Shown: positions 1-40,971 of the stretch, in pieces
Position numbering within the stretch: the stretch's first letter is position 1
How the letters are laid out: every line of letters starts with the position of its first letter
Assembly (NCBI GenBank): GCA_913054235.1
Contig: CAJXJI010000003.1
Span: forward strand, 1 to 40,971
Length of the DNA stretch: 40,971 bases
Direction of reading: 5' to 3'
From: an uncultured bacterium
GTDB taxonomy: Bacteria > Patescibacteriota > Minisyncoccia > Minisyncoccales > UBA10102
Notes under the pieces: generated by a model
Told to the model about the DNA's origin: nothing
Databases searched by the model: none
What the model saw: only the letters and a program-made list of their open reading frames with translations
Program-made: the position numbers and the translations under genes

Positions 1-141
1 AGGAGTTTCAGTAGGAGTCTCTGCGTCGTCATCACCGTCCAAAAGGTCGGTGGAAGGAGCAGAAGTTTCCTCAGAAGACTCTTCTTCTTTTTCCTCTTCG
101 TCCATGATGATAGAAGTCATTTTTGTTTCTTCGAGAATCAT
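1..141 (-). CDS. Partial (3' end outside window) highly acidic, low-complexity hypothetical protein
   Basis: ATG at 141, open to window edge: MILEETKMTSIIMDEEEKEEESSEETSAPSTDLLDGDDDAETPTETP; strong promoter upstream. Confidence 0.65.
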   Translation of the reverse strand, partial: MILEETKMTSIIMDEEEKEEESSEETSAPSTDLLDGDDDAETPTETP

Positions 142-219
142 ATTTTTCTGTTTCCGTTTTTAATTGTTATTAAAAGGGGCATAGCCCCTAATGTAAACGG
201 TCAGACCTTTCACCGACCT

Positions 220-248
220 ATTGTATGCTATTTGTTCTCTCTTGTCAA
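220..248 (-). promoter_or_regulatory. sigma70 promoter for the acidic ORF
   Basis: TTGACA (248-243), 17-nt spacer, TACAAT (225-220). Confidence 0.7.
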
Positions 249-254
249 CCCCCC

Positions 255-734
255 CTAAGAAGAGGCACGAAAGGATACGTTTGAGATTGCAATGGCAAGA
301 GCTAGAGCATCGGCAGCATCATCTGGAGAAGGAAGGTTGTCTAATTTAAGAATTTGCTGAACCATGTACTGAACTTGTTTCTTTTCTGCCTTCCCATACC
401 CAGTTACTGCCATTTTAGCCTGCAAAGGGGTGAGCTCTTCTAAGATAACCTTGTTTTTGGCGGCGAGCAGGAGCACAACACCTCTTGCCTCAGAGACTGG
501 GAGAGCGGTTTTTAAGTTCTTAAAGAAATATAGCTTCTCAACGCATACAAGCTCTGGCTTATACTTCTTAAAGAGCTGTGTAAGTCCTTGTTCCAAAAGC
601 AAAAGCCGCTCGTGGGCGGGCATATCTTTTGGAGTCTCAATAGTTCCATGGTCAATCCATTTTAGACGAGGAACTGTCTCAACAACGCCAAATCCTGTAG
701 TGGCTGTGCCAGGATCAATGCCAAGGATAATCAT
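255..734 (-). CDS. ruvC: Holliday junction resolvase RuvC
   Basis: ILGIDPG..TGFG, E-K-L-Y-F, GYGKAEK-QV, DDAADALA motifs. Confidence 0.97.
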   Translation of the reverse strand: MIILGIDPGTATTGFGVVETVPRLKWIDHGTIETPKDMPAHERLLLLEQGLTQLFKKYKPELVCVEKLYFFKNLKTALPVSEARGVVLLLAAKNKVILEELTPLQAKMAVTGYGKAEKKQVQYMVQQILKLDNLPSPDDAADALALAIAISNVSFRASS

Positions 735-1453
735 TAGTCTTTGATGTTAGCGTAGATCTCTTGCACCGCATCACTTTCGTCTAATGCTAAAAAGAGTTTT
801 TCTGCGCTCTCAATATCTGCTTGTGAAAGCAAGACACGTTCTTTGGGAATCCAATCTAATGAAGTAGATTCCAGGGTAATGCCTTGCTCCTCTAAAGCTT
901 TTTTCACCTTTTCAAGCTCAGTAGGGTCTGTATAGATCTCAAGCGCCCCATCTTCTTTCCAGTAGGTATCTTGTGCGCCAGCTTCAATTGCGAGAAGCTC
1001 TATCTCGTCTTTTGGCTTGTCATACGCCAAGATGGTAATAGTTCCTCTTCTGTCAAACATCCAGCGCACTGCGCCCTCACCTGCAAGTTTCCCTTTATTC
1101 TTTTCAAATGCTTGTTTTATTTCTCCTAGTGTTCTATTTTTATTATCGCTGATGCCCTCAATAAGGATGGCAATGTTATTGGGGCCATACCCTTCAAAGA
1201 GTATTTCTTCTAAAGCAGCTCCTTTTTCTTCCCCAGTTCCACGTTTTATTGCCCGCTCAATATTAAGGGTAGGCATATTAAAGGAGTGGGCTCTGTCTAT
1301 TGCCATACGGAGCCTTGAGTTGGACGCAGGATCACCTCCGCCTTTTGCTGCAATGGCAATTTCGCTTGCCATTTTGGAAAATATCTTTGAGCGCTGGGCA
1401 GCAGCAATCCCTTTCTTGTGCGCTACAGTTTTTGCATGAGAGTGACCTGACAT
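734..1453 (-). CDS. yebC: YebC/PmpR family protein
   Basis: MSGHSH N-terminus, GGDPASN-RLR, EGYGP, DNKNRT motifs; classic position beside ruvC. Confidence 0.96.
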   Translation of the reverse strand: MSGHSHAKTVAHKKGIAAAQRSKIFSKMASEIAIAAKGGGDPASNSRLRMAIDRAHSFNMPTLNIERAIKRGTGEEKGAALEEILFEGYGPNNIAILIEGISDNKNRTLGEIKQAFEKNKGKLAGEGAVRWMFDRRGTITILAYDKPKDEIELLAIEAGAQDTYWKEDGALEIYTDPTELEKVKKALEEQGITLESTSLDWIPKERVLLSQADIESAEKLFLALDESDAVQEIYANIKD

Positions 1454-1455
1454 AG

Positions 1456-2475
1456 TTAAAATAAATCCTTTTGGGGGAGGGTAATATCGAGATGTTTGTA
1501 TGCTCTCGGTGTAGCAACCCTCCCGCGCGGAGTACGCTCTAAAAATCCAAGTTGCAACAAGTAGGGTTCATATACATCTAAAATGGTCTCCTGCTCTTCT
1601 GCAGCCATGGCAGCTAAGGCTTGAATACCAACTGGCCCTCCGGAAAATTTCTGGATGATAATGCGCAAAATCTTTCTGTCATCAGGCTCAAGGCCAAGTT
1701 CATCAATCTCAAGAAAGCCAAATGCTTCTGCTGCATGCTTCTCATTAACAAGACCAATCTCATTAATGGTTGCAATGTCTCGAACTCTTTTAAGTATCCT
1801 ATTTGCAACTCGAGGCGTAAAGCGTGAGCGCGAAGCAATAGCTGCTATTGCTTCTTTTGTAAGCTGCAACTGAAGAATGGAGGAAGAGCGCTCTACAATT
1901 TTCTCAATGTCTCTTTGTTCATAGAAGTTTAACTGAAAAATGGCTCCAAAGCGATTTCGAAACGGCGCAGGAAGTTGCGCCATTTTGGTAGTAGCGCCAA
2001 TTAACGTAAAGCGAGGCAAGGAAAGATCCATTGTTCTTGCCATGGGCCCCTTTCCTAAAACCAAATGGAGCTTGTAGTCTTCCATGGCAGAGTAAAGGGT
2101 TTCAAGAATTCCTCTTGGCAGGCGATGACATTCGTCAATAAAGAGTATTTCTCCATCTTCAAGATTGGTAAGAAGTGAAGCAACATCTCCTGAGCGCTCC
2201 AAAGACGTGCCAGAACAAAAAGTCATCTTAGCTCCCATCTCTTTTGCTACTACTTGAGCAAGCGAGGTTTTTCCAAGACCAGAGTTGCCATAAAATAGCA
2301 AGTGTTCTAAGACATCATTACGTTTTTTTGCTGCCTCAATAATTATACTCAAAGATTTTTTAAGCTTTTCTTGCCCTATATACTCTTGCCAGGTTTGAGG
2401 CCTCAGTGCAGTGTAGAGAGGTTCTTGGGTTTCATTTTGTTCCATATTTTTTACGCTGTGGTCTTTTGGAATCAT
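1456..2475 (-). CDS. ruvB: Holliday junction branch migration helicase RuvB
   Basis: LRP..YIGQ, Walker A GNSGLGKT, FIDECHR, GATT, EPYLLQ-GFLERTPRGR. Confidence 0.97.
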   Translation of the reverse strand: MIPKDHSVKNMEQNETQEPLYTALRPQTWQEYIGQEKLKKSLSIIIEAAKKRNDVLEHLLFYGNSGLGKTSLAQVVAKEMGAKMTFCSGTSLERSGDVASLLTNLEDGEILFIDECHRLPRGILETLYSAMEDYKLHLVLGKGPMARTMDLSLPRFTLIGATTKMAQLPAPFRNRFGAIFQLNFYEQRDIEKIVERSSSILQLQLTKEAIAAIASRSRFTPRVANRILKRVRDIATINEIGLVNEKHAAEAFGFLEIDELGLEPDDRKILRIIIQKFSGGPVGIQALAAMAAEEQETILDVYEPYLLQLGFLERTPRGRVATPRAYKHLDITLPQKDLF

Positions 2476-2487
2476 GGAAGGGGGGGG

Positions 2488-2516
2488 TTGACATCTACTG
2501 TATTATATATTATACT
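2488..2516 (+). promoter_or_regulatory. Near-consensus sigma70 promoter facing a structured non-coding region
   Basis: TTGACA (2488-2493), 17 nt, TATACT (2511-2516); no credible ORF downstream. Confidence 0.7.
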
Positions 2517-2522
2517 CATTGG

Positions 2523-2669
2523 GGTAGGAAATAGAAGAGAATACCGTTTTAGCTGGGGACCTGGAGTTATCTGTCTTGGAGGGTGGATCGGGTCATGCTG
2601 AACCATACCCCGGGGTAATTTCACATTTGCGTTCCAAACACCAAATGGTCCCCAGCTAAGCTGGTATTC
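2523..2669 (+). ncRNA. Candidate structured ncRNA (long rod-like hairpin; family unassigned, 6S-like possible)
   Basis: GAATACC 2539-2545 / GGTATTC 2663-2669; perfect 13-bp TTAGCTGGGGACC 2549-2561 / 2647-2659; nested TTGGA/TCCAA, GTGGA/TTCAC, TCGGG/CCCGG stems; GC-rich in an AT-rich background. Confidence 0.55.
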
Positions 2670-3981
2670 ACTCAGTAGTAACGCGCTCTATCTCTTTGAG
2701 CGTTGTTGTTTTTTCCAATACTTTAAATAGGCCGTCCTGGTACATGCTTACCATACCGGCTTTTTGTGCGTATGCTCTTAATTCGCCAATAGAAGGGGAT
2801 TTTGATACAAAGGTTTCCAAAGCATCATCTGCAACAATCGCCTCAAAAATACCAACTCTGCCCCTGTATCCTGTGTTATTACATGCTGCGCACCCTTGAG
2901 GCTCTATGAGTTTAAGTGTGGAAGGAATCTTTGGTATTAACTCTTTTGCAAGATCTTTTAAACCTTCTTGTATTGTTTTTAATTCAAGTAGAGTAGCTGT
3001 TCTGGTTTTAGCGCATGCTGTACACACTTTTCTTATCAGGCGCTGGGCAATGATGAGGCTTAGCGCAGCAGAAACATTTATTGGATTTGCCCCAAGGGAA
3101 AGAAGTCTTGCAATGGTTCCTGCGGCGTCATTTGTATGCAGCGTAGAAAAAACAAGGTGCCCTGTTAAGGCTGCTTGAAGCGCAATACCTGCAGTTTCTT
3201 GATCTCGGATTTCTCCTACCAAAATAACATCTGGGTCTTGGCGCACAATTGCGCGAAGGCCAGAAGCAAAAGTATACTCTTTTGGCGCAACTTGGGTTTG
3301 GGAGATTCCTTCCAAGTGATATTCAATAGGATCTTCAATGGTAACAATTTTAATTTCAGGTTTCTGTACGCTCTTTAAAAAAGCATACAAGGTGGTGGTT
3401 TTTCCTGATCCTGTTGGACCTGTTACTAAAATCATACCGTTGGGTTTTTTAATTTCCTCCTGAAACAACAAAAGAAGGTTTTTTCTTAAGCCCAGGTCCT
3501 TTATTGTTTTTAAGCTTTTTGGATTAAGAATACGCAAGACCAAGGATTCTCCGTGTTCTGAGGGAAGAGAAGAAACCCTGATTTCAATAGGTAGGGACTC
3601 TTCTAAAACAAAAGTGAACCTTCCGTCTTGAGGACGGTCTGAAACATTGAGCTTAATGCCAGAGAGGAGCTTTATTCGAGAGAGCAAGGCTCCATAGGTT
3701 TTCAAAGAAAGCAAAGCTGTGTCCTGTAACATGCCATCAATGCGAACGCGGAGTCTTGCATCCTGCTCTTGTGCTTCCAAGTGCAGATCTGAAGCCTCCA
3801 AAAATACAACTGAGGCAAGAAGCGCTACAAGAAGAGTGCTGGTATCATCTGTTTGCCACGAAGTAAGCTTTAGCGAAAGATCCTTTAAAGACTTTACTTC
3901 ATTTTTAAGTTCTCCTGCAAGCTTTTTTGCAAGAGTAATCTTTCCGGTAATTTTTTGTCGAGTTCCTTGCGCGGGACTCAT
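2668..3981 (-). CDS. GspE/PulE/PilB-family type IV pilus assembly ATPase (short N-terminus)
   Basis: ASDLHLE, PQDGR, GPTGSGKTTTLY, TIEDPIEY, RQDPDVILVGEIRD, TGHLVFSTLHTN, CxxC...CxxC, GYRGR. Confidence 0.93.
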   Translation of the reverse strand: MSPAQGTRQKITGKITLAKKLAGELKNEVKSLKDLSLKLTSWQTDDTSTLLVALLASVVFLEASDLHLEAQEQDARLRVRIDGMLQDTALLSLKTYGALLSRIKLLSGIKLNVSDRPQDGRFTFVLEESLPIEIRVSSLPSEHGESLVLRILNPKSLKTIKDLGLRKNLLLLFQEEIKKPNGMILVTGPTGSGKTTTLYAFLKSVQKPEIKIVTIEDPIEYHLEGISQTQVAPKEYTFASGLRAIVRQDPDVILVGEIRDQETAGIALQAALTGHLVFSTLHTNDAAGTIARLLSLGANPINVSAALSLIIAQRLIRKVCTACAKTRTATLLELKTIQEGLKDLAKELIPKIPSTLKLIEPQGCAACNNTGYRGRVGIFEAIVADDALETFVSKSPSIGELRAYAQKAGMVSMYQDGLFKVLEKTTTLKEIERVTTE

Positions 3982-4511
3982 AGTTTTGCTTTGAAGTGCT
4001 CTTGAAGTGAAGGAAGAGTGCTTTTTGTTATAAACAGCACCCAGTTACCTTTTTGCGTCCCTTGGTTTTGCTCCTGCACTTTTTCCCTTATATCCTGGCG
4101 TTTGCTCCACAAAAGGCCATGTGTTCCTTTGCCTGTTTCGTATAACACAAGAAAGGAAGACTCTTCAGCTCCATACTGCTTTAATTCTTCCATTGAACCT
4201 TTCAGGGCAAGAGAGGTGGCGCGACATTCAATAAAGTCTTTTTTTTGAAGTGAGGTAATATAGATGTCTGAATTTGGCTTGTATTCAACATTAGAGATGA
4301 GTCTTTGTGCAAGAGGGGCTAAGGAAGGCGTAACTGGAGAAAGGAGCTTGCTCTCCGCCTTACCATCTTCTAGAATAACATTGATTTCAGTATCTTTTTT
4401 GAGCGTGAAATAGAGGGTAAGATCTGTTTCCTCCTTTTCATATTGGATTTGTGAAATCCAGGGAGCTAAACCCTTGAGCTTTACTGCAAATGTTTTCTTT
4501 TGCTGCTCCAT
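3978..4511 (-). CDS. Hypothetical protein, overlapping the pilus ATPase start by 4 bp
   Basis: 177-aa ORF with ATGA-type overlap and host-like composition. Confidence 0.7.
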   Translation of the reverse strand: MEQQKKTFAVKLKGLAPWISQIQYEKEETDLTLYFTLKKDTEINVILEDGKAESKLLSPVTPSLAPLAQRLISNVEYKPNSDIYITSLQKKDFIECRATSLALKGSMEELKQYGAEESSFLVLYETGKGTHGLLWSKRQDIREKVQEQNQGTQKGNWVLFITKSTLPSLQEHFKAKL

Positions 4512-4534
4512 ATATTCAAAACTAGCGTAATTTC

Positions 4535-4978
4535 ATGAAAAAGTCAATTCACTCTGATTCTTTAAAAACAACACAGGACATTGCAAAAGAACTTGCAAGA
4601 ATTATTTTAACAGCCCCAAAAAAGAAGGGTGCTTTCGTATTTGCACTAAAAGGAGAGTTGGGAGCCGGCAAAACTTCTTTTGTTCAGGGACTAGCAAAAG
4701 GACTTGGCGTAAAAAAGAATGTATTAAGTCCCACCTTTTTGATTGTAAAATCTTACAATATTAAAAAAGGAAGAACATTGTATCATATTGATTGCTATCG
4801 CTTGAAAAATGGAAAAGAACTTTTAGAACTGGAGTGGAAAGAAATTATAGGAAACTCTAAAAATATTGTAGCAATAGAATGGGCAGACCACGTGAAACGT
4901 ATTATCCCAAAAGATGCTCTTTGGATTTCTTTTGTGCAAGGCAATGAATTGACCGAGAGAAAGATTGTGATAGGCTGA
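4535..4978 (+). CDS. tsaE: tRNA t6A biosynthesis ATPase TsaE
   Basis: GELGAGKT, SPTF, HIDCYRL, IEWA motifs. Confidence 0.96.
   Translation: MKKSIHSDSLKTTQDIAKELARIILTAPKKKGAFVFALKGELGAGKTSFVQGLAKGLGVKKNVLSPTFLIVKSYNIKKGRTLYHIDCYRLKNGKELLELEWKEIIGNSKNIVAIEWADHVKRIIPKDALWISFVQGNELTERKIVIG
4949..4976 (+). promoter_or_regulatory. Putative promoter inside the tsaE 3' end driving the downstream ncRNA
   Basis: TTGACC (4949-4954), 16 nt, extended TGn-TAGGCT (4971-4976); predicted start coincides with the RNA closing stem. Confidence 0.45.
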
Positions 4979-4980
4979 AG

Positions 4981-5101
4981 TCGGTGCCTATTGCTTGCCC
5001 AAAGGAACAGCACATCCTTCTAGGGCGCACGGCTGTGTGGGCTCTTAACAATCCTAGGGTTTAGCCTGGATAAGCCTCATTGCCTCGCATGTTGGCACCG
5101 A
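4981..5101 (+). ncRNA. Candidate structured ncRNA (possibly 6S RNA)
   Basis: Closing stem TCGGTGCC 4981-4988 / GGCACCGA 5094-5101; internal GCCCA/TGGGC, ACAGC/GCTGT, ATCC/GGAT pairings; flanked by promoter and terminator; no credible ORF. Confidence 0.55.
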
Positions 5102-5102
5102 T

Positions 5103-5130
5103 GGCCGAGGACTCTGTTCTCGGCCTTTTT
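5103..5130 (+). terminator. Rho-independent terminator
   Basis: GGCCGAGGAC-TCT-GTTCTCGGCC hairpin followed by TTTTT. Confidence 0.8.
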
Positions 5131-5155
5131 CTTTTATTCATGCTAAAATACTTGT

Positions 5156-7372
5156 ATGCCAGAAAAGAAAAAGCTTCTCATTATTGATTCAAACTCTTTA
5201 ATTCATAGGGCTTTCCATGCCTTGCCTCCTATGAGTAATTCAAAAGGGGAAATGGTAAATGCGGTTTATGGATTTGTGCTAGCTTTTTTTAGGGCTATTA
5301 ATGAGTTTCATCCAGACTATATCGCAGCTACGTTTGACCATCCTGCTCCAACCAAGCGAGAGAAGAAATTTAAAGAGTATAAGGCAAAGAGGGCAAAAGC
5401 TCCAGATGAATTGTATAGCCAGATACCCAAGATAAAAGAGGTTTTGAAGGCCTTTCATGTGCCTGTGTTTGAGGAGGCAGGGTTTGAGGCAGACGATATT
5501 ATTGGAACCATAGCAAAACTTGCTCAAAAAAGACAAGCTGTTCCTTTGCTAGAAACCACTATTCTCTCAGGGGACATGGATTTGCTTCAGCTTGTGGACA
5601 AACAAACTAAAGTATATGCCATGCGAAAAGGAATTAAGGATTCTGTGCTTTTTGACAAAAAAAAGGTGCAAGAGCGCTTTGGAATAGGACCTGAATTAGT
5701 TGCAGATTGGAAGGGGCTTCGCGGAGATCCTTCAGACAATATTCCTGGGGTTCAGGGAGTTGGTGAAAAAACCGCAACACAACTTCTTTCTTCTTTGGGT
5801 TCCTTGGAGTCTGTGTATTCTGAGCTCAAAGCAAGAGAAGAAATTCCTGGTATTTCTTTAAAATTAAGAGAAACTCTTTTAAAGGAGCAAGACATTGCTT
5901 TTTTAAGCAAGGATCTGGCTACTATTGATTGCAATGTACCTTTAGATTTCAGTTTGCCTAATCTTGCCTGGCAAGAGTTTAACAAAGAAGATGTACAAAA
6001 AGTTTTGCTGGGATTTGGTTTTCGAACGTTAGTTACGCGCATACCGGATGTTGGAGATAAAGAAGAGAGCCAGGAAGAAATATCAAAAGAAGATCAACTT
6101 ACAGAAAAACTCAAGCATTTATATGAGGAAGGCGTGCTATCAGAAAAGATATATGAAATAGAGCAGGAGCTTTCTTTGGTGCTTCGAATGATGGAGAAAA
6201 CTGGAATTCAAATTGATAAGAAGTTTTTTAAAAAGCTTTCAGGTGAGCTTCAAAAGAACTTAAAAAATCTGGAAACAAGTATTACAAAAAAAGCAGGAAC
6301 TGCGTTTAACATTAATTCACCCAAACAATTATCCGAGATGCTTTTTGAGAAAATGGGACTTTCCTCGCGAGGCTTGCATAAAACCCCAGGTGGAGTTATT
6401 TCCACTGCATCTTTGGAGTTAGAAAAGCTTCAAGAGGGAAACCCCATCATACGTGAGGTTTTAAAGTATCGAGAGTTAGCAAAACTACAAAACACATATG
6501 TTACTCCCCTGCCTCTTTTGGCAGATAAAGAGGGGAGGGTGCATACGCATTTCGATCAGTTAGGGGCTGCAACCGGGAGATTGTCTTCCTCAAACCCGAA
6601 TCTTCAAAATATTCCTTTGCAGGGAGAATGGGGGCAGAAGATTCGCCGTGGCTTTGTTGCAAAGAAAGGATTTTTGTTGGTTTCTTTTGACTATTCACAA
6701 GTAGAGCTTCGTATTGCATCTCATATTGCAGGGGAAGAGAAAATGCAGGAAATCTTTTTTAGAGGAAGAGATATTCACCAAGAAACCGCTGCTGTAGTAT
6801 TTGGAGTGAAAGACAAAGATGTTACCTTGCAAATGAGGTTTCGGGCAAAGGCATTAAACTTTGGGATTCTCTATGGCATGGGAGCTCGTGGGTTTTCTCA
6901 GTCAGCTGGCATCCCATATCAGGAAGCAGAGGATTTTATTGAGAACTACTTTGTGCAGTTCCCTCATATTGCAAGATATATGCAAGACACTATAGATTCG
7001 ACGCGAGAGCTTGGGTATGCAGAAACCTTGTTTGGCAGAAAACGCTATCTTCCTGATATTCAGTCCAGTACTCCACATATTCGCGCTGCTGCAGAGCGAG
7101 TTGCTATTAACCATCCAATCCAAGGAACCCAGGCTGATATTATTAAAATGGTAATGGTGAGTATTGCAAAGGAATTGAGCTTACAGCAAGAGGAATGTTT
7201 GATGCTCCTGCAAATTCACGATGAATTGTTGTTTGAGATACGCAATGATATAGTGAAAAAAAGAGTACAAGAGATTACGCTCCTTATGGAAGAAGTGGTT
7301 GAGCTAAAGGTTCCTTTGCAGGTAAAGGTAACCTTGGGGCAAAACTGGGGAGTTCAAAAAAAGGTTCAATGA
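5156..7372 (+). CDS. polA: DNA polymerase I (5'-3' exonuclease + polymerase; 3'-5' exonuclease domain apparently deleted)
   Basis: RAFHALP, FEADD, GDPSDNIPGV, TGRLSSSNPNLQNIP, DYSQVELR, AKALNFGILYG, QIHDEL; only 738 aa. Confidence 0.97.
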   Translation: MPEKKKLLIIDSNSLIHRAFHALPPMSNSKGEMVNAVYGFVLAFFRAINEFHPDYIAATFDHPAPTKREKKFKEYKAKRAKAPDELYSQIPKIKEVLKAFHVPVFEEAGFEADDIIGTIAKLAQKRQAVPLLETTILSGDMDLLQLVDKQTKVYAMRKGIKDSVLFDKKKVQERFGIGPELVADWKGLRGDPSDNIPGVQGVGEKTATQLLSSLGSLESVYSELKAREEIPGISLKLRETLLKEQDIAFLSKDLATIDCNVPLDFSLPNLAWQEFNKEDVQKVLLGFGFRTLVTRIPDVGDKEESQEEISKEDQLTEKLKHLYEEGVLSEKIYEIEQELSLVLRMMEKTGIQIDKKFFKKLSGELQKNLKNLETSITKKAGTAFNINSPKQLSEMLFEKMGLSSRGLHKTPGGVISTASLELEKLQEGNPIIREVLKYRELAKLQNTYVTPLPLLADKEGRVHTHFDQLGAATGRLSSSNPNLQNIPLQGEWGQKIRRGFVAKKGFLLVSFDYSQVELRIASHIAGEEKMQEIFFRGRDIHQETAAVVFGVKDKDVTLQMRFRAKALNFGILYGMGARGFSQSAGIPYQEAEDFIENYFVQFPHIARYMQDTIDSTRELGYAETLFGRKRYLPDIQSSTPHIRAAAERVAINHPIQGTQADIIKMVMVSIAKELSLQQEECLMLLQIHDELLFEIRNDIVKKRVQEITLLMEEVVELKVPLQVKVTLGQNWGVQKKVQ

Positions 7373-8406
7373 AATTTTCTATTCAAATTGCAGTAATGTT
7401 GATTGTTGCGTTGCTATTTTTGGTCTCTTTGATTTCTGTATATTTTGCAGCGCAAGACGAGCAAACACTGCCACTTATTCTTGTTGCCGGGGCAAATATT
7501 GTGGCGGTTATTTTACTAACCTTTGTTATAACAAGAGGAATTCTCCGTCCCTTAAAAGTTATTAAGGCAGTAGTTATGAAAGTAGGAAGAGGGGATCTTT
7601 CGCTACGAATTCAAAAGACTGGTGCCCGAGAAATAGAAGAACTGCAAAACGCGTTCAACGGAATGATTACGAGAGTACAGCGCACACAAGAAATGAAAAC
7701 AGAATTTGTTTCTTTAGCCGCCCATCAGCTTCGTACACCCCTGACCGCTATTAAATGGAGCACCAGGATGGTGATAGATGGAGATACGGGTCCTGTGAAC
7801 AAAGAGCAACAAGAGCTTTTGGAAAAAATATCTGAATCAACCGATCGAATGATTGAGCTTATTAATGATTTATTAAACGTAGCAAGAATTGAAGAAGGCC
7901 GGTATTTGTATAAACCGGCTTTTGCACAGATAGATGATATTGTAAAAAGCATGGTTGAGTTATATCAGGATGTAGCCAAGCAAAAGGAGGTGACGCTGGA
8001 AGTAAAAAGTTTAAACGACAATATTCCCGAAGTGATAATTGATGTAGAAAAGATAAAACTGGTGGTGCAGAGTCTTTTGGAAAATGCCCTTCGCTATACT
8101 CCAAAAAAAGGAAGAGTGACTGTGCAGGTTTTGCACAGTGCAAAGGAGGTGCAAGTTTCTATTGAAGATACAGGTATTGGGATTCCAAAGGACCAAGAGT
8201 CTCGGATTTTTGATAAGTTCTTTCGTGCCACAAATGCAAAGGAAGTGGAGGTGAATGGGTCTGGTCTTGGCCTCTATCTTGCCAGTAACATTATGAAAGC
8301 TCACGGAGGAAAGATACGGTTTAAGTCAAAAGAAGGAAAGGGAACTATCTTTACCCTTGCTCTGCCTATTAAAAAAGACATTGAAGAATTTTTAAACAAA
8401 GGGTAG
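7369..8406 (+). CDS. HAMP-domain sensor histidine kinase
   Basis: Two N-terminal TM helices, HAMP, H-box AHQLRTPL, ENA, DTGIGI, GSGLGL. Confidence 0.93.
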   Translation: MKFSIQIAVMLIVALLFLVSLISVYFAAQDEQTLPLILVAGANIVAVILLTFVITRGILRPLKVIKAVVMKVGRGDLSLRIQKTGAREIEELQNAFNGMITRVQRTQEMKTEFVSLAAHQLRTPLTAIKWSTRMVIDGDTGPVNKEQQELLEKISESTDRMIELINDLLNVARIEEGRYLYKPAFAQIDDIVKSMVELYQDVAKQKEVTLEVKSLNDNIPEVIIDVEKIKLVVQSLLENALRYTPKKGRVTVQVLHSAKEVQVSIEDTGIGIPKDQESRIFDKFFRATNAKEVEVNGSGLGLYLASNIMKAHGGKIRFKSKEGKGTIFTLALPIKKDIEEFLNKG

Positions 8407-8417
8407 TATATAGTAGT

Positions 8418-8783
8418 ATGACAAAGATTTTAATCGTTGAGGATGATAAGTTCTTGCGAGAGTTGCTTGTAAAAAAGGTGGGATCAGAAGGATATGAAGT
8501 AGTTGTAGCTACGAACGGAGAAGAGGGGCTGCGCATGGCAAAAGAAGAAAAGCCCAAGCTTATTGTTTTGGACCTTATTTTGCCTGCCATGCATGGATTT
8601 GAAGTATTGCGTTACATTAAGGAAGCAGAGGAAACCAAACATATCCCAGTCATCATTCTTTCCAATCTTGGACAAAAAGAAGATATTGATAAGGGGGTTA
8701 AACTTGGAGCAAAAGATTACATGATTAAGGCCCACTTTACTCCTGGGGAAATCACAGAAAAGATTAAGGAAATATTAGCGTAG
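8418..8783 (+). CDS. Single-domain response regulator (CheY-like receiver)
   Basis: KILIVEDD, LDLILP, SN, K; no output domain. Confidence 0.94.
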   Translation: MTKILIVEDDKFLRELLVKKVGSEGYEVVVATNGEEGLRMAKEEKPKLIVLDLILPAMHGFEVLRYIKEAEETKHIPVIILSNLGQKEDIDKGVKLGAKDYMIKAHFTPGEITEKIKEILA

Positions 8784-8809
8784 CTTTGTGTGGCGCCCAG
8801 TTAGAATCT

Positions 8810-9769
8810 ATGCTTCTTTTATTACACGGCCCCGAATCGTATCTTGCGCGCCAAAGAGTGCGTGAGCTCAAAGAAGATGCGATTGTAAAGGGTGTGCTTG
8901 TTGAAGATATTGATTGTGGTGATACCGATTCGAAAGAAGTATTTTACAAACTCAATACTCCTTCTTTGTTTGACTCCCAAAAGCTTTTGATTTTTCATGA
9001 TGCGTTTTTAGTAAAGGAGTTTGAAGAAAAAGACATTCAAGATATTTTACTTAAGGCTAATCTTCATACTTTAGTTTTTGTTGCAAAAGATGCAAAGAAG
9101 ACAAGCTCGTTATTTAAGTTTCTTTTGCGCCATGGGAAAAGTGAGGAGTTCCTAAAGCTCAAAGGAATAGATCTTAAAAATTGGGCTTTACGCGAGATAA
9201 AAAAGTATGATAATTCCCTTGCTCCTGAAGCACTGGAGGAGTTGCTTTTTTCCTGTGGGGACGATTTGGAACGTCTTGCTCAAGAAATATCAAAGCTTGC
9301 AGCTTTTACATACTCTTTTGTAAAAAAAGAAGTAACAAAGCATGATGTATCAGTGCTTGTAGAAAAACCATTGGAGCCAAAAATCTTCTCTACCATTGAT
9401 GCAATTTGTACAAGAAACCGAAAGCTAGCAATCAAGCTTTTATCAGAACATCTTCACAAAGGAGAGTCTCCGCTTCAGTTGCTCAGCATGTTTGCTTGGC
9501 AGTTTCGTATTCTTTTATCTCAAAAAGATTTAATGGAGCGAGGAGTGCCAGCAGGAGAGATTGCGCAAAAACTAAAACTTCACCCCTTTGTTGCAAAAAA
9601 GAATTTTATTGCAGCAGAACTTTTTTCGCTTAACGAGCTAAAAGAGTTATACAAAAGGATATTTTCCCTGGACCTTGCATTTAAGACCGGAAAGGGAAAT
9701 CCAGAGCAACTTTTGTATTTGTTTGCAATTAGTGCTGCCTCAAAAAAAACCAGCGACTCTAGCCGCTGA
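8810..9769 (+). CDS. holA: DNA polymerase III delta subunit
   Basis: LLHGPESYL, SLF, DL..L..EI.KL, HPFV, DL.FKTG; ATG at 8810 preferred over TTG at 8786. Confidence 0.9.
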   Translation: MLLLLHGPESYLARQRVRELKEDAIVKGVLVEDIDCGDTDSKEVFYKLNTPSLFDSQKLLIFHDAFLVKEFEEKDIQDILLKANLHTLVFVAKDAKKTSSLFKFLLRHGKSEEFLKLKGIDLKNWALREIKKYDNSLAPEALEELLFSCGDDLERLAQEISKLAAFTYSFVKKEVTKHDVSVLVEKPLEPKIFSTIDAICTRNRKLAIKLLSEHLHKGESPLQLLSMFAWQFRILLSQKDLMERGVPAGEIAQKLKLHPFVAKKNFIAAELFSLNELKELYKRIFSLDLAFKTGKGNPEQLLYLFAISAASKKTSDSSR

Positions 9770-10025
9770 CTTTTTGTATAAGTTTAGTAAGGCGAGATTT
9801 CTTTCTTGCTGCAGCATTCTTTTTAATAATTCCTCTTTTTGCTGCTTTATCAATCGCCTTGTAGAGTTCAGGGAGAAGCTTTACTGCTTCCTCTTTCTTC
9901 TCTGTTGTAGCTAGTTTCTTGGTTTGCTTTACCAAGGTCTTCATGGTGTTTTTGCGCTTGAGGTTTCTAATTTTCCCTCGTACGTTTTGGCGCAGAGCCT
10001 TTTTTGCAGATTTTGTTATTGGCAT
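9759..10025 (-). CDS. rpsT: 30S ribosomal protein S20
   Basis: MPITKSAKKALRQ, IDKAAKRGIIKKNAAARKKSRL. Confidence 0.97.
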   Translation of the reverse strand: MPITKSAKKALRQNVRGKIRNLKRKNTMKTLVKQTKKLATTEKKEEAVKLLPELYKAIDKAAKRGIIKKNAAARKKSRLTKLIQKVSG

Positions 10026-10031
10026 ATCTTT

Positions 10032-11987
10032 TTATATAGCATTTTTTCCTTTTTTTATCAAGTCCCTTATCTCAGCTGCGCGCTCAAAGTCTAGGTTCTT
10101 TGCAGCGGTCTTCATCTCTTTTTTTAAGAGTTCGGGATCACTCAATCCCGCAAACTCTGCTTCAATGTCTTTTCCTTTTTGCTCAAGCTCCCAATCCAGC
10201 ACCTCTTTTATAATAGGCATGGGAGTTATGCTGTGTTCCTTGTTATACTCCTCTTGAATTTTTCTTCTGCGGTCTACTTCGGTAATAGCATTTTTCATAG
10301 AGAGAGTTGTTTTGTCTGCATACAAGATAGCTCTGCCTTCTTGGTGTCGTGCTGCTCTTCCCATGGTTTGAATGAGCGTTGTTTCATTTCGCAAGAATCC
10401 CTCTTTGTCTGCATCCAAAATTGCAATCAAAGTAACCTCTGGGAGATCAAGCCCTTCTCGCAAAAGATTAATACCAACAAGTGCATCTATCTCTCCCTTT
10501 CTTAGTCTTGTAAGAAAACCAGGGCGATCCAGAGTCTTTACCTCAGAGTGCAGCCATTCAATATTAAGACCTTGCTTGGAAAGAAAGCTTGCAATTTCCT
10601 CTGCTAATCTTTTCGTTAAGGTAATAACTAAGGCGCGTTGTCCTTTTGCTTTTAACTTTTTTAGTTCTTTTGTAAGATCTTGTAATTGATTTTTGGTTTC
10701 CCTAATCTCAATTGCTGGTTCCAAAAGACCGGTAGGACGAATAATCTGCTCTACAATATATTCTTGGCCTCCTTCTTGCATGGCAAGATCCTGCTCAAAC
10801 TCACCTGGGGTAGCAGAAACATGGATTCTTTGCCCTGTTTTATCAAAGAATTCGCTAAATGTTAAAGGGCGATTATCTAATGCTGAAGGAAGGCGAAATC
10901 CAAAGTTAATTAATGATTGCTTTCTTGCTTTGTCTCCCGCTGACATAGCACGCAACTGGGGCAGAGCAAGATGGCTTTCGTCCAAGAAAACAAGAAAGTT
11001 ATCTTGAAAGTAGTCCAGGAGAGTAAAAGGCGGAACTTCAGGAGAGCGAAATTCCATATGGCGCGAATAGTTTTCAATGCCGTGGCAGTACCCAGTCTCC
11101 TCAATCATTTCCAGGTCATAGTTTGTGCGTTGCTCCAAGCGCTGTGCTTCCAGGAGCTTGTTTTGTTTTTTTAGTGTAAGTAAAGTATCTTGCAATTCCT
11201 TTCTAATATTTTGCATTGCAATTTTTAGCTTATCTTCAGAGGCAATCCAAAACTTTGCAGGGTAGAGTAAATAATTACTATTGAGTATTTGGTATTTTGG
11301 GTTGAGTGGATCTTTGGCAGTTGAAATACTTTCTATAATATCTGAATCAAGCTCTATTTTTATAAGTTCCTTTCCAGTAACAAGATATATTTCAATGACT
11401 TGTCCCCTGACCCGAAATGTTCCAGGGTGAAAATCAATATCATTTCGTTCATACTGGAGCGAAGTAAGAGAAGAGAGAAGTTCCTTTCTTGTAATATGTT
11501 GTCCTGGTTGGATTTCCAAGGACACTTTTTGGTATTCTTCAGGAGATCCTATGTTGTAAATACAAGAGACAGACGCTACCACAATAGAATCTGGCCTGGA
11601 CAAAAGATCCTGCACTGCTTCATGTCGCATGCGATCTATAGTTTCATTAATCTTTGCATCCTTTTCAATATAGGTGTCGGTCTGGGGAATATATGCCTCA
11701 GGCTGATAGTAGTCATAGTAGGATACAAAATAGTGGACTGCGTTATGAGGAAAAAACTCTTTAAACTCCTGATACAGTTGGATAGCTAATGTTTTGTTTG
11801 GAGAGATAATAAGGGCAGGTCTTTGGCTTTTGTAGATGAGATTGGACATGGTAAAGGTTTTCCCCGATCCCGTCACACCCAAGAGCACCTGATTTTTCGC
11901 GCCAGATGTAAGATTCTCTGCAAGCTTTTTTATGGCTTGTGGTTGATCTCCCGTAGGTTTAAAGTTGGAAACTAATTGAAACTTCAT
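10032..11987 (-). CDS. uvrB: Excinuclease ABC subunit B
   Basis: PTGDQPQAI, GVTGSGKTFT, YYDYYQPEAY beta-hairpin, DESH, GINLLREGLD, LDFERAA. Confidence 0.98.
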   Translation of the reverse strand: MKFQLVSNFKPTGDQPQAIKKLAENLTSGAKNQVLLGVTGSGKTFTMSNLIYKSQRPALIISPNKTLAIQLYQEFKEFFPHNAVHYFVSYYDYYQPEAYIPQTDTYIEKDAKINETIDRMRHEAVQDLLSRPDSIVVASVSCIYNIGSPEEYQKVSLEIQPGQHITRKELLSSLTSLQYERNDIDFHPGTFRVRGQVIEIYLVTGKELIKIELDSDIIESISTAKDPLNPKYQILNSNYLLYPAKFWIASEDKLKIAMQNIRKELQDTLLTLKKQNKLLEAQRLEQRTNYDLEMIEETGYCHGIENYSRHMEFRSPEVPPFTLLDYFQDNFLVFLDESHLALPQLRAMSAGDKARKQSLINFGFRLPSALDNRPLTFSEFFDKTGQRIHVSATPGEFEQDLAMQEGGQEYIVEQIIRPTGLLEPAIEIRETKNQLQDLTKELKKLKAKGQRALVITLTKRLAEEIASFLSKQGLNIEWLHSEVKTLDRPGFLTRLRKGEIDALVGINLLREGLDLPEVTLIAILDADKEGFLRNETTLIQTMGRAARHQEGRAILYADKTTLSMKNAITEVDRRRKIQEEYNKEHSITPMPIIKEVLDWELEQKGKDIEAEFAGLSDPELLKKEMKTAAKNLDFERAAEIRDLIKKGKNAI

Positions 11988-12000
11988 GTAAGATAAATCT

Positions 12001-12579
12001 ATGATTTCTTATCTTAAAGGCAAGGTTATAGCTTTGGGCTCAGATTATATCATAACAGAGACTCAAGGAGTAGGGTATAAGGTGTATGTTGCAGAGAATC
12101 GTGTCTCTTCCTATTTAGTGGGAAACGAAACAGAAATATACTGCCATCTTCACATAAAACGAGAAGAAACTTTGGAGCTGTATGGCGTAGAGTCGCCCCA
12201 AGCCTTGGAAGTGTTTGAAACTTTAAATAATATCTCTGGCATTGGACCAAAAGCTGCTTTAAACATTGCTTCTCTGGGCACTATGGAGCAATTAAGAGGA
12301 GCAGTTGAAAAAGGAGATGTAAGCTATTTTGCCAAGGTTCATGGGATAGGACAAAAAAGGATACAAAAGATTATCTTGGAGCTTACAGGGAAGCTACGCT
12401 TGCTTAATGGAAAAAATCCTACTGGTGAGGATAGTGAGGCAGCAGATGCTCTTGTTGCTTTAGGGTTTAGTAAAAAGCAGTCAAAAGAGGTATTGTCGCG
12501 CGTGCCTCTTGAGATCACACAGACTGATCAGCGCATTAAAGAGGCTCTAAGAGCCTTAGGACGGGGACAAAACAATTGA
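12001..12579 (+). CDS. ruvA: Holliday junction DNA-binding protein RuvA
   Basis: MISYLKG, GVGY, HhH motifs GIGPK and GIGQK, ALVALGF. Confidence 0.95.
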   Translation: MISYLKGKVIALGSDYIITETQGVGYKVYVAENRVSSYLVGNETEIYCHLHIKREETLELYGVESPQALEVFETLNNISGIGPKAALNIASLGTMEQLRGAVEKGDVSYFAKVHGIGQKRIQKIILELTGKLRLLNGKNPTGEDSEAADALVALGFSKKQSKEVLSRVPLEITQTDQRIKEALRALGRGQNN

Positions 12580-12698
12580 TAAGGGAGTTTTTTGTGCTTA
12601 GGATAGGGGTAGTTCGCAGCTCAGGAGGTAGTTGCTTAATAAGAAAAGACAAGATTCAGTTTTTTTTGGCCAAAAGAAAACGAAACCGAAGGGGTGTA

Positions 12699-13010
12699 AT
12701 GAACACCAAAATCGGGATCAGTTTTGGTCTCGCTCTTCTCATGGCTATCGCGATATTCGCGACAATGTTTGCCTTGGGTATGTTTTGAACGTCTGAGGCA
12801 CGTGTCTCAAATGATAATCCACCAAGCAATGATGACAGCAGAATTGTGCGTTTTATCGATAGCAACTCACTGACGAAGATCTTACCAGTCACGAAGATCA
12901 CCGACCCACCATCTTTGGTAACCGGACTTCTAAGTGATACGAAGCGCAACAACACGACGACCTTCGCAGAGTGGATGGCACAACGGACGGGCGCCACGTC
13001 CCGTCTTTAA
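12699..13010 (+). pseudogene. Signal-peptide/membrane-anchored protein ORF interrupted by a single in-frame TGA (12786-12788)
   Basis: AAGGGG SD-like site; MNTKIGISFGLALLMAIAIFATMFALGMF*, then 73 more open codons to TAA 13008-13010; terminator follows. Confidence 0.45.
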
Positions 13011-13058
13011 CAAAAGGAGACAAAAGCTACATCTGTGCCGAGTCTCCTAAGTAGTATC

Positions 13059-13099
13059 GCAGGAGGAGGTGCAGCCAGCATCCCTCCTGCTTTTTATTT
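13059..13099 (+). terminator. Rho-independent terminator
   Basis: GCAGGAGG ... CCTCCTGC stem followed by TTTTTATTT. Confidence 0.7.
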
Positions 13100-13150
13100 C
13101 TTCAAAAAATCATGATACTCTAAGTATATAGATACGCTAGGTTAATTTAG

Positions 13151-14410
13151 ATGTTAAATGTTTTAAGAAAGATTACTCCAAAGTTTCTTTTAAGCTGGTA
13201 CCATTTTTTATGGTCTTTTTTTGGAGCTGTGTTTTATGGATTTCCTGCAAGAGGAATGACCGTTATTGCAATAACAGGAACCAATGGAAAGTCTACCACC
13301 GTAGATATGCTTTCCCGTATATTTAAAGAAGCTGGATTTAAAACAGCTTCCATGTCTTCTGTTCGTTTTCAAATACAAGAAGAAGAATGGAAAAACAAAA
13401 TGAAGATGACAATGCCGGGACGCTTTGCTATTCAACAATTCTTGCGCCAAGCAAAGAACAAAAAGTGCACACATGTTGTTTTGGAAGTAACGTCAGAAGG
13501 AATGCTTCAACATCGCCACAGGTTTATTGGTTTTCATACTGCTGTGTTTACCAATCTTTCCAAAGAACATATTGAGAGGCACGGTTCTTTTGAAAATTAT
13601 AAAAACACAAAGGGATCATTATTTTCCATGGTAAAAAATACCCATGTTATTAATACAGATGATGAACATGCATCTTTCTTTTTAAAGTTCCCCGCAAAAA
13701 AGATATATACCTATTCTATTCTTAGTGCAATAAAGGATGAGCTTGGCACTAGAGGAGAAAATGTAAAAGAGAATAAAGGACTGGAGTTTTCTGTTAACGA
13801 TACGCAGCTTTACCTAGGACTTCTTGGAACGTTTAATGTGGAGAATGCGCTTGCTGCAATTACAGTAGCCATGGCGCAAGGGATTTCCCTTGAGGTTTGC
13901 AAAAAGGCTTTAGGAAAAATGAAAAGTATTCCCGGGCGCATGGAAGAAGTAATCTCCCTGCCCATTCGAGTTGTTGTGGATTATGCTTTTACTCCTGCTG
14001 CCTTAAAGAAAGTGTATGAGACACTAAAACCTTCTTCTGGGAAATTACTATGCGTCCTAGGATGTGCTGGGGGTGGACGAGATGCGTGGAAGCGCCCTAT
14101 TTTAGGCAAGATTGCCCTTGAACACTGCGATACTATTATCGTGACAGATGAAGATCCCTATGAGGAAAACCCAGAGAAAATTATGGATGAGGTGATTGCA
14201 GGAACAAAAGGGAAAGCAGAGAAAGTAATAAATAGGAGAGATGCTATTAAAAAAGCATTAAGCTTAAGTAAAAAAGGAGATACTGTCGTTATAACAGGGA
14301 AGGGATCTGAAGATTCTATTGCAATAGCCAAAGGGAGAAGAATTCCCTGGGATGACAGGGAAGTAGTTAAAGAAGAATGGACAAAGTTGAATAATTATGG
14401 TAAGGTCTGA
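13151..14410 (+). CDS. murE: UDP-N-acetylmuramyl tripeptide ligase (MurE family)
   Basis: ITGTNGKST, EVTS, FTNLSKEH, PGRME, VVDYA, GCAGGGRD, TDEDP, TGKG. Confidence 0.88.
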   Translation: MLNVLRKITPKFLLSWYHFLWSFFGAVFYGFPARGMTVIAITGTNGKSTTVDMLSRIFKEAGFKTASMSSVRFQIQEEEWKNKMKMTMPGRFAIQQFLRQAKNKKCTHVVLEVTSEGMLQHRHRFIGFHTAVFTNLSKEHIERHGSFENYKNTKGSLFSMVKNTHVINTDDEHASFFLKFPAKKIYTYSILSAIKDELGTRGENVKENKGLEFSVNDTQLYLGLLGTFNVENALAAITVAMAQGISLEVCKKALGKMKSIPGRMEEVISLPIRVVVDYAFTPAALKKVYETLKPSSGKLLCVLGCAGGGRDAWKRPILGKIALEHCDTIIVTDEDPYEENPEKIMDEVIAGTKGKAEKVINRRDAIKKALSLSKKGDTVVITGKGSEDSIAIAKGRRIPWDDREVVKEEWTKLNNYGKV

Positions 14411-14454
14411 AGGTGTACATATGCAAGATGTGAGAATAATCACTATCTTTTTTT

Positions 14455-14688
14455 ATGACAAAACCCTTATTTTCAAAAAGTACGAGGAAGTATATTCGTT
14501 TTCAAAAAGCCCACATTCGTAGGGAGTTTTCAGACACAAAAAAGCAAAGAGAACTTATACGAGAACTCATAGAGAAATTTACCGTAAAACCTAAGAAGAA
14601 AGAAGAAAAACAAAAAGAAAAAAAAGAAGAAACGCCTAAAAAAGTTATTACAAAAAAGAAAGTGGTAACCGCAGCAAAGAAAAAATGA
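14455..14688 (+). CDS. Small Lys-rich hypothetical protein
   Basis: 77-aa ORF (SKSTRKYIR..KA.IRRE) with ATGA overlap to the next gene. Confidence 0.65.
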   Translation: MTKPLFSKSTRKYIRFQKAHIRREFSDTKKQRELIRELIEKFTVKPKKKEEKQKEKKEETPKKVITKKKVVTAAKKK

Positions 14689-15626
14689 AGATACAGGAAA
14701 TTTATCAAAAGGCAATAGAAATGGGAATTGATGCTGATTTTCGCTCCAAAGAGGATGTGGCGAAAGTTTTGGGGCGCAACAAAAAGAAATTTGAAAAGCT
14801 TTCTGAGGAACAAAAAAAAGAGTTTGATCAAGAATCTTTAACCAATCCATACTCTGATACCAGAGTTTTGCATATAGCAGAGGATAAAGAGATAAAAAAA
14901 GTAATGGTTGGTATTGATATTGAGCCAGCAGAACTTCTCATTGCAAAGCAATTAGGAGATATTGATCTTGTTATTTCTCATCATCCAATAGGCAGGGCCT
15001 TAGCAGATATGCACGAGGTAATGGAGCTTCAAGCTGATTTGTATAGTAAGTATGGAGTGCCAATTAATGTTGGAGAAGCACTTACAAAAGAGCGTCTTGG
15101 AGAAGTTGCTCGAGGTGTAAATCCAAGAAACAATTGGCGCACCGTGGACGCAGCTCGTATTCTTAATATGAATCTTATGTGTCTCCATACTGTTGCAGAT
15201 AATATTTCAGGAAACTTTGTGCGAGAAAAGCTTGAAGCAGGAGCTCCTGAGCAACTGGAAGATTTAATGAAAGTTTTAAGTGATATTGAAGAGTATAAAG
15301 AGGCAATTTTAAGAGGGGTTGGTCCTCGGATATTTGTAGGGAACTTGGAGAATCGATGTGGAAAGATTCTGGTTAATATGACAGGAGGCACTGATCCTTC
15401 TCCTAAAATGTACGAACGGATTGGGCATGCTGGAATTGGAACAGTTGTGGATATGCATGTTGCGGAGGATGCAAAAAAGGAGGCAGAAACAGCTCATCTT
15501 AATGTAGTTGTGGCAGGACACATGTCTTCTGATTCTATTGGTATGAACCTCATTTTAGATGAACTTAAAAAGCAAGGAATGGAAATTGTTCCTTGCGGAG
15601 GTCTCTTTCGAATTTCTCGAACGTAA
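14685..15626 (+). CDS. NIF3-like (NGG1p interacting factor 3) metal-binding protein
   Basis: NPYSDTR, VGIDI, SHHP, LHT.ADN, AGHMSSDSIG. Confidence 0.85.
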   Translation: MKIQEIYQKAIEMGIDADFRSKEDVAKVLGRNKKKFEKLSEEQKKEFDQESLTNPYSDTRVLHIAEDKEIKKVMVGIDIEPAELLIAKQLGDIDLVISHHPIGRALADMHEVMELQADLYSKYGVPINVGEALTKERLGEVARGVNPRNNWRTVDAARILNMNLMCLHTVADNISGNFVREKLEAGAPEQLEDLMKVLSDIEEYKEAILRGVGPRIFVGNLENRCGKILVNMTGGTDPSPKMYERIGHAGIGTVVDMHVAEDAKKEAETAHLNVVVAGHMSSDSIGMNLILDELKKQGMEIVPCGGLFRISRT

Positions 15627-15666
15627 GGCCGTTTGACTATCTTTCTTACATGCTACAATAAAACAT

Positions 15667-15972
15667 ATGGTAAAGAAAAAACCAAAAGTAAAAAAGACGG
15701 TTAAAAAGAAAATAGTTTTAAAAACTCAAGAAAAGCCAATTGGCAAGGTTTCTCACTATTTTGACAAGATTAAGGTAGCTGCTATTAAATTAAAGGCTCC
15801 ATTGAAAAAGGGTGACACTATTCGTATTGAGGGTGGAACTCTAATGATTAAGGTAAAGATTTCTTCTATGCAAAAGGATCATAAGCCTATAGCAAAAGCT
15901 AAAGCAAGAGATGAAATTGGAATTAAAGTTTTAAAAGTGGTTCGCGAAGGATACCGCGTTTTTAAGGTATAG
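15667..15972 (+). CDS. EF-Tu domain 2-like / U32 C-terminal beta-barrel protein with Lys-rich N-tail
   Basis: IGKVSHYFDKIKVAAI.L...L..GD.I, S.Q.DH, EIGIKV...VREG..VF. Confidence 0.75.
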   Translation: MVKKKPKVKKTVKKKIVLKTQEKPIGKVSHYFDKIKVAAIKLKAPLKKGDTIRIEGGTLMIKVKISSMQKDHKPIAKAKARDEIGIKVLKVVREGYRVFKV

Positions 15973-16015
15973 AAATTTAGGCAAGATAACGAGAAAATAA
16001 GAGCAGCCAAATAAT

Positions 16016-16369
16016 ATGGTCACAGAAAGATTTCATCATATTCTCGATTTAGAAAATTGTAATGGGAATATTGAGGACCCTAAGGCGTTAATAAGTTTTG
16101 TTGAAAAAATTGCCTCTGCAATAGAAATGAAAATAATAGGAGGCCCAATTATTCAAGAAGGCGTAAAGGATAACCCTGGCCTAAGCGTGTTAGCTCTTGT
16201 TGATCTTTCACATATTTCTGTGCACACCTTTACTAAATACAAGGAAGCTTTAGTAGATGTTTTTTCTTGCAAGGAGTACGACAAGGAAAAGGTATTGGAA
16301 ATTAGTAAGGAATTTTTTGCTACTCCTGAAACAAAAATTCGTCACAAGGAAGTTTGGTGGGGTAAGTAA
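16016..16369 (+). CDS. speD: Pyruvoyl-dependent S-adenosylmethionine decarboxylase-like proenzyme
   Basis: H.ILDL..C, G.S, SHISVHT, DVFSC motifs. Confidence 0.8.
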   Translation: MVTERFHHILDLENCNGNIEDPKALISFVEKIASAIEMKIIGGPIIQEGVKDNPGLSVLALVDLSHISVHTFTKYKEALVDVFSCKEYDKEKVLEISKEFFATPETKIRHKEVWWGK

Positions 16370-16392
16370 AACAGAAGGACACAATAGCATAA

Positions 16393-17529
16393 ATGAATAA
16401 CAGGTTTTTACTTGCACTGTCCATTTTAGTAGGCACTATTATTGGTGGGGGAATATTTGCACTCCCCTATGTTTTTTCACAGAGCGGGATTGTGCCCGCC
16501 CTTTTTTATTTTATACTTCTTGGAGGAGCAGTAATATTGCTCCATTTGTTTTTTGGAGAGGTTTGCTTGCGAACGAAAGAAAAGGCACGATTGATTGGAT
16601 ATGCCAGTAAATATCTTGGTTCATGGGGTAAGGGTTTAGCTACGTTCTCTACCTTATTTTGGATTATAGGGACTCTCTTGGTGTACATTATTTTGGCAGG
16701 TGACTTTCTCTATATTATTTTAGGAGAGATAATTCCTTTTTCCCAGACTGCTTTTTCTCTGTTATTTTGGGCACTACTTTCGTTTTTCATTCTTCGAGGA
16801 ATTCAATTAATAGCCAAGGCTGAGCTTATAATGAATATTGTATTATTTGCTGGTATTTTTCTCATTTTTTTCTTTGCTACGCCTCATATACAATTAAAAA
16901 ACTTTTCTCTCATCAATACAGATAATCTCTTTTTGCCCTATGGCGTTATTTTGTTTGCTTTGGCAGGATGGCCTGCTATACCAGAGATCGTAGATTTCTT
17001 TAAGGGAAAACATGAGAAAAGAAATATTGATAACGTTATTGTTATTGCTGGAGTGATTATCATTGCGCTCTATCTTGCATTTTCCTTGTTCGTGGTGGGG
17101 GTTTCGGGAAGCGCAACCTCTCCCGATGCTTTGCAAGGATTAATACCATTTTTGGGGAAGGGGGTGATTGTTTTGGGATCTGTGCTTGGACTTACTGCTA
17201 TTGCAGCTTCCTTCTTGATCTTAGGGAATTATTTGAAAAATTCCTTGAGGTATGATTTTCATTTTCCGTATATTTTTTCAGCTGGTATTTCAATCATTGC
17301 TCCCTTACTATTATTTTTGATTGGATTTCAAGAGTTTATCTTAGTGCTAAGTATTGTTGGCCTTATAGCTGTGATTGATGGTGTACTCATTGTTGCTTTG
17401 TTTTTGAAAGTAAAAAATAAAGGGACAAGGGAGCCAGAATATGAGCTTCGTATTCCTCGATTCCTTCCTTACCTGGTAGCCATTGTATTAATAGGAGGAG
17501 CAATAGTAGAGCTTCTTTCTTTTTTATGA
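16393..17529 (+). CDS. Amino acid permease (aromatic amino acid/APC superfamily)
   Basis: GTIIGGGIFALPY motif; about 11 hydrophobic segments. Confidence 0.88.
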   Translation: MNNRFLLALSILVGTIIGGGIFALPYVFSQSGIVPALFYFILLGGAVILLHLFFGEVCLRTKEKARLIGYASKYLGSWGKGLATFSTLFWIIGTLLVYIILAGDFLYIILGEIIPFSQTAFSLLFWALLSFFILRGIQLIAKAELIMNIVLFAGIFLIFFFATPHIQLKNFSLINTDNLFLPYGVILFALAGWPAIPEIVDFFKGKHEKRNIDNVIVIAGVIIIALYLAFSLFVVGVSGSATSPDALQGLIPFLGKGVIVLGSVLGLTAIAASFLILGNYLKNSLRYDFHFPYIFSAGISIIAPLLLFLIGFQEFILVLSIVGLIAVIDGVLIVALFLKVKNKGTREPEYELRIPRFLPYLVAIVLIGGAIVELLSFL

Positions 17530-17627
17530 TAGATAATATTTTAACAGTTTTATTCTTGATTGTAGGTCCCGTGGTGTTTATTCTTTGGATGTTGAGCGCA
17601 CAACTTGCACCCATATTGGAAGGATAA
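17526..17627 (+). CDS. 33-aa single-pass membrane protein (not in ORF track)
   Basis: MIDNILTVLFLIVGPVVFILWMLSAQLAPILEG; ATGA overlap with the permease stop; ends 2 nt before the acyP ATG. Confidence 0.6.
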   Translation: MIDNILTVLFLIVGPVVFILWMLSAQLAPILEG

Positions 17628-17629
17628 TT

Positions 17630-17917
17630 ATGCAAAATACTCGTTTTCATCTACTTATCTCAGGAAGGGTGCAAGGGGTTTTGTTTAGGCAAGGCGCAAG
17701 AGCAAAAGCCTTGGAACTTGGATTAACTGGATTTGCAAAGAATTTACTAGATGGAAAAGTTGAAATTATAGTTGAAGGACCAAAAGAAAAAGTAAAAGAG
17801 TTTATAGAATGGACAAATAAAGGACCTGGTCTTGCCAGGGTGGATAATGCTGAAATGGCAGAAGAAGAGTACACCGGAGAGTTTGAAGGATTTGTGGCTC
17901 GTGAGTTTGGGTTTTAG
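17630..17917 (+). CDS. acyP: Acylphosphatase
   Basis: GRVQGVLFR, GFAKNLLDGKVE, GP.LARV; ATG at 17630. Confidence 0.93.
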   Translation: MQNTRFHLLISGRVQGVLFRQGARAKALELGLTGFAKNLLDGKVEIIVEGPKEKVKEFIEWTNKGPGLARVDNAEMAEEEYTGEFEGFVAREFGF

Positions 17918-17985
17918 ACAAAAAGGTGTAGTTTTAAGGGGTTTGATACCAACTTGACGTTCTGCTATAATAGGAAGCGTACAAG

Positions 17986-18375
17986 ATGAGAAGAATTGTT
18001 GCAAAAATACCACGAACACAGATTATGCAGGCTGTTCCTAGAGCGTCTTTGGGAGCTTTGCCTATGCTTATTTCTTTTGAATTAGGATTTGCCTTGCTTG
18101 CAGGATACTTTGCGGCTCGCTTTATTGCAGGAAGGAAAACCTCTGCGCCCAATTGGAAGCATATTCCTTCTTTAGTGTTTAGCGTGGGAGACTGGCGAGT
18201 ACATCTTCATCATTGGTTAATCTTTTTAGCCATCTTTATTACAGCTGCTATTGCCAGCTTTTTTATTGTTTCTCCGTTTGCGTTTTATGGCTTTTTGGGT
18301 GGGGTTATTGTTCAAGGAGTGTTTCACTACGATGATTGGCCCAAGGTGGTTGTTCGCAAACAAAAGAGCTCATGA
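17986..18375 (+). CDS. Hypothetical membrane protein
   Basis: Three hydrophobic segments, HLHHW motif; TGcTATAAT promoter element upstream. Confidence 0.75.
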   Translation: MRRIVAKIPRTQIMQAVPRASLGALPMLISFELGFALLAGYFAARFIAGRKTSAPNWKHIPSLVFSVGDWRVHLHHWLIFLAIFITAAIASFFIVSPFAFYGFLGGVIVQGVFHYDDWPKVVVRKQKSS

Positions 18376-18935
18376 TACTCAAGGAATTTTTCCTGCGATT
18401 TAAAGAGGGCGTCTATATCGGAGATTTCGTATATGGAGCAAACGATGGCATTGTTACCACGTTTGCTGTAGTGGCAGGAGCTGCAGGAGCACTCTTGTCT
18501 CCTGGTATTGTTATTATACTGGGGCTTGCTTCTTTGGGGGCAGATGCTTTTTCCATGGGAGCGTCCAATTTCTTGGCGATTCGTTCTGAGAAAGAATTGG
18601 AAAAAAAGAAAAAACTGCAAAACAACGAAGAGATTCCTAATAACGATATAGTTACTCCTTTGCAGCATGGAGGAGTAACGTTTACGGCTTTCATGGTAGC
18701 TGGAGCAGCTCCTCTTATTCCCTATCTATTTTTAATATCATCTTCTCAGCAGTTTTTAATTTCTAGCGTATTAGCTGCTGTTACTTTTTTTGTGGTAGGA
18801 AGTATTCGCACTCTTATCACTGGAGGGAATTTTATAAAAGCGGGATTGGAGATGCTGTTGATAGGAGGCGTTGCAGCAGGGTTTGCCTATGGAATTGGCT
18901 TTGGAGTAAAAACAATGTTTGGAATTATTCTGTAA
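18372..18935 (+). CDS. VIT1/CCC1 family Fe/Mn transporter
   Basis: YGANDGIVTTF, ADAFSMGASNFL; ATG at 18372 overlaps the upstream stop. Confidence 0.92.
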   Translation: MILKEFFLRFKEGVYIGDFVYGANDGIVTTFAVVAGAAGALLSPGIVIILGLASLGADAFSMGASNFLAIRSEKELEKKKKLQNNEEIPNNDIVTPLQHGGVTFTAFMVAGAAPLIPYLFLISSSQQFLISSVLAAVTFFVVGSIRTLITGGNFIKAGLEMLLIGGVAAGFAYGIGFGVKTMFGIIL

Positions 18936-18994
18936 CATGGAAATTATTACAAAAAATCCAGAATTGTATTCTTTTGAAAAGAAAAAGTGAATGT

Positions 18995-19735
18995 ATGAGT
19001 ATTGATTACTTCAAACATAGGTATGGATATGAGGTAGAGGGTATGTGGATGCCAAGGGTAACTGCGATTACCTCGCTCATATCAAGACCTTTTTTTGCTG
19101 GAAGCTATCGCTCAGCTGAGTGGGGGAACAAGGTACACTATGCTGTTGAAAAAATTCTAAAAGAAGAGATGCATGAGGCAGAAAAAGAAATTGAGCCTAC
19201 CCTTCGTGTTTTTGAACAATGGAGAAAGGAATACACCGTGCGTATTATAAGTCCAAAAGAGGATATTGAGTGTAAGGTATATGACTTTGAGAATGGGTAT
19301 GCAGGGACCGTAGACATGGTAGCTGAAGTACAGGGAACAAGAGGAATCGTAGATTTAAAAACTGGAAATGCCATAAGAGATGAGCATTCTTTGCAAACCG
19401 CAGCTTACCTTAATGCATATAATAAAGGGGTTCAAAAAAAGCTTCAGGCAAAAACTCGATGGATTTTGCGTATTGATCAATATGAAGAGTGTAAAGGATG
19501 TTTGGCTAAAAGGAGCATGAAAAGTGGGAAAGAGCGAATCTCTGGGGGGAATGAATGGTGTAATCATCAATGGTCTTACGCAAAAGGAGAAACCGAGTTT
19601 GTGGAACTTGAAGGAAAAGAAGAGGACTTTCAGGCATTTCTTGCAGCAAAGGAGGTGTGGGAGTGGTACCATCGAGCATTTTTAAGAAAAGTTGCAAACT
19701 ACCCCAAAAACGTTATGCAAAAAGTATTAATATAA
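18995..19735 (+). CDS. PD-(D/E)XK (RecB-family) nuclease
   Basis: PRVT, G..VH, E...Y, YAGTVD, IVDLKTG, QTAAY motifs; late CKGC...C-x-H. Confidence 0.82.
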   Translation: MSIDYFKHRYGYEVEGMWMPRVTAITSLISRPFFAGSYRSAEWGNKVHYAVEKILKEEMHEAEKEIEPTLRVFEQWRKEYTVRIISPKEDIECKVYDFENGYAGTVDMVAEVQGTRGIVDLKTGNAIRDEHSLQTAAYLNAYNKGVQKKLQAKTRWILRIDQYEECKGCLAKRSMKSGKERISGGNEWCNHQWSYAKGETEFVELEGKEEDFQAFLAAKEVWEWYHRAFLRKVANYPKNVMQKVLI

Positions 19736-19737
19736 TT

Positions 19738-20073
19738 ATGCAAAAGATTCTTGGATTTATCCTCCTTGCAGCAGGCATAGGTATTATTCTCTATTCGCTT
19801 TTTTCCTCATATCTGATTTTTACTGGAACTAATGATGCGCCAGAACTCTTTTTAGTTGCCAAGGAGGAATCTGTGGGCTCTTCTTTTTCTGTTGGCTCTC
19901 TTGAAGATTTACAAAATCAGCTTCCTGACTTGCTCGGGCAACAATTGGAGGGATTCCTGCCAGCAGGCAGTATTGCGCAAATGCTAAATTTTGCTGTTTG
20001 GTCTATGTTTGCAAGCCTCCTTTTATTTGGAGGTTCGCTCATAGCTGGCATTGGAGTAAAGCTCGTAAAATGA
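19738..20073 (+). CDS. Hypothetical two-TM membrane protein
   Basis: Hydrophobic N- and C-terminal helices; tightly packed in operon. Confidence 0.75.
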   Translation: MQKILGFILLAAGIGIILYSLFSSYLIFTGTNDAPELFLVAKEESVGSSFSVGSLEDLQNQLPDLLGQQLEGFLPAGSIAQMLNFAVWSMFASLLLFGGSLIAGIGVKLVK

Positions 20074-21314
20074 AATTAGTTGCTGATTTCCATATCCATT
20101 CTCGATTCGCAAGAGCTACCTCAAAAGAGATGAATCTTTGCAATCTTGATTTATGGGCTCAGAAGAAAGGTATTCAGGTTATGGGAACAGGAGACTTTAC
20201 GCACCCTTTATGGCTCAAAGAATTAAAAGAGGAACTGGAGCCAGCAGAGGAAGGATTGTATAAAAGAAAAGAAGGAGGCAAGACCAGATTTGTTTTTTCA
20301 AGTGAAATCAGTTGCATTTATAAAAAGGGAGGTAAAGTTAGAAAGGTTCATCTTCTCCTGATAGTTCCGTCTATAGTTGCAGTAGAGAAAATAAATACAC
20401 AACTTTCTTTAATAGGGAATCTCAAATCTGATGGTAGGCCTATTTTGGGGCTGGATGCAAAGGAGGCAGTAAGGATTGTACTGGAAGCTGATCCGTCTTC
20501 TTTGGTAGTCCCAGCTCATATTTGGACTCCATGGTTTGCTGTGTTTGGTTCAAAGTCAGGGTTTGATTCTTTAAAGGAGTGTTTTGATGAATACACAAAA
20601 TATATCTATGCAATTGAAACTGGATTATCCTCTGACCCTCAAATGAACTGGAGATTATCTGCACTGGATAACATTACTTTTTTAAGCAATTCAGACTCTC
20701 ATTCTTTGCCAAAGATTGGAAGAGAGGTAAATGTTTTTGATACAAAGTTAAGCTATCCTGCGCTGCGAGAGGCTATTGTAAAAAAAGATCCAAAGAAATT
20801 TCTGTATACTGTAGAGTTCTTTCCAGAAGAGGGAAAGTATCATTATGATGGCCATCGTTTATGTAATGTGGTAATGAGTCCAGAGGAATCAAAAAAGCAG
20901 AACAATCAGTGTCATGTGTGCAAGAGGCCGCTGACTATAGGAGTACTTAATCGTGTAGCAGAGTTGGCTGATCGAAGAGAAGGAGAAAAACCAAAGAATG
21001 TCATTCCCTACAAATCCCTTATTCCTCTGCAGGAAATTATTGCAGATGCTCAACATCAAGGGGTTGGTACAAAGCGAGGAAAAGTGGAGTATGAAAAACT
21101 CATTTTGCAGATTGGAACTGAGTTTACTGTCTTGCTGGATGCGACAGAAGAGGAATTGACCAAAGTAACTTCGCCGGAAATTGCACAAGGAATTTTGCGA
21201 GTGCGAGAGGGGAAAGTAAAGATTGAACCTGGGTATGATGGAGAGTATGGTAAAATTCAAATCTTTAATAAAGAGGAAGAGCAAGGTGTCGCCATGCAAA
21301 AGTCTTTGCTTTGA
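20070..21314 (+). CDS. Endonuclease Q family (PHP-fold; UvrD-associated N-terminal type) protein
   Basis: ADFHIHSRF, GTGDFTHP, AHIWTPW, ETGLSSD, NSDSHS, GKYH, CHVC, PGYDGEYG. Confidence 0.88.
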   Translation: MKLVADFHIHSRFARATSKEMNLCNLDLWAQKKGIQVMGTGDFTHPLWLKELKEELEPAEEGLYKRKEGGKTRFVFSSEISCIYKKGGKVRKVHLLLIVPSIVAVEKINTQLSLIGNLKSDGRPILGLDAKEAVRIVLEADPSSLVVPAHIWTPWFAVFGSKSGFDSLKECFDEYTKYIYAIETGLSSDPQMNWRLSALDNITFLSNSDSHSLPKIGREVNVFDTKLSYPALREAIVKKDPKKFLYTVEFFPEEGKYHYDGHRLCNVVMSPEESKKQNNQCHVCKRPLTIGVLNRVAELADRREGEKPKNVIPYKSLIPLQEIIADAQHQGVGTKRGKVEYEKLILQIGTEFTVLLDATEEELTKVTSPEIAQGILRVREGKVKIEPGYDGEYGKIQIFNKEEEQGVAMQKSLL

Positions 21315-21338
21315 CACTTTCCTTACTTTCTGTACAAT
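21311..21338 (+). promoter_or_regulatory. sigma70 promoter, probably leaderless mRNA
   Basis: TTGACA-16-TACAAT; ATG begins after a 6-nt gap. Confidence 0.65.
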
Positions 21339-21344
21339 GTTTTT

Positions 21345-22202
21345 ATGAAGGATATTTTAAAATACGAACCTATTCAGCGCTTTCTTAAAGGGGTAGGAGA
21401 GGATGTTAAGAAGTATTTTGGCAAGGATCCTGGTTGCATCATCTATCTTGAGCCCAATGGTATTTGGTATGCTTTAGCCTTACATGAATGGCTTATAGGG
21501 CAGAAGAAAAATATCACGTTGCTTGCCATGGAAGACGACGCAGCAAATTTAAAAGAGAAGGAGGTGCGAGGCAGAAAAGTACTGGTGGTCGATGGAGATG
21601 TTGTTACTGGCAAGGCGTATAAAAGATCTATGGAGGGATTACGTCAGAGAAAAGAAAACCTAAAAATCAAAGATATAAAATTTGCAACGTATATTGATCG
21701 GCAAAACTTAGCAGATTTCTCTATCTGGAAATATACACCAGAGGCTATCTGGCATTTGGATCGATTTGATGCAAAAGATCTGCAGATTATTTCTTTTTTG
21801 GCAATAGATGGAAGAATGTCTTTTGTTGAAATAGGTAAAAAAATTCGCTTAAGTGCAGTTTCGGTAAAAAATAGAGTCGCTTTGTTAAAAGAACGTGTGT
21901 TAAGAGTACGAGCTACTCTGAACATTGATCATCTTTATACTATAGCAGCGCATCTTCAGATTGAGGGAGATGAGAAGGCGACACCTCGTTTAATAGAGAG
22001 GATGGAGAGCTTGCAGGAGGTATATCACATAGCTAAGATTACAGGAAGGTATAATCTATTGATAAGTGTTCTGGGGAGAAATTTGGAGGATATTGAGCGT
22101 TTTGTAGAAAAAGAGATACGAAGAGCCCCTGGTATTAATCGCTTTGAAGTTTACATTGGAGAAATTCCTTCTCTTCCAAAAACTGTTCGACCAAGATTGT
22201 AG
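21345..22202 (+). CDS. Phosphoribosyltransferase-like domain fused to an Lrp/AsnC transcriptional regulator
   Basis: N-half GRKVLVVDGDVVTG (PRPP-loop-like); C-half DAKDLQII..L..DGRMSFVEIGKKIRLS...VKNRV HTH plus ITGRYNL RAM domain. Confidence 0.8.
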   Translation: MKDILKYEPIQRFLKGVGEDVKKYFGKDPGCIIYLEPNGIWYALALHEWLIGQKKNITLLAMEDDAANLKEKEVRGRKVLVVDGDVVTGKAYKRSMEGLRQRKENLKIKDIKFATYIDRQNLADFSIWKYTPEAIWHLDRFDAKDLQIISFLAIDGRMSFVEIGKKIRLSAVSVKNRVALLKERVLRVRATLNIDHLYTIAAHLQIEGDEKATPRLIERMESLQEVYHIAKITGRYNLLISVLGRNLEDIERFVEKEIRRAPGINRFEVYIGEIPSLPKTVRPRL

Positions 22203-22284
22203 GACAAAGGAAAGCCTTGACAGCATATCTTATTCTTCTATAGTAAAACATGGTGCTATACGTGCAGATAGAGAAAAGAGTTAC

Positions 22285-22318
22285 TTTCTAAAGGGTTTTC
22301 CAATAATCCCTTTAGAAA
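22285..22318. repeat. Perfect 11-bp inverted repeat in the greA upstream region
   Basis: TTTCTAAAGGG-12 nt-CCCTTTAGAAA. Confidence 0.75.
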
Positions 22319-22329
22319 CCTTACTACTA

Positions 22330-22358
22330 TTGACAAGACTATTTGGAAACTATACAAT
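22330..22358 (+). promoter_or_regulatory. sigma70 promoter upstream of greA (a second one at 22217-22244)
   Basis: TTGACA-17-TACAAT; upstream TTGACA-16-TATAGT. Confidence 0.65.
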
Positions 22359-22540
22359 AAACCCTGCATGAAAAATGCTCTAAAACAATGTTAATTATTA
22401 AAGATGTTTACAGGATTGATTTGCGGAAAAAAGATTTGTGGCTGGATTTGTTGACCAAAAGAAATTTTGATGAAGTAGTATCAATAAATCTGGTTCCTAT
22501 AAGGGGACTTGTTTTCATTTACACAAGATAATTTGGTACC

Positions 22541-23008
22541 ATGATGGAAGAAAAATATTACGTTACAAAACAAGGATTCAAAAAGATTGAGCAGGACTAT
22601 AAGGCGCTCTTGGAATTTAAGAAAAAAAAGATAACTGGGGATGAGATACCAAGTAGCTGGCATTCAGAGGAGGTAAATCCAGAGTACCTTTCTTTCCAGG
22701 AAGATATGAGTTTACTTGAAGCACGACTAGCAGAATACGAAATTATTCTTAAGAACACTGAAATTATCGTATCTCCTCCTAAAGCACAAAGAAACGAAGT
22801 GTATCTTGGAGCAAAGGTGCTTGTTGAAGTTGATGGAGAGAAAGACGAGTTCATTATTGTTGGTTCTATGGAGGCAAATCCAACCGCTGGCATGATTAGT
22901 AATGAATCCCCCGTGGGAAAAACTCTTATGGGAAGGGTGAAAGGAGAGACCGTGGTTGTTCATTCTTCTGTGAAAGTTGCCTATAAAATATTGAAGATTT
23001 CTTATTAA
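22541..23008 (+). CDS. greA: Transcription elongation factor GreA family
   Basis: YVT..G...I, N.EY, IVGSMEANP, ISNESPVGK.L.G. Confidence 0.88.
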   Translation: MMEEKYYVTKQGFKKIEQDYKALLEFKKKKITGDEIPSSWHSEEVNPEYLSFQEDMSLLEARLAEYEIILKNTEIIVSPPKAQRNEVYLGAKVLVEVDGEKDEFIIVGSMEANPTAGMISNESPVGKTLMGRVKGETVVVHSSVKVAYKILKISY

Positions 23009-23085
23009 TGTGGTATAGAGAAAGACGCACCTTTCATCGTTGAGAAGCTTTATGCCCCTTGGCTTAAGCTAAAGGAGTGAAAGTT

Positions 23086-23679
23086 ATGAGCACCATAAAC
23101 TCTGTCAAGCATGTCAGGTTTCTTGATTTGCCGAAAGCAGATCAACAATTGGTGGAATTGGCAGCAGAGCAGGCAAATTATGCCTATAATCGTCTTCTGG
23201 GACGTTGGGCCGTTGGAGCAGCCATACGGATTCACCCCGATGGGGAGGAAAATTTCCGTGAAGCTCTACGAAGGCTGGGCGCAGAAAGAGTACGAAAAGG
23301 GATAGCTTGTATGGTCGGTGGGTCTAACGTGGAAGACCCAGACCAGATAGCTTTGTGCGAGTGCGGAGAGAAGGTGGCTCTAGCTGCAACCCAATCAATG
23401 GGTGTGGGCGATTACTGCGAAGCCATTGCAATCGTTGGGAAGCGAGAAGGGGAAGAGTTTGATTACATCGCTCTTTCTCCTTGTGATACTTGTCGGGGGC
23501 GAATAAGAGGCTATGGCCGACGCTCCGGCATGAACGAATGCTTTCCGATACTTTTGGCCCCTCGAGAGTTCAGGGAAGACGATGCGCGTGTGATTGTGAC
23601 TACTCTTGGGGAGCTCCAACGTGAAATTCCCTTTAACGTAGAGGGAATAGATATGAAACAACAGCTATACGTGGCGTAG
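23086..23679 (+). CDS. Divergent cytidine deaminase-like protein
   Basis: AY...VGAAI, GSNVE, C-G-E, PCDTCR zinc motif; AAGGAG SD before ATG 23086; visibly higher GC. Confidence 0.78.
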   Translation: MSTINSVKHVRFLDLPKADQQLVELAAEQANYAYNRLLGRWAVGAAIRIHPDGEENFREALRRLGAERVRKGIACMVGGSNVEDPDQIALCECGEKVALAATQSMGVGDYCEAIAIVGKREGEEFDYIALSPCDTCRGRIRGYGRRSGMNECFPILLAPREFREDDARVIVTTLGELQREIPFNVEGIDMKQQLYVA

Positions 23680-23697
23680 GTTTCTCAACACAAAGCA

Positions 23698-23729
23698 AAG
23701 GGCTTGCCGAAATATCGACAAGCCCTTTT
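23698..23729. terminator. Terminator (possibly bidirectional) between convergent genes
   Basis: AAGGGCTTG-CCGAAATATCGA-CAAGCCCTT followed by T-run. Confidence 0.75.
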
Positions 23730-24369
23730 ATATTTTCTTCAGTTCTCGTGCAAACTTTTTATCAATTTGTGCTAAAAGTTCTATTAGGGTCGGATTGGAA
23801 AGTGTTTCCTTCATTTGTTGCCACCAAGAAATAATGGGAAATCTTTTGTCTTGTTTCCAATATTCCAGTGCTTGAAGAAAGTTTTCTGCCATATGGAGTT
23901 GGTATACAAGCCTCGCTTCTTTTGAAGTGCCAGTGCGATATTCTTGCCATATTTGTTGGATTTCACGAGCAACAGCAGGAGCAAGGCGTTTCGTTAGCTT
24001 TTTGAGGGCTGCATGCTCCTTTCTTTCACTCTCCTTGAAAAACTGAAGTTTTTCTTTTTGTGGAAGACGCACCCATTTTCGGTATATCTCTTTAAGGTTT
24101 GCCTTCTTATATTTTTTGAGAATTGGATCGTAAGGAGTAATATCACCAGCATATCCCCTTGCAAGGTCGTGAATAAGTACCATTTTTATGGCCTTACCCG
24201 AGTTTAAAGGAGGGACGCTGATCATGCAACAAGTCCATGCCATGAGTGCTTCTCGGAAGCTGTGCTCTCCTATAAGGGCGGGATCTTTGATTTTGCGCAA
24301 AACAAGACCCTTCTGGGGAAGGTTTTTAATCTTTCCAATTTCGGTAAAAAAAGTAAGGATATCTTTCAT
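23728..24369 (-). CDS. HD-domain protein (YfbR/5'-deoxynucleotidase-like)
   Basis: K..P.KG, EHSFR, IHDLA..YAGDITP, W.EY....S.EAR. Confidence 0.82.
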   Translation of the reverse strand: MKDILTFFTEIGKIKNLPQKGLVLRKIKDPALIGEHSFREALMAWTCCMISVPPLNSGKAIKMVLIHDLARGYAGDITPYDPILKKYKKANLKEIYRKWVRLPQKEKLQFFKESERKEHAALKKLTKRLAPAVAREIQQIWQEYRTGTSKEARLVYQLHMAENFLQALEYWKQDKRFPIISWWQQMKETLSNPTLIELLAQIDKKFARELKKI

Positions 24370-24429
24370 TGTTCTTTTTCTGTATAGCATTCTAGGAAAA
24401 AATGTAAAGAAAGGGTATAATTTTAGATT

Positions 24430-25431
24430 ATGAAACGACTCTTGGCATTTGTTATATTCCTTGTGCTGGGAATTATTTTATTTTCCAGTGTGATGCAAGC
24501 TGTGGGGTGGAATGAGGTATGGAGCGCTATCCAGAAATTTTGGGGAGGAAGGGGAGTGCTACTCTTTATTCTCACTCTCTTAATGCTTTCCTTGGGAGCG
24601 GTGCGCTGGAGGGAAATTCTGCGCTACCAGGGATACCAAGTTCCACTCCTTTCTTTGCTTAAGCAATACTTTGCGGGGTTTAGTCTTTCTTTTTTCTTTC
24701 CCATGGTGTTTTTTGGAAATGAGTTGTTTCGTTCCTATGCTCTTTTGGAGTTTCATAAAGTTCCTTTGCCGCGCGCTATTGTTTCTGTGGCTATAGAGCG
24801 GTTCTTGGACGCAACCGCCTATATTTTGTTTTTGGGGATTGGAATTGGATTCCTCCTCATATCAAAAAGTGTCCTTATCTCTTCATTTTTTTGGTGGATT
24901 CTCTTGGGTGCTGGAGTATTGGCTATGGCTCTTGTCTTCTTCTATTTTAAATCACATCGAAAGGAGAGTATCGTTAGAATGTTTTTTCCTCGTATTGCAG
25001 GAACCAACGGGTTTTTAGAAATGGAGCAAGAACTTCTCCACTTTTTTCGTTTGCGAAATCGGATATTTTGGGAAGGGCTGTTTCTTTCCTTTGCTAAAGC
25101 GTCTTTTACCTTGCTTCGCACCTTTGTTCTTGTAGCATTATTGGGGGAGTTCATTGGCTTTTTCCCGGCTATAGCTATTACTGGGTTTAGCTTCCTTTCT
25201 TTGCTGATCCCGATCCCAGGGCAACTAGGTAGCCATGAAGCATTACAGATTCTCGTGTTTCAATCTCTTGGTTTAGCATCGCATACCGGGGCAGCTTTTG
25301 CGTTTGTAGTTCGAGCAGTAGAAATTGTGGTGGCTATCGGTGGCTTAATTCTATTTTTGCATTTAGGAATTTCTTTACTAAAGCGTGCAGTGCTTAATAA
25401 GGCAGAACATATGTTTCAAAAATTCTTTTGA
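24430..25431 (+). CDS. Lysylphosphatidylglycerol synthase TM region / flippase-like (UPF0104) protein
   Basis: RW..IL, G.E..R, ER..D, PIPGQLGSHE, R; multiple TM segments. Confidence 0.85.
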   Translation: MKRLLAFVIFLVLGIILFSSVMQAVGWNEVWSAIQKFWGGRGVLLFILTLLMLSLGAVRWREILRYQGYQVPLLSLLKQYFAGFSLSFFFPMVFFGNELFRSYALLEFHKVPLPRAIVSVAIERFLDATAYILFLGIGIGFLLISKSVLISSFFWWILLGAGVLAMALVFFYFKSHRKESIVRMFFPRIAGTNGFLEMEQELLHFFRLRNRIFWEGLFLSFAKASFTLLRTFVLVALLGEFIGFFPAIAITGFSFLSLLIPIPGQLGSHEALQILVFQSLGLASHTGAAFAFVVRAVEIVVAIGGLILFLHLGISLLKRAVLNKAEHMFQKFF

Positions 25432-25438
25432 TATATTT

Positions 25439-27154
25439 ATGCAGATAAAAAATAAAGAACTTAGTTATCTTTTTTCTCAACTTGCGCTCTATTTTGAGAT
25501 ACAAGGAGTTCCCTTTAAGCCGCAAGCTTTTTTGAAGGTTAAAGAGACCTTGGAGACGCTCAAGGAAGATGTAGAAAAGATATATCAAAAAGAGGGTTTT
25601 GGAGGATTGGAAAATATTCCTGGAGTGGGAAAAGGCATTGCAGGAAAAATAGAAGAGTATTTAAAAACCGGAGAAATACAAGAGCTCCAGGTGTATAGAA
25701 AAAAAATGCCCGTGAATATTGAGGAGTTAACTTTGGTGGAAGGCATTGGTCCAAAAATGATAAAGGAGTTGTGGGAACATCTTAAGATAAAGAATCTTGA
25801 AGAGTTTGAAAGGGCAGCAAAAAAAGGAAAGATAGCAAAGCTTCCTTTGTTTGGAGAAAAGAAACAGCAAAATATTCTTGAGGCTATTTCGTTTCTTAAA
25901 AAGTCTCAAGGAAGACAATTGCTCGCAAATATATATCCCATTGCAAAAAGATATGAAGAGGAACTTAAAGAGTCAGGACTGGTAAAACAGGCAGTTGTTG
26001 TAGGTTCTTTGCGACGCATGAAAGAAACAGTTAAAGACATAGATATTTTAGTTACCACAAAAGAGCCAAAAAAAGCTATGGATTTTTTTGTGGACATGAT
26101 TCCCCATGAAAAAGTGTTGAGCAAAGGGAAAACCAGAATATGCTTGCAAAGCTACGAAGGTTTTGATGTAGGCATAAGAGTTGTTGTGCAAGAGGTGTTT
26201 GGAGCTGCTTCTTGGTACTTTACCGGATCAAAGGAGCATAACGTGAAAATAGAAGCCCTGGCAAAAAAGAAGGGATTTACATTGTCTGAGCGTGGATTGT
26301 ATAAGGGAAAAACCCTTATTCCCTGCGCAACAGAAGAGGAAGTGTATAAAGCTCTTGGCATGCAATATACAGAACCTGAGCTAAGAGAGGACCAAGGAGA
26401 AGTGGAAGCTGCCTTACAAAGAAATCTTCCAACCCTTATTCCCTATGACGCTCTAAAAGGAGATCTTCAGGTACAGACTAATTGGACCGATGGAAAGCAT
26501 TCCATTGAAGAAATGGCAAAAGAGGCAAAAAAACAAGGATTAGAATATATTGTGATTACCGATCATACCACAGACCTCTCTATAGCGAGAGGACTAGATG
26601 AAAAGAAACTTCTCTTGCATGCAAAGGAAATAGACAAAGTACAAAAGAAGGTTCCTGGCATTAAGATTTTAAAAGGTGCTGAGGTGAATATTCGAAAAGA
26701 TGGCGCTCTAGATATTGCAAATGAGGCGTTAAGCAAGCTAGATGTAGTAGGAGTTTCCGTGCATTCATATTTTAAGATGTCAAAAAAAGACATGACAGAG
26801 CGTATTGTTCGAGCAATAAAAAATCCGCATGTGGATATTCTCTTTCATCCCACTGGGCGTGTTGTGAAAAAGCGCGATGCCTATCAAGTAGATATAGATA
26901 AGATTATTGAAGTGGCAAAAAAGACTGGAACTGTTCTTGAAGTAAACGGGTCTTCTCGCATGGACTTAAAAGATGTATATGCTGCAAAAGCAGTGCAGGC
27001 AGGAGTAAAATTAGTGATTGATTCTGATGCACACCACAAAGATCACTTTCAGTTTTTAAAATACGGTATTGCTCAAGCCAGAAGGGGATGGGTGAAAGAA
27101 AGCGATGTGATAAACACTCTTTCTGAAAAACAATTATTAACCTTGCTTAAATAA
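25439..27154 (+). CDS. polX: Family X DNA polymerase with C-terminal PHP domain
   Basis: IPGVGKGIA, GIGPK, GSLRR, DIDIL, FTGSKEHN, PELRED, TDH, HPTGR, DSDAH. Confidence 0.94.
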   Translation: MQIKNKELSYLFSQLALYFEIQGVPFKPQAFLKVKETLETLKEDVEKIYQKEGFGGLENIPGVGKGIAGKIEEYLKTGEIQELQVYRKKMPVNIEELTLVEGIGPKMIKELWEHLKIKNLEEFERAAKKGKIAKLPLFGEKKQQNILEAISFLKKSQGRQLLANIYPIAKRYEEELKESGLVKQAVVVGSLRRMKETVKDIDILVTTKEPKKAMDFFVDMIPHEKVLSKGKTRICLQSYEGFDVGIRVVVQEVFGAASWYFTGSKEHNVKIEALAKKKGFTLSERGLYKGKTLIPCATEEEVYKALGMQYTEPELREDQGEVEAALQRNLPTLIPYDALKGDLQVQTNWTDGKHSIEEMAKEAKKQGLEYIVITDHTTDLSIARGLDEKKLLLHAKEIDKVQKKVPGIKILKGAEVNIRKDGALDIANEALSKLDVVGVSVHSYFKMSKKDMTERIVRAIKNPHVDILFHPTGRVVKKRDAYQVDIDKIIEVAKKTGTVLEVNGSSRMDLKDVYAAKAVQAGVKLVIDSDAHHKDHFQFLKYGIAQARRGWVKESDVINTLSEKQLLTLLK

Positions 27155-27155
27155 T

Positions 27156-27590
27156 ATGCCAAAAGAACAATCAGCTGGAGCTGTTATATTCCGCAGAGAA
27201 GCAAAAGAGCTTTACTACCTATTACTCCACTACCCCACAGAAGCTCGCGTAAAAAAAGAGTATTGGGATTTTCCCAAAGGACATCTTGAAAAAGGTGAAA
27301 CGCAAAAACAAGCTGCAGCAAGAGAGGTTGCAGAAGAAACGGGACTAAAAGATATCATTTTTGTTCCGGGATTTAAAGAAGATATTCAGTATTATTTTCG
27401 AGTAAAAGGAAAGACTATATTTAAAACCGTTGTGTTCTTTCTTGCTCAAACAAAGAAAAAGGAAATAAAGATTTCCTTTGAGCATAAGGGATTTATATGG
27501 CTGCCTTTTGCAGGAGCAATGGAGAAACTTAAGTTTGCCAATGCGAGGAGAATTTTAAGAACTGTGGACCGTTTTTTAAAAGAAAAGTAA
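27156..27590 (+). CDS. NUDIX hydrolase (Ap4A hydrolase-like)
   Basis: SAGAV, WDFPKG, Nudix box G-HLEKGE-x7-REVAEETG, SFEH. Confidence 0.93.
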   Translation: MPKEQSAGAVIFRREAKELYYLLLHYPTEARVKKEYWDFPKGHLEKGETQKQAAAREVAEETGLKDIIFVPGFKEDIQYYFRVKGKTIFKTVVFFLAQTKKKEIKISFEHKGFIWLPFAGAMEKLKFANARRILRTVDRFLKEK

Positions 27591-27615
27591 AAACAAAAGA
27601 AGGGGATAAGCCCTT

Positions 27616-27963
27616 CTATTGTTTCACTTGCTCAACGAGTCTTTGAAATGTTCCAGGATGTTTTTCTCGTAACTCTGCTAGTATTTTTCGGTCCAGAGTA
27701 ATACCTTGTTTTTTTAAGAGAGGGATGAATTTGCTATAGGTTAATCCTTGTTCACGTACTCCAGAAGAAATCTTAATCTCCCAGAGTTTTCGATACTCTC
27801 GTTTTTTAGTCTTTCTGTCAGTAAATGCATGCTCCCAAGCGTGACGGAGAGCATCTTTTGCCAGACGGTACTTTTTGTTTCGCCCAAATCGAAAACCCTT
27901 GGTTTGTTTTAAGACATTCTTTCTCCTTTTGTTTGCAGTGGTTCCTCGTTTTACTCGTGCCAT
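27616..27963 (-). CDS. rplT: 50S ribosomal protein L20
   Basis: MARVKRG, DRK.KKR..R.LW, DRKILA. Confidence 0.98.
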   Translation of the reverse strand: MARVKRGTTANKRRKNVLKQTKGFRFGRNKKYRLAKDALRHAWEHAFTDRKTKKREYRKLWEIKISSGVREQGLTYSKFIPLLKKQGITLDRKILAELREKHPGTFQRLVEQVKQ

Positions 27964-27964
27964 G

Positions 27965-28165
27965 TTAGAAAGTTACCAGTTTTTTTATTTTCTTTGCGTC
28001 AGGAATACTTAAGGTTGTCCATTTTCGCGCCTGACGTCGTTGCTTTCCGGTTTTCTTTGTTCGGTAGTGATCTTGTCCTGCAATACGACGCAAAATCTTT
28101 CCACTCTTGGTGAACTTAAAACGTTTTGTAATAGATTTTCTTGTTTTTGCCTTTTTGGTGGCCAT
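27965..28165 (-). CDS. rpmI: 50S ribosomal protein L35
   Basis: KTRKS..KRFKFT.SGK; located between infC and rplT. Confidence 0.95.
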   Translation of the reverse strand: MATKKAKTRKSITKRFKFTKSGKILRRIAGQDHYRTKKTGKQRRQARKWTTLSIPDAKKIKKLVTF

Positions 28166-28166
28166 G

Positions 28167-28676
28167 TTACTTTTTCGTTATCACCATGGTTAATCCCCGA
28201 GGCTCCAGTTTCATATCGCGTTCTGTTCGAATGGGAATTAAGATAGTGAGTTGTTCTGTAAACTTTAAAATCTTTTCTCTTGCATGATCAAGCAATGCTT
28301 TCTGTCGTCCTCTGAGCCGAAGATTGATTCTGATATTGTCCCCACGCTTTAAAAACTTTTCCGCTTGCTTCACTCTTGTTTCAAGGTCGTGGTCTGAAAT
28401 ATTGAAGCTGAGGCGAATTTCTTTTAAATCTCCCCCTGTATGCTTTTTTGCCTCCCTCTCTTTCTTTCCTTGCGAATAGAGATACTTTCCGTAGTCTGCA
28501 ATTCTTGTTACGGGAGGATCTACTTTTTCAGTTACTTGAATGAGATCAAGACCAGCTGCTTCTGCTCGAGCGAGAGCCTCAGCTAAAGGAACTACGCCTG
28601 CTTGAGTTCCTGTTTCGTCAATTAAACGAACTTCAGTTGCTCGTATTTGTTTGTTTGTGTATATTTGTTTTGCCAA
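28167..28676 (-). CDS. infC: Translation initiation factor IF-3 (non-ATG start)
   Basis: N.QIRA.EVRLID, PPV.RI.DYGKY.Y, KEIR, HD, RGRQ; starts TTG 28676 or in-frame ATT 28682, consistent with known IF3 autoregulation. Confidence 0.96.
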   Translation of the reverse strand: MAKQIYTNKQIRATEVRLIDETGTQAGVVPLAEALARAEAAGLDLIQVTEKVDPPVTRIADYGKYLYSQGKKEREAKKHTGGDLKEIRLSFNISDHDLETRVKQAEKFLKRGDNIRINLRLRGRQKALLDHAREKILKFTEQLTILIPIRTERDMKLEPRGLTMVITKK

Positions 28677-28702
28677 TGTAATTTGTGTAACTCAAAAATA
28701 TG

Positions 28703-29051
28703 TGGAGGTGGAGGGAATGACCCCTCGTCTAGAAGATATCCTATTAATACTTCTTCAGGCATAGCCTCATTCATGCAAGAAGAAGAGTTAAAATGGGGCG
28801 AAATCTCTTTTCTTTTTGATTCTGTTTATGTTGCAGAGTTTCCGAATCCGAAACAATGCCCTTCTCGATAATTGACACCCAGTTCTGCCTATCGAGATCA
28901 GCAGGAGGATGGCTATAGGTTTATGCTACAGCAAGAGCCCTTTGAGGGGCAAAGATGTTGGCATTTATGGTGCCCCAGGTTTTTTTGTGAGTATCCTGGA
29001 ACCTCAGCCTGCATATTAATGTTCTTTCCTCTATCGAAGCAATTCACCCCC
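28703..29051 (-). ncRNA. ssrA: tmRNA
   Basis: 5' GGGGGTGAATTGCTTCGA; acceptor stem GGGGGUG/CACCUCC with G3-U; T-stem GAGGG/CCCUC; tag ORF present; adjacent to smpB; CCA not encoded. Confidence 0.93.
28921..28962 (-). other. tmRNA tag reading frame (A)ANIFAPQRALAVA
   Basis: ATAAAT then resume codon GCC at 28962; hydrophobic/Ala C-terminus; TAA at 28923-28921. Confidence 0.85.
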
Positions 29052-29490
29052 GTTTTAGGGCCCGTTCCATTTCTTGCTGGGCCTCTCTTTTGCGCAGGAG
29101 CTGCCGCTTATCTCCTTTTCTCTTTCCTCTGGCAATGCCAAAGGCAAGCTTAATCTTGGCCTTGCTAGTATACACCTTCAAGGGCACAAAAGTCAATCCT
29201 TCCTGCTTTATCCTTCCATATAGCGAATGGAGCTCCACTTTTTGCAAGAGAAGCTTTCTTGCACGGTCAGGATCATAGTTTAAAGGAGCATTTTTCGGTT
29301 GGTAAGGAGGAATAGTAGCTCCCAGCAAAAAAAGCTCTTTGCCCCTGAAGCTCACAAAGGATCCAGCTAGTTGAATCTTTCCCTGGCGAATTGCTTTTAC
29401 CTCTTGCCCTGTGAGCACCAAACCCGCCTCAATAGTCTCAAGGATTTGATAATCATGGTGTGCTTTTCTGTTTTCAGCTAAAGTTGGCAT
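29044..29490 (-). CDS. smpB: SsrA-binding protein SmpB
   Basis: NRKAHHDY, EAGLVLTGQEVKAIR, RKLLL, GLT.VPL, GK...DKR. Confidence 0.98.
   Translation of the reverse strand: MPTLAENRKAHHDYQILETIEAGLVLTGQEVKAIRQGKIQLAGSFVSFRGKELFLLGATIPPYQPKNAPLNYDPDRARKLLLQKVELHSLYGRIKQEGLTFVPLKVYTSKAKIKLAFGIARGKRKGDKRQLLRKREAQQEMERALKRG
29167..29196 (-). promoter_or_regulatory. Putative internal promoter in smpB driving ssrA
   Basis: TTGACT (29196-29191), 18 nt, TATACT (29172-29167). Confidence 0.45.
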
Positions 29491-29553
29491 ATATGCTATT
29501 CTTTAAAGCATAGATTCATTGTAGAGGAAAATATGCTACATTAAAAATAGATT

Positions 29554-31260
29554 ATGATAGTTGAAAAATTAGAGAAACTTATAAAGAAAGTTCTTACGCA
29601 AGATGTTGAGGTTACCTTTGAGCACCCAGAGAATTTTGAGCATGGAGATTATTCTTCAAATGTTGCTCTGGTCTTGGGACAGCAAACAAAACAGAATCCA
29701 AGAGAGCTTGCAGAAAAGATAGCAGGAAGCATTGAGAAAGTAAAAGAAGTAGAAAGGATTGAGGTTGCTGGGGCCGGATTTTTGAATTTCTTTTTAGCCA
29801 AGGAATATTTAGTAAAGGAAGCACAAAAGATAGTAGAACAAAAAGAAAAGTATGGCTTAGGTGCAGAAAAGAAAAAGGTGATGATAGAGTTTACCGACCC
29901 CAATCCTTTCAAGGAGTTCCATATTGGTCATTTATATAGCAATGCCGCAGGAGAGAGTTTATCCCGGCTTCTTGTGGCAACAGGGGCAGAGGTAAAACGG
30001 GTGAATTACCAAGGGGATGTTGGATTGCATGTTGCAAAGGCGATATGGGGTATGCAAGAAAATCTTAAAGAAGAAGGACTTTCTTTAAAGAAATTGGGGG
30101 AAAAGGATTTATCATTCAGGATGAAGTTTTTAGGGCAGTCATACGCAAAAGGAGACAAAGCATATGTACAGGGAATTGCAAAAGAGGATATTGAGGATTT
30201 GAACATCAAAATTTTTGCTCAGGATAAAGACGTTCAAGAATTCTATGAACTAGGTAGGAAATGGAGTTTGGAGGCGTTTGAGCAAATTTACAAGCGCTTG
30301 GGGACAAAGTTTGACTATTACTACTTTGAAAGTGATGCTGCAAAGATAGGAAAAAAGATTGTAGAGGATGGGGTTAAGAAGGGAGTCTTTGAAAAAAGCC
30401 AAGGAGCAATTATTTTTCCTGGTGAGAAGTATGGTTTGCATACCAGGGTATTTATTAATTCTCAAGGACTCCCTACGTACGAAGCAAAGGATTTGGGATT
30501 GGCTCCCACCAAATACAAGGACTTTCCTTTTGACCTTTCTTTAAGTATTACGGGAAATGAACAAAAAGCCTATTTTCAAGTTGTGTTTGCCGCTTTAAAG
30601 GAAGTAAATTCAAAACTTGGAGAAAAAATGCAGCATATTTCTCATGGCATGGTGCGCTTGCCAGAAGGAAAGATGTCGAGCCGCACAGGAAATATTGTTA
30701 CAGGAGAAGGATTGATTGACGAGGTAAAAAGTAGAGTGCAGGATATTATGAAATCTTCAGAAAATGAAATGTCTGAGGAAGAAAAGGAGATTGCAGTAGA
30801 AATTATTGCGGTAGGCGCAGTAAAATACTCGCTTTTAAGAATAAGTCTTGGGCGAGATATTATCTTTGATTTTGAAAAGTCTTTGAGCTTGGAAGGAGAA
30901 AGTGGTCCGTATATTCAATATACGTATGCAAGATGCAAAAGTATTCTTCGCCAATCCTCTTTAAGTTCCAAAGAGTTTAATGTTGCTGAACTATCTTTTG
31001 AAGAAGAAAAGTTGTTACGATTACTTTATCGATTTCCCGAAGTAGTAAGGAGCGCTGCGCAAAACTTCTCTCCTCATATGGTTGCAAGCTTTGTATTTGA
31101 TATAGCTCAAGCGTATAATAACTTCTATGCCAAAAATCGTGTATTGCAGGCAGATACAAAGGAGCAAAAAGACTTTCGTCTTCTACTTACCGCTGCCACA
31201 GCTCAGATTATTCAAAATTCCTTGAATCTTTTGGGGATTAAGACTCTGGAGCGAATGTAA
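29554..31260 (+). CDS. argS: Arginine--tRNA ligase
   Basis: HGDYSSN, PNP.K.FHIGH, KMSSRTG, GPYIQYTYAR, ERM C-terminus. Confidence 0.97.
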   Translation: MIVEKLEKLIKKVLTQDVEVTFEHPENFEHGDYSSNVALVLGQQTKQNPRELAEKIAGSIEKVKEVERIEVAGAGFLNFFLAKEYLVKEAQKIVEQKEKYGLGAEKKKVMIEFTDPNPFKEFHIGHLYSNAAGESLSRLLVATGAEVKRVNYQGDVGLHVAKAIWGMQENLKEEGLSLKKLGEKDLSFRMKFLGQSYAKGDKAYVQGIAKEDIEDLNIKIFAQDKDVQEFYELGRKWSLEAFEQIYKRLGTKFDYYYFESDAAKIGKKIVEDGVKKGVFEKSQGAIIFPGEKYGLHTRVFINSQGLPTYEAKDLGLAPTKYKDFPFDLSLSITGNEQKAYFQVVFAALKEVNSKLGEKMQHISHGMVRLPEGKMSSRTGNIVTGEGLIDEVKSRVQDIMKSSENEMSEEEKEIAVEIIAVGAVKYSLLRISLGRDIIFDFEKSLSLEGESGPYIQYTYARCKSILRQSSLSSKEFNVAELSFEEEKLLRLLYRFPEVVRSAAQNFSPHMVASFVFDIAQAYNNFYAKNRVLQADTKEQKDFRLLLTAATAQIIQNSLNLLGIKTLERM

Positions 31261-31272
31261 ACCAGGAATACG

Positions 31273-31301
31273 TTGAAAAACGGCTGAAAATATGCTAGTT
31301 T
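31273..31301 (+). promoter_or_regulatory. Promoter for ileS, probably leaderless
   Basis: TTGAAA-17-(TGc)TAGTTT; ATG after a 6-nt gap. Confidence 0.55.
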
Positions 31302-31307
31302 ATCTTA

Positions 31308-34169
31308 ATGGAAACGAACTTTCCCAAGCTAGAAGAGCAGGTTCTTAAGCGTTGGAGACGAGAAAAAACCTTTGAAAAATCTGTAACAAGGAGAAAAAGC
31401 TCTCCTTCTTTTGTGTTCTATGATGGCCCTCCAACTGCAAATGGAGCTCCTGGGTTCCATCATTTACTGGCAAGAGCATTTAAAGATGTTATTCCTCGCT
31501 ACAAAACTATGCGGGGATTTTCGGTTACAAGAAGAGCTGGATGGGATACACATGGTCTTCCTGTGGAGTTGCAGATAGAAAAGAAATTAGGGTTAAACTC
31601 CAAGAAGGACATTGAGAAGTATGGTATTGAAAAGTTTAACAAGCAATGTCGTGATTCTGTATGGGAATTTAAAAAAGCCTGGGAGGATTTAACCTTAAGA
31701 GCAGGGACATGGATAGACATGAAGAATCCCTATATCACCTATGAGACCCCGTACATTGAAACTCTCTGGCATATAGTAAAGATATGGTGGCAAAAAGGTT
31801 TGTTGTACAAAGACTATAAGGTGGTGCCTTTTTGCACAAGATGTGGTACGGCTCTGTCTTCCCATGAGTTAGCTCAAGGATATAAAACCATAAAAGATCT
31901 TTCTGTGTATGTGAAGTTTAAGGTAAAAGAAAAAAAGTTTCCTAACAAAACTTTTTTCCTTGCTTGGACCACTACACCCTGGACCTTGCCTGGTAATGTT
32001 GCCTTGGCAGTGGGCGAGAATATTCCCTATGTTTTAGTAAAAAAAGAAAAGGAGTACTACATTGTAGCAAAAGCTTTAGCTGAAAAAGTACTTGGAGAAT
32101 ATGACGTTGTAAAAACATTTTCTGGCAAAGATCTTATAGGAATTACATATGAGCCTTTGTTTTCGTTTAAAGAACCTGAAAAGGGAAAAAAGATATGGGA
32201 AGTTGTTGGGGCAGACTTTGTTTCTGTGGAGGACGGGACTGGCATTGTGCATACCGCGGTAGCGTACGGAGTAGAAGACTTTGAGCTGGGGAAAAAAGAA
32301 AATCTTGCCATGCTTCACTTAGTGGATGAACACGGAAGGTTTACAAAAGAAGCAAAACCCTATACAGGAAAGCCTGTAAAGGATGCAAATCCCTTAATTG
32401 TAGCTGATTTAAAAAAGAAAGGACTTTTACTTAAAGAAGAATGGTATGAACATGAATATCCTTTTTGCTGGAGGTGCTCTACTCCTTTGTTGTATTACGC
32501 AAGAGAGAGTTGGTTTGTAAATATGCAGAAGATAAAGACAAAGCTTTTGGCAAATAATCGAAAGGTAAACTGGATTCCTCCACATTTAAAAGAAGGAAGA
32601 ATGGGGGAATGGTTAAAGGAAGTAAAAGATTGGGCATTTTCGCGAGAGCGATATTGGGGAACCCCTTTGCCTATTTGGGAGTGTGAAGAGTGCGAAGAAA
32701 AGGAAGTTATAGGCTCGCTTAAAGAACTATTTTCAAAAAAGCTTTCTTCCAATCCGTATAAAGGGAAAAAAGACATTGATCTTCATCGTCCTTTTATAGA
32801 TGAGGTAAAGTTTTCTTGCGCTGTATGTAAGGGAACTATGATACGAGTGAAAGAAGTGATTGATGTTTGGTATGATTCGGGAGCCATGCCTTTTGCTCAG
32901 AATCACTGGATGGGGGAGAAAAAGCCAAAGGAGTTTCCTGCTGACTATATTGTAGAAGCTATAGATCAAACACGAGGCTGGTTCTACACCTTGCTTGCTG
33001 TATCAACGCTTTTGGGATTCGGACCTTCTTTTAAGAATGTTATTTCCCTTGGGCATATTTTAGATGAAAAGGGTGAAAAGATGTCTAAATCCAAAGGGAA
33101 CATTGTTGATCCCTGGGAGATGATTGGAAAATATGGAGTGGACGCTATACGTTGGTATTCATACACTCTAAATCATCCTTGGGATCCAAAACTGTTTGCA
33201 CAGCGAGATCTTCAACAAACATTGCGAAAGTTTATCCTCACTCTTTGGAATTCTCTGGCGTTTTATGAAACATATAGCATAAAGCAAAAGCCAGGATCTT
33301 TGAAAGTTCCCGTAAGTAAGAACGTACTGGATGAATGGATTGTTTCTCGCTTACATACAATTACTTTTGATGCGACAAAGAAGATGGATGAGTACGATAT
33401 TACAGGAGCTGCTCGGACGCTTGAAGCGTTTGTTATTTCAGATCTTTCTTTATGGTATATTCGAAGATCAAGAAATAGATTTCAAAATCCTACAAATAAA
33501 AAGGAACTTCAAGATGCAGTGTTAACGCTTGGGTATGTTCTTACACAGACAAGTTTACTTTGCGCTCCATTCATTCCTTTTGTAAGTGAAGTTGTGTTTG
33601 AGAAAACCAATGGAAAAGGGAGCGTACATTTAAAAGATTGGCCAAAGGCAGAGAAGAAAAGGCAAAAAGCACAACTGGAAAAACAAATGGAGAACGTAAG
33701 AAACATTGTAAGCAAAGCCTTGGCTTTGCGAGCAAAGGAAGGCTTTAAAGTGCGTCAGCCCTTAGCTGCGCTTACCATTAAAGAAAAGCTTCCAAAGGAA
33801 ATCTTGCTGTTGCTTCAAGATGAGTTAAACGTAAAGAAAGTTATTGTACATGCGCAAGCAAAAGAAGATGTAGCACTGGATACTAAGCTTACTCCTCAGC
33901 TAAAAGAAGAAGGGTTGGTGCGAGAGTTATTACGATATATTCAAGGCATGAGGAAAGATGCAAACTATAAGCCACATAATCGTATTTTGCTTCGTTACAC
34001 TGGAGAAGCAAGTCTCAAAAACTTGTTTGTAAATCATAAAGAAACGCTTGTAAAGATTGGGGGAATTGCAGAGCTTCTTGAAGGAGATCGACCAAAACAA
34101 GTGTTTGATGTTGAGAAAGAAGTATCTATAGATGGAAAAAAACTTTGGCTGGGCATTAGAAAAATCTAG
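31308..34169 (+). CDS. ileS: Isoleucine--tRNA ligase, type 2 (archaeal/eukaryote-like)
   Basis: DGPPTANG, GWDTHGLP, WTTTPWTLP, SRERYWG, DQTRGWF, KMSKS, WYIRRSR, EG..RE. Confidence 0.96.
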   Translation: METNFPKLEEQVLKRWRREKTFEKSVTRRKSSPSFVFYDGPPTANGAPGFHHLLARAFKDVIPRYKTMRGFSVTRRAGWDTHGLPVELQIEKKLGLNSKKDIEKYGIEKFNKQCRDSVWEFKKAWEDLTLRAGTWIDMKNPYITYETPYIETLWHIVKIWWQKGLLYKDYKVVPFCTRCGTALSSHELAQGYKTIKDLSVYVKFKVKEKKFPNKTFFLAWTTTPWTLPGNVALAVGENIPYVLVKKEKEYYIVAKALAEKVLGEYDVVKTFSGKDLIGITYEPLFSFKEPEKGKKIWEVVGADFVSVEDGTGIVHTAVAYGVEDFELGKKENLAMLHLVDEHGRFTKEAKPYTGKPVKDANPLIVADLKKKGLLLKEEWYEHEYPFCWRCSTPLLYYARESWFVNMQKIKTKLLANNRKVNWIPPHLKEGRMGEWLKEVKDWAFSRERYWGTPLPIWECEECEEKEVIGSLKELFSKKLSSNPYKGKKDIDLHRPFIDEVKFSCAVCKGTMIRVKEVIDVWYDSGAMPFAQNHWMGEKKPKEFPADYIVEAIDQTRGWFYTLLAVSTLLGFGPSFKNVISLGHILDEKGEKMSKSKGNIVDPWEMIGKYGVDAIRWYSYTLNHPWDPKLFAQRDLQQTLRKFILTLWNSLAFYETYSIKQKPGSLKVPVSKNVLDEWIVSRLHTITFDATKKMDEYDITGAARTLEAFVISDLSLWYIRRSRNRFQNPTNKKELQDAVLTLGYVLTQTSLLCAPFIPFVSEVVFEKTNGKGSVHLKDWPKAEKKRQKAQLEKQMENVRNIVSKALALRAKEGFKVRQPLAALTIKEKLPKEILLLLQDELNVKKVIVHAQAKEDVALDTKLTPQLKEEGLVRELLRYIQGMRKDANYKPHNRILLRYTGEASLKNLFVNHKETLVKIGGIAELLEGDRPKQVFDVEKEVSIDGKKLWLGIRKI

Positions 34170-34170
34170 T

Positions 34171-34632
34171 ATGGCATTTCATTATAAGACTCAAGGTATT
34201 ATACTAAAGCGACAGGACCAAGGTGAGGCAAATAGAATGTTTAAGGTGTTTTGCAGAGAATATGGGAAAGTTACAATGTTTGCGGTATCAGAGCGAAAGA
34301 TCACCTCAAAATTGCGAGGTGGACTGGAGCTTTTTTCTCTTTCATATTTAGAGTTTATTCAAGGGAAAAACAAAAAACTGCTAGTGGAAGCAATCCCGCT
34401 CAAACAATACCTCGCATCCACACAAGACCTTTCTTGCTTGCATTCGACCTTTAAGATTGCAGAACTTGTTGATCAGTATATGGCAGAGCAAGAAAAGGAC
34501 GAGAAGGTGTGGGATTTATTGGTACATTCTTTGCATGATTTGCAAGAGGGTAGTGCTCCTGAAAAAATATATCAATCATTTGTGCCTGAATTTATGACCT
34601 TAGCAGGATATGGAAAGGAAAGTATTGTATGA
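34171..34632 (+). CDS. recO: DNA repair protein RecO (short form)
   Basis: T.GIILK....GEANR, YGK, RK..SKL.G.LE.F; no C-terminal zinc finger. Confidence 0.88.
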   Translation: MAFHYKTQGIILKRQDQGEANRMFKVFCREYGKVTMFAVSERKITSKLRGGLELFSLSYLEFIQGKNKKLLVEAIPLKQYLASTQDLSCLHSTFKIAELVDQYMAEQEKDEKVWDLLVHSLHDLQEGSAPEKIYQSFVPEFMTLAGYGKESIV

Positions 34633-36293
34633 GAATCTCTAAATTTCAATTAGCCATTATCTTGAGCGCAATTCTTGTAGGAATAGGTGGATTTTGGTTA
34701 TGGCAGAAAAATAGTTATTCAAAAGAAATCTTAAAATTGGAGATTATAGCTCCAAGCGAAGCAACAATGGGAGAGGAAATTACGTATGTTGTGAAATACA
34801 AAAATAATGGAAATGTGCGCTTACAAGATCCTATTTTAATCTTTGAATATCCAGCAGGAGCCGTGCCAACAGAGGGTGAAGATACTAGAATCACACAATC
34901 TCTAGATGATATTTATCCGGGGCAGGAAAGGAACCTTTCTTTTGCTTCTCGTCTCTTTGGCAAGGAAGGAGAGATAAGAGAAGCAAAGGCATTGCTTCAA
35001 TATACTCCAAGAAATCTTAATGCTCAGTTTGAATCTGAAACCATTGTTACCACTGTTATTTCTCATGTTCCTTTGACTTTTGAATTGGATTTACCTTCTC
35101 GCATAGAAGCTGATCAAGAATTTTCATTTGCTTTAAACTATTTTTCCAACTCAGAATATCCTTTATCTGATCTTAGAATTAAAATAGAGTATCCAGGAGG
35201 ATTTTCCTTTAGTAAAGCTACTTCTTCCCCTATTGGTGAATCAGAATGGAATGTAGGTCTTTTAAACAGGGCAGAGGGAGGGCGTATCTTAATTACGGGT
35301 TCCTTGAGGGGAGAGGTTCAGGAGGCGAAGATTTTCAAGGCAACCTTAGGGACTTGGAAAGAAGGGAAGTTTACTTTGCTTCGCGAAGCAATCAAAGGGA
35401 TTGAGATTACAAGAACACGTTTACTAATTTCACAAGAAGTGAATGGTTCCTCAGACTATATCGCCTCATCTGGTGATACTCTTCATTACGTCATCTTCTT
35501 TAAGAATGTTTCTGAAAAAACGCTGGAAAATTTGTTCTTAGTAGTTTCTTTGGAAGGGCGTCCTTTTGATTTGGAAAGTATAAAATCAGATTCTGGAGCT
35601 TTTCAGCAAGGAGACAATTCTATTATCTTTGAGTCAAAAAGTGTTTCAAGGTTAAGGTTCCTTGGAAAAGGTGAGGAAGGAAAGGTAGAGTTTTGGGTGA
35701 ATGTGAAAGAAGAATGGGAGACCTTTAGTGAACAAGACAAGAGCTTTGTTATAACAGACCGTATTATTCTTTCTGATGTGAGCGAGGAATTTGAGGTTAA
35801 GGTAAATTCAAGCATAGAAATTGATCAAACAGTTTACTTTGAAGATGAGGTGTTTGGGAATCAAGGTCCCTTGCCTCCTCAAGTTGGAGCGCCTACAACA
35901 TATACTATTGTGTGGCAGGCAAAGAATTTGTATAACGATGTTCAAAATGCAAAGGTGAAAGCGATTCTTCCAGCTCAAGTAAGTTTAACAGGAAGCGTAT
36001 TTAAAGAAGGAGAGGCCCTAACTTTTGATCAGGCTTCCCGCGAAGTGGTATGGGAAGTAGGAGATTTGTCTGCTGGCACAGGATCGTTTAAAACAGCTCC
36101 TTCTGTAGCTTTTCAAGTACGTCTTACTCCATCTGTGCTGCAGCAGGGAAACATTGCCCAGTTAATAGGAGAGGTGAGAATTCAGGCAGATGATCTATTT
36201 ACTGAGCAATCTTTATCTGCAGTAGATTCTTCAGTTGATACTACACTGCCAGATGATAATTCCGTGACAGCTCAAATGGGGGTTGTACAATAG
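34629..36293 (+). CDS. Membrane-anchored extracellular protein with repeated Ig-like (DUF11-like) beta domains
   Basis: N-terminal TM; repeated G...Y.I.Y.N / W..G.L patterns. Confidence 0.75.
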   Translation: MRISKFQLAIILSAILVGIGGFWLWQKNSYSKEILKLEIIAPSEATMGEEITYVVKYKNNGNVRLQDPILIFEYPAGAVPTEGEDTRITQSLDDIYPGQERNLSFASRLFGKEGEIREAKALLQYTPRNLNAQFESETIVTTVISHVPLTFELDLPSRIEADQEFSFALNYFSNSEYPLSDLRIKIEYPGGFSFSKATSSPIGESEWNVGLLNRAEGGRILITGSLRGEVQEAKIFKATLGTWKEGKFTLLREAIKGIEITRTRLLISQEVNGSSDYIASSGDTLHYVIFFKNVSEKTLENLFLVVSLEGRPFDLESIKSDSGAFQQGDNSIIFESKSVSRLRFLGKGEEGKVEFWVNVKEEWETFSEQDKSFVITDRIILSDVSEEFEVKVNSSIEIDQTVYFEDEVFGNQGPLPPQVGAPTTYTIVWQAKNLYNDVQNAKVKAILPAQVSLTGSVFKEGEALTFDQASREVVWEVGDLSAGTGSFKTAPSVAFQVRLTPSVLQQGNIAQLIGEVRIQADDLFTEQSLSAVDSSVDTTLPDDNSVTAQMGVVQ

Positions 36294-36498
36294 GAGTAAG
36301 TGTGGCATAATAAAGATAGCAATAAAACATGCTTTCAGGAAGTATGAGGCATGAGCTTTTTTACTAATACGCCATGGATGATGGCGTCCTCTCTCTTAAA
36401 AAGTATTCTACCTTCAAAAAAAGGAATAGGTAAATGGTTGCGGCGGAGGAAATGGAATTTGCTCGGACCTTAGAGGCGTCAGTATTATATTGGCGCCT

Positions 36499-36527
36499 TT
36501 GAATTTGAGAGGGAAATTTGCTAAGGT
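36499..36527 (+). promoter_or_regulatory. Promoter for glyQS, probably leaderless
   Basis: TTGAAT-17-(TGc)TAAGGT; ATG 36535 after a 7-nt gap. Confidence 0.55.
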
Positions 36528-36534
36528 AGAGCTT

Positions 36535-37857
36535 ATGGAAGATCTCATGGCAAAAATCATATCTTTATCAAAACGACGAGGCTTTATCTTTCCTGGTTCT
36601 GAAATCTATGGAGGCCTGGCCAATTCTTTTGATTATGGGCCTTTGGGAGTTGAATTAAAGAATAATATTAAGCAAGAATGGTGGAAGCGTTTTGTACAGC
36701 AGCGTTCTGATATTGTAGGTATTGACGCTGCCCTCATAATGAATCCAAAGGTTTGGGAGGCTTCAGGACACTTGGAAAACTTTTCTGATCCGCTTGTAGA
36801 GTGTAAAAAATGTAACACTCGATTTCGAGAAGACCAGATACAGGATGAAAAGTGCCCCAATTGTAAGGGCAAAGAGTTTAGTTTGCCTCGCAACTTTAAC
36901 CTTATGCTCAAAACATTTCTTGGTCCGGCCGAAGATGCTGCAAATACGGTATATTTTCGCCCTGAAACAGCGCAAGCAATGTTTGTTGATTTTAAGAATA
37001 TTCTCAGTGCGAGCCGGCAGAATATACCCTTTGGTATTGCGCAGGTAGGGAAGGCATTTCGTAATGAGATTACTCCAGGAAACTTTATCTTTCGCACTCG
37101 TGAGTTTGAGCAAATGGAAATTGAATATTTTGTAAAGGAAGAAGAATGGGAAGAGCATTTTGAGAATTGGCTAAACGAAATGAAACAATGGTTAAAAGAC
37201 CTTGGGGTTTCAGAAAAGAAACTTCACTATGTTGATATTCCTGATGGTGAGCGCGCTCATTACTCAAAGCGAACGGTAGATATTGAATATGAGTATCCTT
37301 TTGGACAAAAAGAACTCTATGGTTTATCATACCGTGGGGATTTTGATCTTAAGAATCACTTTCCCAAAGATGCTCCCTGTCGCGACGCAGAGAGTAAAGA
37401 TGCTTTTTGGCCGCATGTTATTGAGCCAACATGGGGAGTAGATAGGTCTGTATTGGTAGCTATGCTGGAAGCCTATCATGAGGAAGAAGTACCCACCGCA
37501 GAGGAAGGGGAAAGTGCAACTCGAGTTGTGATGAAGTTTCCTTTCTGGGTAGCTCCAGTGAAAGTTGCGATTCTTCCATTAGTGAAAAACAAGCCAGAAG
37601 TAGTTAAAAAAGCACGAGAGGTCTTTGATATGCTTAAGCTACAGTTTCCTTGTCAGTATGATGAAGCAGGAGCAATAGGAAGAAGATATCGACGCCAAGA
37701 TGAAATTGGTACTCCTTTTTGTGTGACTGTTGATTTCGATACCTTAAAAGATAATTCTGTGACGATAAGAGATCGAGATACCATGAAGCAAAATAGAGTT
37801 TCCTTGGATTCTCTCATAACAACTATCAAGGAGCGATTGAATGATAAAGATAACTAA
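36535..37857 (+). CDS. glyQS: Glycine--tRNA ligase, homodimeric (alpha2) type
   Basis: KRRGF...SEIYGG, DYGPLG, RPETAQ, FRNEITPGNFIFRTREFEQME, IGRRYRRQDEIGTP. Confidence 0.97.
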   Translation: MEDLMAKIISLSKRRGFIFPGSEIYGGLANSFDYGPLGVELKNNIKQEWWKRFVQQRSDIVGIDAALIMNPKVWEASGHLENFSDPLVECKKCNTRFREDQIQDEKCPNCKGKEFSLPRNFNLMLKTFLGPAEDAANTVYFRPETAQAMFVDFKNILSASRQNIPFGIAQVGKAFRNEITPGNFIFRTREFEQMEIEYFVKEEEWEEHFENWLNEMKQWLKDLGVSEKKLHYVDIPDGERAHYSKRTVDIEYEYPFGQKELYGLSYRGDFDLKNHFPKDAPCRDAESKDAFWPHVIEPTWGVDRSVLVAMLEAYHEEEVPTAEEGESATRVVMKFPFWVAPVKVAILPLVKNKPEVVKKAREVFDMLKLQFPCQYDEAGAIGRRYRRQDEIGTPFCVTVDFDTLKDNSVTIRDRDTMKQNRVSLDSLITTIKERLNDKDN

Positions 37858-39103
37858 GCTTAAAAGCGGACTCAGGGTTCTTACTATTCCCCAACAAAAT
37901 ACCAGGACCGTGACAGTATTGGTATTGGTGGGGACTGGCTCCAAATACGAAGAAAAAAGAGTGAACGGAATCTCCCATTTTTTGGAGCATATGTTTTTTA
38001 AAGGGACAAAGAAGCGTTCTACTCCTTTTAAAATTGCAGGTCCCATTGAAAACGCTGGGGGGGTCTTTAATGCGTTTACATCCCAAGATCTTACGGGGTA
38101 TTACATTAAAGTTGATGCTGCGCATCTTGATTTGGCATTGGAAATTGTTGCAGATATCTTTTTAAATTCTCTGCTTGCGCAAAAGGAAATTACAAAAGAA
38201 AAAGGAGTGGTAGTAGAAGAAATTAATATGCGAAGAGACACTCCCATGATTCATGTTGCAGACTTATTGGAACAGTTCTTGTATGGAGATCAGCCAGCAG
38301 GATGGGATATTGCAGGAACAAAGGAAACAGTTCAAGGGCTTACTCGAGCTGATATTCTTACGTACGTTAAAAGTCAGTATGTTGCAGAAAATACATTGGT
38401 ATGCGTGGCAGGAAACATAAGAGAGAACAAGGTAAGGGAAAAAGTAAGAAAGCTTTTTTCTTCTATTTCACAAAAGAACTTTAAAGAAAAGATTGGGGTC
38501 AAAGAAAAACAAGAGAAACTTAGGGTACTTTTGGAATATCGCGCAACCGATCAAACTCATATTGCACTTGCAGCACGCGGATTTAATCTTTCTCATAAAG
38601 ATAGGTTTGCGCAGGAAATTATTGCTGCAATCTTGGGAGGCGGAATGAGTTCTCGTTTGTTTTTGGAGATTAGAGAAAAACTTGGCCTTGCTTACTACAT
38701 TTCAACCTCCTCTGAGGAAAATCCCGATACTGGTTTTCTTGCAACCTTTGCTGGAGTTAAAAATGAGAATGCGAAAATTGCCCTAAAGGTTATTATTAGG
38801 GAGTATAGGAAGTTGGCAAGAACTAAGGTTAGTGCAACAGAGCTTCGCAACGCAAAAGAACGTATTAAGGGAAGAATGGCGCTATCTTTGGAATCCTCAG
38901 ATGCTAAGGCTGAGTTTTATGGCATTCAGGAGATTTTGCAGAATCGATTTTTCACTCCAGAACAACTCTATGATAAGATAGAGAAAGTGAAAGTATCGGA
39001 TATTTTGCGAGTGGCAAAAAAGATGTTTGTATCTTCAAATCTAAATCTTGTGGTCTTAGGACCATTTAAAGATAAGAAGAGATTTCAAAAGATTCTCTCA
39101 TGA
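37841..39103 (+). CDS. M16 family zinc peptidase
   Basis: HFLEH inverted zincin motif, NAFTS, LGGGMSSRLF.EIREKLGLAY. Confidence 0.95.
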   Translation: MIKITKLKSGLRVLTIPQQNTRTVTVLVLVGTGSKYEEKRVNGISHFLEHMFFKGTKKRSTPFKIAGPIENAGGVFNAFTSQDLTGYYIKVDAAHLDLALEIVADIFLNSLLAQKEITKEKGVVVEEINMRRDTPMIHVADLLEQFLYGDQPAGWDIAGTKETVQGLTRADILTYVKSQYVAENTLVCVAGNIRENKVREKVRKLFSSISQKNFKEKIGVKEKQEKLRVLLEYRATDQTHIALAARGFNLSHKDRFAQEIIAAILGGGMSSRLFLEIREKLGLAYYISTSSEENPDTGFLATFAGVKNENAKIALKVIIREYRKLARTKVSATELRNAKERIKGRMALSLESSDAKAEFYGIQEILQNRFFTPEQLYDKIEKVKVSDILRVAKKMFVSSNLNLVVLGPFKDKKRFQKILS

Positions 39104-40131
39104 ACGATCAAGGAAGATTATTAGATATTTCTTGGGGCACCATTTTAAAGATTGCGGTGGCGGGCCTTGTGATTTATATTCTGTTTTTAACCAGGGATAT
39201 TATGGTTTGGGTCCTTTTTGGTTTGATTATATCTATTCTTTTTGATCCTGCCATTGATTTTTTGCAAAAAAGAAGAATTCCTCGAGCCTTGGCAGTTATT
39301 TCAGTATACTCAAGTATTTTTGGTGCCTTAGCTCTTATGATTTGGAGCATGGCTCCACTTTTTGTAAATGAGATTCAACGATTTTCACAGCTGTTCCCTC
39401 AATACTTTGAAACTTTGTCTCCCATATTGCAGGGTCTTGGCATCGCAGCTTTTAGTGATGTGCAGACTTTTTTTGATGCCTTGAGCTTTGGAGTGGAAAG
39501 TATTGCAAGCAGTATCTTTTCTGCCTTCTTTGTGGTGTTTGGAGGAATTTTTTCTACCATATTTGTTCTCTCCATTTCCATCTTCCTTTCTATTGAGGAA
39601 AAATCTATTGAGAAAACTATCACTCTTTTATTTCCCAAAAAGTATGAAGTGTTTGCTTTGGATTTGTGGACACGCTCACAGCGCAAGGTTTCAGGTTGGT
39701 TTGCTTCAAGGCTCATTACCTCTATTTTTGTTGGTGTTGCAACCTACCTCACCCTATTTTTGTTTAATGTGCAATATCCCTTTTCTTTGGGGTTATTGGC
39801 AACCATTTTAAACTTTATCCCTATTATAGGGCCACTGGTGACAGGACTCTTACTGTTTATTATCGTTGCCTTGGATTCTACCCTAAAAGCAATCTTTATC
39901 CTTATTGCCTTTACTCTTATTCAACAAATTGAAGGGAACATTCTAACTCCTCTTTTAACCAAGAGATTCTTGGGTATTCCACCCGCTTTAGTTTTAATAG
40001 CTTTGGCTGTAGGAATGCAACTCTGGGGGATTATGGGAGCTATTTTGGCAATTCCTTTGGCAGGAATCATATTTGAGTTCTTGCGAGACTTTCTCAAAAA
40101 GCGAAAAGAGGAAAATGATAAAACCGCTTAG
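39100..40131 (+). CDS. AI-2E family transporter
   Basis: FIPIIGP, QQIEGNILTP, GI.GAILAIP; multiple TM segments. Confidence 0.92.
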   Translation: MNDQGRLLDISWGTILKIAVAGLVIYILFLTRDIMVWVLFGLIISILFDPAIDFLQKRRIPRALAVISVYSSIFGALALMIWSMAPLFVNEIQRFSQLFPQYFETLSPILQGLGIAAFSDVQTFFDALSFGVESIASSIFSAFFVVFGGIFSTIFVLSISIFLSIEEKSIEKTITLLFPKKYEVFALDLWTRSQRKVSGWFASRLITSIFVGVATYLTLFLFNVQYPFSLGLLATILNFIPIIGPLVTGLLLFIIVALDSTLKAIFILIAFTLIQQIEGNILTPLLTKRFLGIPPALVLIALAVGMQLWGIMGAILAIPLAGIIFEFLRDFLKKRKEENDKTA

Positions 40132-40162
40132 GTAGATTTTTGTTTTGGAAGTTTAATAAAAT

Positions 40163-40834
40163 ATGGGTACGCTCTTTATTATTGCAACGCCAATTGGGAA
40201 TCTAAAAGATGTTACTCTTCGTTCTTTGGAAATCTTAAAAGAGGTTGATGTTGTGTTGGCAGAAGATACAAGGGTTACAAAAAAACTGTTAGTGCATTAT
40301 GAAATTAAAACCCCTCTACTAAGCTATCATCAGCACAGTAAGGAGAGTGTGATGGAAAAAGCATTCCAGCTTCTTTTTGAAGGGAAAGACTTAGCTTTAG
40401 TTAGCGATGCTGGAACTCCAGGTATCTGTGACCCTGGAAACGAGCTCATTGCGTTTTTGCTTAAGAGAAATTCAAAAATACAGATTGTTCCTATACCAGG
40501 CGCTTCAGCTATAACTACGCTTTTGAGCATTGCAGGTATTGGAACGGATAAATTCTTGTTTCTGGGATATCCACCACACAAGAAAGGAAGAAAAAAGTTC
40601 TTTGAAGAAGTGGTGGCAAGTAAACACCCCGTTTTATTTTATGAATCTCCTCATAGGATTATGAAAAGCTTAAAAGAGATGGAAGCGTTAGATCCTAAAC
40701 TTTCTCTAGTTGTGGGAAGAGAGCTTACTAAACAATTTGAAACGATTTATCGGGGGAGCAGTAAAGAGATACAAAAGAAACTTGAAGAAAATCCCATAAA
40801 AGGAGAGTTTGTTTTACTCGTGTATTCATCTTGA
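40163..40834 (+). CDS. rsmI: 16S rRNA C1402 2'-O-methyltransferase
   Basis: ATPIGNL.D, AEDTR, SDAGTPGICDPG, YESPHR, RELTKQFE. Confidence 0.97.
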   Translation: MGTLFIIATPIGNLKDVTLRSLEILKEVDVVLAEDTRVTKKLLVHYEIKTPLLSYHQHSKESVMEKAFQLLFEGKDLALVSDAGTPGICDPGNELIAFLLKRNSKIQIVPIPGASAITTLLSIAGIGTDKFLFLGYPPHKKGRKKFFEEVVASKHPVLFYESPHRIMKSLKEMEALDPKLSLVVGRELTKQFETIYRGSSKEIQKKLEENPIKGEFVLLVYSS

Positions 40835-40899
40835 CAATCAGATTTATTAATGTAAAAAACAAGGAAAGAACTAGTCGTGGATTAATGGGGAGAGATAGG

Positions 40900-40971
40900 A
40901 TGACACGGGAGCAAGCCACGATTGCACTACAGACTGGTAAGCTCGTTACATGCAAAATAGGGGAGGAAATC
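40900..40971 (+). CDS. Partial hypothetical protein (runs off window)
   Basis: GGGGAG SD-like site; MTREQATIALQTGKLVTCKIGEEI open to edge; TTGACA at 40831. Confidence 0.4.
   Translation, partial: MTREQATIALQTGKLVTCKIGEEI

Follow-up and report, generated by a model that had tools for sequence, protein, structure and literature searches.

Where does a protein-coding gene end when the RNA gene behind it has already begun, and what becomes of its message when that RNA is cut out? This question is raised by the smpB-ssrA junction in a window of 40,971 nucleotides, by which we mean the whole stretch of DNA that was analysed, taken from a genome of 477,870 bases in 31 contigs that is 98.2% complete. 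In the layout usual in many bacteria, such as Escherichia coli, smpB precedes ssrA on the same strand and the ssrA promoter is intergenic. In the window, by contrast, there is no spacer between the two genes, a candidate promoter lies in smpB codons, and infC follows within 23 nt. The features of the junction are the following.

29044..29490, minus strand: smpB coding sequence, 148 aa, with its TGA stop at 29046-29044 (ORF listing and Pfam SmpB match).
28700..29051, minus strand: ssrA (tmRNA), Rfam RF00023, full model 1-374, with model position 1 at G29051.
29044..29051, minus strand: smpB/ssrA overlap of 8 nt, in which the last two sense codons of smpB (in part) and the stop are tmRNA nt 1-8 (GGGGGUGA).
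28704..28710, minus strand: acceptor stem, 3' strand (CACCUCC), paired with 29051-29045 and including G3:U70.
28921..28962, minus strand: tag reading frame, GCC to GCA TAA, encoding ANIFAPQRALAVA and a stop; its resume codon is placed by the Rfam alignment, unconfirmed by ARAGORN.
28167..28676, minus strand: infC (IF3), ORF with Pfam IF3_N and IF3_C, starting 23 nt past the tmRNA match.

The smpB product matches Pfam PF01668 with 171 bits (cut-off 27, E 1.8e-50) over profile positions 2-142 of 143, which is its full length. The 3' end of the gene reads AAA CGG GGG TGA ATT GCT TCG on the minus strand, and the protein ends in ALKRG. TGA is a genuine stop in the window's organism, since RF2 is present in a profile search of the genome (424.9 bits, cut-off 370; RF1 is also encoded, with 404.1 bits against a cut-off of 400) and the window's long reading frames are unbroken under table 11. 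With tmRNA +1 at 29051 on the same strand, the TGA at 29046-29044 is tmRNA nt 6-8 (U6-G7-A8). A sequence-only reading of the window had placed the smpB stop inside the tmRNA 5' end with an overlap of 8 nt at 29044-29051, and the ORF coordinates together with the start of the Rfam match confirm it. Its corollary that no terminator can lie between smpB and ssrA is borne out as well by the zero spacer at the junction, so any smpB transcript must run into ssrA.

The identity of the RNA and the position of its 5' end carry the whole argument. The RF00023 covariance model, which the sequence-only reading had named as the means of fixing this end, places tmRNA at 29051..28700 with 90.7 bits (gathering threshold 47, E 4e-34) over the whole model. 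Despite this score ARAGORN called 0 tRNA and 0 tmRNA on the window; the T-loop of this tmRNA is one base short in the Rfam alignment. The pairing of GGGGGUG (29051-29045) with CACCUCC (28710-28704), which had been claimed from the letters, is found in 7 of 7 positions with G3:U70, and the tag peptide written down at the same time, ANIFAPQRALAVA before a stop, is reproduced by the Rfam-aligned resume codon; the tag frame has a resume codon, a stop and a hydrophobic C-terminal end. For comparison we collected a same-order sample of 61 genomes in 26 family codes, 56 of which have a tmRNA above cut-off and together give 57 loci. Seven acceptor pairs out of seven and G3:U70 occur in 57/57 of these tmRNAs, and the +1 position is thereby fixed by the geometry of alanine identity, beyond the alignment alone; the G3:U70 pair and the 5' acceptor strand are required for alanine charging of tmRNA. 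The discriminator base is A28703. After the acceptor stem the genome reads ACAT (28703-28700), so CCA would be added post-transcriptionally and a CCA-adding step would be needed, the mature tmRNA probably spanning 29051..28703 plus the added CCA; within the order CCA is genome-encoded in only 11/57 tmRNAs. One relative (G026, contig C4) holds a second full-length tmRNA (L050, 85.7 bits) with neither smpB nor infC adjoining it, which could have come from contamination, from a mobile element or by duplication.

Downstream of ssrA, infC starts with TTG, the first ATG/GTG/TTG in its frame, and rpmI and rplT follow on the same strand, each 1 nt from the preceding gene. infC is found downstream of ssrA on the same strand in 56/57 loci of the order, so transcripts that cross ssrA may also feed infC-rpmI-rplT. 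From this gene order, tmRNA looks like a part of an smpB-ssrA-infC-rpmI-rplT transcription unit.

Regarding how common the overlap is, three collections were compared. Within the order, smpB lies directly upstream of ssrA on the same strand in 56/57 loci, and 27 of these 56 junctions overlap, by 8 nt in 19 loci, by 18 nt in four, and by 11, 12, 30 and 78 nt in one each; the other 29 are separated by 0-8 nt (18 loci) or by 13-267 nt (11 loci). The second collection consists of named species-representative contigs, those with the closest SmpB relatives being labelled Candidatus Nealsonbacteria, Paceibacterota/Pacebacteria, Wildermuthbacteria, Parcubacteria group and similar, which places the window's lineage among the Parcubacteria of Patescibacteria. 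For these contigs we used a home-made locator of the tmRNA 5' end, which recovers 54/57 known starts and 0 wrong ones when T-loops of 6-8 nt are allowed, and 22/57 with a T-loop fixed at 7 nt. It placed a single +1 in 74 of 80 loci, and 69 new loci were left after 5 duplicates were removed. In this sample of named Parcubacteria 29/69 junctions overlap, 24 of them at -8, while 13/69 have a gap of 0-8 nt and 27/69 a larger one. In the rest of the phylum, a sample that excludes three low-scoring tmRNA loci (G095, G119, G207) and two partial second matches (G075:C1, G099:C17), only 1/129 loci overlaps (-12). Of the remainder, 7 have a gap of 0-8 nt, 52 of 9-350 nt and 5 lie further away, smpB is on the opposite strand in 3, and in 61 it is absent from the fetched flank. 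In three genomes of the same class but from outside the order, the gaps measure 19, 39 and 40 nt. Even within the window's genus the state varies, with -8 in four genomes and a 91-nt gap in one (G004). With the distance from smpB stop to ssrA compared across the phylum in this way, the overlap first described in the window is not a one-off (27/56 and 29/69 in two samples); it is a frequent state of one order. In two relatives (L039 of G021, and L345) the smpB frame extends into tmRNA by 78 and 71 nt, which lengthens SmpB by about 25 residues, as either a real extension or an assembly error.

The only related report that we found is that of Hudson, Lau and Williams (2014, PMC4131195), in the portion of the paper that we used; our literature search found no report of an smpB-ssrA overlap in Patescibacteria. 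These authors describe the tmRNA gene as the most frequent neighbour of smpB, and an overlap of the two genes in Carsonella ruddii, the observation of which they credit to Mao et al. 2009. They argue that tmRNA maturation there should yield a non-stop smpB mRNA, a substrate of its own product. In their account the Carsonella overlap is an anomaly of a degenerate symbiont, present in half of the strains with variable intrusion and loss of the SmpB tail, and 'found nowhere else' in a survey of 2031 genome projects (PMC4131195). The two cases are alike in that the smpB coding sequence enters ssrA on the same strand and its stop lies downstream of tmRNA +1. They differ in that SmpB in the window is full length and the register is fixed at -8, with the stop at U6G7A8, in that an overlap occurs in 27/56 and 29/69 Parcubacteria loci, and in the conserved candidate promoter inside smpB. 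The feedback idea is therefore not new, being already in print for Carsonella (PMC4131195). What is new with respect to the text of Hudson et al. (2014) is the wide occurrence in Parcubacteria at a fixed -8 register, together with the candidate promoter in smpB codons.

This promoter lies as follows.

29167..29196, minus strand: candidate sigma70-like ssrA promoter, TTGACT (29196-29191), an 18-nt spacer and TATACT (29172-29167), from a consensus scan and comparison.

It is written over smpB codons 99-109 (G-L-T-F-V-P-L-K-V-Y-T), and 115 nt separate it from tmRNA +1. A consensus scan of the single window gives 2 promoter-like sites against 3.2 expected, i.e. no excess over shuffles. Across the order, 49 matches of the motif fall in the 50-nt bin from -150 to -101 (counted from tmRNA +1), and the other bins, up to 1 kb upstream, hold 1-12 each. 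TTGACN and TATANT occur together in 53/57 ssrA-linked smpB genes of the order and in 34/60 linked ones elsewhere in the phylum (ssrA within 350 nt), versus 1/63 unlinked ones, a set that includes the best-scoring 40 of more than 50 without a fetched locus; the lone exception comes from a genome without a detected tmRNA. Pooled, the counts are 87/117 linked and 1/63 unlinked, with a Fisher p of 5e-24, a value that the relatedness of the genomes makes too strong. Codon choice was compared in the same stretch. The Leu codon of GLT is TTG in 54/55 genes of the order, versus 15/52 for a control, the Leu of VPL five codons on. The Tyr codon is TAT in 54/56, and the codon after it is ANT in 55/56 (ACT 35, AAT 10, AGT 7, ATT 3) though the residue varies (T, N, S, I). 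The conservation of the hexamers exceeds what the SmpB protein motif alone explains. Taken together, this is strong sequence evidence for a putative ssrA promoter inside smpB, and we found no literature report of a promoter within that gene. Such a conserved internal promoter should make pre-tmRNA independently, so the tmRNA supply would not be tied to smpB mRNA. On this point the sequence-only reading, according to which the SmpB:tmRNA stoichiometry would be set by genome architecture alone, is contradicted by the candidate promoter (87/117 linked, 1/63 unlinked).

RNase P, the route by which the tmRNA 5' end had been supposed to arise, is available in the form of both its RNA (RF00010, 129.3 bits, cut-off 100) and its protein (Ribonuclease_P, 76.2 bits). 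A cut at G29051 would leave a message ending in AAA C-3' with no stop and with K146 as its last complete codon. Given the overlap and the genes for RNase P, RF1, RF2, an ArfB-like protein, ClpP and FtsH, a non-stop smpB mRNA after processing is soundly expected. Truncated SmpB(1-146) would probably be a normal SmpB, since many non-overlapping orthologues end at aligned residue 146, where their tblastn matches to the query stop. The ArfB-like gene is a fragment of 100 aa with GGQ and a basic tail, cut by a contig end (L061 1471-1773, genome contig C8). It matches positions 72-137 of 140 of the ArfB model with 48.7 bits, below the cut-off, as expected of an incomplete gene. A Clp/AAA-type ATPase frame of 477 aa adjoins it. 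ClpP and FtsH are encoded, while searches of the 98.2%-complete assembly found neither ClpX (zinc-finger domain, TIGR00382 model) nor Lon, which does not by itself prove their absence.

The overlap is neither stable on the tree nor confined to smpB. On a 59-row SmpB tree the overlap state needs at least 15 changes, compared with 19.5 +/- 2.1 for shuffled labels (9/300 shuffles need 15 or fewer), on a topology that is poorly resolved, with 6/56 inner branches starred. The offsets of the overlaps in the order are congruent only with -8 or -18 modulo 3, which are the early-stop frames in tmRNA, and the third frame is never used; this usage is as expected if selection acts against long SmpB extensions. 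In the window's genome, moreover, 12 frames of at least 120 aa end between -10 and +17 nt from a same-strand tRNA, ten of them at 0-17 nt before it, and two protein-coding frames overlap a tRNA.

Genome contig C9, same strand: ftsH/tRNA-Ile(tat) overlap of 10 nt, tRNA L193 at 156-231 and ftsH at 222-2063.
Genome contig C17, same strand: 142-aa frame/tRNA-Ala(cgc) overlap of 10 nt, tRNA L192 at 208-279 and the frame at 270-698.

FtsH has 613 aa and scores 774.5 bits, and its TAG stop is tRNA U8-A9-G10; the TAG stop of the 142-aa frame, for which the family match is only sub-threshold, is likewise U8-A9-G10. With ftsH and this frame both overlapping tRNAs, the overlap of a coding gene with a tRNA or tmRNA can be regarded as a general feature of this compact genome. 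The window's coding genes, for their part, are spaced by 1 nt. The part of Hudson et al. on such junctions (PMC4131195, Table 4) lists FtsW/RodA overlapping tRNA-Ile in Helicobacter and calls overlaps of this kind very rare, about 1 mRNA in 15000. The orientation there is the same, with the 3' end of a coding sequence inside an RNA gene, and RNase P should likewise give a non-stop mRNA. Against that rarity, three cases (smpB, ftsH and the 142-aa frame) are found in the 478-kb genome of the window.

How, then, should the junction be explained? We favour, as rather likely though far from assured, tolerated genome compaction with an incidental output of non-stop messages. In the compacted smpB-ssrA-infC module of Parcubacteria, smpB lacks a stop of its own and takes its TGA from the acceptor region of tmRNA, U6-G7-A8. 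Two transcripts would arise from it: an smpB mRNA from a promoter upstream of smpB, unable to terminate before ssrA, and a pre-tmRNA from the candidate promoter in smpB codons 99-109, which would carry the 3' end of smpB as a leader of some 109 nt. Both would be cut at G29051 by RNase P. The cut would strip the smpB stop, and SmpB with its natural end would come only from uncleaved mRNA, whereas cleaved smpB messages would be non-stop substrates, either tagged by tmRNA-SmpB or released untagged by ArfB. Purifying selection would limit the length of SmpB extensions, and any negative feedback on SmpB would be incidental rather than a tuned stoichiometry device. In this scheme co-transcription, the cleavage site, the non-stop fate and the tagging are predictions drawn from the sequence, and the degradation of SmpB and a competition between ribosome and RNA folding are presumed in the same way. 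The overlap fits tolerance better than a tuned circuit because its state flips often and the frames giving the shortest extensions dominate. Given lability, frame choice, tRNA overlaps and the internal promoter, feedback may act but is unnecessary to explain the architecture, which is why we favour tolerance. Still, the -8 state is the commonest single one by far, across many families, and so it could be favoured rather than merely tolerated.

The modal position of -8 in two samples (19/56 and 24/69) and the frequency of the overlap are also what a selected autoregulatory loop would lead one to expect. In such a loop, SmpB made from cleaved mRNA would be tagged and degraded when rescue capacity is high and released by ArfB when it is low, with SmpB homeostasis as the result. 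Untagged SmpB(1-146) is plausibly active, in view of the orthologues that end at aligned residue 146, and an ArfB-like fragment, FtsH and ClpP are encoded. There are also precedents in print, in the parts of these papers that we used, namely the Carsonella feedback idea (PMC4131195) and the non-stop regulation of arfA (PMC10107115). In E. coli, RNase III makes the arfA mRNA non-stop and the product is tagged by tmRNA-SmpB (PMC4131195, PMC10107115). The resemblance is that an endonuclease strips the stop codon of a ribosome-rescue gene, so that its output depends on trans-translation activity. However, for arfA the cut is made by RNase III at a hairpin, and the backup switch has been shown experimentally, whereas in the window the cut is a putative one by RNase P, in a gene of the primary rescue system. 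A selected loop would also have to accommodate an overlap state that is labile on the SmpB tree, close relatives that lack the overlap (the 91-nt gap of G004, and 29/56 loci of the order), unrelated genes that overlap tRNAs likewise in the same genome, an internal promoter that would uncouple tmRNA from smpB mRNA, and an assembly in which ClpX and Lon were not found. We therefore hold it to be doubtful. The bolder version is an adaptive homeostat throughout the order, in which RNase P makes smpB messages non-stop, tmRNA-SmpB destroys new SmpB while rescue capacity is ample, ArfB releases active SmpB(1-146) when that capacity is short, and the internal promoter supplies tmRNA independently; this we consider unlikely.

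At the other extreme, the overlap might have no consequence of any kind, if smpB were translated before the 3' strand of the acceptor were made and the cleaved 5' fragment were degraded by 3' exonucleases before a ribosome could arrive at its end, in which case hardly any non-stop SmpB would be made. The acceptor stem indeed cannot form without nt 28710-28704, which lie about 340 nt past the smpB stop, so that the first rounds of translation must precede cleavage; the trait is, in addition, labile and shared with tRNA junctions. But bacterial mRNAs are normally translated many times, and we judge a junction free of all consequence to be quite improbable.

There remains the RNA itself. In six marine metatranscriptome runs, roughly a quarter of the words sampled from a 1301-nt stretch are present, a share that corresponds to about the length of the tmRNA, and contigs over the locus were obtained in four runs.

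28703-29043: RNA contig of run X14, depth 203.
28709-29039: RNA contig of run X15, depth 60.
28811-29021: RNA contig of run X16, depth 105.
28701-29043: RNA contig of run X17, depth 11.

In three of these four runs the end of the contig is joined straight to adapter sequence. Molecules of tmRNA length from the window's organism thus occur in RNA libraries. The contigs begin at 29043, 29043, 29039 and 29021, at least 8 nt short of the predicted +1 at 29051, and, being assemblies that stop there, they do not prove the 5' end of tmRNA; cDNA libraries commonly lack an RNA's first bases. None of the four runs has a contig over infC or most of smpB, which, for assemblies, says nothing on co-transcripts; one 151-nt contig of depth 2 lies inside smpB, on 29114-29264, in run X16. 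That there is no true overlap, the mature tmRNA starting at about 29043 just past the TGA, is extremely improbable even with the contigs of two runs beginning at 29043 and one of them joined directly to adapter, since such an RNA would lose its whole 5' acceptor strand and the G3:U70 pair kept in 57/57 relatives, the contigs of the remaining pair of runs reach only to 29039 and 29021, and the first bases are those that cDNA libraries usually lose.

The window belongs to a large lineage, free-living or episymbiotic, in which smpB and ssrA commonly overlap and SmpB has its full length; the only published survey that we found has such an overlap in Carsonella and in no other organism. The -8 register can serve as an annotation rule, and the locus will be mis-called by gene callers and tmRNA finders that do not allow overlaps, and by ARAGORN used on its own. 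The candidate promoter embedded in conserved SmpB codons would be a clean example of dual coding. If the homeostat were true, a ribosome-rescue system would for the first time be found to gauge its capacity by means of its own message. If RNase P strips the stop codon, non-stop messages would be routine for SmpB, FtsH and probably others, and such a routine supply, if true, would go some way to account for the retention of trans-translation in genomes below 0.5 Mb.
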